Assembly: GCA_038133485.1 (NCBI GenBank)
Contig: JAYPTH010000001.1
Span: forward strand, 33,474-97,473
Reading direction: 5' to 3'
DNA: 64,000 nucleotides
From: Gammaproteobacteria bacterium
GTDB taxonomy: Bacteria > Pseudomonadota > Gammaproteobacteria > Magnimaribacterales > TMED112
In this document: positions 1 through 64,000 of the stretch, one piece after another
How the letters are laid out: each line of letters begins with the position of its first letter
Numbering within the stretch: position 1 is the first letter of the stretch
Made by a program: the position numbers and the translations under genes
The notes under the pieces: model-generated
Told to the model about the DNA's origin: nothing
What the model saw: the letters and a program-made list of their open reading frames with translations, nothing else
The model's database searches: none

Positions 1-285
1 TTCTTCCCACAACATTTTGTAGGATTAGCAGGGATGCCGAGAAGATATGCTGATTATGCCCTTCAGTTTGCTGAGTGGAATGCTGTATCTTCGGTTGGAG
101 CATTTTTATTTGGACTTTCACAATTATTATTTTTATATATTGTAGTTAAGGCTGTTATGGCCGGAAAGAAAGCAACTCCACAAGTTTGGGATGGTGCCAG
201 AGGATTAGAATGGACTGTTGATTCACCTGCTCCTTACCACACATTTGAGGTGCCTCCAACAATCACAGAAAAGACTAAATTATGA
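1..285 (+). CDS. ctaD: Cytochrome c oxidase (aa3) subunit I, C-terminal fragment; the 5' end is cut by the window edge
   Basis: Frame 1 is open from base 1. The tail '[16 protein letters not shown]...' is typical of the heme-copper oxidase subunit I C-terminus. It is followed by cox11 and coxC. Confidence 0.9.
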
Positions 286-818
286 AAAAAGCGTTTATAA
301 GTTTGATTGCTGCAGTTATCTTTATGTTTGCATTCTCTTTTATGCTTGTTCCTCTTTACAATGTTTTTTGTGAAGTGACTGGTCTTAATGGAAAAATTTA
401 TGGCCCATCAGATTTTTTTAAATCTGAAAAAGAAGTAAAACAGAGAAACGTAAATATTAGATTTTTAAGTCAAGTTAATGAATCAGCTCCTGTAACGTTT
501 TATCCTTCATCAGAAGCAATAGAGGTTCTTACAGATAAAGTAAGCAAAACGTCTTATGTTGCAAGAAATAACACCAATAAAACTTTAACGCTTACAATAA
601 TTCCTTCAGTTTCTCCAGGTCTTGCTGCAGAACAGGTAAAAAAAATTCAATGTTTTTGTTTTGAAGAGCAGACTTTGGCTCCATACGAAGAGCAAGAATG
701 GCCAATAAGATTCTACGTAGACTCAGAATTAAGAGAAAATGTAAATAACATCTATTTATCTTATACTTTGTTTGAAAATAATAGAGAAAACATAGTGACA
801 ATGCATCATGACAGCTAA
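282..818 (+). CDS. ctaG: Cytochrome c oxidase assembly protein Cox11/CtaG (copper insertion)
   Basis: Contains the '[12 protein letters not shown]' CFCF copper-binding motif and an N-terminal TM helix. It has an ATGA overlap with subunit I. Confidence 0.85.
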
Positions 819-1728
819 ATCAGAAACACATCAAAAATATTACGTTCCAGAAGAAAGTAGAATCCCAATAGTATTTGCAGTTGCAGCAATGATTGTAGGT
901 TTTGGTGCCGCCAATGCTGTAGCAGGCTATGGAACCACAATGCTATATGTAGGGCTGATTGCTGTAGTTTTTACCCTTGCATTTTGGTGGTCAACTGTAA
1001 CTAAAGAATCACAAGCTGGTCTGGATACACCACAACTAAATAATGCATATGTTTATGGAATGGCATGGTTTATTTTTTCAGAGGTAATGTTTTTCTTCGC
1101 TTTTTTTGGCGCATTATTTTATATAAGGTCATTTGCAATTACTTGGCTCGGGGGAGAGGGTGCTAAAGGAATTGCTGGAGAGCTATTATGGCCAGAATTT
1201 GAGGCGACATGGCCACCTATGGTAACTCCAGAACAAAGCTTAATTGGCGAAGATGCCACATTTAAGGGGCCTGACGAAAACATGTATCTTCACAGCTTAA
1301 AAGATATTGGTTCTTGGTTACCTCTGTGGAACACAGTGGTGCTTTTAAGTTCTAGTGGAACGGTACACATTGCACATATGGCTCTGAAAGAAAACAACAG
1401 AAAAAGGTTTAATTTCTGGCTTGGCGTAACAGTAACCTTAGCTTTTATTTTTGTTATTCTGCAAGCAGTTGAATATTATGAAGCTTATAGTCATTTGGGC
1501 CTTACACTTAACTCGGGTGTATATGGAACGACGTTTTTTATGCTCACAGGGTTTCATGGCATGCATGTTTTAATTGGTGGAATATTCCTTTTAACTCAAT
1601 TAGTCAGATCTACAGGTTATAAGCACTTTTCAGACAAGGAACACTTTGGATTTGAGGCAGCTTCTTGGTACTGGCATTTTGTAGATGTGGTTTGGGTATG
1701 TCTATTCTTATTTGTTTATATTCTTTAA
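808..1728 (+). CDS. coxC: Cytochrome c oxidase subunit III
   Basis: Polytopic membrane protein with the 'HGMHVLIGGIFLL' and 'WYWHFVDVVW' motifs, at the expected position in the cox cluster. Confidence 0.9.
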   Translation: MTAKSETHQKYYVPEESRIPIVFAVAAMIVGFGAANAVAGYGTTMLYVGLIAVVFTLAFWWSTVTKESQAGLDTPQLNNAYVYGMAWFIFSEVMFFFAFFGALFYIRSFAITWLGGEGAKGIAGELLWPEFEATWPPMVTPEQSLIGEDATFKGPDENMYLHSLKDIGSWLPLWNTVVLLSSSGTVHIAHMALKENNRKRFNFWLGVTVTLAFIFVILQAVEYYEAYSHLGLTLNSGVYGTTFFMLTGFHGMHVLIGGIFLLTQLVRSTGYKHFSDKEHFGFEAASWYWHFVDVVWVCLFLFVYIL

Positions 1729-1937
1729 CCCCACGGGGCATTGTTGCCAAGTTGACCAGTGAAGAGACCATAACCAACTAAGATTAATAAGATCGCACCT
1801 AATGTAACTCTAAAACCAAGACCATACAGAATCCTCTTTTTCCCTGGATTGCCTCTGTCAATAAAAAGAAAAATCAAGCTAGAGATCAGGCTAATTAAAA
1901 TGAGGACAACTAAAACTATAATAATATTTTGTAACAC
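1725..1937 (-). CDS. Small two-TM membrane protein (DUF2909-like by position)
   Basis: A 70-aa, two-helix hydrophobic protein on the opposite strand between coxC and surf1. This matches the arrangement in the Pseudomonas cox cluster, recalled from memory. Confidence 0.5.
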   Translation of the reverse strand: MLQNIIIVLVVLILISLISSLIFLFIDRGNPGKKRILYGLGFRVTLGAILLILVGYGLFTGQLGNNAPWG

Positions 1938-1956
1938 ACAGTTATTTTAAACATAT

Positions 1957-2643
1957 ATGAAAGGCTTTAAGAAAAAGATTTTAATTTTTACCTTTATATT
2001 CATGCCCATTACATTTTTGCTTGGATTGTGGCAGCTTGATCGGGCCGAAGAAAAAAAGGGAATCTTAGAAGAGTTTAATAATTTAGTAACTCAACCACCG
2101 GTAGATATAAATCAAGGCGAAATAAAAAATTGGCAACCTATCACTGCAGAAGGTAATTTTGTAGATACTTATATATATGAGGACAATGCTTTATTAGAAG
2201 GAAGGGCCGGGTTTAAGGTTTATCATTTATTTCACACAAAAGCTAATAAATATATATTTGTTCATAGAGGCTTTCTCGAAAGGAACAGTATTAAAAACAA
2301 CCTTCCCAAGGTTTCAAGCCCCTTGGGCACAATGACATTATTAGGCAACAAGTTAGAAAAAAATAAAAACCCTTTTATAGACAACAAGGCTGAAGAAACT
2401 CCGCTAATCATTCAGGAGTTTGACTTAGAGGTGATAGTAGAACGCTTTGATGAGCTTAAAGATAAAGAAATTTACAATTTTTTGTTTAATTTAGAGCCAT
2501 CCAGTGAAATTAAATTTAAATCTATAGAAAAGCCCATAAATATGACATCAGAAAAACATATAGGCTACGCAATTCAATGGTTTGGTTTGTTTGCTATTTT
2601 GCTTGTGATGACCCTGTATATTGGACTTAAAAAAAATGAATAA
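1957..2643 (+). CDS. surf1: SURF1 family cytochrome oxidase biogenesis protein
   Basis: Contains the 'LGLWQLDRAEEKK' motif and has TM helices at both the N- and C-terminus. The cox cluster context supports the call. Confidence 0.8.
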   Translation: MKGFKKKILIFTFIFMPITFLLGLWQLDRAEEKKGILEEFNNLVTQPPVDINQGEIKNWQPITAEGNFVDTYIYEDNALLEGRAGFKVYHLFHTKANKYIFVHRGFLERNSIKNNLPKVSSPLGTMTLLGNKLEKNKNPFIDNKAEETPLIIQEFDLEVIVERFDELKDKEIYNFLFNLEPSSEIKFKSIEKPINMTSEKHIGYAIQWFGLFAILLVMTLYIGLKKNE

Positions 2644-3193
2644 AAATAAGTGGCTTGCAATAATAATTCTTATTACCCCAATAGTGGTTTTAGGGCTTTC
2701 AACTTTGACATTTTATTTTGGCTACAAGCCAGGAAATGCATCAAACAACGGGGAGCTAATATATCCACATATTGAGACAGAAGATGCAAAGTTAGTAAGA
2801 ACTAATGGCGAGTTATTTAGCTTCCTAAAAGGCAAGTGGTACTTAATCTACTTTGATGACATGACTGACATGTCAGAAAGTGAAGAAAAACTTAAATTTC
2901 TGTTTAGTTTGAATACAACTTTAGGCAGAGAGATGAATAGAGTAAAAAGGGTTGTTATTATTAGCGAAAATGAAACTATTGGGGATTACCAAGATTTAAT
3001 TGATAGCTTCCCTAGTACTTTTTTTGTTTTTGATAAAGAGAATATTCTTAAAGATAAAATCACAAATACTAGGACTGACCCATATCAAAGTAAATCTATT
3101 TATCTTTCAGATGATTTTTCAAACATTATGGAGGAATTTAATTCCGAGATGGAATTTAAAGAAATCTTTGAAGACTTAAAAACATTATTATGA
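2636..3193 (+). CDS. Membrane-anchored hypothetical protein of the cox cluster (possible cysteine-less Sco/thioredoxin-like fold)
   Basis: ATG at 2636 forms an ATGAATAA overlap with the surf1 stop; the track's TTG at 2621 is an alternative start. It has one N-terminal TM helix. 'KGKWYLIYFDD' resembles the Sco 'LIYFGYTSCP' region but lacks the cysteines. Confidence 0.5.
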   Translation: MNKNKWLAIIILITPIVVLGLSTLTFYFGYKPGNASNNGELIYPHIETEDAKLVRTNGELFSFLKGKWYLIYFDDMTDMSESEEKLKFLFSLNTTLGREMNRVKRVVIISENETIGDYQDLIDSFPSTFFVFDKENILKDKITNTRTDPYQSKSIYLSDDFSNIMEEFNSEMEFKEIFEDLKTLL

Positions 3194-4176
3194 ATATGTT
3201 AAGGATACTTTCTGCTTTTGGGATTCTACTAGCTTTTGTGGTCATAGGGTTGGGGGCTTGGACAAGATTGGCTGATGCTGGTTTGGGGTGCCCAGACTGG
3301 CCAGGCTGCTATGGTTTCATAACATTCCCAACTACTGCTAATGAGATTGCTCAAGCAGAAATGTTGTTTCCAGACAGCCCAGTTGAAATAGAAAAGATTA
3401 TCCCTGAAGTTGTACATAGATATTTTGCTGCTTCACTTGGATTACTAGCCATAGTTATTTTGACCATCTCCCTAAAAAATAACCAGCACATAAAAATTTC
3501 TTCTATATTGCTTGCTGTAATTATTGCTCAGGGGATTTTTGGTTATTTAACTGTAAGCCTTAAACTTTATCCTCTTATTGTTACCGGCCATCTGTTTGGA
3601 GCAATAATAACGACCTCATTGTTCTTAATAATTTTTTTGAATACATCAAACTATAAGATTTCACTTATTAGATTGGCTGAGTATAGGCATTTGATCTTTA
3701 TAGGCTTTTTTTTAGTAATAGTACAAATATTTCTTGGTGCATGGACTTCTACCAACTATGCAGCAAGAGCATGTCTAGATCTTCCACTATGCCAAGGTCA
3801 GCTTGTTCCACCTACTAATTTTGCAGAGGGATTTGATTTTTTTCAGTCACTTGGGCCCAATTATTTATTTGGTCAACTTAGTAATGAGGCACGGGTAGCT
3901 ATTCATTTAACTCATAGGGTTGGAGCAATAATTGTTTTGCTTTTCTCTCTTTTGTTGGCATATAAGATTTACTCCAAAGAAACAAAAAACTTTGTTTATA
4001 TTTTCCTTGGAATATTAGGACTACAAATTTTTCTAGGCATCAATAATATTTTAAGCTCATTGCCTTTGTGGAACGCTGTTGCACATAATATGGTTGGGGT
4101 AATGCTGTTTTTATGGTTTGTTGTTATGCTTTATTTTAGTTATAAAGGCAAAAATGAATTTAACAGCTTATCTTGA
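3190..4176 (+). CDS. ctaA: Heme A synthase (COX15/CtaA)
   Basis: Contains the 'GLGCPDWPGCYG' motif, is polytopic, and carries conserved His residues. It lies upstream of cyoE. Confidence 0.85.
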   Translation: MNMLRILSAFGILLAFVVIGLGAWTRLADAGLGCPDWPGCYGFITFPTTANEIAQAEMLFPDSPVEIEKIIPEVVHRYFAASLGLLAIVILTISLKNNQHIKISSILLAVIIAQGIFGYLTVSLKLYPLIVTGHLFGAIITTSLFLIIFLNTSNYKISLIRLAEYRHLIFIGFFLVIVQIFLGAWTSTNYAARACLDLPLCQGQLVPPTNFAEGFDFFQSLGPNYLFGQLSNEARVAIHLTHRVGAIIVLLFSLLLAYKIYSKETKNFVYIFLGILGLQIFLGINNILSSLPLWNAVAHNMVGVMLFLWFVVMLYFSYKGKNEFNSLS

Positions 4177-5020
4177 GCTTTGTAAGCCAAAAATAGTTTT
4201 AATGCTTGGGCTGACAGCTCTAGTAGGGATGTTATTGTCGATTAATTTCTATACAAATACATATTCAGGCATATTAAGTTTAATTGGTTTTCTTTTTCTA
4301 GCTTCTTCATCTGCAGCATTTAATCAGATTTTTGACAAGGATATAGATAAAAATATGATCAGGACAAAAAATAGGCCAATTGCCTCGGGCAACCTTAAGC
4401 TAGCTAACGCCTTGATTTTTAGCATTTCACTTTTTGTCATAGGTTGTTTATTTCTTTATGTTTATTCAAACATCTTGACCTTAATGCTGACAATTTTTGG
4501 CTTTGTTTTCTATAGTTTGATATATACGTTATTTCTCAAGTGGAAGACCCCTCAGAATATTGTTATAGGAGGTTTTTCGGGGGCTTTGCCGCCTCTAATT
4601 GGTTGGACTGCAGTAAGCAATGAGATATCTCTAATGCCAATTATGCTTGTAATGGTAATCTTTTTATGGACACCACCTCATTTCTGGCCTTTAGCTATCC
4701 ATAGAATTGAAGATTATAGGAATCAAAATGTTCCAATGATGCCAGTAGTAAAAGGTATAAAAAGAACAAAAATAGAAATGATAATTTATGCAATTTTACT
4801 AGCTATTGCATCTGTTATTCCATATCTGTACGAACTTACAGGACAGCTATATTTTTTTGGCACTTTGCTTTTAAATTTATTTTTTGTTTATTTGTGTATT
4901 GATTATTTAAATGATTTTAAAAATAAGAAATCTATGAAGATTTTTAACTTCTCAGTCTGGTATATGTTTTTATTTTTTGTAATTACTTACGCAGACTTTC
5001 TTATATTTATTAATGACTAA
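4154..5020 (+). CDS. cyoE: Protoheme IX farnesyltransferase (heme O synthase)
   Basis: Contains the 'DKDIDKNMIRTKNRPIASG' UbiA-family motif. I prefer the ATG at 4154 ('MNLTAYLELCKPKIV') over the track start at 4118. Confidence 0.9.
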   Translation: MNLTAYLELCKPKIVLMLGLTALVGMLLSINFYTNTYSGILSLIGFLFLASSSAAFNQIFDKDIDKNMIRTKNRPIASGNLKLANALIFSISLFVIGCLFLYVYSNILTLMLTIFGFVFYSLIYTLFLKWKTPQNIVIGGFSGALPPLIGWTAVSNEISLMPIMLVMVIFLWTPPHFWPLAIHRIEDYRNQNVPMMPVVKGIKRTKIEMIIYAILLAIASVIPYLYELTGQLYFFGTLLLNLFFVYLCIDYLNDFKNKKSMKIFNFSVWYMFLFFVITYADFLIFIND

Positions 5021-5636
5021 GAACACGCTTACTATCTTCTTAATATCTCTAACTATATTTTTAGCATTATTTTCTATGTACAGAATAACCCAACCAAGAG
5101 TTTTATCAGATGAAGAAATGAAAGTTAATGGCTTCCTGCAATACGGCAACAACCAAAAAATCAGAGAATTTAGCCTAGTTGACCATAATGGTAATAATTT
5201 CATAAACTCCAATTTAAAGACAAATAAAATTAATTTAATTTATTTTGGCTATACATCATGCCCAACCGAATGTCCGGTAATGATGTCTGTAATGAAGCAA
5301 GTTTTTGCAAAAATTGATACCAGCCAGGTTGCATATTATTTGATCAGCATTGACCCAGAAATAGATACACAAGAAAGGCTAAAGAGTTATGTTACAGCTT
5401 TTAATAATAATTTTATGGGGATAACAGGGCAATTTTCAGAGATTACTAAACTGGGGTATCAGCTTGGGGTTGAAAAGCTTGCACCTACTTTAGATCATCA
5501 GAACCATAGAGTAATTACTCACACAAACCATTTGATAGCAGTCAATGATAATGGAAAAATTCTTGGGGTTTTTAGAGGTCCATTCGATAGTTCCAGAATG
5601 TCGCTAGTAATAAAATCTTTGTTGGTTGTGAACTAG
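5013..5636 (+). CDS. senC: SCO1/SenC copper chaperone
   Basis: Contains the 'YFGYTSCPTECP' CxxxC motif, a downstream His, and an N-terminal TM anchor. Confidence 0.85.
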   Translation: MTKNTLTIFLISLTIFLALFSMYRITQPRVLSDEEMKVNGFLQYGNNQKIREFSLVDHNGNNFINSNLKTNKINLIYFGYTSCPTECPVMMSVMKQVFAKIDTSQVAYYLISIDPEIDTQERLKSYVTAFNNNFMGITGQFSEITKLGYQLGVEKLAPTLDHQNHRVITHTNHLIAVNDNGKILGVFRGPFDSSRMSLVIKSLLVVN

Positions 5637-5773
5637 CTTAATAGCCAAAATAGAAAGATTCCCACAATAAACCCTTCAAACCATGAATACCACATCAAAC
5701 CATAGTGATCTATACCCATTAGTTTCATAAAATCTTCAGCAATTTTTTTGTGCCACTTAATAAAACTATTCAT
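5633..5773 (-). CDS. 46-aa small membrane protein, translationally coupled to qor (hypothetical)
   Basis: My own translation is MNSFIKWHKKIAEDFMKLMGIDHYGLMWYSWFEGFIVGIFLFWLLS. Its start shares a TAATG junction with the qor stop. It has a C-terminal TM helix. It is below the ORF-track cut-off. Confidence 0.4.
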   Translation of the reverse strand: MNSFIKWHKKIAEDFMKLMGIDHYGLMWYSWFEGFIVGIFLFWLLS

Positions 5774-6777
5774 TATGAATCATTAATCAGCACAACTTTT
5801 CCAGTGACTCCTCTGTTTCCGATCAGATTTATTGCACTGATAGCATCTTTCATCTTAAAGGTTTGTGAAATAAAAGGGTTGAGTGTGCCTTCAGCGACCA
5901 TTTTATTTAAAGCCTTAATATTTGAGTGGTTCTCTTCAGGCTGGAGTCCCGTAAAAGTGCCCCAAAAGACCCCATTAATTGATGCCCCCTTTAGTAATGC
6001 AAGATTGAGTGGCATTTTGGGTATTTCCCCAGCCGCAAATCCAATTACCAGATACCTTCCTTTCCAGCCAATAGCTCTAAATGCTGGCTCAGCATAACAA
6101 TCACCAATAGGGTCAAAAATAATATCATATCCATTTTTAGTGCTTTTACTTTTTAATTCAGATGAAAAAGATTTCTGCCCATCCTTGTCCAATTTTTCTG
6201 ATCCATAAACAACAACTTCATCGGCACCATAATCTTTACATATTTTGGCCTTTTCTTTACTTGAAACTCCTGCAACAACTCGAGCACCCAAGGCTTTAGC
6301 AATATCAATAGCAGCTAATCCAACTCCACCGGATCCACCAAGAACCAAAATCTCATCATCTTTTTGTGTTTGCCCCCTTTGCACAAGGGCATGATAACTT
6401 GTTCCATAAGCCAACTGATAAGAGGCAGCAATCTCAAAAGAAATATCATCTTGGATTTTAAAAACTAAATTTTCATCAAGAGAAATTTCTTCAGCAAAAG
6501 CTCCGACTATTGACATAAAATAGACCCTGTCACCAATTTTGTGTTTTGTAACGTTTTCCCCTATTTTCTTTATGACCCCAGAACCTTCATTGCCCGGTGT
6601 AAAAGGTAGCGGCGGCTGAAACTGATATAAGCCTTGTACTATCAAGTAGTCTGGAAAGTTTAAGGCAGCCGCTTTGACCTCTATCACAACTTCATTTGGT
6701 TGTGGCTCCAAGCTCTCACCATGCTCCCAGACAAGGTTTTCAACTGGACCAAAATCTTTGCAAACAATTTTATTCAT
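5773..6777 (-). CDS. qor: NADPH:quinone oxidoreductase / MDR-family zinc-type dehydrogenase
   Basis: Contains the 'GGSGGVGLAAIDIAKALGA' Rossmann motif. The GroES-like N-terminal domain pattern is also present. Confidence 0.8.
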   Translation of the reverse strand: MNKIVCKDFGPVENLVWEHGESLEPQPNEVVIEVKAAALNFPDYLIVQGLYQFQPPLPFTPGNEGSGVIKKIGENVTKHKIGDRVYFMSIVGAFAEEISLDENLVFKIQDDISFEIAASYQLAYGTSYHALVQRGQTQKDDEILVLGGSGGVGLAAIDIAKALGARVVAGVSSKEKAKICKDYGADEVVVYGSEKLDKDGQKSFSSELKSKSTKNGYDIIFDPIGDCYAEPAFRAIGWKGRYLVIGFAAGEIPKMPLNLALLKGASINGVFWGTFTGLQPEENHSNIKALNKMVAEGTLNPFISQTFKMKDAISAINLIGNRGVTGKVVLINDS

Positions 6778-8261
6778 TTTGTCTCTCCTCTAAAGTTTTT
6801 TAGAAACTCATCAAACCCTATCTTATCTTTAGAGAGATGGTCATCAAACTTTTTTAAGGACTCAAGGCTCTCTTGCATAAATAATTCCTGTAACTCAGAG
6901 TTTATTTCAATTTCAATAGGAAGAGATTTGGTTTTAACAAAATTAATTATCCCATCGCACGCTAAAATCTCTTCAATTACTCTTTCAGACAATGGTTTTT
7001 CATTTCTTCTTTTTAGTTCAACAATCATCTCATCAAAATTTTCATTGATTTGAGATTTATTTAAAACTTGCTCAAGTCTATTTAAAAATTCGTTAGTAAT
7101 TGTTTTTATTGAAGCTTCACTTTTCGCATCTTCATAACTGGTTATAAGATTACAATCTTGTCCTCTTTCAGATGCTCTTCTAATATTTTCTTTAATAATT
7201 TCAGCTTCTATTGCATTAATTTCCGGTGATTCACAAATAGTGCAATAGAACGTAAATGCTTCCCAAAATAAAAGATCGTTTGCTGACACCCCAATATCAG
7301 AAAAAGGGTTGAGGTCGATGGATCTAATTTCTAAATAATCTATCCCACCACTTTCTAATTGAATAAATTGACGTAAGTTTGGCTGCTTAGCTTTAGGCCT
7401 AATGTGGTTATATAACTCGCTCTCCATCTGAATAGTGCCTGTATTAACTTGTTGGTAGTCAGGGGCAGATGATGGGATATTAGAAAACTTTTTATTTGGC
7501 TTGTTAATATATTCACGCATGATATCTAGGTAGCCATCAAGAGAATTAAAATCTATAAAATTCTTTTCCTGTTCTTCTGAATAGTAGCCAAGCCTGCTTA
7601 CTCTTAGGGAGGTCGCTTTAGGCAAATAGCAGTTATTTTCACCTATTTGTTCAACATGCAAGTCTCTCCCTTTTAAGAATGAGCAATGTGTAACAGGAGA
7701 ACAGCCTGTTAATCTTAGTGCGATTGGGAAGAGTCTCAATAAGTTTCTTGCAACCCCAAGATAAAATTGATTCTTTTCCTCTGCCAAGTTTTTTAAATAG
7801 GTTTCAGAAAAAGAAATATTAAAGTGAATCCCTGCTGTGCTTTGCATTTTATCTCCATACCTATTTCTTAAACCCAATCTATATAAGTATGCTAGCTTTG
7901 ATTTGTTCGTAACACCTGCTTTGGGCAGAGTTATTACATCTTCCTTGAAAATAGGGGGCATAGAATAATTCCACAAATAATCACCATCAAGATTTTGCTG
8001 GACGTAAAAATGCAATTGGGATAAAAAGTTATATAGATCATCATTATTTTCAAAGGTAGGCGTAATAAGCTCTAAATGAGGTTCTGAGTAATCTAGAGTT
8101 ACATAATTATTGAAATGATGACTACCAAGTGATTTGGGGTAGGATTTATCCGATATTTCTGCAAAGCTATTTGCTCTTAGATTTTCTTTTTCTAAACCTT
8201 TTGTAATTGTTTTATCGGAACTAAGAAAAGCCCCAACCCTAGTTTGGCTTGGTAATATCAT
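6774..8261 (-). CDS. gshA: Glutamate--cysteine ligase
   Basis: 'HFNISFSE', 'RVSRLGY' and 'YLEIRSIDLNPF' resemble E. coli-type GshA. Its length is about 495 aa. Confidence 0.85.
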   Translation of the reverse strand: MILPSQTRVGAFLSSDKTITKGLEKENLRANSFAEISDKSYPKSLGSHHFNNYVTLDYSEPHLELITPTFENNDDLYNFLSQLHFYVQQNLDGDYLWNYSMPPIFKEDVITLPKAGVTNKSKLAYLYRLGLRNRYGDKMQSTAGIHFNISFSETYLKNLAEEKNQFYLGVARNLLRLFPIALRLTGCSPVTHCSFLKGRDLHVEQIGENNCYLPKATSLRVSRLGYYSEEQEKNFIDFNSLDGYLDIMREYINKPNKKFSNIPSSAPDYQQVNTGTIQMESELYNHIRPKAKQPNLRQFIQLESGGIDYLEIRSIDLNPFSDIGVSANDLLFWEAFTFYCTICESPEINAIEAEIIKENIRRASERGQDCNLITSYEDAKSEASIKTITNEFLNRLEQVLNKSQINENFDEMIVELKRRNEKPLSERVIEEILACDGIINFVKTKSLPIEIEINSELQELFMQESLESLKKFDDHLSKDKIGFDEFLKNFRGETK

Positions 8262-8273
8262 ATTAAAGTAGTT

Positions 8274-9797
8274 TTACCTTGGCCCGGCAGCTGAGATTTC
8301 ATCAGCCACAATATATTTTTGAAAATTCTCTTTAAACCTAGAGCATAGTTTCTCGCATTCCTGATCATATTCTTCACCTGAAGTCCAAGTATTCCTTGGA
8401 TTTAACAGGTTTTGATCAACGCCGTCAACACTTTTAGGAACAGCAAGATTAAGTTGTTCTAACATTTCTAGGTTATTGTGATCTATTTTATTTTCTTGGA
8501 TCGCGGCAATTATTGCTCTAGTAGTTGGTATTGAAAATCTTTCACCAACACCATAGCTACCTCCTGTCCAACCTGTGTTGACTAAATAAACTTTGGTATT
8601 ATTTTTTCTTATTCTTTTTATCAATAGGTCAGCATAAACATTAGCAGGCCTAGGAAAAAATGGTGCTCCAAAACAAGTTGAGAAAGTATAATCCATTGAT
8701 TTTGTGCTTCCAATTTCAGTAGAACCCACTTTGGCTGTATAGCCGCTCAAAAAATGATATGCAGCAGCATTTTCATCTAGAACTGAAACTGGTGGCAGCA
8801 CTCCTGACAAATCACAGGTTAAAAAAATTATGTTATCTGGTTCATTGCCTTCATTTTCAGGAACAGAGTTATCAATGAATTCTCTGGGGTAGCAGACTCT
8901 TGTATTTTCTGTGTATGTTCCATCATCATAATCTGGCTCTCCAACGTCATTTGTGACTACATTTTCCAAAACACTACCAAAACGTATGGCTTCCCATATT
9001 AGGGGTTCATTTTCTTTAGATAGATTTATACATTTTGCATAACACCCTCCTTCAAAGTTGAAAACAGTGCCATCACCCCAGCCATGCTCATCATCTCCAA
9101 TTAAGTTACACCTTGGATCAGCCGAAAGAGTTGTTTTTCCTGTTCCTGATAAACCAAAAAAAAGAGTAGTTCTTTTGTCAGGGGTCTGATTAGCAGAGCA
9201 GTGCATAGGTAAAACGTCTTTTTCAGGTAATAAAAAATTCTGCACAGAGAACATTGATTTTTTCATTTCGCCCGCATATTTCATGCCTGCAATTAGAACC
9301 TTTCTCCTTAAGAAATTTATAATTACGCAAGATTCTGAATTGGTATGATCTATCTCCGGATCACAAACATAGTTTGCTGCTGAAAGAATCTTCCATTTTT
9401 CTTTATTTTCAGGATTGAATGCTTCTGGAACGATAAAAATTAATTTTGAAAAGAGCGAATGCCAAGCAAGCTCAGTTTTTACTTCAACTGGTATGTAGTG
9501 ATCCTTATTAGAGCCAACATGAACAGATGAAGTGTAATGATCTTTATTGTCTAAATAGTCTGATACTTTTTCCCATAATGCATCAAAATGATTGGGATCA
9601 AATGGCCTATTTACATCCCCCCAATCTATCTGATCTGACGTGCTGCTCTCTTTGACAATGAATCTATCTGCAGGACTTCTTCCAGTTCTGTTTCCCGTGA
9701 GCGAATTAAATGCACCATTTGCTACCAATTCTCCTTCACCATTTGCGACTGCTGATTGAATTAATTTTGTATTTGAAAGTTCTAGACTTCTAGACAT
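8274..9797 (-). CDS. pckA: Phosphoenolpyruvate carboxykinase (ATP)
   Basis: Contains the '[11 protein letters not shown]' kinase-1a motif. Length is about 507 aa and the PckA pattern holds throughout. Confidence 0.95.
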
Positions 9798-10306
9798 TAG
9801 TTATATTTATGGCCCTTAAACATTATTAACACGTATCTTACCAGCATTAATAACAACATTGAAGAAAAAAATATTCCAGACCATTCAGCAATATTTAAAC
9901 CTAAAAACCACCACTCTTCTTCTGCACATTTGCTGCTACCCAAGAAAACTTTTTGCATGCCTTCAAAGAAAGGATACAAAGTGAATATTGCATCAAACGG
10001 CATGTCACATAAACCCATTGGCAATTCATCTTTAGGCAAATTTTGTAGATATATTTGTCTTAAGCTTGCTGACAGGCCAAAAATCATAGCCCCCAAACCA
10101 AAAAAATCAAAAAGTATGTTAAATTTTTGCACAACCATTTTGATGAGAAAAATTAAAGCAATTGCTTGTGCAGAATATTTTTGTAATAAACAGAGATTAC
10201 AAGGCACTAGCCCCTCAACGTTCTCTAAGTACCATTGACTGATGACAACAATTGTTGCAGCAACAGTTACAAGAAAATTAAAATAGCCTTCAAAAATTAC
10301 CTTCAT
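9797..10306 (-). CDS. dsbB: Disulfide bond formation protein B
   Basis: Four-TM protein with a 'PCNLC' first Cys pair and a second periplasmic Cys pair ('GLCD...SSKC'). Confidence 0.8.
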
Positions 10307-10331
10307 AATTAAGTATTATATATAGTGTCAA

Positions 10332-12989
10332 ATGATTTTTAGACCAGACATAATTTTAATTGATGGCTCTTCATATATATATAGAGCATTTCATGCATTA
10401 CCTCCATTAACAACAAGCAGTGGAAGGCCAACTGGAGCAACAAGAGGATTTGCTTCAATGATGAGAAAGTTAATTTCTACATATCCAAGCGTTCCAATGG
10501 TTATGGTTTTTGATGCGAAAGGAAAAACTTTTCGTGATGAATATTATGCTGATTACAAAGCCAATAGACCTCCAATGCCTAATGAGCTTAGATCACAAAT
10601 TGATGATATTAAAGAGCTAACTTCGTTATTTAAAATGCACATTGAGGAGAAACCAGGAGTTGAGGCTGATGATGTAATTGCAACATTAGCAAAAAAATTT
10701 GGACAGGACAAAAAGGTTCTAATCTCATCGCCAGACAAAGATTTAACACAACTTGTAACCCAAAATGTCATTCAACATAATTCAATGAGCGATGAGTTTT
10801 TTAATGTAGACAAGGTATTGGAAAAATTTGGTGTTGCACCAAGCAAAATAAGAGAGCTTCTTGCTTTAGTTGGAGATAAAGCAGACAACATTCCTGGTAT
10901 TACAAAAGTTGGCCAAAAAACCGCTGCGAAATGGTTGAATCAGTTTGGTTCTATAGATTCATTATTAGCAAGCAAAGATATGATTACCGGAGTTGTTGGC
11001 GATAATCTAAGATCAGAATATCAATGTCTAAAAAGAAATTTATTTTTAGTATCACTTAAAGAAGATTTAGATATTAATCTTTCGATTAACAAACTGCCAT
11101 CTCCTGAAGAAAACAATAATCATCTAATTACTTTTTACAAAGGATTAGAGTTCAATTCATTTATTGAATCCTCAGCGCCTGCAAGTAATTCAATTTCTTA
11201 TACCACCGTTGATTCAAGAGACAAGTTAATGAAGCTTCAGAATGAGATAGAAAATGCTAAATACTTTGCCTTTGACACTGAAACAAGCTCTTTAAAATTA
11301 AATGAACAAAATCTAGTCGGCATTTCTTTTTCAACTCAACCAGGAAATGGAAAATATATTCCAATTAACCACAACGAAAAGACTCAACTTAAGGAATCAG
11401 AAGTTATTCCATGGCTAAAAAAATTATTGGGGGAAAATGAAGAAAAGATCATTGGACATAACCTTAAATTTGATTATGCAGTGTTGCAAAACTACGGCAT
11501 TGAGCTCTCATCTTTCTTGGCAGACACAATTCTTATGTCTTATGTGCTTAATAGTACAGCCTCAAGGCACAACCTAGATGCTCTGGCTGAGTATTATTTA
11601 TCTCGCAAAACAATTAAATATGAAGATGTGATAGGCAAAGGAAAAAATAAACTCAAAAATTTTTCTGAAGTATCCATAAAAGAGGCAACTAACTATGCTT
11701 GCGAGGATACAGATGTAACTTTATGTTTGTTTGAGCACTTGCTTGGTAAGCTTTCTGAGGAAAATAGAGAAATTCTAAAGAACATTGAAAATCCCCTTGT
11801 TTTTGTATTAATGCACATGGAAAAGAAAGGCACATTGATTGACCAACGACATTTAAATAAATTATCAAAAGATTTTGGCAGCAAATTAATAAAATTAGTT
11901 CAATCAATCCATAAAAAATGCGGAACTGTTTTTAACTTGGATTCACCAAAACAATTAAGCGAAGTTCTTTTTGATAAGTTAGGCATATCATCAAAAGGTC
12001 TTAAGAAAACTGCCTCAGGATATTTTTCTACTTCAGAAAATATTTTACAGCGCCTAGCTGAAGAAAATGAAGTTGTTAAAGAAATTCTTGAATATCGTTC
12101 ACTTGCAAAATTAAAAAGCACCTATACCGATAAAATTTCAGAAATCTGTGATCAAAATTCCAGAGTGCATACCTCTTATCATCAGGCAGTAACATCTACA
12201 GGGAGACTATCATCTTCAGATCCAAATCTTCAAAATATTCCAATTAGAACCAATGAAGGCATCACAATAAGAGAAGCTTTTATTGCCCCAGCAGGAAAAA
12301 AAGTTCTAGCAATTGATTATTCACAGATAGAGCTGCGTCTCATGGCTCATTATTCCCAAGATCCAACCATGCTTAAATCTTTTCACAATAATGAAGACAT
12401 TCACAAAAGAACAGCTGCTGAAATTTTTGGACTGTCTCTAGATGAAATTTCACCTGAGATGAGAAGACAAGCCAAAACAATAAATTTTGGATTGCTTTAT
12501 GGCATGAGTGCTTTTGGCTTGTCAAATCAGCTTAAAGTTTCACGCACAGAGGCAGAAATATTTCTAAATAGTTATTTTGAGAAATATTCTTCAGTAAAAG
12601 GTTTCATGGAGGATATAGTGGAACAAACGAAGAAGACAAAATTCGTTAAAACACTCTATGGCAGAAAGATTCATGTTCCAAATATTGATTCACCAAACTA
12701 TATGTTGAGACAAGGTGCTGAAAGAATAGCAATTAATGGACCCTTGCAAGGAAGTGCAGCAGATATAATCAAAATTGCAATGATAAAAATTAGTGACTAT
12801 ATTCAAGAGAAGAAGATCGATGTAGATCTTATAATGCAAGTTCATGATGAGTTAGTATTTGAAATACCGCAGAGCTTCACTGAAACCGACATTAATGACA
12901 TAGTTCAAATCATGGAAAGCAGCACCGAGATATCTGTTCCCCTAAAAGTTGATTTTGGTATGGGCGCTAACTGGAAAGAAGCACATTAA
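10332..12989 (+). CDS. polA: DNA polymerase I
   Basis: Has 5'-nuclease, 3'-5' exonuclease and polymerase domains. Motifs 'DYSQIELR' and 'QVHDELVFE' are present. Confidence 0.97.
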   Translation: MIFRPDIILIDGSSYIYRAFHALPPLTTSSGRPTGATRGFASMMRKLISTYPSVPMVMVFDAKGKTFRDEYYADYKANRPPMPNELRSQIDDIKELTSLFKMHIEEKPGVEADDVIATLAKKFGQDKKVLISSPDKDLTQLVTQNVIQHNSMSDEFFNVDKVLEKFGVAPSKIRELLALVGDKADNIPGITKVGQKTAAKWLNQFGSIDSLLASKDMITGVVGDNLRSEYQCLKRNLFLVSLKEDLDINLSINKLPSPEENNNHLITFYKGLEFNSFIESSAPASNSISYTTVDSRDKLMKLQNEIENAKYFAFDTETSSLKLNEQNLVGISFSTQPGNGKYIPINHNEKTQLKESEVIPWLKKLLGENEEKIIGHNLKFDYAVLQNYGIELSSFLADTILMSYVLNSTASRHNLDALAEYYLSRKTIKYEDVIGKGKNKLKNFSEVSIKEATNYACEDTDVTLCLFEHLLGKLSEENREILKNIENPLVFVLMHMEKKGTLIDQRHLNKLSKDFGSKLIKLVQSIHKKCGTVFNLDSPKQLSEVLFDKLGISSKGLKKTASGYFSTSENILQRLAEENEVVKEILEYRSLAKLKSTYTDKISEICDQNSRVHTSYHQAVTSTGRLSSSDPNLQNIPIRTNEGITIREAFIAPAGKKVLAIDYSQIELRLMAHYSQDPTMLKSFHNNEDIHKRTAAEIFGLSLDEISPEMRRQAKTINFGLLYGMSAFGLSNQLKVSRTEAEIFLNSYFEKYSSVKGFMEDIVEQTKKTKFVKTLYGRKIHVPNIDSPNYMLRQGAERIAINGPLQGSAADIIKIAMIKISDYIQEKKIDVDLIMQVHDELVFEIPQSFTETDINDIVQIMESSTEISVPLKVDFGMGANWKEAH

Positions 12990-13542
12990 TCTGCTCTATT
13001 AATGAGTTTATTTGTTTAGGATCCTTTATAGAAAATAAACTTACATTTGGAAACTTTTCTTTAACCTCATTAAGCTTGGCATTAGCAGCTGACTCACTAA
13101 GTTTGTCAGTTTTTGTTAGAACAATTAAATAATTTAACTTTAGCCTTTTCAGCATCTGAATCATCTGCAGATCTGAATCTCTTATTGGATTTCTAATATC
13201 AGTAAATAGCACTACGCATACTAGATTGGCCCTTTTTTCAAAGTACTTAGGCAGTTCTCGAGCCCATTCTGCTTGTTGCTTCTTTGAGGTTTTGGAATAA
13301 CCATACCCTGGAAAATCAACAATATAGTTCTCAAGAGATCTGAAGAAATTAAAAAGTTTTGTTTTGCCAGGAGTCTTGCTAGTCTTAGCAATTTTTTTAT
13401 TTGTGCTTATGGCATTGATTGCTGATGACTTTCCTGCATTGGAAGCACCCACAAATGCAATTTCTTTTCCATTATGATTATGTAGTTGTTCATATAATGC
13501 ATAACTTATTTCAAAAGTTAAGTTTAGGAACTTTATATCCAT
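12967..13542 (-). CDS. engB: Ribosome biogenesis GTPase EngB/YihA
   Basis: Contains the 'GASNAGKSSAINA' G1 motif and 'TKTDK' G4 motif. Its 3' end overlaps the polA 3' end by 23 nt. Confidence 0.9.
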   Translation of the reverse strand: MDIKFLNLTFEISYALYEQLHNHNGKEIAFVGASNAGKSSAINAISTNKKIAKTSKTPGKTKLFNFFRSLENYIVDFPGYGYSKTSKKQQAEWARELPKYFEKRANLVCVVLFTDIRNPIRDSDLQMIQMLKRLKLNYLIVLTKTDKLSESAANAKLNEVKEKFPNVSLFSIKDPKQINSLIEQINVLLSS

Positions 13543-13587
13543 GTTATTACTAAATTTAATTCCAAGTTGTTATATAATCATTTTCGC

Positions 13588-14208
13588 ATGATTAGGATAT
13601 TTCTTTTACTTATTTCTTTTGTATTAGTAGGAGCTGAAAAAACATCTTCTGTTAATTTTAAAAAAGGTGATGCAAGTGCCGGAGAGCAAAAAGTTGCTGT
13701 TTGTGCAGCATGTCACGGCTCTGACGGCAATTCACAAGTTGGCAATTGGCCAAAAATAGCTGGGCAAAATGAGCGCTACCTATTTGAGCAACTTAAACTT
13801 ATAAAATCTGAAGAAAGATATATTGATGTGATGAAGGGCCTGCTTGATACTTATAGCGAAGAGGATTTAAGAGATGTTGCTGCATTTTATGCAAAAAATG
13901 TTACTACTCTAGGTCAATCTGTTGATGATTCCTTAGTATTAGGTAAGCTGCTTTATAAAGTTGGTGACTATTCCAGGGGTGTGCCATCATGTCAGGCATG
14001 TCACATGGCAAATGGATCAGGAAATTCCCTAGCAGGCTATCCTGCTGTAAGTGGTCAGCACAAAGAATACTTAGTAAGCACTTTATTAGCATATAAAAAT
14101 GGTGACAGAGCAAGCGGTGTAAATGCTTACATCATGAATGAAATTTCTCAAAGGCTTAGCGATGAAGATATTGAAGCTTTAGCCAATTACATTACAGGCT
14201 TGTATTAA
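13588..14208 (+). CDS. cc4: Diheme cytochrome c4
   Basis: Has two CxxCH sites ('CAACHG', 'CQACHM') and a signal peptide starting at 'MIRIFLLL'. The track's TTG at 13567 is less likely. Confidence 0.85.
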   Translation: MIRIFLLLISFVLVGAEKTSSVNFKKGDASAGEQKVAVCAACHGSDGNSQVGNWPKIAGQNERYLFEQLKLIKSEERYIDVMKGLLDTYSEEDLRDVAAFYAKNVTTLGQSVDDSLVLGKLLYKVGDYSRGVPSCQACHMANGSGNSLAGYPAVSGQHKEYLVSTLLAYKNGDRASGVNAYIMNEISQRLSDEDIEALANYITGLY

Positions 14209-14783
14209 TGGTTCGACTCTTATTTATTTTATTTTTTTCTACAGTTATTTTTTCTGAGCCAAAAGAAGGCATTGATTATGTAGTAATTCCAGAAGGCTTA
14301 GTAAAAGATGATGGTGTTACAGAAGTTTTTTGGTATGGGTGTCCAGCTTGTTTTGCCTACGAAGAAACTCTAAATGAAATTAGAGAACGAAAACCAGGAG
14401 TAAGTATTAATTTGATACCATTATGGGATGAGCCAACAGCTAAAACATATTACACAATTAAATCATTAGGTTTAGAGGATGTGGCTCACCGAAAAGTTTT
14501 TGAAGATTGGCAACTTCAAAGGAAGACATTTAGAAACGAAAAAGATATTAGAGCATTTGCCAAAAGGCATGGTTATGATGAGGAGCTTTTTGCAAAGACA
14601 TTTAATTCTTTTGGAGTTCAGGTTAAAGCGAGGAATGCTATTAACACACCAAGAAAATTTGTAAATTCAGGAGTAGAATTTTCTGGAACGCCTACAACTA
14701 TTGTAAATAAGATTTACCTTGTAAACAGACAAAGAGACAGATCAAAAGAAATTGAAACAATCCTATTTCTTTTGGATAAATAA
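14208..14783 (+). CDS. dsbA: Thiol:disulfide interchange protein DsbA
   Basis: Contains the 'WYGCPACF' CPxC active site and a signal peptide. The cc4-dsbA order matches Pseudomonas. Confidence 0.8.
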   Translation: MVRLLFILFFSTVIFSEPKEGIDYVVIPEGLVKDDGVTEVFWYGCPACFAYEETLNEIRERKPGVSINLIPLWDEPTAKTYYTIKSLGLEDVAHRKVFEDWQLQRKTFRNEKDIRAFAKRHGYDEELFAKTFNSFGVQVKARNAINTPRKFVNSGVEFSGTPTTIVNKIYLVNRQRDRSKEIETILFLLDK

Positions 14784-14818
14784 CTTGAAAAAAATTTTTT
14801 AGAAACAATTTATAGATT

Positions 14819-15262
14819 ATGAAAAATATATTTACTCTTTTAATTCTCTCTTTTTTTACCCAAGAACTAATTTCTGATTCTTATGAGGATGAAGTTAGAG
14901 AAAGATTAGGTCTTAAAGGTAAAATTTGTAAGCAAGATGAAAGTTGTGGAACAAAGTCAATGCCAGGAGTAGGAGTAAAAAATAATTCAACAGAACTAGC
15001 TGTAGTTGCATCTGGTAGAGATGGAAAAACCGTATATGATATTGGGTGTGCAGCATGCCATAATGCAGGTTTAGCCGGAGCGCCCCTCTTTGCTGATCAA
15101 TCCCAATGGGAGATTAGGCTTTCAAAAGGATTGGAAACATTAACAGATAATGCCTACAACGGATACAACGCAATGCCTGCAAAAGGTTTATGTATGGATT
15201 GCTCAAGAGAAGAAATTGAGAAGTCTGTTCAGTATATGCTTGATGCTTTAACAGTTAATTAA
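14819..15262 (+). CDS. Cytochrome c5 family monoheme cytochrome
   Basis: Contains the 'CAACHN' heme site, an 'MPAKGLCMDC' disulfide pair and a signal peptide. Confidence 0.75.
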   Translation: MKNIFTLLILSFFTQELISDSYEDEVRERLGLKGKICKQDESCGTKSMPGVGVKNNSTELAVVASGRDGKTVYDIGCAACHNAGLAGAPLFADQSQWEIRLSKGLETLTDNAYNGYNAMPAKGLCMDCSREEIEKSVQYMLDALTVN

Positions 15263-15429
15263 CCGCCAAGATCTGAAACCTTTTTCTCTAATGCTTCTAT
15301 TCTATTAAGTGCTTTATCTAATTCTTCTTTTTTAACAAATCCAGATTCAAGCATAAACTTTTCCAAGGCAGGCTTAACCATTTTCTCCATGCCTTTTAAG
15401 TCTTTATTCATTGCGAAGGGATTAAACAT
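15259..15429 (-). CDS. ubiK: UbiK/YqiC (BMFP)-like ubiquinone biosynthesis accessory factor, 56 aa
   Basis: My own translation is MFNPFAMNKDLKGMEKMVKPALEKFMLESGFVKKEELDKALNRIEALEKKVSDLGG. 'GFVKKEELD' followed by a heptad coiled coil resembles E. coli UbiK 'LDLVSREEFD...LEQRISELE'. Its start forms an ATGTTTAA overlap with the upstream HAD gene stop. It is below the track cut-off. Confidence 0.55.
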   Translation of the reverse strand: MFNPFAMNKDLKGMEKMVKPALEKFMLESGFVKKEELDKALNRIEALEKKVSDLGG

Positions 15430-16150
15430 CTACTTTCTCCAAGATAAAATTTTTATTTATTGCTAGGTAAACCTCTTTCCAAGTTTTAGCTTGCAATTCA
15501 CATGGGACTATTTCATCCCATTTCCGCTTATCACAATTAAACCATAAAGTATTGAAATTACAATTTCTTGCTCCCCCAATGTCATTGATAGGGCAGTCAC
15601 CTATGTGCAGTGCTTCTTTTGGCTGACATTTTCCAATCTCAAGGGCTTTGTTGAAATGGCCGGCTGAGGGTTTGTTGCTTTGCACATCCTTTGAAGATAC
15701 TTGATCAACAAAGAAATTATTAATTCCAATTAAGCTCAAGTCAGCATTTCCATTTGATAATGAAACAATATTCACTTTACGAGACAATCTTTCTAGCATT
15801 ATTTTTGCATCTCTATAAAGTTGCACTTTATTTCTTACTTTAAAAAATTCATTAAAGGCTGCATTGCTGTAGTAAGTAGCTGAACTCTCTTCTGCACCAT
15901 GATTAAGTAATAGTGTTTTAATAATTGCTTTTCTAAATCTGGTGAGATCAAACTTCAAACTAGGATCTTTTTTTACTAATGCAGTCCTAATGTCACTGAT
16001 TAATGCATCTGTAAAATATTTCTTTAGGTCTGGAAATTTCGACAAGATAAATTTCCACATAGCATTTTCTGCTGCCACAATGACTTTAGTATTTGGCCAC
16101 AAAGTGTCATCTAGATCTAAAGTGATTAATTTAATTTTAGTTCTTGGCAT
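15422..16150 (-). CDS. HAD-superfamily hydrolase (YigB-like by synteny downstream of xerC)
   Basis: Contains the 'ITLDLDDTLW' motif I and the 'GDCPINDIGGA' motif IV. The E. coli order dapF-yigA-xerC-yigB supports it. I prefer the ATG at 16150. Confidence 0.7.
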   Translation of the reverse strand: MPRTKIKLITLDLDDTLWPNTKVIVAAENAMWKFILSKFPDLKKYFTDALISDIRTALVKKDPSLKFDLTRFRKAIIKTLLLNHGAEESSATYYSNAAFNEFFKVRNKVQLYRDAKIMLERLSRKVNIVSLSNGNADLSLIGINNFFVDQVSSKDVQSNKPSAGHFNKALEIGKCQPKEALHIGDCPINDIGGARNCNFNTLWFNCDKRKWDEIVPCELQAKTWKEVYLAINKNFILEKVDV

Positions 16151-17006
16151 GAGGATGAGCTTTATCATAAATCTTCACTAGCTGTTGAAAATTTAGTTTT
16201 GTATAAATCTGAGTTGTGCTTAAACTGCTATGACCTAACATTTCTTGAATTGATCTTAAATCTCCTGAGGACTCCAGCATGTGAGTAGCAAAGCTATGTC
16301 TTAACATATGAGGATGGACAGGCGCCATCCCCAAAGATAAGGATATTTTCCAAAGTCTTTGTTGCATCGCTCGTACAGAAATTCTTTTTCCATATTTGTT
16401 AGTAAACAGTGCATCGACATCAGATACGTTGGTTCTAATATCAAGCCAAGAGGCGATAGCTTTTTTGGCAAATTGACCAACAGGAACTAGCCTCTCTTTG
16501 TTGCCCTTACCTAAGACCCTTAGGAAAGAAAAATCTTGTTCAAATGATGAAATATTTGTATTTACAGCTTCAGACACCCTTAGACCACATGAATAAAGAA
16601 GTTCTAGAAAAGCCTTGTCTCTAAAATCGTAATCTGATTTTGGTTGAAATGACAACAACCTGTCTACATCTTCAAGTGAAAGGGTTTTTGGGAGAGTGTC
16701 ATCTATTTTGGGAGCTCGAACAGTTTCAAATGGGTTGCTATCAATCTTTTTGGTTCTCTGCATATACTTAAAAAAATTTCTTGCAGAAGAAATGTTTCGA
16801 TGGATTGAACGGTTGCCAAGCCCCATTCTTCTCAACTCAATCAACCATTTTGAAGTAGTTTGTTTGGTTATGTCATCTAGATTCAGGCCTTCATCCTTTA
16901 AGAACATAAGTAGTCTTGAAATATCTCTTTCATAGTTTGAAATAGTGTGATGGGAATAATTTTTTATCTTAAGAAAATTTTTTAAATCTTCAGTTAAGTT
17001 ATTCAT
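16137..17006 (-). CDS. xerC: Tyrosine recombinase XerC (chromosome dimer resolution)
   Basis: Contains 'HMLRHSFATH' and 'LGHSSLSTTQIYT' with the catalytic Tyr. It lies directly downstream of dapF. Confidence 0.9.
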   Translation of the reverse strand: MNNLTEDLKNFLKIKNYSHHTISNYERDISRLLMFLKDEGLNLDDITKQTTSKWLIELRRMGLGNRSIHRNISSARNFFKYMQRTKKIDSNPFETVRAPKIDDTLPKTLSLEDVDRLLSFQPKSDYDFRDKAFLELLYSCGLRVSEAVNTNISSFEQDFSFLRVLGKGNKERLVPVGQFAKKAIASWLDIRTNVSDVDALFTNKYGKRISVRAMQQRLWKISLSLGMAPVHPHMLRHSFATHMLESSGDLRSIQEMLGHSSLSTTQIYTKLNFQQLVKIYDKAHPHAKN

Positions 17007-17715
17007 CTATCAATCCTTGATGTTCTAATTCATATGGGGCTATGGAGGTTATTATATTATCTTCTAATTTGATTTTAGTTTTGCCGCCATAAGAAGAAAA
17101 TTTTGCAGATATAAAATCATGGATTTTATTGATGGCGGCAAATGTTGCAACTGTTCCTGAGCCACATGATTTAGTCTCTCCTGCACCATGTTCATAAGTG
17201 CGAATATGAACAACACCATCTATAATTTCATACAAGTTAAAATTGAAATCCGATGGAATTTCCTTAATGGTTAAAAACTCTTCATAGATTTCTTTTAGGT
17301 TGATCTTATGAATATCCTTTGCCTCCATTACAACATGATTATTACCAACATCAACTAATGCAAATTTTTCATAAATCTCCACATCAGGCATGAAAGTTTG
17401 AATGTATGCTTCTTTCAACATAATGCCGACACTGATAGTGCCACCAATTGTTGATATGTTTTGATTTTTTAATTGGTATAGTCCTGCTATACATCTAAGT
17501 CCATTAAAGCAAGTTTTAGCACTTGATCCATCGGAATTAAAAATTCTTGCTGTTGCAGGATCCAATTTTTTGTTAAATAAAAGAAGCTGATCAAAACCAA
17601 TGCCATCAACTCTGCTGCTTAACTTCTTAATATCACAGCTCAAGATTTTCTCGTCTTCGGTAATTAAAAAGTCATTACCATTTGAGTTCATCTTATGGTA
17701 CTTAATTGTCATCAA
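16999..17715 (-). CDS. dapF: Diaminopimelate epimerase
   Basis: Contains 'NGNDFLI' and the second catalytic Cys motif 'SCGSGT'. At 238 aa it is short. Confidence 0.9.
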   Translation of the reverse strand: MMTIKYHKMNSNGNDFLITEDEKILSCDIKKLSSRVDGIGFDQLLLFNKKLDPATARIFNSDGSSAKTCFNGLRCIAGLYQLKNQNISTIGGTISVGIMLKEAYIQTFMPDVEIYEKFALVDVGNNHVVMEAKDIHKINLKEIYEEFLTIKEIPSDFNFNLYEIIDGVVHIRTYEHGAGETKSCGSGTVATFAAINKIHDFISAKFSSYGGKTKIKLEDNIITSIAPYELEHQGLIDE

Positions 17716-18931
17716 ATATCTCTAGGGCTAGATTCTCTTTATTGTTTTCTCTTTGTCTGATTAGTTTAGCTGAATCATCTTGCACCAAAACCTCACATGC
17801 TCTAGGTCTGCTATTGTAGTTTGAACTCATACTGAAACCGTAAGCCCCCACATCAGTGATGGCAAGAATATCGTCCTCATGAACATCATACATATAATCT
17901 TTTGTAAAAATATCTGCTGATTCACATATTGGCCCAACCACCATTGAAGGGGTTTTTGATTTAGGTCTTAGGCTTAGATTGATGATTGGATGTTTGCCTT
18001 GATAGAGGGGCACTCTAATCATATCATTCATGCCAGCATCAACTACGATTATGTTATTTTCAAGCTTTTTAAGATAAAGGGCTTTAGTAAGCAAAACACC
18101 AGCTTTGGCAATAATAGATTTTCCAGGTTCAACGATGATATTTATATTTGAAGGGAGCTCTTTTTTTATTTTACTTATAAAGCTATTAATTGTTTCTTCA
18201 TCAGTATATGGAGATAAGCCACCACCAACATCTAAAAAACTTAATCCAAAATTTTTGTCCACACCATTATAGGTTTCAATGGCTTTAGTTAATGCGATTT
18301 GAAATTCTGTAAAATTCTTTATGCCAGAACCAATATGAAAAGCTATACCCTTTAAGATGATGTGTTTTTGTTTTTTAATAATTTCTAAGCAAGAATCAAG
18401 TTCATCAAAAGATATACCAAATTTGTTGTACAGCGCACCTGTTTCAAGATATGGGTGTGTTTCAAGGGTAGTTTCAGGGTTTATTCTTAAGGCAATTTCT
18501 TGAGATAAGTTATTTCGTTGTGCGATATTTATTACCCTTTGTAATTCTGATTTTGATTCGATATTAATGCTTTTAATTTGAGTTTTTAATGCGTAGTAAA
18601 TCTCATCATCTGATTTACCCACTCCAGAAAAAACAACTTTTTTTGGATTGCCGCCAGCCAAAATTACTCTTTCTAGTTCGCCACCAGAGACAACATCAAA
18701 ACCACCACCCAGTTCAGCAATAATTCTTAATATTGAAAGATTGCTGTTAGCTTTAACGGCAAAGCACATAAGATCTTGCTTAGTGAGAGAAGACATATAT
18801 TCCTTAACAGTTTTACAGATATAGCTTTTCGAATATACATAACAAGGAGTCCCATATTTCTCTGCAATATCTTTAAGAAGAACCTTTTCAAGGTAAAGTT
18901 GATTTTTTTTATGTGTTAATTCAGTAATCAT
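17702..18931 (-). CDS. lysA: Diaminopimelate decarboxylase
   Basis: Contains the 'FAVKANSN' PLP-lysine motif and 'EPGKSI'. The lysA-dapF order supports the call. Confidence 0.92.
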   Translation of the reverse strand: MITELTHKKNQLYLEKVLLKDIAEKYGTPCYVYSKSYICKTVKEYMSSLTKQDLMCFAVKANSNLSILRIIAELGGGFDVVSGGELERVILAGGNPKKVVFSGVGKSDDEIYYALKTQIKSINIESKSELQRVINIAQRNNLSQEIALRINPETTLETHPYLETGALYNKFGISFDELDSCLEIIKKQKHIILKGIAFHIGSGIKNFTEFQIALTKAIETYNGVDKNFGLSFLDVGGGLSPYTDEETINSFISKIKKELPSNINIIVEPGKSIIAKAGVLLTKALYLKKLENNIIVVDAGMNDMIRVPLYQGKHPIINLSLRPKSKTPSMVVGPICESADIFTKDYMYDVHEDDILAITDVGAYGFSMSSNYNSRPRACEVLVQDDSAKLIRQRENNKENLALEIFDDN

Positions 18932-18981
18932 GCTTCTTATTAAAATCTTAATTATTATAATTGTGGAAAGGATAACCTACG

Positions 18982-20943
18982 TTGATCAATAACCAAACTG
19001 TTAATGCATTAAGATTCCTATCAGCTGATGCTGTGGAAAAAGCTAAATCTGGCCATCCCGGTATGCCATTAGGTATGGCTGATATTGCAGAAGTTTTATG
19101 GCGAAAACACCTTAATCATTCACCATCAAATCCAAAGTGGTTCAATAGAGATCGCTTTGTTTTATCAAATGGTCATGGGTCAATGTTGCTTTATAGTTTG
19201 CTGCACTTATCTGGTTATGACTTATCGATAGATGACATAAAGAATTTCAGACAATTGCATTCTAAAACACCTGGTCATCCAGAATTCAAAATCACTCCAG
19301 GAGTAGAGACAACCACTGGCCCTTTAGGCCAAGGCATTGCCAATGCTGTAGGCATGGCGCTTGCTGAGCAGGTTCTTTCTGCAAAGATAAATACAGATAA
19401 TTTAGCTCCTATTAATCATTACACATATTGTTTTTTAGGTGACGGATGCTTAATGGAGGGAATCTCGCATGAGGCAATGTCTTTTGCTGGCGTTATGAAG
19501 TTAAAAAAGCTTATTTGTTTTTATGATAGTAATGGCATTTCGATTGATGGAGAGATATCTGAATGGTATCGAGATGATATCTCATTACGATGTAAAGCAT
19601 ACAACTGGAATGTAATTGATAACGTTAATGGGCATGATGCAAAAGCGATAGATGCTGCCATTATTGCAGCAAAACAATCAGATAAGCCCACCATGATAGT
19701 CTGTAAAACATCAATTGGATATGGAGCAGGCGATAAACAGGATAATGCATCGTCTCATGGAGCAGCTTTAGGTGAGGAGCATTTGTCCCAGTTAAGAAGA
19801 AATTTAGGGTGGGAACATGAACCTTTCAATATTCCACAAAAAGTTTATGAAGATTGGGATGCTAAAGAGAGAGGTAAAGAGCTAGAAAAGGAATGGGAAA
19901 AAATCTGTGTAGCCCATAAAACAGACAATAAGGAAAAGTCAGATTTTTTAGACAGGCTTCTAAAAGATGAGTTGCCAGATAATTTCATCAATATGTTTGA
20001 TAACTATATAGAAAGCCTTGCTAAATATGATGAAAAAATTGCCACAAGAAAAGCTTCACAAAATGTGCTTGAGTTTGTTTCTTCAGAATTAGATGAGCTT
20101 ATTGGAGGTTCTGCTGATTTAACTGGTTCAAATAATACAAATACTAGTCTTTCAAAATCAATAGCAAGGGAGTCAGATGGCAACTATATTTTTTATGGTG
20201 TTCGTGAGTTTGGAATGAATGCAATTATGAATGGGATTGCCTTGCATGGTGGGCTTATTCCTTATGGCGGAACTTTTTTAGTTTTTATGGATTATGGTAG
20301 GAATGCTGTAAGGATGGCATCCTTGATGGGGCTAAGAGTAATATTTGTATTTTCACATGATTCGATTGCCCTTGGAGAAGACGGCCCAACACACCAACCA
20401 ATTGAACAACTCACCACACTAAGATCAACACCAAATATGCACACTTGGCGCCCTTCTTCATCCTATGAGACAGCAATCGCTTGGAAGTCAGCACTAACAC
20501 GAAAAGATGGCCCAACATCATTGATTTTATCTAGACAAAACCTTGAACCAATTAAAGCCATGCCCCCAGAAGCAGTAGCAAGCGGTGGTTATTACTTAAA
20601 AGAATCACAAGATGCAAAAATTAATCTAATTGCTACTGGTTCTGAGGTGCAGACTTGTTTGGCTGCTGCTGATCTTCTTGCTGCAGATGGAATTAATGTG
20701 AATGTATGTTCTGTTCCATGCATAGAAATTTTAGAAGAAAATGAATACGCCTATAATTCAATTTTTAATGATAAATTTCTGAATATTGCTGTAGAGTGCT
20801 CCCACCCCAATTCTTGGTATAAACACACAAGCAATGTTATTGGCATAAATTCTTACGGTGAATCTGCGCCAGGCGATATTTTGCTGGATCATTTCGGTTT
20901 TAGTGCTGAAAAAATAGCAAAAAAAGTTAGAGATCTAGTCTAG
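18982..20943 (+). CDS. tkt: Transketolase
   Basis: Contains the 'GHPGMPLGMADIA' and 'GDGCLMEGIS' motifs. It has a TTG start with GGAAAGGA about 9 nt upstream. Confidence 0.95.
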   Translation: MINNQTVNALRFLSADAVEKAKSGHPGMPLGMADIAEVLWRKHLNHSPSNPKWFNRDRFVLSNGHGSMLLYSLLHLSGYDLSIDDIKNFRQLHSKTPGHPEFKITPGVETTTGPLGQGIANAVGMALAEQVLSAKINTDNLAPINHYTYCFLGDGCLMEGISHEAMSFAGVMKLKKLICFYDSNGISIDGEISEWYRDDISLRCKAYNWNVIDNVNGHDAKAIDAAIIAAKQSDKPTMIVCKTSIGYGAGDKQDNASSHGAALGEEHLSQLRRNLGWEHEPFNIPQKVYEDWDAKERGKELEKEWEKICVAHKTDNKEKSDFLDRLLKDELPDNFINMFDNYIESLAKYDEKIATRKASQNVLEFVSSELDELIGGSADLTGSNNTNTSLSKSIARESDGNYIFYGVREFGMNAIMNGIALHGGLIPYGGTFLVFMDYGRNAVRMASLMGLRVIFVFSHDSIALGEDGPTHQPIEQLTTLRSTPNMHTWRPSSSYETAIAWKSALTRKDGPTSLILSRQNLEPIKAMPPEAVASGGYYLKESQDAKINLIATGSEVQTCLAAADLLAADGINVNVCSVPCIEILEENEYAYNSIFNDKFLNIAVECSHPNSWYKHTSNVIGINSYGESAPGDILLDHFGFSAEKIAKKVRDLV

Positions 20944-20945
20944 AA

Positions 20946-22061
20946 ATGAAACATTTGCTTGATTTAGACTTGAACCAAAAAAGAGTAGGGATAAGGGTCG
21001 ATTTAAATGTTCCAATTGAAAATGGAAAAATTCTCAATGATGAGAGATTGTTAGCTGCACTTCCATCAATTATTCACATTTTAAAATATACCAATGAATT
21101 AACTATAATCACTCACCTTGGCAGACCCCAAGAAGGTATTTTTGATGAAGCTCTTTCGGTGAGGCCAATCATGGAGTGGTTTCAGAATAAGCTAAAGAGA
21201 AAAATAACCTTAAGTCGAGATTTTGATTCCTTGGGAAAAGGAATTTCTTTTGTAGAAAATGTTCGCTTCCAAAATGGGGAAGCTATGAATAGTGAAATTC
21301 TGGGGAAAAAGATAGCAGATTGCTTTGATGTATACGTCATGGATGCTTTTGCTACCGCACACAGAAAAGCTGCCTCTACATATGGCGCTATTAAATATTC
21401 AAAGCTTGCCTGTGCAGGCATTCTGTTTAGCAATGAGGTTAAAAATATCGGTTTAGGGCTAAATGAAGAAACAACACTAAGTAGCATAGTTGGTGGGTCA
21501 AAAGTTTCCACAAAGTTAGAAGTTATTTCAAATTTGTTGCTTAAGTCAGAGAAAGTATTGGTTGGTGGAGGTATCGCCAATACATTTCTTAAAGCCAAAG
21601 GCTATGAAATTGGCACATCTTTGGTAGAAGATGAAATGCTTGATGTAGCGAAACAAATGCTAACTACTGGAAAAATAATACTTCCGGAAAGTGTTGTTGT
21701 AGCAGCATCAATTGATTCTGATGAAATAGATATGGTTGATGTAAGTTTAGTTCCGAAAGATAAAATGATTTTGGATATAACATTTAATGTTGAGGAATTT
21801 TCTAAAGCATCAACTGAAGTGATCCTTTGGAATGGCCCCTTGGGTATTTTTGAAGTAGATAAATATTCAAAAGGAACTAAAGATCTAGTTTCTTACCTTG
21901 CAGACTCAAAAAGTAGAGTGATTGCAGGTGGAGGTGAAACTATCTTTGCAATCACAAAATTTTCTAGCATTGAAAAATTTCATTATGTTTCTACAGCCGG
22001 CGGCGCCTTTTTAGAATTTTTAGGTGGTAGAGAGCTTCCATCAATAGAGGCATTAAACTAA
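20946..22061 (+). CDS. pgk: Phosphoglycerate kinase
   Basis: Contains the 'RVDLNVP' and 'VGGGIANTFLKAKG' motifs. Confidence 0.95.
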   Translation: MKHLLDLDLNQKRVGIRVDLNVPIENGKILNDERLLAALPSIIHILKYTNELTIITHLGRPQEGIFDEALSVRPIMEWFQNKLKRKITLSRDFDSLGKGISFVENVRFQNGEAMNSEILGKKIADCFDVYVMDAFATAHRKAASTYGAIKYSKLACAGILFSNEVKNIGLGLNEETTLSSIVGGSKVSTKLEVISNLLLKSEKVLVGGGIANTFLKAKGYEIGTSLVEDEMLDVAKQMLTTGKIILPESVVVAASIDSDEIDMVDVSLVPKDKMILDITFNVEEFSKASTEVILWNGPLGIFEVDKYSKGTKDLVSYLADSKSRVIAGGGETIFAITKFSSIEKFHYVSTAGGAFLEFLGGRELPSIEALN

Positions 22062-22070
22062 AATACTCCA

Positions 22071-23135
22071 ATGTCCCTAATATCATTAAGACAATTACTC
22101 GACCACGCGGCTGAGAACGACTACGGTGTTCCAGCATTTAATGTAAATAATCTAGAGCAAATGAGAGCCATCATGGAGGCGGCTAACGAGACCAATAGTC
22201 CCGTTATAGTTCAAGCTTCTGCTGGTGCGAGGAAATATGCGGGGCCAACATTTTTAAGACATCTCATTTTAGCTGCTATGGAAGAATTTCCACACATACC
22301 TGTAGTAATGCACCAAGATCATGGCGCGTCTCCAGATGTTTGTCAGCGTTCTATTCAGCTTGGATTCTCATCAGTAATGATGGACGGATCATTAATGGAG
22401 GATATGAAAACTCCGTCATCCTATGAATACAATGTAGATGTAACAAGAAGAACAGTTGAATTTGCACACGCATGCGGTGTGTCGGTTGAGGGAGAGCTTG
22501 GTTGTTTAGGCTCGCTTGAAACTGGCATGGCTGGTGAAGAAGACGGCAGCGGTGCTGAAGGGGTTTTAAGTGAAGATATGCTTTTAACCGACCCGGATGA
22601 AGCCGCATCTTTTGTTAAAGACACAAAAGTAGATGCTTTAGCAATTGCTATCGGAACTTCTCATGGCGCATATAAATTTACAAGACCACCAACAGGAGAT
22701 ATTTTATCAATGAAAAGAGTTAGAGAGTTGCATGAGCGTATTCCAAATACTCACCTTGTAATGCATGGATCTTCAAGTGTGCCACAAGACCAATTAGAAA
22801 TTATTAACCAGTATGGTGGAGAAATCCCTGAAACCTATGGAGTTCCTGTTGAAGAAATTCAGGAGGGCATCAAAAATGGTGTAAGAAAAGTCAATATTGA
22901 TACCGACCTTAGATTGGCATCAACTGCAACAATCAGAAAATTTATGGCAGAAAATAAAAGTGAATTTGATCCAAGAAAATATCTTGGCAAAACAGTTGAT
23001 GCTATGAAGAAAATATGTGTTGATCGGTATGAAGCCTTTGGCTGTAGTGGAAATGCATCAAAGATTAAGACAATTTCTTTGTTTGATATGACAGATAGAT
23101 ATAAAAATGGAGAACTTGATCCGGTGGTAAATTGA
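22071..23135 (+). CDS. fba: Fructose-bisphosphate aldolase, class II (354-aa Calvin-cycle/Pseudomonas subtype)
   Basis: Contains the 'HQDHG' and 'GTSHGAYKF' motifs. The pgk-fba order supports the call. Confidence 0.95.
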
Positions 23136-23674
23136 AAAACGTATGTGTTTTCTTATCCTCAAAAAATGTGGGGATAGATGTAAGCGAAGAACTCAGCCTT
23201 TTGGCTGAGTTTTTTTCATCTAAAGGGTATGGGCTTGTATATGGTGGAGGCAATAGGGGCAATATGGGCGTCGTTTCTAGAGAATTTTCGGACAAAGAAG
23301 CAAAAATAAGCGGCTATAGCCTACAAATGTTTCATAAAAAAGGATTTACTCCAGACTATATTGATCATCTAGAAATTGCCGATACATTCTCTGATAGGAA
23401 ACAGCGCATGATTGATAACTCAGATATTTTCATTATTTTTCCGGGAGGGCTTGGAACAATTGATGAACTTATAGATGTAATTAATTTAGATGGTTTGGAA
23501 ATTCTTGGAAAAGGCATTTATCTTTTAAATAAAGATGGTTTTTGGACAGAGCTACTTGCATGGATGAACAAAGCATTAGAGATGGAATATATCCCACTTG
23601 CCCCTCCAAATTTACATGTTTCAGAGTCATTTGAAGAGATGCTTCAACAAATAACTAGAAATGAGCAGCTCTGA
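23132..23674 (+). CDS. LOG family / TIGR00730 Rossmann-fold nucleotide-binding protein
   Basis: Contains the '[10 protein letters not shown]' motif and an N-terminal 'VCVFLSS'. It has a TTG start in a TTGA overlap with the fba stop. Confidence 0.8.
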
Positions 23675-25574
23675 GAAAAAAAAATTCAAAAACCCTTACT
23701 TAAAAGACTTCGAACATTTTAAAAGTGAATATTTTGAATCTATAAATAACCCAGACTCATTTTTTTTAAACAAAGCAAAAGATAACTTAAGTTGGTTTAA
23801 AGTCCCAAAAAAAGGCTTTAATAACAAATTTACTGAGCCAAAATGGTTTGAGGATGGCAAGTTAAATATTTCTTACAACTGTGTCGATAGGCATGCAGCT
23901 AAAACACCAAACAAAGTAGCTATTATCTGGCAAGGTGATGAGAGACCAAAAGCTCAAAAAATAACCTATAAAGAATTACTTAAAGAAGTATCCATGCTCG
24001 CTAATGGCTTTAAGGAGCTTGGAGTGAAAAAGGGCGACCGAGTGTGTATCTATATGCCTATGATTCCAGAAGCTGCCTATACCATGTTAGCTTGCATGCG
24101 AATAGGGGCAATTCATTCTGTAGTTTTTGGAGGATTCTCTCCAGAAGCAATTAGGTCAAGAATTGATGATGCAGGGTGTAAATATGTTGTGACAGCTGAT
24201 GAAGGAATAAGGGGCGGAAAGAGAGTTCGCCTAAAAGATAGTGTTGATAAAGCCTTGGTAGGTTGCAGCTCAGTTAAAAAAGTAATTGTAAAAAAATATA
24301 CGGGGTCAGATATAGCTTGGAATAATAAAATAGACATTGATTACGATACTTTAATAAAACAACAAGATGAATTTTGTGAATGTGAAGAACTTAATTCAGA
24401 AGACCCCTCATTCATTCTTTATACATCTGGCTCCACAGGAAAACCAAAAGGAGTTATGCATACTACAGGGGGATATTTATTAGGCGCACATATGTCTTTT
24501 AAATATATTTTTGGGTACAAGGAAAATAAAGTTTTCTGGTGTACAGCTGATGTTGGATGGATCACGGGCCATACTTATATTCTTTATGGACCATTGTCCA
24601 ACGGAGCAACAACTTTAATGTTTGAAGGGGTGCCAAGCTATCCTGATGCTTCAAGGTTCTGGCAAGTATGTGATGATCACAAAGTTAATATTTTTTATAC
24701 AGCTCCAACTGCCATCCGAGCGTTAATCGCAGCAGGAGATAGCTATTTAGAATCAAGTTCTAGAGATTCATTGGAAGTATTAGGCACTGTTGGCGAACCA
24801 ATAAACCCTGAGGTGTGGCAGTGGTACTACGAGAAAGTAGGCAAGTCTTCGTGTGAACTGGTAGATACCTGGTGGCAAACTGAAACAGGCTCAGTCCTTG
24901 TAAGTCCAATAGCAGGCATTACTCCTACAAAACCAGGCTCAGCGACATTACCGTTTTTTGGTGTTCAACCATCTATAGTTGATGCAGAAGGAAATGTCAT
25001 CGGTGGAGAAGCTAAAGGAAATTTATGTATTGAGCAAAGTTGGCCAAGTCAAATTAGAAGCGTATATGGCGACCATAAAAGAATGTTAGAGACTTATTTT
25101 TCAACCTATGAAGGAAAATATTTCACTGGCGATGGCGCTAGGCGAGATAAAGATAGTTATTATTGGATTACAGGTAGGGTGGATGATGTGCTCAATGTTT
25201 CTGGACATAGAATTGGTACTGCAGAAGTTGAAAGTGCAATTGTTGAACATTCAATTGTCGCTGAAGCTGCAGTAGTAGGAATTGAGCACGATATAAAGGG
25301 ACAAGCAATTTATGCTTTTGTCATTTTAAAAGGCAAGGAAAAGGAACAAGATCATTTATATAGAGAGATCTTAGATCAGGTGGCAAACTCAATTGGAAAA
25401 ATTGCAAAACCAGATAAAATCCAATTTGTTAGAGATCTGCCCAAAACAAGATCAGGGAAGATAATGCGTAGAATTTTGCGTAAAATAGCAAATAATGATG
25501 TTGATGATCTTGGAGACATAACTACTCTTGCTGATCCAACGATTGTTAATGATTTAATTGAGGGAAGACAATGA
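23661..25574 (+). CDS. acs: Acetyl-CoA synthetase
   Basis: Contains the '[12 protein letters not shown]' AMP-binding motif. Length is 637 aa, with a C-terminal '[11 protein letters not shown]'. Confidence 0.95.
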
Positions 25575-26323
25575 GTAAACTTGCATTAATTTCTGGTAGC
25601 AGCAGAGGCTTAGGAGCTGAAATAGCAAAAATTTTGGCAGCTAATGGCTATAAAGTTGCAATTAATTATTTTAAAAGTGAAGATGCAGCAAAGCAGCTAG
25701 CAGCTCAACTTGGAGAAAACTGTAGCGCTTTTTATGCCGATGTATCAAAAAAAGATGATGTAATTAATATGATCTCAAACATTAAAGAATGTTTTAACGA
25801 TGCACCTGCAATACTAATCAATAATGCTTTAGCAAATTATCAATTTAATGGTGATTTTAGGGCTAAAGCACAAGATATTTCTTGGGAGGAGGTTCAAAAG
25901 CAAATGGATGTTACAGTCAAAGGGTCAATGAACTTAATTCAAAGTTTGATACCTGATATGAGTTCAAAATCTTATGGGAAAATTATTAATATTGGAACAA
26001 ACTTGTTTCAGAATCCTGTTGTTCCTTATCATGACTATATTATTGCAAAGGGAGCGCTCTTGGCTTTAACAAGATCATTTGCAAAAGATCTTGGACAATT
26101 TGGTATCAGAGTCAATATGATCTCAGGGGGGCTACTAAAAGTGACAGATGCAAGCTCATCAACTCCAGATGAAGTATTTGACTACATATCTGAACAAACT
26201 CCCGTTGGAGCAGTAACTACCACTGAAGATTTTGCAAAAACTATTTTATTTTTTGCTTCCAACGATTCTGATGCTATTACTGGTCAAAATATGACAGTTG
26301 ATGGTGGCTTAACCTTCAATTAA
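25571..26323 (+). CDS. SDR-family oxidoreductase (FabG-like 3-oxoacyl reductase)
   Basis: Contains the '[12 protein letters not shown]' glycine-rich motif and a YxxxK-type pattern ('YIIAKGA'). Confidence 0.8.
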
Positions 26324-26330
26324 AGATTTA

Positions 26331-26723
26331 TTAGCACTTTTGGTTAAGAATGTTTGATGCTTTCCTAAATTTATTTTCTTTAGCATAAGCTAATTTCATA
26401 CGACATGTTTTGAGGTAATTTACATTTCCGTATTCTTGCAATTGATAAGCATCAAACATCAAACCAAACAATGAAACATCAGCAATTTCCGAAGAACCTA
26501 AATCTTTAATATATATTGTTAATTGTCCATTTTCAGATTTAACCAAACAACCATTTGAGGAAGATGGGCAAGCTGCTTCAGCTTTTATTGCATCATTTTC
26601 TATATTTAAATCTAGTTGTATATGATTTTTTTCTACTTGAATAACATCTGGCAGAATCAATATGGCTGCAGGCCATATTTCCATTGCGAAGATTAATAAT
26701 CCAATTTTTGTAAAACGTTTCAT
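26331..26723 (-). CDS. Hypothetical secreted Cys-containing protein (130 aa)
   Basis: Has a signal-peptide-like N-terminus 'MKRFTKIGLLIFA' and five Cys residues. I recognise no family and see no obvious SD. Confidence 0.5.
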   Translation of the reverse strand: MKRFTKIGLLIFAMEIWPAAILILPDVIQVEKNHIQLDLNIENDAIKAEAACPSSSNGCLVKSENGQLTIYIKDLGSSEIADVSLFGLMFDAYQLQEYGNVNYLKTCRMKLAYAKENKFRKASNILNQKC

Positions 26724-26765
26724 GCAACAGATATGTTACAGTAATGTTACAGAAATGTCACAAAT
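26722..26765. repeat. Four tandem 11-bp direct repeats (top strand ATGCAACAGAT / ATGTTACAGTA / ATGTTACAGAA / ATGTCACAAAT)
   Basis: Read directly from the sequence, with units starting at 26722, 26733, 26744 and 26755. On the minus strand these read CTGTAAC-type boxes at helical-turn spacing, running into the ATG at 26723. Confidence 0.85.
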
Positions 26766-26768
26766 GAA

Positions 26769-26900
26769 TTAGTTATTATTTTCTGTATCGTTTATATCTT
26801 GATTTTTTCTAGAGTATTTTTTTTTGTCCTTTTGAATACGCTGTCGATATTTTGGTGTAATGAGATCTTTGTTTAATAAGTTACGACTTTTCTTTTTCAT
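26769..26900 (-). CDS. 43-aa basic small ORF, tentatively ArfA-like (alternative ribosome-rescue factor A)
   Basis: My own translation is MKKKSRNLLNKDLITPKYRQRIQKDKKKYSRKNQDINDTENNN. 'LL..P.YRQRIQKDKK..YSRK' resembles my memory of E. coli ArfA '[25 protein letters not shown]'. It overlaps the tatC 3' end by 20 nt and fills an otherwise empty 157-bp gap. Confidence 0.35.
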   Translation of the reverse strand: MKKKSRNLLNKDLITPKYRQRIQKDKKKYSRKNQDINDTENNN

Positions 26901-27600
26901 TACTAAATAACAATCCCAGTTCAAATAATAGGTAGACTGGAACTGCTAACATGATTTGTGAAATAACATCAGGCGGAGATAACAACATGCCAAAGGTAAA
27001 TGCTAAAACTAATATCCAACCCCTGTTCTTTTCAAGATGTTTTTTATTTATAACGCCAAATACAACCAAGCCATTTACAACTATAGGCACTTGTGATGCT
27101 AATCCAAAAGCCAAGAATAACATCAGGCTAAAATCTAAAAATTTTGTTATGTCGGTCGAGATTTCTACCGTTGTAGGGCTTATAGTCTGAAAAAAGTTAA
27201 AGACATTAGGAAGCACCACAAAGAAACAGAAGCAGATACCAAGTACAAAAAGAAAAGCTCCAATAATTGATCTTGAAAAAATAAATTTTTTTTCATCTTC
27301 GTACAGACCTGGGGCCATAAAACTTAAAATCTGATAAATTAAAAAAGGTGTTGTCATAAGAAAGGCAAAGAAAAGTGTAAGCCTTAATGGCACAATGAAT
27401 GGCGAAGCAACTTCTACAGCTATTAGGTTTAAGCCTAAAGACCCTCTAGAGAATGTAACAAAAGCATCAAACAATACACTATTAAACGGATAGAGGATTA
27501 AAAAGACCACCAGAAAACAGACTGAAACACGAATGATGCGCTGCCTAAGTTCGGCAAAATGTGGAAATAGTGCTTTATTTATTTCTTGATTCATCTTCAA
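26881..27600 (-). CDS. tatC: Twin-arginine translocase subunit TatC
   Basis: Six-TM protein containing 'PFLIYQILSFMAPGLYEDEKK'. The tatABC order supports the call. Confidence 0.92.
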   Translation of the reverse strand: MKMNQEINKALFPHFAELRQRIIRVSVCFLVVFLILYPFNSVLFDAFVTFSRGSLGLNLIAVEVASPFIVPLRLTLFFAFLMTTPFLIYQILSFMAPGLYEDEKKFIFSRSIIGAFLFVLGICFCFFVVLPNVFNFFQTISPTTVEISTDITKFLDFSLMLFLAFGLASQVPIVVNGLVVFGVINKKHLEKNRGWILVLAFTFGMLLSPPDVISQIMLAVPVYLLFELGLLFSNEKEKS

Positions 27601-27814
27601 AAGATTTCATTTTCTGCTCATTGAAAGCATCTTGCTTCAGCTCTCTTAGGTTTAAAGTTTCTTCAGCCTCTTCTTTTATGCTTTCAACATTAGCTCTAAA
27701 TTTAAAGAAAAATTTTGTAATGTCTTGTATGAACTTGGTCAGGTCTTTGGGCTGAATAAAAAGAATCACTACTATGAATAGTAGAAGGATTTCAGGAATC
27801 CCGATTTGAATCAT
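27575..27814 (-). CDS. tatB: Twin-arginine translocase subunit TatB
   Basis: Has an N-terminal TM helix with Glu8 ('MIQIGIPEILLLF') followed by an amphipathic helix. It lies between tatA and tatC. Confidence 0.75.
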   Translation of the reverse strand: MIQIGIPEILLLFIVVILFIQPKDLTKFIQDITKFFFKFRANVESIKEEAEETLNLRELKQDAFNEQKMKSFEDESRNK

Positions 27815-27950
27815 CTTCTTCTTTAACCTCTTTTTTGAATCCTTTTAATGCTTTCCCAAGATCAGATCCTAAATTAGCAATTCTTTTTCCACCAAAAACA
27901 AGAAGAATAATAAGTATGACAATAATTATTTGCCAGAAACCTATGCTCAT
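27792..27950 (-). CDS. tatA: Twin-arginine translocase subunit TatA (52 aa)
   Basis: My own translation is MSIGFWQIIIVILIILLVFGGKRIANLGSDLGKALKGFKKEVKEEDDSNRDS, which matches the TatA 'LLFG.KKL..LG.DLG..IKGFKK' pattern. It has an ATGA overlap with the ubiB stop. It is below the track cut-off. Confidence 0.8.
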   Translation of the reverse strand: MSIGFWQIIIVILIILLVFGGKRIANLGSDLGKALKGFKKEVKEEDDSNRDS

Positions 27951-29338
27951 GATTTATCTCCATAAATTTCAGAGTACATATCTTGTGTCTCTTCTATTTT
28001 CTTAACAACCATATATGTAAGTATATGTTTTTTTGATACAAGATACTTAACTAAACCCTGCACACTATATTTTTCTTTAAACCAATTTTGTAAGAAAGGA
28101 GAAGCAATTCCCCAAAAATCAAGCTCAGGATAAATTTGTCGACCCATGCCTTCAATATGTACTAAAGTTTTAACTAACAGCAGAAGATCATCATCAATGT
28201 AAAGATTAAAAGGGCGCATAGCTGCAAATAAATCAAGCAAAAGCTCACCAAATAGTATCTCAGATAGAGGTTGATTTAGTAGTTGTTCGCAGTTAGCTCG
28301 TAGAACCTTTTCTAATTCTTCAGTTTTAGTTTTTTTATCGACCCATTCTGCGTAGATGAATAATTGAGCAAGGGAAAAGAAATCCTTTTCAATCAATGAT
28401 GATATCATTTGGGCTAGTAAGATTTGATTTGACTCAGTTACTGAGCCACAAATGGCATAATCTACTGCTATAAAGTGTGGTGATTCTGGATTCTTTTTTG
28501 CTGCAAAAATATTCCCAGGATGCATATCTGCATGAAAAAAATTATCTTCAAAAACCTGTTTAAGAAAAATTTTTACCCCAGTTTCAGATAGTGACTTCTT
28601 ATTAATGCCATATTGTTCAAGTTGTTCAGTATCTGTCACAGGAATCCCATCTAAATAAGGCATGACCAAGACTTTTTTGGTTGTAAATTCATCGGAAATT
28701 TTTGGAATCTCTAAAAATGAATTTTCTAAAAAATTTTCATATGTTTTATTTGAGTTTGCCGCTTCAACCCTAAAATCTAACTCTTGCAAAATAACTTTTT
28801 CATATTGTTCTAAGATCTCTAGAGGTTTCACTCTTGGATAGTCACCAAGAATTAACGAAGCAAACTTTGCTGCTAGTTTAAGTGCTTTGATATCTTTAGC
28901 TACCATTCTTTCTAGCCCTGGCCTTTGAACTTTTATGACAAAATTATTTCCATTTAGCTGAAATCTATGCACCTGTGCAAGGGAAGCTGATGCTAATGGC
29001 GATTTTTCAATTGTAGAAAGAACGATGTCTGCTTTTTCAAGAAGCTGTAACTTAATCTCTTGTTCTATAATTTCAAATTCTAACGGTGCGCACGAGTCTG
29101 TTAATTTATTGAGCTCAGAAGTTATTTCTCTATTAAAGAGATCTGTTCTAGTTGATAAAAGTTGTCCAAGTTTTATGAATATTGGTCCCAGTCTTTCAAG
29201 AGACTCTTTAAATTTTTTTTCACAATTGCTCACTTTAAAGAAAGTTTTAAGCAATGGATTAAAAGAGGGCACAAGTTTATTAAATATTCCAGAATTTCTT
29301 AAAGTGAGAATGATATGTATTAGTCTTAGAAGTCTCAT
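27947..29338 (-). CDS. ubiB: Ubiquinone biosynthesis protein kinase-like UbiB (ABC1 family)
   Basis: Contains 'LASASLAQVH' and 'HADMHPGN'. It sits between ubiE and tatA as in E. coli. At 463 aa it is shorter than E. coli UbiB. Confidence 0.9.
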   Translation of the reverse strand: MRLLRLIHIILTLRNSGIFNKLVPSFNPLLKTFFKVSNCEKKFKESLERLGPIFIKLGQLLSTRTDLFNREITSELNKLTDSCAPLEFEIIEQEIKLQLLEKADIVLSTIEKSPLASASLAQVHRFQLNGNNFVIKVQRPGLERMVAKDIKALKLAAKFASLILGDYPRVKPLEILEQYEKVILQELDFRVEAANSNKTYENFLENSFLEIPKISDEFTTKKVLVMPYLDGIPVTDTEQLEQYGINKKSLSETGVKIFLKQVFEDNFFHADMHPGNIFAAKKNPESPHFIAVDYAICGSVTESNQILLAQMISSLIEKDFFSLAQLFIYAEWVDKKTKTEELEKVLRANCEQLLNQPLSEILFGELLLDLFAAMRPFNLYIDDDLLLLVKTLVHIEGMGRQIYPELDFWGIASPFLQNWFKEKYSVQGLVKYLVSKKHILTYMVVKKIEETQDMYSEIYGDKS

Positions 29339-30084
29339 TTGTGAGCTTTGTGAATGGTAACTATGCCATTGAATAAGTTTTGATATGATGATTTTTCAAA
29401 GCCAGATTTAATAATCATATTGTTTAAAGTTTCTTGGTCTTCATGAGTTCTGATAGATTTCACAAGATAATCATAGCTATCTGAGTCGCCCGAAACTAAA
29501 TCACCAATTTTTGGAATAATATTAAAACTGTAAAAATCATAGATTTTTGAAAGAGTTTTATTATTTACTTTAGAAAACTCTAGAATATTTAAGCTGCCTT
29601 TAGGCTTAAGGACTCTGCATATTTCAGACAGTGCCTTTGGTTTATCTGAAAAATTTCTAAAGCCAAAAGAAATAAAGACATGATCAAAAAAATTATCCTC
29701 GAAGGGTAAATTTTCTGCACTTGCAACACAAAAATTCATTGAATTATAAAACCCTTCATTCAATGCTCTTTCTTTAGCAGCTTCTACCATAGATTTATTT
29801 TGATCACACAAATATATCTGTTGCTTGGTGACTTTCTTTGCAATAATTTTTGATATGTCTCCAGTGCCACCTGCTAGATCAAGTGCAATACAATCCTCAG
29901 TTAGATTTGAGCTAGAAACGAAATGCTCTTTCCAAAGCCTATGAGTTCCGAGTGACATGAGGTCATTCATGAGGTCATAGTTTTTTGTTACTTTGGTAAA
30001 GATATTATCAACGCCTAATTTTTTATCGTTTTTAGAGACTTTATCACTTCCAAAAAATACTTTTTCGTTATCTTTATTGCTCAT
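29335..30084 (-). CDS. ubiE: Ubiquinone/menaquinone C-methyltransferase UbiE
   Basis: Contains the 'LDLAGGTGD' SAM motif. An ATGA junction leads into ubiB. Confidence 0.92.
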   Translation of the reverse strand: MSNKDNEKVFFGSDKVSKNDKKLGVDNIFTKVTKNYDLMNDLMSLGTHRLWKEHFVSSSNLTEDCIALDLAGGTGDISKIIAKKVTKQQIYLCDQNKSMVEAAKERALNEGFYNSMNFCVASAENLPFEDNFFDHVFISFGFRNFSDKPKALSEICRVLKPKGSLNILEFSKVNNKTLSKIYDFYSFNIIPKIGDLVSGDSDSYDYLVKSIRTHEDQETLNNMIIKSGFEKSSYQNLFNGIVTIHKAHK

Positions 30085-30113
30085 ATAGTATTATTGTGAG
30101 TAGATAAGTATAA

Positions 30114-30650
30114 ATGGCAACATCAAATTTACTAGCTTGGATAGATTTAGAGATGACAGGACTAGATCCTGAGAAACATCATATTATAGAGATTGCTTGT
30201 TTGATTACTGATTCTGAACTAAATATCGTCAAAGAAGGACCAGAGATTGCAATATCTCAATCAGCAGAAATTCTTACTCTAATGAATGAGTGGAACCAAA
30301 AGCAACACTCTTCTTCTGGGTTAATAGATAAGATTAATAAAAGCACAATTAGCCTAAAGGAGGCAGAGCAGGAAGCTTTAAATTTTTTTAAGCATTATAT
30401 AAGACAACACCAATCACCTTTATGTGGAAACAGCGTGTCTCATGACAGAAGGTTTCTAATAAAATATATGCCTAAACTAGCAAACCATTTCCATTATAGG
30501 CATATTGATGTTAGTTCCTTTAAAGAGGTTATAACTAGATGGTACCCAAATTCAGAGGAGTTCCAAAAGAAATCATCACATAGGGCAATGGATGATATAA
30601 AAGAGTCTGTCGAAGAATTAAAATATTACAGAAGTCTTCTGTTTAAATAA
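30114..30650 (+). CDS. orn: Oligoribonuclease
   Basis: Contains the 'WIDLEMTGLD' DEDDh exonuclease motif and a C-terminal 'HRAMDDI'. Confidence 0.92.
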   Translation: MATSNLLAWIDLEMTGLDPEKHHIIEIACLITDSELNIVKEGPEIAISQSAEILTLMNEWNQKQHSSSGLIDKINKSTISLKEAEQEALNFFKHYIRQHQSPLCGNSVSHDRRFLIKYMPKLANHFHYRHIDVSSFKEVITRWYPNSEEFQKKSSHRAMDDIKESVEELKYYRSLLFK

Positions 30651-30652
30651 AA

Positions 30653-30970
30653 TCAGTTCTTAGTCGAAATATTTAAAGGGAAATGTGCAATATTTTTGGG
30701 GTCTGCTTTTGATATTTTTGATTTACCAAGTTCTGTAACTTCATCAATTCGTATAATGGAATTAATTGGAACATAGGTTCTTTTGACACCATTGAATTCA
30801 GTTTTTAGCTTTTCTTCTGAAGTGTCGACCACAAGACTTGAACTTGTATCAAAAATATAATCCTCAATTTCAACAAAACCATAGAGATCACTTTGATATA
30901 TATTCTTTGCAAATATTTCGTATACTTCCCCTACTTGAATAAATTTAATTTTATAAATTTTTTGCTTCAC
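30653..30970 (-). CDS. DUF1820-like small protein
   Basis: A 105-aa protein with an N-terminal 'YKIKFIQVGEVYEIFAK...' and a position divergent from miaB. The family assignment is from memory only. Confidence 0.5.
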   Translation of the reverse strand: MKQKIYKIKFIQVGEVYEIFAKNIYQSDLYGFVEIEDYIFDTSSSLVVDTSEEKLKTEFNGVKRTYVPINSIIRIDEVTELGKSKISKADPKNIAHFPLNISTKN

Positions 30971-30981
30971 AATAAGAATAT

Positions 30982-32301
30982 ATGACGAAAAGATTATACA
31001 TCAAGACCTATGGGTGCCAGATGAATGAATATGATTCTGGCAAAATCATTGATGTCTTGAATGCAAAAGAAAAAATTGAAATTTCTGAAAGCCCTGAAGA
31101 TGCAGACATAGTAGTTTTAAATACATGCTCAATTAGAGAAAAAGCAGAAGATAAAGTCTATTCAGAATTAGGCAGATTAAGAAAAATTAAAGAAAAAAAT
31201 ACTCATTTGAAGATTGCTGTTGCCGGTTGTGTTGCATCTCAAGAAGGCGAAAAAATTATTAAAAGAGCCCCCTATGTAAATTTGGTTTTTGGTCCACAAG
31301 ACCTCCATAAAACAAATGAACTTCTAGAAAAATCAGAATCAATACCTGTTGTGGAGACAACATTTGATGAAATCAAGAAATTTGATGAAATGCCTAAAAT
31401 TTCTAGAACTGAAAATTCAGCTTATTTAACCATTATGGAAGGCTGTTCAAAGTTTTGCACCTTCTGTGTTGTGCCATATACACGTGGAGAAGAGGTAAGC
31501 AGAAGTCTGGATAGCATACTTAATGAAGTTCTAGATCTTATTAGAAATGGAGCAACTGAGATTACTCTTTTAGGCCAGAATGTGAATGCTTTCACAGCAA
31601 TCTGGGAAGAAAGACGATTGAGGATCGGTGATTTAATTCAAATAATTTCTCAATTTGATGAAATATTAAGATTAAGGTTTACAACATCACACCCAAATGA
31701 TGTAGATAAAAACTTAATAGACTGCTACCAATCCGTTCCAAAGCTTGCAAATCAGTTTCATCTTCCAGTGCAGTCTGGATCAGATGAAATTTTAAGAAGA
31801 ATGAAAAGAGATTACACCAAAGAAAAATATCTTGGCATTATAGACAAGATCAAGAGAGTTAGACCAGATATCCCAGTTTCTTCTGATTTTATAGTGGGAT
31901 TTCCTGGTGAAAGTAAAGCAGACTTTTACGAGACAATGGATTTAGTTGAAAAGGTAAAATTTGATAATTCCTATAGTTTTATATATAGCCAAAGGCCCGG
32001 AACTCCTGCTGCAGGGATGAAAGATGATGTTTCTGCTGACGATAAGAAAAAAAGGCTAAAAGATCTGCAAGATTTACTAAATAAATATGCATTAGAAAGA
32101 AGTGAAAAATTGCAAAATACCATACAGAGTTGCTTGGTTACTGGAAAATCAAAGAAAGATAAAAAGGAATACCAAGCCAGAACAGAGTGCAACAGAGTAG
32201 TAAATTTTCCATCTAATGGTATTGATTTGGCTGGCCAATTAGTTAATATTCGAATTAATGATGTTTTGGCTAATTCTCTTAGAGGATCCATCGAAAACTA
32301 A
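30982..32301 (+). CDS. miaB: tRNA-2-methylthio-N6-dimethylallyladenosine synthase MiaB
   Basis: Contains the radical-SAM motif 'CSKFCTFCVVPYTRG' and an N-terminal Cys triad ('YGCQMN', 'NTCSIR'). Confidence 0.95.
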   Translation: MTKRLYIKTYGCQMNEYDSGKIIDVLNAKEKIEISESPEDADIVVLNTCSIREKAEDKVYSELGRLRKIKEKNTHLKIAVAGCVASQEGEKIIKRAPYVNLVFGPQDLHKTNELLEKSESIPVVETTFDEIKKFDEMPKISRTENSAYLTIMEGCSKFCTFCVVPYTRGEEVSRSLDSILNEVLDLIRNGATEITLLGQNVNAFTAIWEERRLRIGDLIQIISQFDEILRLRFTTSHPNDVDKNLIDCYQSVPKLANQFHLPVQSGSDEILRRMKRDYTKEKYLGIIDKIKRVRPDIPVSSDFIVGFPGESKADFYETMDLVEKVKFDNSYSFIYSQRPGTPAAGMKDDVSADDKKKRLKDLQDLLNKYALERSEKLQNTIQSCLVTGKSKKDKKEYQARTECNRVVNFPSNGIDLAGQLVNIRINDVLANSLRGSIEN

Positions 32302-32306
32302 AGCTT

Positions 32307-33248
32307 TTGTACAATCATAATTTAAACTTTTCAAACCTGAGCCCAGATAGATTGCAGCTATTGTGTGGCGAGTTAAATAAAAACCTTAAACAAATAGAGA
32401 AGGCTTTAAAAATAAAAGTAAGCCAGAATGGCACTGAATTTGACCTTTCAGGTAGAAAGTCAGATGTCGGCATTGCAGTTTCAGCGTTGCTTGATTTAAA
32501 GGAAAAGATAGAACTAAATACATCGATAACTCCTGATCTTGTCCATCTTAGCCTACATACTGCAAAATTCTCTGACGATGCCGATCTAAAAAATCTAGCA
32601 CAAATAAAAACACCTAGAGTAAATGTTGCAGCTCGTGGAAAAAATCAAAAAGAATATATTCAGAATATCCAGAACTCTGATCTTACATTTGGAGTCGGAC
32701 CTTCAGGCACTGGAAAAACATTCTTAGCTGTTGCTTGTGCAGTAGATGATTTGTTAAAAGAAAAGATACGAAAAATAGTTCTGGTTCGTCCTGCAGTTGA
32801 GGCTGGAGAAAGGCTTGGTTTTTTACCTGGGGATCTCAGCTCCAAAATAGATCCCTATCTAAGACCTCTGTATGATGCACTACATGACATGCTGGGCGCT
32901 GAAAGAGTTAACAGACTTGTTGAAAGAGATATTATTGAAATTGCTCCTTTAGCTTATATGCGGGGAAGGACTCTAAGAGAGGCCTTTATCATTATGGATG
33001 AGGGTCAAAATACTACTATTGAACAAATGAAAATGTTTTTAACAAGACTTGGATTTGGTTCAAAAGCTGTCGTAAATGGAGATCTAAGCCAGATAGATCT
33101 TCCGAAAAATATTACTTCAGGGCTAAGACACTCAATCGAAGTTCTAAACTCTATAGATTCTATAAAATTCACCTATTTTGGTGCAAAGGATGTTATCCGG
33201 CACTCATTAGTCCAAGAGATAGTTCAGGCATATGATAATTTCGAGTGA
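32307..33248 (+). CDS. ybeZ: PhoH-family ATPase (YbeZ)
   Basis: Contains the 'GPSGTGKTFLAVA' Walker A motif. The miaB-ybeZ-ybeY-corC-lnt synteny supports it. TTG start. Confidence 0.9.
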   Translation: MYNHNLNFSNLSPDRLQLLCGELNKNLKQIEKALKIKVSQNGTEFDLSGRKSDVGIAVSALLDLKEKIELNTSITPDLVHLSLHTAKFSDDADLKNLAQIKTPRVNVAARGKNQKEYIQNIQNSDLTFGVGPSGTGKTFLAVACAVDDLLKEKIRKIVLVRPAVEAGERLGFLPGDLSSKIDPYLRPLYDALHDMLGAERVNRLVERDIIEIAPLAYMRGRTLREAFIIMDEGQNTTIEQMKMFLTRLGFGSKAVVNGDLSQIDLPKNITSGLRHSIEVLNSIDSIKFTYFGAKDVIRHSLVQEIVQAYDNFE

Positions 33249-33696
33249 TTCTGTAACTATTGAATTACATAATTACCCTAAGCAATTAAGCTTTGTGAAA
33301 GATTCATTAGAGGATATTGTGATTAAATTTAAAAATTATTTTGAGATTAAAGAAATTTTTTCTGAAATTAGTTTCATATCAAAAGAACAAATTAAAGAAA
33401 TTAATAAAAAATTTCGCAACATAGATAAAGCAACAAATGTGCTTACGTTCCCAAGCCAAGAATTAAAGCGTATGACTAATAATTGCCATGGTGAGATATT
33501 GATATGCATGGAGGTATTAGAACAAGAGAGTATTGCTCAAGATAAAAAAATTGAAAACCATTTTTTTCACTTACTAATTCATTCGTTTATGCACTTACTA
33601 GGATACATGCATGATAAAGAAGATGATGCTATATTAATGGAAAGTAGAGAAATTGAATTTTTGGCTAATATCGGAGTAGATAATCCTTACAAATAA
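33232..33696 (+). CDS. ybeY: rRNA maturation endoribonuclease YbeY
   Basis: Contains 'HLLIHSFMHLLGYMH', the H..H......H zinc motif. Confidence 0.85.
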   Translation: MIISSDSVTIELHNYPKQLSFVKDSLEDIVIKFKNYFEIKEIFSEISFISKEQIKEINKKFRNIDKATNVLTFPSQELKRMTNNCHGEILICMEVLEQESIAQDKKIENHFFHLLIHSFMHLLGYMHDKEDDAILMESREIEFLANIGVDNPYK

Positions 33697-34487
33697 TGTC
33701 TGAAGAACCTTCGCAAACAATTTTATCTAAAATCACAAATCTTTTTCGCTCAGATACTAAGAACCAAGAATTTTCGGATCAACCTAATGACGAACAGATA
33801 CAGGAATTAATTGAAAATGTTTTAAAAATTAAAGGCACAGTTGTTAAAGAAATAATGATTCCTGAAGTAAATATTTCATCAATAGCTGAGCATCAAAATC
33901 TTGAGGATATTTTTAAAATAATCAACGAAACTAGGCACTCTAGATATCCAGTTTATAGCTCAGATAAAAGTAAAGTAATAGGAATTTTACATGTAAAAGA
34001 TTTAATTGAAATTATTAGCATGCCCAGCAAAAATTTTGAAATCTCAGAGCTTATAAGAGACGTAAAAATAGTTCCTGAGACCAAATCAGTTACATCGATG
34101 TTAGAAGATTTTAAAAAAGACCGAGCTCACTTAGCAATGGTAATCGATGAATATGGCATCCTAGTTGGGCTAATCACTATTGAAGATATTCTAGAAGAAA
34201 TTGTAGGCGAAATTGAAGATGAATTTTATGAAGAAAAAAATGACGAGATAATAAAAATTAATGAGAATGAATTTATTGTTTCAGCAATTCTTGAAAAAGA
34301 GAAATTTGAAGAATTTTTTAATATATCTTTGGCTTGTCCAGAAGCAGAGAGTCTTGGTGGCTTTATGTTAAAGGAGATAGGTTTCATGCCTAAGGTTGGT
34401 GAGTCACTGAGTTTGGAAAACCTTAAGCTTGTGGTGACATCTGCTGATCAAAGAAAAATCAAAAAAATCACGGTAAGAGTTAATTGA
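33696..34487 (+). CDS. corC: CBS-domain magnesium/cobalt efflux-associated protein CorC/YbeX
   Basis: Has a CBS pair plus a transporter-associated C-terminal domain, and contains 'IDEYGILVGLITIEDILEEIVGEI'. Confidence 0.85.
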   Translation: MSEEPSQTILSKITNLFRSDTKNQEFSDQPNDEQIQELIENVLKIKGTVVKEIMIPEVNISSIAEHQNLEDIFKIINETRHSRYPVYSSDKSKVIGILHVKDLIEIISMPSKNFEISELIRDVKIVPETKSVTSMLEDFKKDRAHLAMVIDEYGILVGLITIEDILEEIVGEIEDEFYEEKNDEIIKINENEFIVSAILEKEKFEEFFNISLACPEAESLGGFMLKEIGFMPKVGESLSLENLKLVVTSADQRKIKKITVRVN

Positions 34488-35722
34488 ATAGATACCCTTT
34501 TTTGCTTGGTTTAGCTATTGGGATCCTGTATTGGACCATTAATGTTTCATGGATATTCAGCGCTATAAATTTTTATGGAGCAGGAATATTATTTAGCATT
34601 CTCATCTCATCATTCTTGATAATTTATTTGTCCTTATATATTGGAATCTTCACTTATATATGTAGCAGATTTTGGGATGAAAAATATTTTGTGCTTATTG
34701 CACCATCTTCATTCTTTTTACTTGAAGCCTTAAGATCTTATCTTTTGACTGGTGTGCCTTGGTTAAGGCTTGGCATGCTCGCAGATGAACTTTGGGGAAT
34801 GTTGCCCTTAGTGGGAGTTGCTGGCACTAGTTTTTTAATTGTCTTGGGTGTAGCTTTGCTAGCTAAATCAAAACAATCAAGATTTTATGTTCCCCTCTCA
34901 GGCCTGATATTTTTATCTCTAGTCTTTGGTCCTGGTCATTTTCAACAACAACCAGAATCAAGAGCTGTAAAAGTAGCTGTTATTCAGCCAGTTGATAATA
35001 ATTTAACTAAATTACAAAATATAACTTCAAGCTTAGATGATGACATAGTCGTTTGGCCTGAAGGTGTTGCCAGGCTAGACACAATTCCGCTAAATAATTC
35101 AAAACAAGTAATTGTTGGAGGATTTTATACAGTAGAAAATAACAAAATTTTTAACTCAATTGTTAATTTAAATAATGGTGAGAAAAACAATAAAAGAAAC
35201 TTGGTTCCATTCGGCGAGTTTCAGCCTTTTAATGGGGCATTAAATAACTTAAGTTCTTTTTTTGTGAGTCCCTATTTCAAAGATCTCACCCCAGGTTCAA
35301 ATAATCAGGAAAAGCTTACAGTCTTAGGTGAAGCAGTATCAGGCCTAATTTGTTGGGAGCTGGTTTTTGATCAAACTTTTATAAAGAGAACTCTAAATAC
35401 TGGTCTTATTTTCCATGTTAGTAATGACAGCTGGTATGGTGACTCAATGCCTCCGCAACACTTTAGGCATGTAAAAGCCAGAGCAGTCGAATCGAATAAA
35501 TGGGTCATTAGATCAACCAAAGATGGAATTAGCGCAATTATCTCGCCTTCACTGTCGCATAATGATCAAAAAATCCTAAGAGGCAAAGAGGGTTATATTT
35601 CAGAAACAATCAGTTTTAATAATGAAAATACAATTTTTCTTATTTTTGGAAACTGGCCTTTATTTATTTTATCTTGTTTGGTTATGACATTTGCTATGAT
35701 GAATAGCAGAAAACCCAAATGA
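34484..35722 (+). CDS. lnt: Apolipoprotein N-acyltransferase (N-terminally short form)
   Basis: Has nitrilase-type triad contexts 'VVWPEG', 'LVPFGEF' and 'LICWE'. TTG start in a TTGA overlap with the corC stop. It is 412 aa. Confidence 0.8.
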   Translation: MNRYPFLLGLAIGILYWTINVSWIFSAINFYGAGILFSILISSFLIIYLSLYIGIFTYICSRFWDEKYFVLIAPSSFFLLEALRSYLLTGVPWLRLGMLADELWGMLPLVGVAGTSFLIVLGVALLAKSKQSRFYVPLSGLIFLSLVFGPGHFQQQPESRAVKVAVIQPVDNNLTKLQNITSSLDDDIVVWPEGVARLDTIPLNNSKQVIVGGFYTVENNKIFNSIVNLNNGEKNNKRNLVPFGEFQPFNGALNNLSSFFVSPYFKDLTPGSNNQEKLTVLGEAVSGLICWELVFDQTFIKRTLNTGLIFHVSNDSWYGDSMPPQHFRHVKARAVESNKWVIRSTKDGISAIISPSLSHNDQKILRGKEGYISETISFNNENTIFLIFGNWPLFILSCLVMTFAMMNSRKPK

Positions 35723-36243
35723 AAATTTTATATACTCTGTTATTGATGTCCCTTGTGTATGCCAAGGAGATTGAAATTTCAATCTCAAAACAAAAGTTAT
35801 TTCTAATTAATAATGACGGCTTAGTTACAGAGTACAATATTTCCTCCTCAGCCTATGGTGAAGGGTCGCTAGAAGGTTCGTATAAAACTCCCTTAGGAAA
35901 ACACATCGTTAAGAAAATGATAGGTCAAGATGTGCCCTATGGAGGCAGGTTAATTGGAAGGGTTTATCAGGGCGAGATATATCCTATCTATTTTCAAGAT
36001 AATGTAATAGTGCAGGAAGATGTTGTGCAAAGCCGGATTATATGGCTGGACGGTCTTGAGGAAGGAGTAAATAGAGGTGCTGGGATAGATTCTTTTCAAA
36101 GATATATTTATATTCACGGAACACCAGAAGAATGGCGACTTGGACAAAAAGCATCAAAAGGATGCATAAGAATGTCAAATAAAGATGTGATTGAATTATT
36201 TTCCCTTATCAACGCTGGAACCTTGGTAAATATACTGCCTTAA
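35719..36243 (+). CDS. L,D-transpeptidase (YkuD domain)
   Basis: Contains the 'HGTPEEW' and 'SKGCIRM' catalytic His/Cys motifs and a signal peptide. Confidence 0.8.
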   Translation: MKILYTLLLMSLVYAKEIEISISKQKLFLINNDGLVTEYNISSSAYGEGSLEGSYKTPLGKHIVKKMIGQDVPYGGRLIGRVYQGEIYPIYFQDNVIVQEDVVQSRIIWLDGLEEGVNRGAGIDSFQRYIYIHGTPEEWRLGQKASKGCIRMSNKDVIELFSLINAGTLVNILP

Positions 36244-36317
36244 GAAGATATAAAAAATATTTATATTAATTTATAAAAAATATTGATATTACTTCAAAAA
36301 CATATAATATTGTTTAT

Positions 36318-36388
36318 CTAAGTCAGTCTCTCCTCTCCCCCATGACTGGCACTTATGGGGCTTCGGCCCCATTTTTTAGGAAGAGATT
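36318..36388 (+). promoter_or_regulatory. Structured GC-rich leader (candidate attenuator, riboregulator or short sRNA) ahead of the small ORF and gpx
   Basis: Stem GUCAGUC (36322-28) pairs with GACUGGC (36344-50) around the 15-nt loop UCUCCUCUCCCCCAU. This is followed by a UUCG terminator hairpin. A possible promoter is TTGATA (36283-88) with TATAAT (36303-08) or TAATAT (36305-10). The 5' end is approximate. Confidence 0.4.
36357..36377 (+). terminator. Rho-independent terminator hairpin GGGGC-UUCG-GCCCC followed by AUUUUUU
   Basis: Read directly: a 5-bp all-GC stem, a UUCG tetraloop and a 6-U tract. It is one of only two clear intrinsic terminators in the window. Confidence 0.7.
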
Positions 36389-36514
36389 ATGGAAAATATT
36401 TTTAATTTTTTTAGGTTGGGCGATATGAGAGAGAAGATTTCTGATTCATTTGAGCTTGTGGTACTATGCCTTATATTTTTAATATTATTGTTGGGCATAT
36501 CACCTAATGGCTAA
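36389..36514 (+). CDS. 41-aa small membrane protein (hypothetical), coupled to gpx
   Basis: My own translation is MENIFNFFRLGDMREKISDSFELVVLCLIFLILLLGISPNG. The SD AGGAAGAG ends 5 nt before the ATG. Its stop overlaps the gpx start (AATGGCTAA). It has a C-terminal TM helix. Confidence 0.35.
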   Translation: MENIFNFFRLGDMREKISDSFELVVLCLIFLILLLGISPNG

Positions 36515-37040
36515 ACACCTACTGTCTTTATTATTATTTGTTGCAGTCGACATACTGGCTGACTGCCCAGATTTGCTAAACGAAGACGTCAAAATTCTAA
36601 ACAAACAAGAGTTTAAAAATCTTTGTGAGTACAAAGATAAAACAATTTTAGTGGTAAACACTGCAAGCAAGTGTGGGTTTACCTACCAGTATGAGCAATT
36701 AGAGGACTTATATAGAGAATTTAGTACTAAGGGGCTTGTTGTTTTAGGTTTCCCATCAAGAAATTTTCTTTACCAGGAATTTGATGATGAGGGAGAGGTT
36801 GCAGAATTTTGTCAAACAAATTTCGATATTACTTTTCCACTCTTTTCACTTACTAATGTAGGAGCAGCCAATACAAGTTCGTTCTATAAAAAGCTATTCA
36901 AGGAAACACAAGAAAGACCAAAATGGAACTTCCATAAGTACTTAATAAAACCCAACGGTGAAGTAAAAAGTTTCTCTCACAAACTTGATCCACAAGATCC
37001 TATTATTGTTCAGGCGATTCTAGACTCTATTAATTCGTAG
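36507..37040 (+). CDS. gpx: Glutathione peroxidase (Cys-type), with signal peptide
   Basis: Contains the 'NTASKCGFT' active-site motif, 'LGFPSRNF', and 'WNFHKYLI'. Confidence 0.9.
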   Translation: MAKHLLSLLLFVAVDILADCPDLLNEDVKILNKQEFKNLCEYKDKTILVVNTASKCGFTYQYEQLEDLYREFSTKGLVVLGFPSRNFLYQEFDDEGEVAEFCQTNFDITFPLFSLTNVGAANTSSFYKKLFKETQERPKWNFHKYLIKPNGEVKSFSHKLDPQDPIIVQAILDSINS

Positions 37041-37684
37041 TGATTATCATGACCAATGATCACTGTATTAGGCTTATTCTCTGCAAATATTCCGACTTCT
37101 AAAATCCCATCTATAGCATTAATTTTTTTTTCAAGCTCTAATGGATTGGCGACCAACACGCCTCTCAGGTCTAAAAGAATGTTGCCACTATCAGACAAAG
37201 AGTTTCGACGCATAATTTGTGGAAAATCATCATTTAGCGAAGTAATAACTCTATCTATTTTTGTTTCACAGACCTCAACAGGAATACCAAACTTGCCAAG
37301 CATATGTACTTGTTTTGAATTGTCAGCGATACAAATAAAGTATTTAGAATGTTTAGTAAGTTTTTTTTCTAATAAATGTGCTCCGCCTCCGCCCTTAATT
37401 AAATTTAACTCTGGATCTATTTCATCTGCTCCATCTACATAGATATCTAGACATTTTGTATTCGGCAATGTTTTCTCAACCTTAATACCCAAGCTTTCAA
37501 CAAGTTCAGTTGTTCTTATTGAGCTTGAATAAATTAGATCAATTCTATCTTTTAGTTTGGGAAGAAAATTTTTAGTAAAGAGGTCCGTAGTGCTCCCAGT
37601 ACCTAGACCTAAAACAAAATTTTCAACATTCATTTCAATAATTTTATTAAAGGCGCCTTTAGCAGCATTAAGTTTTTTATTCAT
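37010..37684 (-). CDS. rpiA: Ribose-5-phosphate isomerase A
   Basis: Contains 'GLGTGSTT', 'DGADEID' and 'KGGGGA'. Its 3' end overlaps the gpx 3' end by 31 nt. Confidence 0.92.
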   Translation of the reverse strand: MNKKLNAAKGAFNKIIEMNVENFVLGLGTGSTTDLFTKNFLPKLKDRIDLIYSSSIRTTELVESLGIKVEKTLPNTKCLDIYVDGADEIDPELNLIKGGGGAHLLEKKLTKHSKYFICIADNSKQVHMLGKFGIPVEVCETKIDRVITSLNDDFPQIMRRNSLSDSGNILLDLRGVLVANPLELEKKINAIDGILEVGIFAENKPNTVIIGHDNHYELIESRIA

Positions 37685-38225
37685 AGATATTTTGATCAGT
37701 AATAATTTTATCTAATCTTATATCAGTTTTATTTTGAAATGGATAATCTTGCAATTGGAAATCATAACCAACGCCCCATAATTTTGGCCTGTATCTTGAT
37801 CTCTTGATATTTTGAAATAATTTATCGAAATAGCCTTTACCATAACCAATTCTGTACAAACTTAGATTAAAGGCCACCAACGGCACAATAATAATATTAA
37901 GTTGGGAGAGATTTATATGGTCTGCTTTGTTGGGTTCTAGGATGTTAAACTTGCCTCTCTTAAAGCATTTGGAAATTCTGCAGAATTTGATTTTATCTTT
38001 AATAATTTTCGGGGTTGCATATTTTTTTCTCGGATGAAAAAAGATCATAGGCTCATTTCTCGTTGACATAAAGGTCCCAATATTCTTGCTTTTCACGAAT
38101 GCACTTTCAGCAAATAATTTTTGATTGATTTTTTTTGAAAGAATAAGTTTTTGGCTATAGGTAAGTTCTAATCTTTTATCTAAGGATTTTTGTCTTATTT
38201 CTAATTTTGATGGCATCTGAATCAT
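37677..38225 (-). CDS. ygfA: 5-formyltetrahydrofolate cyclo-ligase (YgfA)
   Basis: Contains the 'GYGKGYFDK' motif. It lies immediately downstream of 6S RNA, as in E. coli ssrS-ygfA. Confidence 0.8.
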   Translation of the reverse strand: MIQMPSKLEIRQKSLDKRLELTYSQKLILSKKINQKLFAESAFVKSKNIGTFMSTRNEPMIFFHPRKKYATPKIIKDKIKFCRISKCFKRGKFNILEPNKADHINLSQLNIIIVPLVAFNLSLYRIGYGKGYFDKLFQNIKRSRYRPKLWGVGYDFQLQDYPFQNKTDIRLDKIITDQNIYE

Positions 38226-38383
38226 AGTTTACAGTCACCCTGAACCCTTAAGGTCAGGTGGGCAGCTCATTTATAAAGTAAGGCTTCCTTTAAAAGTATT
38301 GCACAGCTAAATAAACTCTGCTTCCCTATATTTACAATATCGGTTCTAGAGTAAATTCTGAAAACCAATGATCCAGATAGAAT
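38214..38383 (-). ncRNA. ssrS: 6S RNA (SsrS); ends approximate
   Basis: The zapA-ssrS-ygfA synteny is present. Minus-strand 'CACCUGACCUUAAGGGUUCAGGGUGACUGU', 'GAACCGAUAUU' and 'GGAAGCCUUA' resemble E. coli 6S segments recalled from memory. A closing helix forms between AUCUGGAUCAU (38378-68) and AUGAUUCAGAU (38225-15). A -10-like TATATT lies at 38390-85. Confidence 0.8.
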
Positions 38384-38413
38384 TAATATAATCTTTTTTT
38401 CGATGTTTTTTAA

Positions 38414-38698
38414 TTATTGGTTTAAGAAAATCTCTAATTTTTCTGTAAGGGCATTGATTCTTTTGTCGGTCTCAATATTTTCGGAGTTATTAATTTCTTT
38501 AAGTTTTTTGTTTTCAATAGCAAGCTTTAGAGCAGAATAAACCAAGCCATAATCAAGCTTATCTTCTGGGGGATTAATTTCTTCGATTAATTGTAATATC
38601 TCTCTTTCTGCCTCTTTAAATGGCAAATAATCGCTGTAGGGTATTTTAAAAATAAATTTTCTATTTCGAACCACAAGTTCAACTATTTGTTCATTCAT
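38414..38698 (-). CDS. zapA: Cell division protein ZapA
   Basis: A 94-aa protein with a coiled-coil C-terminus, positioned directly upstream of 6S RNA. Confidence 0.6.
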   Translation of the reverse strand: MNEQIVELVVRNRKFIFKIPYSDYLPFKEAEREILQLIEEINPPEDKLDYGLVYSALKLAIENKKLKEINNSENIETDKRINALTEKLEIFLNQ

Positions 38699-39435
38699 CC
38701 TAAAGATTTGCCTCCATCAACATTAATATTCCTACCAGTCATGTACCTATTCATTCTAATTAGATAATCCACTGTAGAGACTATATCATTTTCATTGCCC
38801 ATTCTTTTGAGAGGGACTTCTAAAAGCATCTGTTTCTGTTTCTCTTCATCTGGTGGGTTGTTTTCATCCCAAAGGATTATCCCTGGCGATACGGCATTTA
38901 CTGTAATGTTTGGTGCCAATTCTTTAGCGAGTGATTTTGTTAAATTTAGCAATCCAGCTTTAGCTGATGCATATACTGTGTAATTTGCTAAGCCTAACTC
39001 GGCATAAATATCTCCCATGTTAACAATGGTTCCTTTGTTCATCTTCAACAAACTGCCTAAATTTTTACAAATAAAAATTGGAGCTTTTAAATTAGATGAT
39101 ATTAAGGCATCCCAATCGGCTTCAGTAATTTCATCTATTGCTTTTGAATAAAATGTAGATGCATTATTAACTAGAGCAGTTAGGTTCTTATGCCTCTTAG
39201 CTATAAGTTGGCACATTTCATTTAGTTCGTCTAGGTTATCAAGGTCTGCCCTATACGCATAGCATGAATTTTTACGTATTTTGTTAAGCTCATCAACTAG
39301 CGATTCTGCACTTGAGTTTGAAGATCTGTAATGAAAGATAACATCCCAACCAAGATTATGAAAATGCAATAAGATAGCTTTTCCAATTCTTTTGGCTCCA
39401 CCAGTAACGAAAATTGCATTATTCATTTTGCTCAA
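38695..39435 (-). CDS. SDR-family pteridine/dihydrofolate reductase-like (FolM-like)
   Basis: Contains 'VTGGAKRIGKAI' and 'YTVYASAKAG' (YxxxK). The specific substrate is not determinable from sequence. Confidence 0.7.
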   Translation of the reverse strand: MSKMNNAIFVTGGAKRIGKAILLHFHNLGWDVIFHYRSSNSSAESLVDELNKIRKNSCYAYRADLDNLDELNEMCQLIAKRHKNLTALVNNASTFYSKAIDEITEADWDALISSNLKAPIFICKNLGSLLKMNKGTIVNMGDIYAELGLANYTVYASAKAGLLNLTKSLAKELAPNITVNAVSPGIILWDENNPPDEEKQKQMLLEVPLKRMGNENDIVSTVDYLIRMNRYMTGRNINVDGGKSLG

Positions 39436-40423
39436 TAATTTTAATAATTTTTAATCTTTTTTCATGCGGTATGAGTTCTTTTTTTATATTTGAAAGATAG
39501 CTGAAATCAACCTTTTTTATTTTTTCATAAATTGATCTATGGTTTAAGTTTGATTTCTCGAAGTAAGGGAGCACTTTTATAAAGAGTTGATCATACTGAG
39601 AGGAGGTCATTTTTAAATAAAAATTTGCCCGTACTTCAACTGCATCATTTGAATTGTAGGCATCCATTGCTTTCCAGACATCCAATGTTTTTTTCGTAGT
39701 ATTTCTTAATAATAATGCTTGAGCAAACTTGTAATTATTCATACTAGAAATCTGGCACCAAGCAATATCAAAATCATTTGAAACTTTTGTTGGTAGTCTA
39801 CTTAGCGTGGTAAACCAAGGCTCAATTAATTGAAAATCAATAATATTTTGTAAGAATCTAGTTGCGCTGATAGCAAAACCTTTTTCAAGCTCTAAATAAA
39901 CTCGCTCCGCTTTTAAATATTTTAGTTCATTTGATAATTTAATTTTATTCAAAGCTCCCAAAGTCTTTTTATGAATTGAAAAGTCCTCGAACTTTGTTTT
40001 AAATCTTATTAACCTCAAGGACCTCAATGGATCTTCAAAAAAAGCGTCTGAGGTATGCGCCAAACATTTATTCTTTATGTCTTGGACTCCATTATAAGGA
40101 TCAATAATATTGCCTTTCATATCCATAGCAATTGAATTAATGGTTAGATCTCTCCTTGATAGGTCTTGTTCAAGAGTAACAGAGGAGTCAAAATCAACTG
40201 TAAAACCACTATACCCTTTGCCAGTTTTTATCTCTGTCCTTGCTAATGCATATTCTTCATTGGTCTCTGGGTGGATAAATACGGGGAAATCTTTCCCAAC
40301 TTGCTTATAGCCTAATGAGATCATTTCTTTTGGAGTTGAGCCGACAACAACCCAGTCTGAGTCTGAGGGTTTTATCCCCATGATCTCATCTCTAACAGCT
40401 CCACCAACTTTATAGATTTTCAT
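39419..40423 (-). CDS. cca: tRNA nucleotidyltransferase (CCA-adding), short form with no recognisable HD motif
   Basis: N-terminal 'VGGAVRDEIMG...DSDWVVVG' is present. It is 334 aa. Confidence 0.85.
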   Translation of the reverse strand: MKIYKVGGAVRDEIMGIKPSDSDWVVVGSTPKEMISLGYKQVGKDFPVFIHPETNEEYALARTEIKTGKGYSGFTVDFDSSVTLEQDLSRRDLTINSIAMDMKGNIIDPYNGVQDIKNKCLAHTSDAFFEDPLRSLRLIRFKTKFEDFSIHKKTLGALNKIKLSNELKYLKAERVYLELEKGFAISATRFLQNIIDFQLIEPWFTTLSRLPTKVSNDFDIAWCQISSMNNYKFAQALLLRNTTKKTLDVWKAMDAYNSNDAVEVRANFYLKMTSSQYDQLFIKVLPYFEKSNLNHRSIYEKIKKVDFSYLSNIKKELIPHEKRLKIIKIIEQNE

Positions 40424-41238
40424 TTCTCTGAATTAACGGTAATTATTGAATTGTCATATAAGTTTATGGCAGCCAGTGAGCCGCCCCACACACAACCAAG
40501 ATCAATGCCTTTAATTCTGTTGTGATTGGTCACCCCATTAATAGCCGCCCAATGTCCGAAAATTATGTTATCAATTTCATTTAAAGCTTGATGCTGGTAA
40601 CTAAACCAGGGTTTGTAATTTTCTTTTGTAGATTTATTTAATTTAGTTTTAAGGTCTAATTTATTTTTCTGAGATAAAAACCTAATTCTAGTAAAAACAT
40701 TTACAAGGTATCTAAGTCTATTTCTTTTGTTCGTTGATTTAGATATTGCTAGTCTTCTATCACTATACATATCTGTTAAAAATTTTTCAGGGTCTTTTTT
40801 TAGTGATTCCGTAAGCTCTTCATTTGCAGATTGAATTTCATTCAATCCCCAAGTCGGTAAAATACCAGCATGAACAACTAGAGAGTTTTTGCCCTCAACT
40901 CTTAATACTTTGACAAATGGAAATTTTAAAAAGTACTCGATAATCTCAATCTTTTTATTTTTGTTAAGTACCTTTTGAAGAGTATGATTTTTATCTTTTA
41001 TCTTATGGACTCCAAGCATCATAGCCATCATATGCAGGTCATGGTTGCCTAATACACTTTTTATTTTATTGGCTATGATATAGTCAATGACTTTTTCAGA
41101 TTCAGGGCCACGATTCACAAGATCACCAACGCAAAAAAGTTTATTTTCTTTATTTGGATCAATAATTTTTAAAAGGCTCTTAAATTCTGAATGACAGCCC
41201 TGGATATCTCCGACAATAAATCTAAATTTGCTCTTCAC
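40420..41238 (-). CDS. apaH: Bis(5'-nucleosyl)-tetraphosphatase, symmetrical
   Basis: Contains 'GDLVNRGPES' and 'GNHD' metallophosphatase motifs. Operon context supports the call. Confidence 0.9.
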   Translation of the reverse strand: MKSKFRFIVGDIQGCHSEFKSLLKIIDPNKENKLFCVGDLVNRGPESEKVIDYIIANKIKSVLGNHDLHMMAMMLGVHKIKDKNHTLQKVLNKNKKIEIIEYFLKFPFVKVLRVEGKNSLVVHAGILPTWGLNEIQSANEELTESLKKDPEKFLTDMYSDRRLAISKSTNKRNRLRYLVNVFTRIRFLSQKNKLDLKTKLNKSTKENYKPWFSYQHQALNEIDNIIFGHWAAINGVTNHNRIKGIDLGCVWGGSLAAINLYDNSIITVNSEK

Positions 41239-41989
41239 TTATATCTAGTATTTCAAAATAATCTTTTAGAGCAAGCTCTTCAGGTCTTAGAGATACCTCA
41301 AATGTGAGTTGTTCAAAACTATTAATTAAATTCCTCAGCGAGCTTCTTATTTGCTTGCGTGGATTTGCAAAGCATAAACTTAAAAGGTTTTTTAGCCTCG
41401 CATAGTCTTTCATTCTTTTTTGATTTCTATTATGTGGAGAAATCTTGATCAGTGTGGACGTTACCTTTGGCTTAGGGACAAATGCTTCAGGGTGGACATC
41501 AAATAGCTGCTCTACATTTGCAAAGAAATTTGCTTGCAAAGAAATTTTTGTGCTTTTCCCTTCCTTTGGAGCAAATCTATTGGCAAGTTCTTTCTGTATA
41601 AGAAAAGTAGCACTATTAAAACTGATTCCAGATTCAAGCAAATTCAAGATGATTTGTGAAGAAATATTATAAGGCAGATTGCCCACAAATATATTCCCAT
41701 TACCCTCAAATTTCTTAAGATCTGTTTTCAAGATATCTTGGTTAATTATTGTTATGCCCTCCTGATTTATGTATCTTTTGGCAAGATGGTTTGCAAGGTT
41801 GTTATCGATTTCAATTGCTGTTATGGGCAAGCCAGTATGAATAAGATTTTTGGTTAAAGCGCCGTCACCAGGCCCAATTTCAATTACTCTTTTACAGCCT
41901 GTAAAGTCTATAGAAGAAAAAATTTTATCAAGAATAATATTGTCACGCAGAAAATTTTGTCCTAATGATTTCTTAAATTTTCTTACCAT
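41222..41989 (-). CDS. rsmA: 16S rRNA (adenine1518/1519-N6)-dimethyltransferase
   Basis: Contains 'LGQNFL' and the 'EIGPGDGALT' SAM motif. Confidence 0.92.
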   Translation of the reverse strand: MVRKFKKSLGQNFLRDNIILDKIFSSIDFTGCKRVIEIGPGDGALTKNLIHTGLPITAIEIDNNLANHLAKRYINQEGITIINQDILKTDLKKFEGNGNIFVGNLPYNISSQIILNLLESGISFNSATFLIQKELANRFAPKEGKSTKISLQANFFANVEQLFDVHPEAFVPKPKVTSTLIKISPHNRNQKRMKDYARLKNLLSLCFANPRKQIRSSLRNLINSFEQLTFEVSLRPEELALKDYFEILDISEEQI

Positions 41990-42947
41990 AGCCAGCTAAT
42001 TTAATGGCTTCTATCATGCTAGAAGGATTTGCAATTAGTTTTTCTGCAATGTCGTAAGCTGTTCCATGATCTACTGAGGTTCTCATAAATGGAAGGCCAA
42101 ATGTAATATTAACTGTCCCAAAGAAATCTATTGTTTTAATTACTGGTAAGGCTTGATCATGATACATGCTTAACAAGCCGTCATATCCATCTTTAAGAAA
42201 GACTGTATCTGCAGAAAAAGGACCTTCAATCCTTAGGCCTTTTTCTTGAAACTGCTGTATGACTGGTTTTATCACTTCTTTCTCTTCATTTCCAAATCTA
42301 CCGCTTTCACCACAATGTGGATTTAAACCCATAATACCAATCTTTGGATCTGTAATACCAAAATACTGCGTCAACCCTTTGGTAAAAGTTTCAATGCTTT
42401 CCTTGAGGACTTCTTGAGTCAGGCAACGTGAAACATCTTTTAAAGGTAAGTGGGTAGTAACTAAGCCAACAGTAAATTTTGTGTTTCTTAAGACCATTAA
42501 TACATTCTGTGTATTTGTCTTTAATTTTAAATGCTCAGTATGACCACTAAAGCCAGGTGAAATTTCCGCAATGAATTCTTTATTTATTGGGCCAGTAACA
42601 AGATTGCTTTTATGCTGTTTGCAAAGATTTATAGCAGCATCAATACAGTTGAGTATATATTCGGAATTATTTTTATTGGGCAATCCTAAATTATTTGGCT
42701 TGCAAGCATCAACATAATTAAAATTTAGGCAGTTACTCTTGAGGCTCTTAAGGTCGTTTGCTCTGTTAAGAGCTAAATTGATAGGAATTCTTTTTATTAA
42801 ATCTTCGAGTATTTTTGGATCAGATATTACAAGAATGTTATTAAGATTGGATCGTATCACCTCATCATTAAGTGATTTGAGAAATACTTCAGGCCCCACT
42901 CCTGATGGGTCTCCCAAAGAAATAACAACCTTATTATTAAATATCAA
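41973..42947 (-). CDS. pdxA: 4-hydroxythreonine-4-phosphate dehydrogenase
   Basis: Contains 'GDPSGVGPEV' and 'MYHDQALPV'. Confidence 0.92.
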   Translation of the reverse strand: MIFNNKVVISLGDPSGVGPEVFLKSLNDEVIRSNLNNILVISDPKILEDLIKRIPINLALNRANDLKSLKSNCLNFNYVDACKPNNLGLPNKNNSEYILNCIDAAINLCKQHKSNLVTGPINKEFIAEISPGFSGHTEHLKLKTNTQNVLMVLRNTKFTVGLVTTHLPLKDVSRCLTQEVLKESIETFTKGLTQYFGITDPKIGIMGLNPHCGESGRFGNEEKEVIKPVIQQFQEKGLRIEGPFSADTVFLKDGYDGLLSMYHDQALPVIKTIDFFGTVNITFGLPFMRTSVDHGTAYDIAEKLIANPSSMIEAIKLAGYGKKI

Positions 42948-44188
42948 GAGTCTTTAACTTCAATAAATGCTTCTGCCCTAAGCTCTTGGAGATCTGACTC
43001 AAGTTCTTCCTGAAATTTTCTGTTGTATAGATAGGAAAATGCTTGTTCAGCAACATTATCGTCTGTTTTATCTTCCACTCTAGTCGCTAATACTTCAAGA
43101 ATATGCCAACCAAATTGAGTTAAGAATGGTTCAGTAATAGTATTTAGGTCTGAATTTATCATCTTTTCTTCAAATTCAGGAGCATATTTACCTTGGCCAG
43201 CCCAACCTAAATTTCCACCTTCTTGTTTTGAGCCTGGGTCATCTGAAAACTCTCTAGCGAGCTCTGAAAATGATTCCCCAGCAATAATTCTCTCTCTAAT
43301 AGCATCTAAGGCAGATTCACTGCTCTCTTCATCTCTTATTCTATTAGGTATAAGAAGTATATGTCTTACATCCCATTGCTTCTCAAAAGTAACCATGGGA
43401 CCTCTTTTATTTTCTAAATATAAAATATGTTTACCAGCACCTGTTTGGATTATCTCAGAAAATTCACCAATATTTAGGTCTGCAATTGGAGCCTGAAATA
43501 CCTGAGGAAATCCGGTTATGTTTCTCCAACCCAGATCTCCAGAGTTGTTATCTTCTGAATAAAGGGCAAAAAGATCATTGGCATTAGTGCCTTCAGAAAG
43601 TTGTGCTTTGATAACTTTTGAGATTTCATCTATATCTTTATCAGAATTATTCCTTACCAATATTTGCTTAACATGTAATTCTGGTCCAAGTTGAGATTTT
43701 GCTTCATCAGTATCCAGAAAACTATCTAACTCATCTCTGGTGATTGAAATTTTATTTTGGATACGTCCTTGTTGCACTCTTTGAATTTTTAAAGACTTTC
43801 TTACTTCTTCTCTGACTTGTTCATAAGAATCGCCTTGATCTTCAACATACTTAACAAATGATTCTAGATCCATTTCATTTTGTTGTGCTAATCGCTTCAA
43901 GGTGAGATTTAATTCCTCATCACTAACTTTAATTCCAACTCTATCAGCAATTTGTAGCTGGAGTTCTTCTAGAATTAACTCTTCAATAATGCTTTCTCTC
44001 AGTTCCTCGTCACTTGGAATTCTTCGTCCACTTACTGCAGCCTCTTTTTTAAAGTCAGACATTCTTTGTTCGATATCTGATTCAAGAACTACGCCATCAT
44101 TTACTATTACGGCAACGCTATCCAGCTCTTCAGCTTCGAAAGCTAAGACGAAAAAAAATAAAGAAAGAATTTTAATTAAATATGCCAT
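42944..44188 (-). CDS. surA: Periplasmic chaperone/PPIase SurA
   Basis: Has a signal peptide and two parvulin-like segments ('HVKQILV', 'VRHILLIP'). The lptD-surA-pdxA synteny supports it. Confidence 0.88.
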   Translation of the reverse strand: MAYLIKILSLFFFVLAFEAEELDSVAVIVNDGVVLESDIEQRMSDFKKEAAVSGRRIPSDEELRESIIEELILEELQLQIADRVGIKVSDEELNLTLKRLAQQNEMDLESFVKYVEDQGDSYEQVREEVRKSLKIQRVQQGRIQNKISITRDELDSFLDTDEAKSQLGPELHVKQILVRNNSDKDIDEISKVIKAQLSEGTNANDLFALYSEDNNSGDLGWRNITGFPQVFQAPIADLNIGEFSEIIQTGAGKHILYLENKRGPMVTFEKQWDVRHILLIPNRIRDEESSESALDAIRERIIAGESFSELAREFSDDPGSKQEGGNLGWAGQGKYAPEFEEKMINSDLNTITEPFLTQFGWHILEVLATRVEDKTDDNVAEQAFSYLYNRKFQEELESDLQELRAEAFIEVKDS

Positions 44189-46085
44189 TTTGAATAATTT
44201 TTTCTATTGGTTTTAATGCTTCCGACAAACCAACAAGTTCAAACTCAAAGCTAAGGTTATTTTTTAGAACGGGATTAGTCAAATATATTTGTTGAAAATA
44301 ATTACGATTAGAGTAATCAGGAGAAGTAAACGGAAAAAATCTAGCTCTTTCAAAAGCTAATCTTAGCCGAAAACAATACTGTTCCCATTCTATTCCTAAT
44401 ATATTTTCATTAATTGTTTTTTCTCTAGTTGAATATTGTGTGCGACCAAAAAAAGAAAAATTATTAAAATCTTTCTTAAATTTCATTAAGTAATTATCCA
44501 TAGAATTTAAGGGATAGCTTGTCATCATCAGTTCCCTCTTTTCTATGGCAAAATAGCTGTTTTTTGTTTGATAGCTTAAACCAAGATCGAGTCCAATTAT
44601 TTCATTCTTCTTAAGGCTATAGTTGCCTGAGGCACTAACACTCAAATGACCGTATTTTTGGTTCAACGAGAAAAAAAATGGTTGATTTTCATAGAATTGA
44701 CTCAGGATTGGACCCTCATTTTGAAAATTATATTCTTCATACAAATTTGTTGAAAATGAATAATTGAGCGACCCTAAATTTCCCGAGTTGTAGATGAAAA
44801 CCTTTCTTTGATTAGCAAATTTATCTTTGCCAACCCACAATTTCGTGCTGATATTTGAGTCAGGACTAGGAGATTTTGGGTACGAATCCAACAAAGGATT
44901 TTTAAATTGATCATCAAAACTCGAATAAATATACCCAAATTTAAAACTAGAATCTGACAGTTCAATTATTTGTCTTATCGAGTAGGATGCTGACTGAATA
45001 TCCTCTTTTGTTTCTTGATAGTTAATTGTGTATTCATTCCAGTCACCAACAATCGTGGTAACTAGATTTGAGCTTTGTAACTGTGATTTTTTTTCAAAAG
45101 TGATATTCCTGTGTGCTCTATCTACATCTTGATAAACAAGATATGGAAAGTCTGCTGATGGATGTGGTGGCAATATCTTATTTAGTAAGGTTACGTTATT
45201 TTGTATCTTGAATTTAGAATATTCAGTCTCTCGAGTAGCATTCCATCCTCCAAAACTATAAAGGGATATGTATCTAAAAAAATCTTTCGAATGTGTTATT
45301 GGCCTTGGCAAGCTAATATTTTTAAATGATTCACGCCCAATTTCGAAAATACGCCTGTCAGTAAGAAGATTTATGCCATAGCTTTGTTTTAAATCGAGGG
45401 TTCTTCTCTTTATATTTAGAAATTTATAACCATAGTTTTGGATCAAGCTATCACCACTAAAATCACTATAGTCAATGTATAAGGTTAAGGCATTGGTAAG
45501 TTTAAACTGAGAGTTAAGCTGATAAACCCAAGAGCTATCATCATCATTTATCAGAAATGTCTGAAGTCTAGAAGAATTTCTATCAGAGTTATATTCGTAA
45601 TCAAAAGATAAGCCAAATTTTGAATTGGTATAAATAGGTTCAATTTCAATCTTAGAGTTATCAGTTTGTGATTTAAATTTATAGCTAAAATCAAATTCTG
45701 AATCTGTTATGCCAAGATTAGGTATGTTTAGATTTTCCTCTTCTCCAATTTGTATGTTGCCTGCCCAAAAGACAGGCACATTCATAATTTCAACGCGTGC
45801 ATCCCTAACACTTAGTTTTTTTTGATTTTGATCATATTGGGCATTTTTTGCAGTTATCTTCCAGATAGAATCACTTTGACAAGTATTAAAATCGATATCA
45901 CTTAGTTCAAAAATATCTTCCTCGATCTTTGCGGAATTAAAATTAATGCCCACATTATTTTCTATTTCTAATGACCCTTTTTGAACAATAATATCAGCAT
46001 CTGTATCATTTTCATGACATTCAGAACTTAAAAAATTTGCCATTAATAAGCTTAAATACAAATAATGTTTTTTCACTTTAAACAT
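44172..46085 (-). CDS. lptD: LPS-assembly outer membrane protein LptD (short, 637 aa)
   Basis: Has a signal peptide and an aromatic-rich beta-barrel-like composition. It sits upstream of surA. Confidence 0.75.
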   Translation of the reverse strand: MFKVKKHYLYLSLLMANFLSSECHENDTDADIIVQKGSLEIENNVGINFNSAKIEEDIFELSDIDFNTCQSDSIWKITAKNAQYDQNQKKLSVRDARVEIMNVPVFWAGNIQIGEEENLNIPNLGITDSEFDFSYKFKSQTDNSKIEIEPIYTNSKFGLSFDYEYNSDRNSSRLQTFLINDDDSSWVYQLNSQFKLTNALTLYIDYSDFSGDSLIQNYGYKFLNIKRRTLDLKQSYGINLLTDRRIFEIGRESFKNISLPRPITHSKDFFRYISLYSFGGWNATRETEYSKFKIQNNVTLLNKILPPHPSADFPYLVYQDVDRAHRNITFEKKSQLQSSNLVTTIVGDWNEYTINYQETKEDIQSASYSIRQIIELSDSSFKFGYIYSSFDDQFKNPLLDSYPKSPSPDSNISTKLWVGKDKFANQRKVFIYNSGNLGSLNYSFSTNLYEEYNFQNEGPILSQFYENQPFFFSLNQKYGHLSVSASGNYSLKKNEIIGLDLGLSYQTKNSYFAIEKRELMMTSYPLNSMDNYLMKFKKDFNNFSFFGRTQYSTREKTINENILGIEWEQYCFRLRLAFERARFFPFTSPDYSNRNYFQQIYLTNPVLKNNLSFEFELVGLSEALKPIEKIIQNGIFN

Positions 46086-46137
46086 ATGGTTGTTATTATA
46101 GTTGTTAGAGCTATAAATTAATCTATAAGTTCAAACA

Positions 46138-46995
46138 ATGAGTTTAAAAGACAAAGTAATATTTATTTCTGGGGCAAGCAGAGGCATAGGTCTTGCTATT
46201 GTCAAAAAGGCTGCTGAAGATGGCGCTAAAATTGCGATTGCCGCAAAGACTGTTGACCCACACCCAAAATTAGAAGGCACCATTTTCACGGCCGCAGAAG
46301 AAATAGAAAGAGCCGGGGGCCAAGCATTACCGCTTCAATGTGATATTCGTAGTGAAGAAAGTGTTAATAACTGTGTTAAAAAAACTGTTGAGCATTTTGG
46401 AGGTATTGATATTTGTATTAACAATGCCTCAGCAATTAGCCTTACCCCAACACTGCAAACAGATATGAAGAGGTATGATTTGATGCATAATATCAATGGC
46501 AGAGGTACTTTTTTAGTATCTAAAACCTGTATTCCGCATCTGCTCAAATCTGAAAATCCTCATATTCTAAATTTATCGCCACCACTAGATATGAACGAAA
46601 TATGGTTTCAAGGTTCTGTAGCATATACAGTTGCAAAATTTAATATGAGCATGTTTGTCCTTGGCATGGCAGCAGAGTTTAAGGGACAAATTGCTGTAAA
46701 TGCGCTATGGCCTAGAACGGCAATAAAGACGGCTGCTGTGAAAAATATTTTAGGAGGAGATGAAATGATGCAGAAATCAAGAGACCCTCAAATCATGGCC
46801 GACGCTGCTTATATCATTTTAAATAAGGACAAAGATTTGTTTACTGGCAACTATGTTATTGATGATACTCTTTTGGCAGAGCATGGCGAAACTAACTTTA
46901 GAAAATATGCAGACTATCCATTTGCTGAGCTGATGCCCGATTTTTTTGTTCCTGCAGATTCATATCCTGTACCAAAGGCAGTTAAAGACAGTTGA
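46138..46995 (+). CDS. SDR-family oxidoreductase
   Basis: Contains the 'ISGASRGIGLAI' motif and 'YTVAKFNMS' (YxxxK). Confidence 0.75.
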   Translation: MSLKDKVIFISGASRGIGLAIVKKAAEDGAKIAIAAKTVDPHPKLEGTIFTAAEEIERAGGQALPLQCDIRSEESVNNCVKKTVEHFGGIDICINNASAISLTPTLQTDMKRYDLMHNINGRGTFLVSKTCIPHLLKSENPHILNLSPPLDMNEIWFQGSVAYTVAKFNMSMFVLGMAAEFKGQIAVNALWPRTAIKTAAVKNILGGDEMMQKSRDPQIMADAAYIILNKDKDLFTGNYVIDDTLLAEHGETNFRKYADYPFAELMPDFFVPADSYPVPKAVKDS

Positions 46996-47924
46996 GCGAG
47001 ACAAGCCCAAAGTTAATTGATTGGATAGAGCAAACAACAGGCAAACATGAATTTTATATAGAGCAACTAAGAAAAGAAGCTAGTGACAGAAACTACTACC
47101 GTGTTAAAAGTGAGGAAATAAGTTATGTTGTTATGGAAAATACTAAGAATCCAGAATCAGCAGCGAATTTTCTTTATGCATCTAAATTATTGAAATCTTC
47201 TCATGTGAGTGTGCCAGAGATCTATGCGTTCTCAGAAGACTTAAATTTTCTTTTGATTGAAGATCTTGGTAATGATGTTCTGGACACAAATATAATTTTA
47301 AGTTCAGATGAGATTCTTGATGGTGCTCTTAAGGAGTTGAGAAAGATCTATAACGTCCCACTGGATGTCTTAAAAACACACGATCAAGAAGTTTTGTTAA
47401 ACCAAACCAGTAATTTTTTTTCAATATTTGAATACAAAAATATTCATCTAGATTCAGATGATCAAGAAAAATTGAATCAACTTCGCCATGATCTAGTTGG
47501 CTCTCTTATCTCTCAGGAATATGTGCCTTGTCATACAGACTTTGAGAGAAGAAATCTTTTAGCATTTAGGGAAAAAATTTATGTCATTGACTTCCAAGAT
47601 CTTTGTGTGGGGCCGATAGGAATAGATCTAGCATCTTTAGTATATGAACATCAATTTGATTATGAGCAAGAAGAAATTAGAGTTGCCATTGAAATACATG
47701 CTCTTGAGTCGAGGCTAAATCATCCAGAAACATTGATAAAAGATATCCATACCGCTTTGGCTCATCGCTCTATGAGAATAATTGGTACATTTATAGGGTA
47801 TTTCAAAGAAGGCAAATTATTAAATAGGCAAAAAGATATTGATCTTTTTATTGGCAGGTTGATATTTGCATTAAAGGAATTAAAGATTTTAGAAAATTAT
47901 AAATTTTTAGAAAAGTTATTATGA
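46992..47924 (+). CDS. amgK: Aminoglycoside-phosphotransferase-fold kinase, AmgK-like (anomeric MurNAc/GlcNAc kinase)
   Basis: Contains the 'CHTDFERRNLL' catalytic loop. It is paired with a MurU-like gene next to lptD, as in Pseudomonas. TTG start in a TTGA overlap. Confidence 0.65.
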   Translation: MSETSPKLIDWIEQTTGKHEFYIEQLRKEASDRNYYRVKSEEISYVVMENTKNPESAANFLYASKLLKSSHVSVPEIYAFSEDLNFLLIEDLGNDVLDTNIILSSDEILDGALKELRKIYNVPLDVLKTHDQEVLLNQTSNFFSIFEYKNIHLDSDDQEKLNQLRHDLVGSLISQEYVPCHTDFERRNLLAFREKIYVIDFQDLCVGPIGIDLASLVYEHQFDYEQEEIRVAIEIHALESRLNHPETLIKDIHTALAHRSMRIIGTFIGYFKEGKLLNRQKDIDLFIGRLIFALKELKILENYKFLEKLL

Positions 47925-48553
47925 ATGCAATAATTCTGGCGGCAGGAGAAGGCAAAAGATTAATGCCTTTAACAAAAGATACCCCCAAGGCATTAATAAA
48001 GATTAATGGTAAACCATTATTGCAATACCATTTAGATAAACTCTTAGCTCAAGATTATAAAAATATAGTAGTTACTTGCTTTACTCATGCAGATCAAATC
48101 AAGAATTTCTTGACCGAGAATTATGCACTGAAGAACGTTCAAGTTAGTGAGGAAAGGGAATTGCTTGGCACAGGCGGCGGCATTAAGAATGCTATGAAAT
48201 TAATTAATAATGATGATTGTTTGATTGTAAATGCTGATATTTTTTCAGACATAGATTATGGAAAATTGAAAGATTGCCGATCACCTAAGGTTTTTGCAGT
48301 TAGGGCTAAAAAAGGTGATTTTAATATTAAAAAAAATAAAGTTTTTCTAGATGGCAGTCGGGGATATACCTTTACTGGTATAAGCATTATCAATCAATCA
48401 TTCTTTTCTAAAATCAATTTACAAGTCTTTGATTATTGGCAAGAAGTTCTCAAACCTATTGCTGCTTTAAATGAATTGGAAGCAGAAATTATAGACGCAA
48501 ACTGGTATGATGTAGGCACTATGGATGCGTTAAAAAATTTTAGGAATGAATAA
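47921..48553 (+). CDS. murU: Sugar-1-phosphate nucleotidyltransferase, MurU-like
   Basis: Contains the '[14 protein letters not shown]' motif and follows amgK. Confidence 0.7.
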
Positions 48554-49205
48554 AGTAATTGCTCCTTCTATCTTGTCTGCTGATTTTGCTCGCCTGGGAG
48601 AAGAGGTAACGGAAGTTATTGATGCTGGTGCTGAATGGATACATTTTGATGTGATGGACAATCATTATGTGCCTAATTTAACTGTGGGTCCGATGGTATG
48701 TGAGTCTTTAAGAAATTATGGGATTAAAAATTTTATTGATGTTCATCTAATGGTTGAACCAGTTGATGATCTAGTTAGTAAATTTGCTGATGCTGGTGCT
48801 GATATGATTTCATTCCATCCTGAAGCAAGCCATCACGTGCATAGAACCCTTCAAAAAATCAAAGATTCAGGTTGCCAAGCTGGGCTTGTGCTAAATCCAG
48901 GAAGCCCAATCTCATTAGTTAATGATCTTCTTGAAGAAGTAGACTTAGTTTTATTAATGTCTGTCAATCCAGGTTTTGGAGGACAAAAATTTATCAGCAA
49001 AACTCTTGAAAAAATAAGAAAACTCAGAAAAAAGCTAGATAAGCTCAAGAGGCCTGTGAGGTTGGAAGTTGATGGCGGCATCAATCTAGATAATATTAAA
49101 GAGGTTAGTAATGCAGGTGCGGACACTTTTGTGATGGGTTCAGCAATTTTTGGCTCAAATGACTATAAAAAAACAATTTCTACTGCTTATAGCCTTATTG
49201 CTTAG
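48546..49205 (+). CDS. rpe: Ribulose-phosphate 3-epimerase
   Basis: Contains '[12 protein letters not shown]' and '[10 protein letters not shown]'. Confidence 0.95.
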
Positions 49206-49572
49206 TAGTTTCTTTGAATCTGCTCAGATAAAAATTAAAGATTTTCAACTTTTTGTAGAAATTGTTGAATCAACAGAAGATCGAGCTAGAGGCTTAATGC
49301 ATAGAACAGAACTAGATGCCAACGCAGGCATGCTTTTCATATGGCCAGAAGCTGACCGAAAATGTATGTGGATGAAAAATACATCTATTCCCTTAAGTGT
49401 TGCTTACCTCGATGAAAGATATGTAATCAGAGAAATTTATGACCTGATTCCATATTCTGAAAAAAATGTTTGCTCTAAATCTAAAAAGATAAAGTATGCC
49501 TTGGAGGTGAATAAAGATTGGTTCAAGGAAAAAGATATTAGGATTTTATCTAAAGTTTCTTTATTAGACTAA
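49159..49572 (+). CDS. DUF192 domain protein (secreted)
   Basis: Contains the 'RARGLMHR' and 'GMLFIW' motifs and a signal peptide. It overlaps the rpe 3' end by about 47 nt. Confidence 0.7.
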
Positions 49573-50189
49573 ATATACCTACTTAAGGTTGTCATTATCT
49601 TAGATGTTGCTGTCATAATTCCTTTTACTGGTAAAGGCAGCTCAGCACTTCCATGATTTTTTGCTTCTTGACCATGCGCTTCTTCTTCTTCTAACATTTT
49701 TTCAAGAATTTCTCTGCTCTTTACATCCTTTGGAGACATTTCATTAAGATGTCTTTTCAGATGTTCAACAACCTGTTTTTCTGTTTCTTCTACGAAGCCT
49801 AAACTAGTCTTATCTCCAATCAAACCTGCAATTGAACCTAATGTAAATGATCCAACATAGTACAAAGGGTCAAGTAAAGATTTCTTTCCTCCAAGCTCTT
49901 CGAGACGCTTACTGCACCATTCGAGATGTACAAACTCTTCGTCGCCAGCTTTAAGTAGGTGTTTTTTTATTTCAGGTGTTTTTGAGAAAAATGCTTGCCC
50001 TCTATAAAGTGCTTGTGCAGACACTTCTCCAGAGGCATTCACTCTCATCAGAGAGATTGACTGCTTTTTATCTGTGTCAGAAAGATTATTTTCAAGCTCT
50101 CCCTTATCTTTGTAGTTTATTATTCTAAGGAAATGACTAAATTCTTTTGCAACTTTATCACTAAGACTCATAAATTTCCCCAATATCAT
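49569..50189 (-). CDS. coq7: Demethoxyubiquinol hydroxylase Coq7 (di-iron)
   Basis: Contains 'RVNASGEVSAQALYRGQ' and the 'EEEAHG' ExxH motif. Confidence 0.85.
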   Translation of the reverse strand: MILGKFMSLSDKVAKEFSHFLRIINYKDKGELENNLSDTDKKQSISLMRVNASGEVSAQALYRGQAFFSKTPEIKKHLLKAGDEEFVHLEWCSKRLEELGGKKSLLDPLYYVGSFTLGSIAGLIGDKTSLGFVEETEKQVVEHLKRHLNEMSPKDVKSREILEKMLEEEEAHGQEAKNHGSAELPLPVKGIMTATSKIMTTLSRYI

Positions 50190-51420
50190 CTCTATAGGTG
50201 CAATTCTCGAAATTTACAGAGTCAATTTTGCTGTAAATAAATTTTTGGCAACTTTCAATTGAATCTCCTTGATAATTCAGTGAAAAAACTCTGCCTCCAG
50301 TACTTATTAGTACATTGTCAGAAATATTTGTTCCAGCATGAAAAAGTTTGCATTCACCTAAATCTCCAATTTCAATTGGCAAGTTATTTCTATATGATTC
50401 TGGGTACCCTCCAGATGCAATCACAACTCCCATTGCTGCACCTTTTTTCCAACTAATTTTTGGATCTTTATCATTTAAGGCATCTAGGAGAATGTTCAGG
50501 AAATCTGAATCCATTTGCATCATCAAACATTGGGTTTCTGGATCACCCAATCGACAATTATATTCAAGTACCTTAGGTTTGTTATCTTTAATCATTAGCC
50601 CAAAATACATAAAGCCATAATATGTAATGCCTCTATTGTTTAGTCCTTTTATGGTTGGATTAACAACTTGCTGAATAATGTTTTCTTTTAATTCGTCACT
50701 CATGAATGGTGATGGGGCAATGCAGCCCATTCCTCCAGTATTTGGCCCCTCGTTGCCTTTTAAAAGTGGTTTATAATCGACGCTAGTCTCAAATGGAATA
50801 AATTTTCCTGGTGTCATGATTCCCATAAAACTTAATTCAGTACCAAATAAACATTCTTCAATTAGTATTTTTTGACCAGCTTCTCCAAATTTAGAATCTT
50901 TCATTACTTCTTGTACCCAATTAATTGCTTCATTTACATTTTGGGCTACCAGCACACCCTTGCCGGCAGCTAACCCATCTGCTTTTAAAACTATTGGATA
51001 ATTGCAAGCTTTTAAATGCTCGCAAGCATTATCTGCAGAGTCAAAAAAATGTGCATCACCTGTAGGGATGTTATTTTCAAAAAGAAACTGCTTGGAATAA
51101 ATCTTCGATCCTTCAAGCTGAGCTCCGATAGCATCCGGTCCAAAAATCAATGTACCAGTTTCTGATAAATAGTCTTTAATGCCATTTACAAGGGGGTCTT
51201 CAGGCCCTACAACGACTAAATCTATCTGCTCGCTTTCAATCAAGTCTTTTATTCCAGAAAAATCTGTTACTTTAATTCCGGTATTTTCACATTTCTCCTC
51301 AGAAGATGTACCACCATTGCCAGGTGCAATAAAGATTTTTTTGCAGTCACTTGATTGAGCAAGTTTCCAAGCAATGGCATGCTCTCTTCCACCTTGACCA
51401 ATAACCAATACTTTCATCAA
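50161..51420 (-). CDS. purD: Phosphoribosylamine--glycine ligase
   Basis: Contains 'GGREHAIAWKL' and has an ATP-grasp pattern. Confidence 0.95.
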   Translation of the reverse strand: MMKVLVIGQGGREHAIAWKLAQSSDCKKIFIAPGNGGTSSEEKCENTGIKVTDFSGIKDLIESEQIDLVVVGPEDPLVNGIKDYLSETGTLIFGPDAIGAQLEGSKIYSKQFLFENNIPTGDAHFFDSADNACEHLKACNYPIVLKADGLAAGKGVLVAQNVNEAINWVQEVMKDSKFGEAGQKILIEECLFGTELSFMGIMTPGKFIPFETSVDYKPLLKGNEGPNTGGMGCIAPSPFMSDELKENIIQQVVNPTIKGLNNRGITYYGFMYFGLMIKDNKPKVLEYNCRLGDPETQCLMMQMDSDFLNILLDALNDKDPKISWKKGAAMGVVIASGGYPESYRNNLPIEIGDLGECKLFHAGTNISDNVLISTGGRVFSLNYQGDSIESCQKFIYSKIDSVNFENCTYRDDIGEIYES

Positions 51421-52910
51421 TGTTTAAAATGCCTTATTCCTGTAAAACACATCGTCATACCATGCTCATTAATTGCATCAATTACTTCCTGATCGCGAAC
51501 AGAACCTCCTGGCTGAATGACATGTTTAATGCCAGCTTCTGCTGCCAAGTCAATGTTATCCCTAAAAGGGAAAAAAGCATCTGAAGCCAATACACAGCCA
51601 GCAGTGTTTATACCTTCTTCTTTAGCTTTCATCACTGCTATTTTGGTACTGATGACCCTACTCATTTGACCAGCTCCAATTCCTATAGTCATTTTATCTT
51701 TAGCAAGGACGATGGCATTTGACTTCACATGTTTAGCAACTTTCATGGCAAAGATTAGATCATCTTGTTGCTCAGAGTTTGGTTTAATTTCTGAAACAGT
51801 TTTTAATTCATAGTCACTTGGATTTAAAGAATCAGAAGTTTGGGTAAGGTTAACTTCATAGATTGATCTATTTTCAGTGAAGCTTATTGCTAATGATTTT
51901 GAAATTAAAAGGCGTATATTTGGCTTATCAGCAAGTAACATTTTTGCATCAGCATCAAAGCTTTCAGCAATTATTACCTCAACAAATTGCTGTTCTAGAA
52001 TATGTTTCGCTAGCCCTCCATCAAGAGCACCATTTAAAGCAATTACTCCGCCAAATGCTGATGTAGGATCAGTTGAGAATGCTTTTTTATAAGCATCACT
52101 AAAACTATCAGATTCTGCCACTCCACACGGATTTGCATGCTTAACAATACATACTGCTGGATTTTTAAACTCATTAACGCATGCCCAGGCTGCAAGAGAA
52201 TCATTAACATTGTTATAGGAAACTTCTTTACCTTGTAATGGCGACAAGAAATCTATGGGAGAATTTTCAGTTACTGTTATAGAGGCATTTTGATGGGGGT
52301 TTTCACCATAACGTAATTTCTTGCTAGATTGATTTAATGAAATAGGGTGCTGATGTAACCAGCTATGGACAAGACTGTCATAAGATTCTGTAGTTGCAAA
52401 TACATGACCTGCTAATTCTCTAGATTCCTCTACAGTCATACCATTGATATTAATTTTTTGATAGTCCTTTGGATCACAAACACTAACCGTATGTTTGTAG
52501 TTCTTTGCTGCAGCTCTTAACATGGCCGGCCCACCTATATCGATCTTTTCAATCAGATCATCTTCAGTAGCAGATTCCTTTTTGAGTTCTTCAGCAAATG
52601 GATAGAGATTTACAATTACTAAATCAATTTTTTCAGCACCTAATTCTTCTAGCTCTTTCTGATCTTTATTGCCTCTAGCAAGAATACCAGCATGAATCTT
52701 TGGGTGCAGCGTTTTTACCCTGCCATTAAATAATTCTGGTGACCCTGTATAAGAAGAAACTTCTACCACGGAGACATTATTTTCAAGTAAATATTTTGCT
52801 GTGCCGCCAGAGGAAATGATTTTAATACCAGCATTATCTAAAGATTGAGCTAACTGTAAAATTCCATCTTTATTGTAGACACTAATGAGTGCTGTTTTAA
52901 TTTTTATCAT
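51417..52910 (-). CDS. purH: Bifunctional AICAR transformylase / IMP cyclohydrolase
   Basis: Has an MGS-like N-terminus and contains 'QPGGSVRD'. Confidence 0.95.
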   Translation of the reverse strand: MIKIKTALISVYNKDGILQLAQSLDNAGIKIISSGGTAKYLLENNVSVVEVSSYTGSPELFNGRVKTLHPKIHAGILARGNKDQKELEELGAEKIDLVIVNLYPFAEELKKESATEDDLIEKIDIGGPAMLRAAAKNYKHTVSVCDPKDYQKININGMTVEESRELAGHVFATTESYDSLVHSWLHQHPISLNQSSKKLRYGENPHQNASITVTENSPIDFLSPLQGKEVSYNNVNDSLAAWACVNEFKNPAVCIVKHANPCGVAESDSFSDAYKKAFSTDPTSAFGGVIALNGALDGGLAKHILEQQFVEVIIAESFDADAKMLLADKPNIRLLISKSLAISFTENRSIYEVNLTQTSDSLNPSDYELKTVSEIKPNSEQQDDLIFAMKVAKHVKSNAIVLAKDKMTIGIGAGQMSRVISTKIAVMKAKEEGINTAGCVLASDAFFPFRDNIDLAAEAGIKHVIQPGGSVRDQEVIDAINEHGMTMCFTGIRHFKH

Positions 52911-53164
52911 TAGAGTAGGCCGTATTTTTCAAGTTTTTTCCTAAGAGTTCCTCTATTCAGTCCTAGAATTTTGCTCGCCTCAGATTGATTCCCTTTGCAT
53001 TTTTTCAGCACTACTTCAAGTAAAGGGGGTTCGATTTGACTAAGAGTTAATTTATATAGTTCTATAGGAGTCTCACCATCTAGATTCCGATAATATCTCT
53101 TGATTGCTCTTTTAACTTCCCCGCGAAGACTTCTTTTACTTGTATTAAATTTGGTAGACATCAA
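52910..53164 (-). CDS. fis: DNA-binding protein Fis
   Basis: The C-terminal HTH 'GLNRGTLRKKLEKYG' is present. The fis-purH-purD order matches Pseudomonas. Confidence 0.85.
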   Translation of the reverse strand: MMSTKFNTSKRSLRGEVKRAIKRYYRNLDGETPIELYKLTLSQIEPPLLEVVLKKCKGNQSEASKILGLNRGTLRKKLEKYGLL

Positions 53165-53184
53165 ATGGTATAATTACTGCCTAA

Positions 53185-53874
53185 ATGAAGACAGCCTCGA
53201 TACTCCTCAAAAAAAAATTAGATAAAGATATTGATCATTTTTTAAGCAATAGTCAAATTCATTACTTAAAAAAAGTATTAAAAGTTAGGAAAGATGAATC
53301 GTTTCATGTATATGATGGCAGTGGCAGCAGGGCAAGTTGTATTTTTACTGATCATGATAAAATTACACTACTTGAGACTTCTTATTTTAACCAACACTAC
53401 ACTTGCAGTGCTTTAGTTCCTTTCTTAAAAAAAAATCATTTCGAATTTTGCCTACAAAAGTTAGTTGAAATTGGTGTGAGCAAGATATTTCTTTATATCT
53501 CTGAAAAAACAAAACATAAATTCTCTGCTGCCAAAGAGTCAACACGAAGCAAAAGGTATGAAGAGATAGTGGAGGCAGCATTTTTGCAATCAGAAAATTT
53601 TTACTTGCCCGAGATTGATATCTTAGAAGACATATATGCTATGGACTTCAATAATTTTCAATCAATATGTGTTTTGCATCAGATGGCTGAGGTAAAAATG
53701 AATAACAAAGAAACTTATGATCTAATTGTATCCGGGGGAGAGTTTGGTTTCTCCGATAATGAAGAAAAGTTTCTTAAGCAAACAACAGCAACTTTTTCTA
53801 ATTTAGGTAAAAATATACTTAGAGCAGAGACTGCACCGGTGGTAGCTCTAGCAATTAATAATATGAACTTATGA
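53185..53874 (+). CDS. rsmE: 16S rRNA (uracil1498-N3)-methyltransferase RsmE
   Basis: The C-terminal 'LRAETAPV' is present. The rsmE-gshB order matches E. coli. Confidence 0.75.
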   Translation: MKTASILLKKKLDKDIDHFLSNSQIHYLKKVLKVRKDESFHVYDGSGSRASCIFTDHDKITLLETSYFNQHYTCSALVPFLKKNHFEFCLQKLVEIGVSKIFLYISEKTKHKFSAAKESTRSKRYEEIVEAAFLQSENFYLPEIDILEDIYAMDFNNFQSICVLHQMAEVKMNNKETYDLIVSGGEFGFSDNEEKFLKQTTATFSNLGKNILRAETAPVVALAINNMNL

Positions 53875-54803
53875 AAGTAGCATTCATCATTAATGATTTT
53901 CATTCTATGGATATCAAGAAAGATACATCCATTTATTTAGCACATGAAGCATTCAGAAGAGGTATGGAAGTGCACACATTCAATACCAATAATATTTCTG
54001 TAATTAATAACCAACTATTTGCTAAAACCTCAAAGCTATCTTTCCCATCTAAGGATTCGTTAAATTTTGAACTACAGCCAAATGGCAGTGAAGATTTAAC
54101 AGATTTTTCATGTGTTATTAACAGAGTTAATCCGCCTTTCAATAAAGAATATTTATATATGACGATTCTTTTAGACACTTTTAAAATTAAATGCATTAAT
54201 CCAACTAAAGCTTTAAGGGAAGTTAATGAAAAATTATCTATTTTAAATTTTCCAGAAATTTCACCAATTACAAGAGTTTCTGCAGATCTAGAAGTCATCA
54301 AGGATATGTTTGAAATGGGTTTTGGTAGGCTGGTTTTAAAACCTCTCGATGGAATGGGTGGAAAATCAATCTTTCTTGTTAATAAGGATGATAAGAATTT
54401 ATCAGTAATTTGGGAAAGCATGACACATAGGGGTAAACATCAAATCATGGTGCAAGAATATATAGAAGCAGCTCAAGAGGGTGACAACAGAATCGTGATC
54501 ATCAATGGTGCTTTGCTTGAAAATAAATTGATACGTATACCAGATCCAAAAGATTTCAGAGGCAATCTAGCTGCAGGAGCTACTTCAAAAGTTGAAAAAG
54601 TGACCCCGAACGACGTGAGCATAGCTAAGAATTTAATCCCATTTCTTAATGAGCAAAATATTTACTTCGCTGGGGCAGATATTTTAGGCGGTAAGTTATC
54701 TGAGCTAAACATCACTTCGCCAACCTGTTTACAAGAAATTAACAATAACTCTGACAGTAATCCTGGAAGGGTTTTTTGGGACAATCTGGACAAATTTGAA
54801 TAG
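53871..54803 (+). CDS. gshB: Glutathione synthetase
   Basis: Has an ATP-grasp fold and contains 'LKPLDGMGGKSIF'. Confidence 0.9.
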   Translation: MKVAFIINDFHSMDIKKDTSIYLAHEAFRRGMEVHTFNTNNISVINNQLFAKTSKLSFPSKDSLNFELQPNGSEDLTDFSCVINRVNPPFNKEYLYMTILLDTFKIKCINPTKALREVNEKLSILNFPEISPITRVSADLEVIKDMFEMGFGRLVLKPLDGMGGKSIFLVNKDDKNLSVIWESMTHRGKHQIMVQEYIEAAQEGDNRIVIINGALLENKLIRIPDPKDFRGNLAAGATSKVEKVTPNDVSIAKNLIPFLNEQNIYFAGADILGGKLSELNITSPTCLQEINNNSDSNPGRVFWDNLDKFE

Positions 54804-55173
54804 TAAAAAGGCAGAGGTAGTTATTTGTTTCGACTATGGAACAAATAAAGTCGGGGCATGTATAGGTGAAACCTATACTGGAGCCTGTTCACCGCTAGAT
54901 GTGCTTGCAAACAACAGCAGACTTTATGATGCAATTAAAGCAGTGGTTAAAGAATGGAATCCAAACCTGTTTTTAATTGGCATGCCGAGTAAGCCAACTG
55001 AAGGATTTAAAAAAAGCATCAAAATTTTTATACATACTCTTGAGAGTGAATTCCAGCTAAGAGTTGAGATAACCAATGAAGATTTTACAAGTATGGGAAT
55101 ATCTGGAGAAAAAAAGGATTCTGAATCTGCAATGTTAATATTTCAAGATTGGTTTAACTTAAATTATGGCTAG
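54796..55173 (+). CDS. ruvX: Putative pre-16S rRNA nuclease / Holliday-junction-resolvase-like RuvX (YqgF)
   Basis: Contains the 'CFDYGTNKVG' motif. The gshB-yqgF synteny supports it. TTG start. Confidence 0.8.
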   Translation: MNSKKAEVVICFDYGTNKVGACIGETYTGACSPLDVLANNSRLYDAIKAVVKEWNPNLFLIGMPSKPTEGFKKSIKIFIHTLESEFQLRVEITNEDFTSMGISGEKKDSESAMLIFQDWFNLNYG

Positions 55174-56899
55174 AATACCTCGTGAATTTATAGATAAATT
55201 AGTTGATGAATCTGATATTGTTTCAGTATTAGGACAGTACTTAAATCTAAGCAAAAAAAGTAGTAATTATGTGACAAATTGCCCATTTCATGAGGAAAAG
55301 ACTGCCTCATTTACAGTGAGTCCACAGAAATCTATTTATCACTGTTTTGGTTGCAAGAAGGGAGGTAACGTACTTACTTTCTTGCAGGATTATGGAGGCT
55401 TAGATTTTATTGAGGCTGTAGAAAAGTTAGCTGAAATCAATGGCGTGGAAATCCCTAAATCATCTAAAAATGAATACGACAGCTTTTCATCAATTTATGC
55501 AATTAATGAAGTTGTTGCTAATTTTTACTACCAGTTCATTAAAGATCATCCTAAATCTGATGCAGTTGCATACTTAAAGGAGCGCGGTCTTAAGGGTCAA
55601 ACTGTAAAGGATTTTTCAATTGGGTTTGCAGAAAAAAATCAACCAGCATTACTCAAGCTGCTTACTAAACAATTCTCTGAAGAAGATATCCAAAAAAGTG
55701 GCACATTTTTAAAGCGAGACAATGGTTTTTTTCCATTTTTCAGAGAGCGTATTATTTTTCCTATTAAAAATATTAAAGGGAAAATAATTGGTTTTGGTGG
55801 CAGAGCTTTGGGTGATGGCATGCCAAAATATCTTAATTCGAAAGATAGCCCTTTTTTTCGTAAGGCAAAAGAATTATATGGTTTTGATCTAGCACGAACT
55901 TCAAAAAAATATGATTATTTTTTTGTCACTGAAGGTTACATGGATGTAAATATGTTGCATCAAAATGGCATCGATTGTGCTGTGGCTTCACTTGGCACCT
56001 CTTTTTCCAATAACCATTTAAATAATTTATTTAGATACAAAAGCAAAGTTATTTTCTGTTTTGATTCTGATGAGGCTGGCTTAAAAGCTGCCTGGAGAGC
56101 ACTAAATATTTCATTATCTCTAACGATTGATGATAAAACAATTCGTTTCATGTTTCTTCCTAAAGGTGAAGATCCTGATTCATTTATAAAAAAGAATGGC
56201 AGCCAAGCTCTACTTGATCGCGCTGAAAGGTCAATGGATATTGAGACATTTATCTATCAATATTTAAAAAGAAATAAAGATATTGAGTCATCAGAAGATA
56301 TGCGAATCATACTTTTTGAGCTGAAGAAGATAATCGGAAATATAAAATCAGAGCTGCTTAAGGAAACCTTATTAGCAAAATTCTCAAAAGAACTATCAAT
56401 CAATAAAGAAAGCATTCTAAGAGATGATGTCAATGTAAAAAAGGCAAATAAACCTGCTGCAAACAAGGAACCAAAACCCAGCTATGAGAATAATCTGTTA
56501 CTGGTTATCTATCTCTATGAATCTTATAAAGATGCGCTTAATGCAAAAGATTTCTTCAATTTTTTAAAGAAAAGCGAGCATCAAGAAATGCTCGACTTGC
56601 TTGATATCATGCAATCAATAAGTGACAAAAATACAACTCACAAAGAAAGTGCAGTTTTCGCAAATGCCATGATGATAAATCTAAAGATTACACCTGATGA
56701 GGCAATGGAAGAGTTTGAAAGAGCTTCTGATCAACTGAGATACATTTTTGATAACAATTTTATGGAATATTTAATTGAGTTAGCCAATGAAAAAAAATTA
56801 TCTATAACTAGAAAAGAAAGTTTGCAAAAAATCCTTAATTTAAGAGAAAATGCTTCAGATCAAGAGAAACAACTTATACAATTGCTAAACGCTTATTAG
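55166..56899 (+). CDS. dnaG: DNA primase
   Basis: Contains the zinc ribbon 'CPFHEEKTASFTVSPQKSIYHCFGC' and the TOPRIM motif 'VTEGYMD'. Confidence 0.95.
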   Translation: MARIPREFIDKLVDESDIVSVLGQYLNLSKKSSNYVTNCPFHEEKTASFTVSPQKSIYHCFGCKKGGNVLTFLQDYGGLDFIEAVEKLAEINGVEIPKSSKNEYDSFSSIYAINEVVANFYYQFIKDHPKSDAVAYLKERGLKGQTVKDFSIGFAEKNQPALLKLLTKQFSEEDIQKSGTFLKRDNGFFPFFRERIIFPIKNIKGKIIGFGGRALGDGMPKYLNSKDSPFFRKAKELYGFDLARTSKKYDYFFVTEGYMDVNMLHQNGIDCAVASLGTSFSNNHLNNLFRYKSKVIFCFDSDEAGLKAAWRALNISLSLTIDDKTIRFMFLPKGEDPDSFIKKNGSQALLDRAERSMDIETFIYQYLKRNKDIESSEDMRIILFELKKIIGNIKSELLKETLLAKFSKELSINKESILRDDVNVKKANKPAANKEPKPSYENNLLLVIYLYESYKDALNAKDFFNFLKKSEHQEMLDLLDIMQSISDKNTTHKESAVFANAMMINLKITPDEAMEEFERASDQLRYIFDNNFMEYLIELANEKKLSITRKESLQKILNLRENASDQEKQLIQLLNAY

Positions 56900-56933
56900 T
56901 TGATTTTTTTAATTTAAGAAACATATAACAGAA

Positions 56934-58742
56934 ATGTCAGAAAAAACCTCACCGCAAAATGATATTGCACAGTTAATCCAGCTTGGCAGAGAACAAGGAT
57001 ACCTAACATATGCGGATATCACAGACACATTGCCAGATGGGTCAACAGATGAAGACAACTTTGAAGAAATAGTTCAAGTGCTTCGTGACATGGGTATTAA
57101 GGTTTTCGAAAGCACTCCAGATGAAGATGAACTTATGCTCGGAGAAGATGAAGACACGGATGATCTAGCCGCAGAAGATGCTGTAGCCGCGTTATCACAG
57201 ACTGAAATAGAATCAGGCCGAACAACTGATCCAGTCAGAATGTATATGAGGGAAATGGGAAGCGTTGATCTGCTGACAAAAACAGGTGAAATTGATATTG
57301 CTAAGCGAATAGAAGCAGCAATGAAAGAAGTTTTATCATTGTGTGCAGAATACCCATTATGCATCGAATATATTTTAGATTTCTTTGTCCGCATCAAGGC
57401 TGGGGAGAAAAAAGTTCAAGATCTAATTTCTGGCTTTATGTTAGATGAACCCGAAGAAGAAATTCAAGAAGAAGAATTCGTTGAAGCGGCAGACGATGAT
57501 TCGGATGCCGACCATGATGATGAAGAAGCCAATGTTATTTCTTTCGAAGAATGTGAAGCAAAGATAAAAATTATCAAAAGAGAATACAGCAAGTATGTAA
57601 AATCCCTTGATGGTGGAGCGCTTGATGCAAAAGCTCAAAAAGCACTAGATAAACTTAAAGATGAATTTCAAAGAATTAAATTCAACTCAAAAGTTTTTGA
57701 TACCCTAGTCTTAATTCCAGCAGAAAGAAAAACTCAAGTCGGTGCTTTTGAAAGAGAGTTGAAAACTATGCTGGTTAAAAACATAAAAGTACCAAACAAA
57801 GAAGCCAGAGAGCTTGTGGAAGAAAATCTTATTGATACAAAACTTTTAACAAAACTTGCTAAAGATAAAAGATTCAACAAAAAAGATATAGATGAAGTAA
57901 AACCAACATTTATTAGGATTCAAAAAGATCTGATTAAGATTGATGAAAATAATTTAATGCCAGTTACCCAGATTCTTTCATTAAATAGAAGAATCAATAA
58001 AGCATATCGCGGCTTATTAATGGCCAAAAAAGAGATGATCGAAGCCAATTTAAGATTAGTTATTTCCATTGCAAAAAAATACACCAATAGAGGCTTGCAA
58101 TTCCTAGATCTAATTCAAGAAGGCAACATAGGTCTCATGAAAGCGGTCGATAAATTTGAATATCGCAGAGGCTACAAGTTCTCAACATATGCAACCTGGT
58201 GGATTAGACAGGCAATTACCAGATCAATTGCCGATCAGGCCAGAACAATCAGAATTCCAGTGCATATGATTGAGACAATTAATAAACTAAATCGTCTTTC
58301 TAGACAGATGATGCAAGAAATTGGGAGAGAGCCAACACCAGAAGAAATGTCAAAACGTCTTGATATCCCTGAAGACAAAATGAGAAAGGTGATGAAGATT
58401 GCTAAGGAACCAATTTCCATGGAAACACCAATTGGTGATGATGAAGATTCAAACCTAGGAGACTTCTTAGAGGATACATCTATTAATTCACCTATTGACG
58501 ATGCAGCCATTAGGGGGCTAAAAGATGCCACTGATGAAATTCTTGCATCTTTAACAGCTAGAGAGGCAAAAGTTCTAAGAATGAGGTTTGGCATTGGCAT
58601 GAATAATGACCATACTCTTGAAGAAGTAGGTAAACAGTTTGATGTTACCAGAGAGAGAATTAGACAGATTGAAGCCAAAGCACTTCGAAAATTAAGACAT
58701 CCTACCAGATCTGATGTCTTAAAAAGTTTTCTACACGAGTAA
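56934..58742 (+). CDS. rpoD: RNA polymerase sigma-70 factor RpoD
   Basis: Contains '[27 protein letters not shown]' and has the acidic region 1. It follows dnaG. Confidence 0.97.
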
Positions 58743-58770
58743 GTAAAAATACTTTACAATTTTGATCTTT

Positions 58771-58847
58771 GGGCCTGTAGCTCAGTTGGTTAGAGCAGTG
58801 GACTCATAATCCATTGGTCCCAGGTTCGAGTCCTGGCGGGCCCACCA
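58771..58847 (+). tRNA. ileX: tRNA with CAU anticodon, probably tRNA-Ile2 (lysidine type); elongator tRNA-Met is not excluded
   Basis: I folded the cloverleaf by hand: acceptor GGGCCUG/CGGGCCC, anticodon loop CUCAUAA, T-loop GGTTCGAGTCC, and an encoded CCA. C4-G69 and C5-G68 match the TilS identity pairs. In E. coli ileX lies just past rpoD. Confidence 0.9.
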
Positions 58848-58882
58848 ATATCAAATAATTTCTATGTGGTATTATTTTTTCT

Positions 58883-60151
58883 ATGCAATCTCCTGTTAAT
58901 GAATCTCAAAGAATTGAAGTGCTTGATGTTGTTAGAGGATTTTCTTTACTGGGGATCTTATTGCTTAATATCATCGCCTTTGGGTTGTTATCCCAATCTT
59001 ACATTAATCCTTCATTGGATCTGCCCGACTCATTTACTATAGATTGGGCTATATGGGGCTTTATTGAAGTTACAGCTGAAGGTGCTATGCGTGGAATTTT
59101 TTCTATTCTTTTCGGGGCTGGGATTGTGCTGTTCTGTGCCAATAAATCAAAAGCAGATCAAAAACTATTTTTAAGAAGAAATTTTTTTTTACTGTGTTTT
59201 GGGATTGTTGATGCATATTTTTTGCTGTGGTACGGCGATATATTGATTACCTATGCAGTTGCCGGCTTTATCTTATATTTTTTGAGAAACTTGACTGGTA
59301 AGACTCTATTAAAAATTGCCGTTGCTATTTTATTTTTCACTGCGTTTCTAAATTATCTTGGCAAGGAAGTAATCACTTATTCAAAAAATGCTTATGTAGA
59401 GGTGAACTCATTTGAACAAACTGACATAACAGAAGAGAAAATATTATGGGCTGAAGCTTGGGATGAGTTTAGAGTCAATTATCAACCAAATGAAGCAGAG
59501 ATAGACGCGGAAGTGTCACAAAGAAGAGGCACTTATGCAGAAGTTTTTGCATGGAACGCTGAGCGCAAGAACATAGTGATTTATTCTCTGCCATTTTACC
59601 TCTGGGATATTTTTTTAATGATGGTCTTAGGTATGGCTTTATTCAAATTGGGGATCCTTCAAGGTGAACGAAATTTATCTTTCTATAAAAAGTTAGCAGT
59701 TATCAGTTTTGCAATTGGGTTAACCGTAAACTTTATTGAGTTGTATTTATTTACTTCATCCGGTTTTGACTATCGTTACTCAAGAGTGTTTTTGTCTTCA
59801 TATGATCTTGGCAGGTTGGGCATGGCATTGGGCTATATCTCCGTGATTAATATTGTTATTAAAGCTGATGTTTTTAAAGTTTTAAGGCAAAAATTACATA
59901 ATGTTGGAAGAATGGCTCTAACTAATTACATTCTGCATTCAATTATTTGTATGGTATTGTTCACTGGTATTGGTTTTGGTCTGGTTAATGAGCTAAGTCG
60001 TACAAACTTATATCTCATTGTGCTTGCTATATGGGTATTTCAAATTTATTTTTCGGGATATTGGCTTGAGAGATATCACGCAGGCCCTTTGGAATGGATG
60101 TGGCGAAATATGACATACAAGAGAACCTTCCAACTTAAAAGAAAGATATAG
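58883..60151 (+). CDS. DUF418 (YeiB-like) polytopic membrane protein
   Basis: Multi-TM protein with the C-terminal motif 'MALTNYILHS...GPLEWMWR'. Confidence 0.7.
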   Translation: MQSPVNESQRIEVLDVVRGFSLLGILLLNIIAFGLLSQSYINPSLDLPDSFTIDWAIWGFIEVTAEGAMRGIFSILFGAGIVLFCANKSKADQKLFLRRNFFLLCFGIVDAYFLLWYGDILITYAVAGFILYFLRNLTGKTLLKIAVAILFFTAFLNYLGKEVITYSKNAYVEVNSFEQTDITEEKILWAEAWDEFRVNYQPNEAEIDAEVSQRRGTYAEVFAWNAERKNIVIYSLPFYLWDIFLMMVLGMALFKLGILQGERNLSFYKKLAVISFAIGLTVNFIELYLFTSSGFDYRYSRVFLSSYDLGRLGMALGYISVINIVIKADVFKVLRQKLHNVGRMALTNYILHSIICMVLFTGIGFGLVNELSRTNLYLIVLAIWVFQIYFSGYWLERYHAGPLEWMWRNMTYKRTFQLKRKI

Positions 60152-60154
60152 AAA

Positions 60155-60625
60155 TTATTCTCTTATCTCTGCATAAACTTTACTGCTGCCATCTGAATAC
60201 ATGATCAATATATCATAAGGCATAAATCTATTGTCAAACTCCATTCCAGGTGATCCTAATGGCATGCCTGGCACGGTTAAACCGATTGCATTGGGATGAT
60301 TCTCAGAAAGAAATTTTTCAATAAACTTTGCAGGAATATGTCCTTCAAAAACATAACCATTAGAGGAAACAGTGGTATGGCATGATTGAAATTCTCGTTT
60401 TATATTGTATTTTTTCTTAATGTCATTAAGGCTCTGATAATCTTTTGTATAGGTAACAAACCCATTATTTTCAGCATGCTTAACCCATTCCTTGCAACAT
60501 CCGCAAGACGGAGTTTTATTTACCAATAAAAATAAATCTTTTATAGACTTATTCTCTTGGCCAATTGAATTATTGGCAAACAACGATGTAGCTAAAAGGA
60601 AAAGGCTTACTTTTTTAAGAATCAT
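60155..60625 (-). CDS. DUF411 (CopG-like) periplasmic metal-binding protein
   Basis: Contains 'CGCCKEW', 'SCHTT' and 'VPGMPLGSPGME', and has a signal peptide. Confidence 0.75.
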   Translation of the reverse strand: MILKKVSLFLLATSLFANNSIGQENKSIKDLFLLVNKTPSCGCCKEWVKHAENNGFVTYTKDYQSLNDIKKKYNIKREFQSCHTTVSSNGYVFEGHIPAKFIEKFLSENHPNAIGLTVPGMPLGSPGMEFDNRFMPYDILIMYSDGSSKVYAEIRE

Positions 60626-60656
60626 TATTTTGTATTTTATATTTTTTTTAATGTTA

Positions 60657-60686
60657 ATAAAAAAGGCTCCTTGCGGAGCCTTTATT
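60657..60686 (-). terminator. Rho-independent terminator downstream of katG
   Basis: The minus strand reads AAAGGCUCC-GCAA-GGAGCCUUU followed by UUUAUU. It was read directly from the sequence. Confidence 0.7.
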
Positions 60687-60702
60687 CAAAGATGCGATAT
60701 CT

Positions 60703-62942
<2,240 letters not shown>

Positions 62943-63845
62943 ATGATATCACATCAACAGATTAAATATGTATTGTCCGCAGCCAAGTATAGGAATTTTA
63001 AAAAAGCTGCTGATGCCTGTTATGTATCGCCATCAACACTCAGCAATGGCATTGTTCAGCTTGAAAAAATTTTAAATATTCAGGTTTTTGAACGAGATAA
63101 TAAAAAAGTCTTAATTACCAAAAAAGGGGAGCAAATCTTAGAAAAAATTAGAGCAATTAAGCTCCAGTATGATGATTTAGAGAAGATCTCAATTACACTA
63201 AGCGGTCAAGGCACCAATGAAATCTCAGTGGGGATTATTCCGACTATTGGGCCATATTTACTGCCTATAGTTTTGCCGCAGTTAAGCAAAAACTACCCAG
63301 ATATAAGTCTTAACATAATTGAAGGTAAGTCAGATGAAATAATAGATAAGGTAAGAGAGGGTGAAATAGATATGGCTATAATCGCATTACCTTATGATAT
63401 TAAGGGTTTGCTGAGCTTTAAATTCTGGAGTGAAAATTTTTTCTGGGTCACACACAAAGAAAATTTAAATGAAAACTCCGGCAAAATAACACAGGATGAA
63501 ATAAAAAAAGCAAATCTAATGTTATTGGAAGAAGGTCATTGTTTAAAAGAACATGCTCTTGCTGCATGCAACATCAAACAGGAAACAAAGTATGAAGTTA
63601 AGGCTTCAAACTTATCAACTCTTGTAGAGCTGGTTGCTGGAAAAATGGGATCAACTTTGGTCCCTCACATAGCGCTAAATCCATTAATTAAATCTAGGAA
63701 AAAACTGATAGCATTGGCTTTAGATGAGCCAGGACCTCACCGAGAAATTGCCATAATCATGCGCCCTGCTTACCCTAACATAAAAAATGTTGAAATACTT
63801 AAAGAAGAATTTGCCAAATCTTTAACCAAATCAATTAATATCTAG
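62943..63845 (+). CDS. oxyR: LysR-family hydrogen-peroxide sensor OxyR
   Basis: Has an N-terminal HTH. '[12 protein letters not shown]' places two Cys 9 residues apart, like E. coli C199/C208. It is divergent from katG. Confidence 0.85.
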
Positions 63846-63847
63846 TT

Positions 63848-64000
63848 GTGAACACCAAACTTCAAAAAATAGGGCTATATCCTGGTTCCTTTGATCCCAT
63901 AACTAAAGGACATATGGACATTGTTAAAAAAGCTTTAAATGTCTTTGATAAGGTTGTAATTGCTGTTGTAAAGAATAGCTCAAAAAATATGCTTTTTAAT
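63848..64000 (+). CDS. coaD: Phosphopantetheine adenylyltransferase, 5' fragment cut by the window edge
   Basis: GTG start. Contains the '[16 protein letters not shown]' (T/H)xGH motif. Confidence 0.85.

Follow-up and report, generated by a model that had tools for sequence, protein, structure and literature searches.

In the genome of a SAR86 bacterium, between the genes ldt and gpx, we found two adjacent hairpins that, judged from comparison with relatives, are a real and previously undescribed structured RNA family of SAR86, present in every lineage sampled. The element (36318..36384, plus strand) lies in a 64-kb stretch of DNA, referred to here as the window. Very probably it is a genuine RNA and forms the leader of an operon made up of an unannotated small open reading frame (smORF-B) and the glutathione peroxidase gene gpx. 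Its function is probably regulatory, and we lean, at a confidence just short of even, towards a cis-acting docking site as its main job. A covariance model built from 30 relatives recovered the element with 78.1 bits (E = 4.7e-19). The runner-up match in the 64-kb window reached 10.8 bits, which makes the element single copy there.

SAR86 is among the most abundant bacterial groups of the surface ocean, sunlit and proteorhodopsin-bearing, and to our knowledge almost nothing is known about its gene regulation. It is now ranked as the order Magnimaribacterales, with four families and genomes of 1.05-1.66 Mb and 31-40% GC, and its first isolate is only recent (PMC11582366). The window stems from such a SAR86 (Magnimaribacterales) genome and has a GC content of 34.5%. 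On the 5' side of the element lie the genes miaB-phoH-ybeY-corC-lnt-ldt. On the 3' side gpx is followed by rpiA, a 5-formyl-THF cyclo-ligase gene, 6S RNA, a ZapA-like ORF and an SDR gene, beyond which cca, ksgA, pdxA and surA are found on the opposite strand. The homologues of the L,D-transpeptidase were marine, and one cluster of them carried the label 'SAR86 cluster bacterium' (NCBI).

A first-pass annotation of the window had drawn attention to a conspicuous G+C island in what it took for the only long intergenic gap, upstream of gpx. The island is indeed conspicuous, ranking third in the window as a 50-nt island, level with tRNA. The gap of 263 nt is long as well, but it is not the only one, since 30651-30981 (331 nt) and 1729-1956 (228 nt) are also free of ORFs of at least 45 amino acids, and it is not entirely non-coding, as a conserved small ORF (36389-36514) lies inside it. 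The element is on the same strand as gpx, but the gene next downstream of it is this small ORF, and gpx comes only after that. The order ldt, element, small ORF, gpx is found in the window and in its relatives.

Hairpin 1 (36322..36350) pairs GUCAGUC (36322-28) with GACUGGC (36344-50) in a 7-bp stem that includes one U-G pair, around a 15-nt C/U-rich, anti-Shine-Dalgarno (anti-SD)-like loop, UCUCCUCUCCCCCAU (36329-43). Hairpin 2 (36355..36372), AUGGGGC-UUCG-GCCCCAU, has a 7-bp stem with five G-C pairs and a UUCG loop. Directly after this G+C-rich stem-loop comes a U-tract (T6, 36372..36377), which renders hairpin 2 intrinsic-terminator-like in the window's lineage, but not family-wide. A reading of the sequence bore out both hairpins and T6 as the first-pass annotation had described them. 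The purine-rich, SD-like AGGAAGAGA (36378..36386) then precedes the small ORF, for which it would serve, and is complementary to 36327-34 in the window's clade only. The 60-nt core (36318-36377) had a minimum free energy (MFE) of -22.3 kcal/mol compared with -12.1 +/- 2.4 kcal/mol for shuffled sequences (z = -4.25), none of 200 shuffles folded as well, and the MFE structure consisted of exactly hairpins 1 and 2. The wider 91-nt stretch 36310-36400 was unremarkable (z = -1.24). Among the terminator-like sites between 30 and 45 kb, hairpin 2 was listed at the top and had the most G-C pairs. An ORF running through the element from an ATG at 36342 was considered and rejected, this ATG not being conserved.

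A predicted sigma-70-type promoter is conserved just 5' of the element. Its -35 box TTGATA (36283..36288, plus strand) and its -10 box TAATAT (36305..36310, plus strand) are separated by a 16-nt spacer. TTGATA stands at the same distance in 49 of the 65 distinct upstream variants, where a TATTAT or TAATAT box comes 16-17 nt later; one of these two -10 boxes is present in 60 of the 65 and ends 8-12 nt before the stem. The L089 clade has a variant -35 box, and its -10 box ends 5 nt before the stem. Two of the hexamers picked out in the first-pass annotation are the ones retained here, whereas its TATAAT (36303-08) lies only 14 nt from the -35 box. Between the ldt stop codon and the -35 box, alignments and composition delimit an A/T-rich block (36244..36282, plus strand, about 10-12% GC). 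Relatives have kept this block (...TTTATTTATAAAAACTA), which may serve as an UP element or bind a regulator. From the position of the promoter the transcript start is predicted at about 36317-36319, so that the RNA should begin 0-5 nt before hairpin 1.

The promoter also bears on the simplest explanation for the hairpins, namely that hairpin 2 merely ends the lnt-ldt transcript as its intrinsic terminator and has hairpin 1 next to it by chance. Together with T6 it is the first terminator-like site after ldt in the window, and no other hairpin occurs between the ldt stop codon and the promoter. A conserved promoter between ldt and the hairpins argues against such a role, however. In most lineages, moreover, the U-tract is missing and both hairpins are kept, and hairpin 1, supposedly accidental, is the most conserved part. 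We rejected this explanation, which the first-pass annotation had named as one that would count against its own reading, and attach a barely perceptible probability to it.

Conservation was assessed on two sets of relatives. An unbiased one, the DNA around homologues of Ldt (59-100% identical; Lnt 41-100%), comprised eight distinct lineages. All eight have the order lnt-ldt-gap-gpx-rpiA and carry the element once, at the same place and in the same orientation. Its first 21 nt (AGUCAGUCUCUCCUCUCCCCC), the invariant core AGTCAGTCTCTCCTCTCCCCC at 36321..36341 on the plus strand, are identical in the eight and cover the 5' arm of hairpin 1 and most of its loop. Mean identity across these lineages was 87% for the element, 66% for the DNA of ldt and gpx, 58% for the upstream region and 38% for the spacer before gpx. 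The element is, by comparison of sequences, under strong purifying selection. The second set came from a metagenome scan with the 18-mer CAGTCTCTCCTCTCCCCC, which returned 102 stretches; about 66 of them had the full element (57 sequence variants), and the remainder were unrelated G+C-rich sequences. This pattern required 18 of the 21 core nucleotides, so that the metagenome set was in part bound to show an invariant 5' arm and loop; the eight lineages are unbiased. On sufficiently long contigs the element shared the strand of its two neighbours, with ldt ending about 80-100 nt before it and gpx following 160-330 nt after it.

Searches beyond this locus gave a consistent picture. In 485 kb of SAR86 DNA the covariance model found one copy per locus and no second copy, and it found no element near 80 distant Gpx genes. 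A genome scan with Gpx gave, as the best among the matches listed, proteins 39-53% identical from Beta- and Gammaproteobacteria, none of them with the element, and viral contigs scanned with the 18-mer yielded no match. The first-pass annotation had not recognised a known RNA family, and we agree with it: Rfam gave no match at the element in the window at the gathering threshold, a permissive search of the window with Rfam 15 produced around the element only junk matches (E = 2.8-5.7, far below gathering), and in 11 relatives searched at E <= 5 only 6S RNA and a chance U6 match (E = 2.9, 18.9 bits against a gathering threshold of 44) appeared, none at the element. No description of such an element in SAR86 was found in the literature searched.

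In a structural alignment of 30 sequences hairpin 1 was paired in 100% of them. Covariation, which the first-pass annotation had put forward as a check on both stems, was not seen here, the sole changes being from U-A to U-G at two positions in six sequences. On the opposite strand these changes would be A.C mismatches, and the selected molecule should therefore be the plus-strand RNA. The lower stem of hairpin 2 did covary: five pairs had changed on both sides (A-U to U-A, C-G to A-U), with a covariation score that none of 500 shuffles reached and that dropped in versions with slid partners. The core of hairpin 2, GGGGC/GCCCC, was invariant, and this invariance is unbiased because hairpin 2 lies outside the search pattern. 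Its loop was always YNCG (UUCG, UACG, CACG, CUCG or UCCG). RNAalifold independently returned the same two hairpins. Lengths varied in the loop of hairpin 1 (13-17 nt in total, its 3' part varying) and in the linker between hairpins 1 and 2 (1-6 nt). Thirteen C/U-rich bases of the loop were invariant, and the C/U-rich loop, already remarked upon in the earlier reading, turned out to be the most conserved part of the element. The calculated pairing probability of hairpins 1 and 2 was about 1 in most lineages, with the loop unpaired and the start region open or largely unstructured.

An inverted repeat of the form GTCAGTC-N(13-17)-GACTGAC could also act at the DNA level, as an operator bound by a repressor just 3' of the promoter. 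The repeat is perfect in most lineages and overlaps the transcription start. Its half-site spacing varies by up to 3 bp, however, and the six variant sequences pair only as plus-strand RNA, through U-G, and not as a DNA palindrome. Neither the invariant asymmetric C/T spacer nor the adjoining conserved hairpin 2 would be accounted for, and we consider an operator very improbable.

A passive role as 5' stabiliser or insulator deserves somewhat more consideration. In this view the mRNA would owe its protection, and the SD-poor start region its openness, to the two stable terminal hairpins alone, and no regulatory partner would be involved. Stabiliser hairpins of this kind, as in the ompA 5' UTR, occupy the extreme 5' end, are followed by a single-stranded ribosome-binding region and need no specific loop. 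The hairpins of the element likewise begin a few nucleotides from the predicted 5' end, before a largely unstructured start-codon region. What sets the element apart from the ompA type is that its 13 loop bases are invariant across deep divergence. A passive stabiliser would leave these bases, the sequence of the stem and the core of hairpin 2 unexplained, next to genes that are only 66% identical, and it seems improbable to us as the whole explanation.

The gene that follows the leader, smORF-B (36389..36514, plus strand), is unannotated. It codes for 41 amino acids in the window and for 27-33 in most relatives, with an acidic N-terminus and one hydrophobic helix (...ELxxLxxIFxxLxxGIS) and the consensus M[DE]KF..N[IF]EL.ILF.IF.VL.LGIS, and its stop codon overlaps the gpx start (ATGGCTAA). 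It was intact in all 57 distinct nucleotide variants, and its entropy over the three codon positions (15.4/4.7/30.6) is the signature of a coding sequence. By these measures smORF-B is a real coding gene for a predicted membrane peptide. Three clades have a second peptide, of 34-35 amino acids, between the hairpin and smORF-B. Neither small peptide has a family in Pfam or NCBIfam, and a search of the 41-amino-acid smORF-B against 1.84 billion representative proteins gave no match. Both small ORFs are skipped by gene callers; the first-pass annotation, too, had missed the coding sequence or sequences between the element and gpx. The glutathione peroxidase gene itself (36507..37040, plus strand; PF00255 GSHPx; NCBIfam PRK10606, E = 1.7e-36) encodes a protein with an N-terminal signal peptide and is the last gene of the leader-smORF-gpx unit. 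In every lineage the small ORF starts only 10-25 nt after hairpin 2. This distance leaves no room for a promoter before the start codon, so that the element, which has its own predicted promoter and lies on the same strand, would by its sequence be the 5' leader of the smORF-gpx mRNA.

Whether hairpin 2 terminates transcription appears to depend on the lineage. Of 56 variants, 22 had a T-run after it and 34 did not. The run occurred in all 12 variants scored with an extra small ORF right after the hairpin and in 10 of the 44 others, and interrupted T-runs were found already in close relatives of the window. If termination were the selected function, the terminator would be expected to be kept at orthologous positions, which was not what we observed. 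The idea of a terminated sRNA of about 60 nt or of an attenuator, advanced in the first-pass annotation, therefore suits the window's lineage but not the whole family. Hairpin 2 of the window resembles an intrinsic terminator or leader attenuator in being G+C-rich, with a stable tetraloop and six U, and in lying between promoter and first start codon. The family differs from one in the frequent loss of the U-tract and in a stem core that is invariant rather than freely covarying, and from an attenuator also in having neither a supported antiterminator nor a leader peptide inside. The canonical terminator in the window's lineage fits a stand-alone small RNA equally well.

The antiterminator proposed at first sight, CCCCAU (36338-43) with AUGGGG (36355-60), can form in the window but is not supported as a general feature. 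It would be the central part of a terminator/antiterminator switch, either a riboswitch or a protein-dependent attenuator, in which CCCC(AU) of the loop competes with the 3' arm of hairpin 2 for GGGG and a ligand or protein at hairpin 1 decides the outcome. The geometry exists in the window, and each of the 30 aligned sequences allows the CCCC:GGGG pairing, whose four invariant C:G pairs are beyond the reach of covariation. GGGGC/GCCCC, with its two would-be partners, is invariant and the lower stem, with a single partner, covaries, which is the pattern expected of mutually exclusive helices; the invariant GGGG and the covarying lower stem weakly keep the switch model alive. Against it, the alternative helix has no covariation, the pairs flanking CCCC:GGGG are unpaired in 15-18 of 26 sequences, and most variants have no U-tract and hence nothing to antiterminate. 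Thermodynamic folding gave hairpins 1 and 2 a probability of about 1, and a ligand pocket would find very little room in so small a structure. In the lineages whose terminators are best, the linker is just 1-2 nt long, too short for a pseudoknot to form while hairpin 1 stays intact, and an H-type pseudoknot was rejected for this reason. Such a switch strikes us as unlikely.

Pairing of the loop with the start region did not turn out to be general either. As noted in the first-pass annotation, UCUCUCCU (36327-34) can pair with AGGAAGAGA (36378-86) in the window, giving 8 bp with one bulged A, but this is clade-restricted: 15 of 20 representative lineages had a loop-to-start-region pairing probability of about 0, and only the window's clade reached 0.36-1.0. 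An RNA thermometer, which had also been suggested, does not agree with this low pairing and with an SD that lies outside both hairpins. No conserved cis partner of the loop was found in the operon mRNA, the pairing shifting in position and strength.

Among the explanations considered, a cis-acting docking site is the one we would tentatively put forward for the main job of the element. Transcription from the promoter at 36283-36310 would start 0-5 nt before hairpin 1, which would hold the invariant 13-nt C/U-rich anti-SD-like loop single-stranded, and hairpin 2 would be an extremely stable GGGGC-YNCG-GCCCC clamp. Loop and sequence-constrained stem would together form the docking site for a trans partner, either a protein or a purine-rich RNA. 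Bound at the 5' end, beside the ribosome-loading zone, such a partner may tune the stability of the mRNA and the translation of the small ORF and gpx and, in U-tract lineages such as the window's, the read-through of hairpin 2 as well. In these lineages many transcripts should stop at hairpin 2, after about 60 nt. Situated at the 5' end, the two hairpins would also shield the mRNA from 5'-end-dependent decay. We favour docking in cis because of the strict linkage of the element to one start codon and because the terminator has been lost in most lineages.

It is possible, though we think it doubtful, that the leader itself is a trans-acting or dual-function sRNA whose C/U-rich loop is the seed for purine-rich SDs of other mRNAs. 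It would be set free where transcription stops at hairpin 2 (the window's lineage) or where the A/U-rich spacer is processed (the others), and read-through would yield the smORF-gpx mRNA. An invariant single-stranded loop that lacks a conserved cis partner speaks for this, as do the strong predicted promoter and the canonical terminator of the window's lineage, which predict a discrete RNA of about 60 nt, and the precedents of CcsR and RoxS/RsaE (PMC8034643, PMC4409812). The loop also has an 11-bp perfect match at the SD of a quinone-oxidoreductase gene (qor; 6781-6791, minus strand), just downstream of gshA. On the other side, 34 of 56 variants have no U-tract, and the element never occurs more than once or departs from its distance of 10-25 nt to one and the same start codon. 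The gene's position after gshA made the qor site look attractive, but in three other lineages we found there only pairing with a generic GGAG-type SD in shifting registers, and the qor start region was rejected as a target. No conserved trans target of the loop appeared in the sequence scanned, namely the 64 kb and about 0.5 Mb taken mostly from the locus of the element. Apart from the element itself, the window matched the loop best within the coding sequence of coxC (about 1149-1160), a site dismissed because it is internal to that gene. Two further matches were treated as noise, one of 16 bp within lnt that only a single clade has and a weak one that recurs in the stem closing 6S RNA.

The element has certain features reminiscent of known riboregulators, but also differences. 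CcsR or 'Cuckoo' RNAs occur in Alphaproteobacteria (Rhodobacter CcsR1-4, Sinorhizobium NfeR/ar14), display CCUCCUCCC in anti-SD loops, derive from the 5' or 3' UTR of a small ORF with which they are co-transcribed, and are connected with oxidative stress and with the glutathione pool (PMC8034643). The SAR86 element also displays a C/U-rich anti-SD-like hairpin loop and is predicted to be co-transcribed with a small ORF. Whereas Cuckoo RNAs have two hairpins, each with CCUCCUCCC, it has one C/U-rich loop, that of hairpin 1 (CUCCUCUCCCCC), whose UCUCCUCUCCCCC is not the exact motif, and the loop of hairpin 2 is UUCG or UACG. Cuckoo RNAs often come in several copies and the element in a single one. 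The small ORF next to them is of the DUF1127 type (CIN1), whereas the hydrophobic small ORFs of the element are without a Pfam or NCBIfam family. The hosts, Alphaproteobacteria on one side and SAR86 on the other, differ as well, and the element has no Rfam match.

RsaE/RoxS of Firmicutes have C-rich unpaired motifs that pair with G-rich SDs, are redox-related and end in terminator hairpins (PMC4409812, PMC6158497). A C-rich unpaired motif and, in the window's lineage, a terminator hairpin are shared with the element. RsaE/RoxS, however, occur in another phylum as stand-alone sRNAs, each encoded by a gene of about 100 nt and possessing several C-rich regions, and the SAR86 element is a predicted 5' leader with a terminator that is not conserved and no Rfam match. 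As the element lacks defining features of both groups, it may be said to work like them, but it is not a member of either. An 'abundant non-coding RNA' has been described in SAR86 genomes by Dupont et al., in a carbon-assimilation region (PMC3358033). The neighbours of the element are housekeeping genes, and for this reason it is probably a different RNA.

In conclusion, the element is conserved at a near-rRNA level and precedes the genes for one or two unannotated membrane peptides and for a glutathione peroxidase predicted to be periplasmic. The covariance model, the promoter and the mutable loop provide concrete handles on it, and two small-protein families that gene callers miss are added. 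The leader may conceivably be a SAR86-wide riboregulator whose ultraconserved 20-nt C/U-rich seed, taken from the start of a peroxide-defence operon, pairs with purine-rich ribosome-binding sites at other places in these streamlined genomes and couples oxidative stress to the translation of a regulon, although we give this less than an even chance by a wide measure. If true, its regulon could include glutathione or quinone-redox genes, and no functional regulatory RNA would have been defined before it for Magnimaribacterales, an abundant and barely cultured order. All in all, the element points to post-transcriptional control of peroxide defence in SAR86.

Directly upstream of the glutathione peroxidase gene gpx (36507-37040, forward strand) lies a conserved, unannotated small ORF, smORF-B, at 36389-36514 on the same strand, whose stop codon runs into the start of gpx. 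Gene callers overlook this ORF, and it matched no known family in Pfam or NCBIfam. The encoded peptide contains a single hydrophobic helix and counts 41 aa in the window, whereas 27-33 aa are found in most SAR86 lineages. In three clades an additional conserved small ORF, smORF-A, is located between hairpin 2 of the leader element and smORF-B (3002-3109 in locus L092 and 3042-3146 in L093; also in the clades of L108, L125 and L131). Its product of 34-35 aa follows the pattern M..Y..NL..F...YP.....FF..G..IGEIY, and a T-run was present 3' of hairpin 2 in all 12 of the 12 variants scored with smORF-A. This ORF is absent from the window; in the sister clade of the window, ATTGGAGAGG looks like a remnant of it.

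Sites complementary to the element were also observed outside the start of the operon. AGAGGAGAGAC, at 6781-6791 on the reverse strand, is a perfect 11-bp complement of the element's GUCUCUCCUCU. It lies in the start region of ORF 5773-6777 and forms the SD of this gene, which encodes an NADPH:quinone reductase and overlaps the glutamate-cysteine ligase gene gshA at the latter's end. In other lineages, this site is an SD of the GGAG/GGGGAG type, which pairs with the element in different registers. A second complement, of 14-16 bp to the 5' arm and loop of hairpin 1 (AUAGAGGAGAGAUUGGCU), was detected in one clade (L183, L103, L148 and L186). It is located on the same strand within the lnt coding sequence, in L183 some 750 nt 5' of the element. 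Neither the window nor the other clades carry this lnt-internal complement.

Two other long ORF-free stretches occur in the window, one of 331 nt with 28% GC upstream of miaB (30651-30981) and one of 228 nt (1729-1956). A 6S RNA at 38210-38382 (reverse strand) scored barely above the Rfam gathering score (47.1 versus 46.4). Since its orthologues in relatives reach 28-43.5 bits and thus fall under this score, SAR86 6S RNAs would escape standard annotation.

The N-terminal signal peptide of Gpx ends in Cys, as …ILADC in the window and as YSC, SAC or FPC in relatives; this suggests that the enzyme is periplasmic and possibly lipid-anchored. At its 3' end, gpx shares 31 nt with the convergent rpiA (37010-37684, reverse strand), and no terminator separates the two genes in the window. 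A promoter-like TTGAGC-16-TATATT (36450-36477, forward strand) sits inside smORF-B, some 23 nt upstream of the gpx start codon, overlapping conserved codons. If active, this candidate promoter could yield a gpx transcript independent of the leader.
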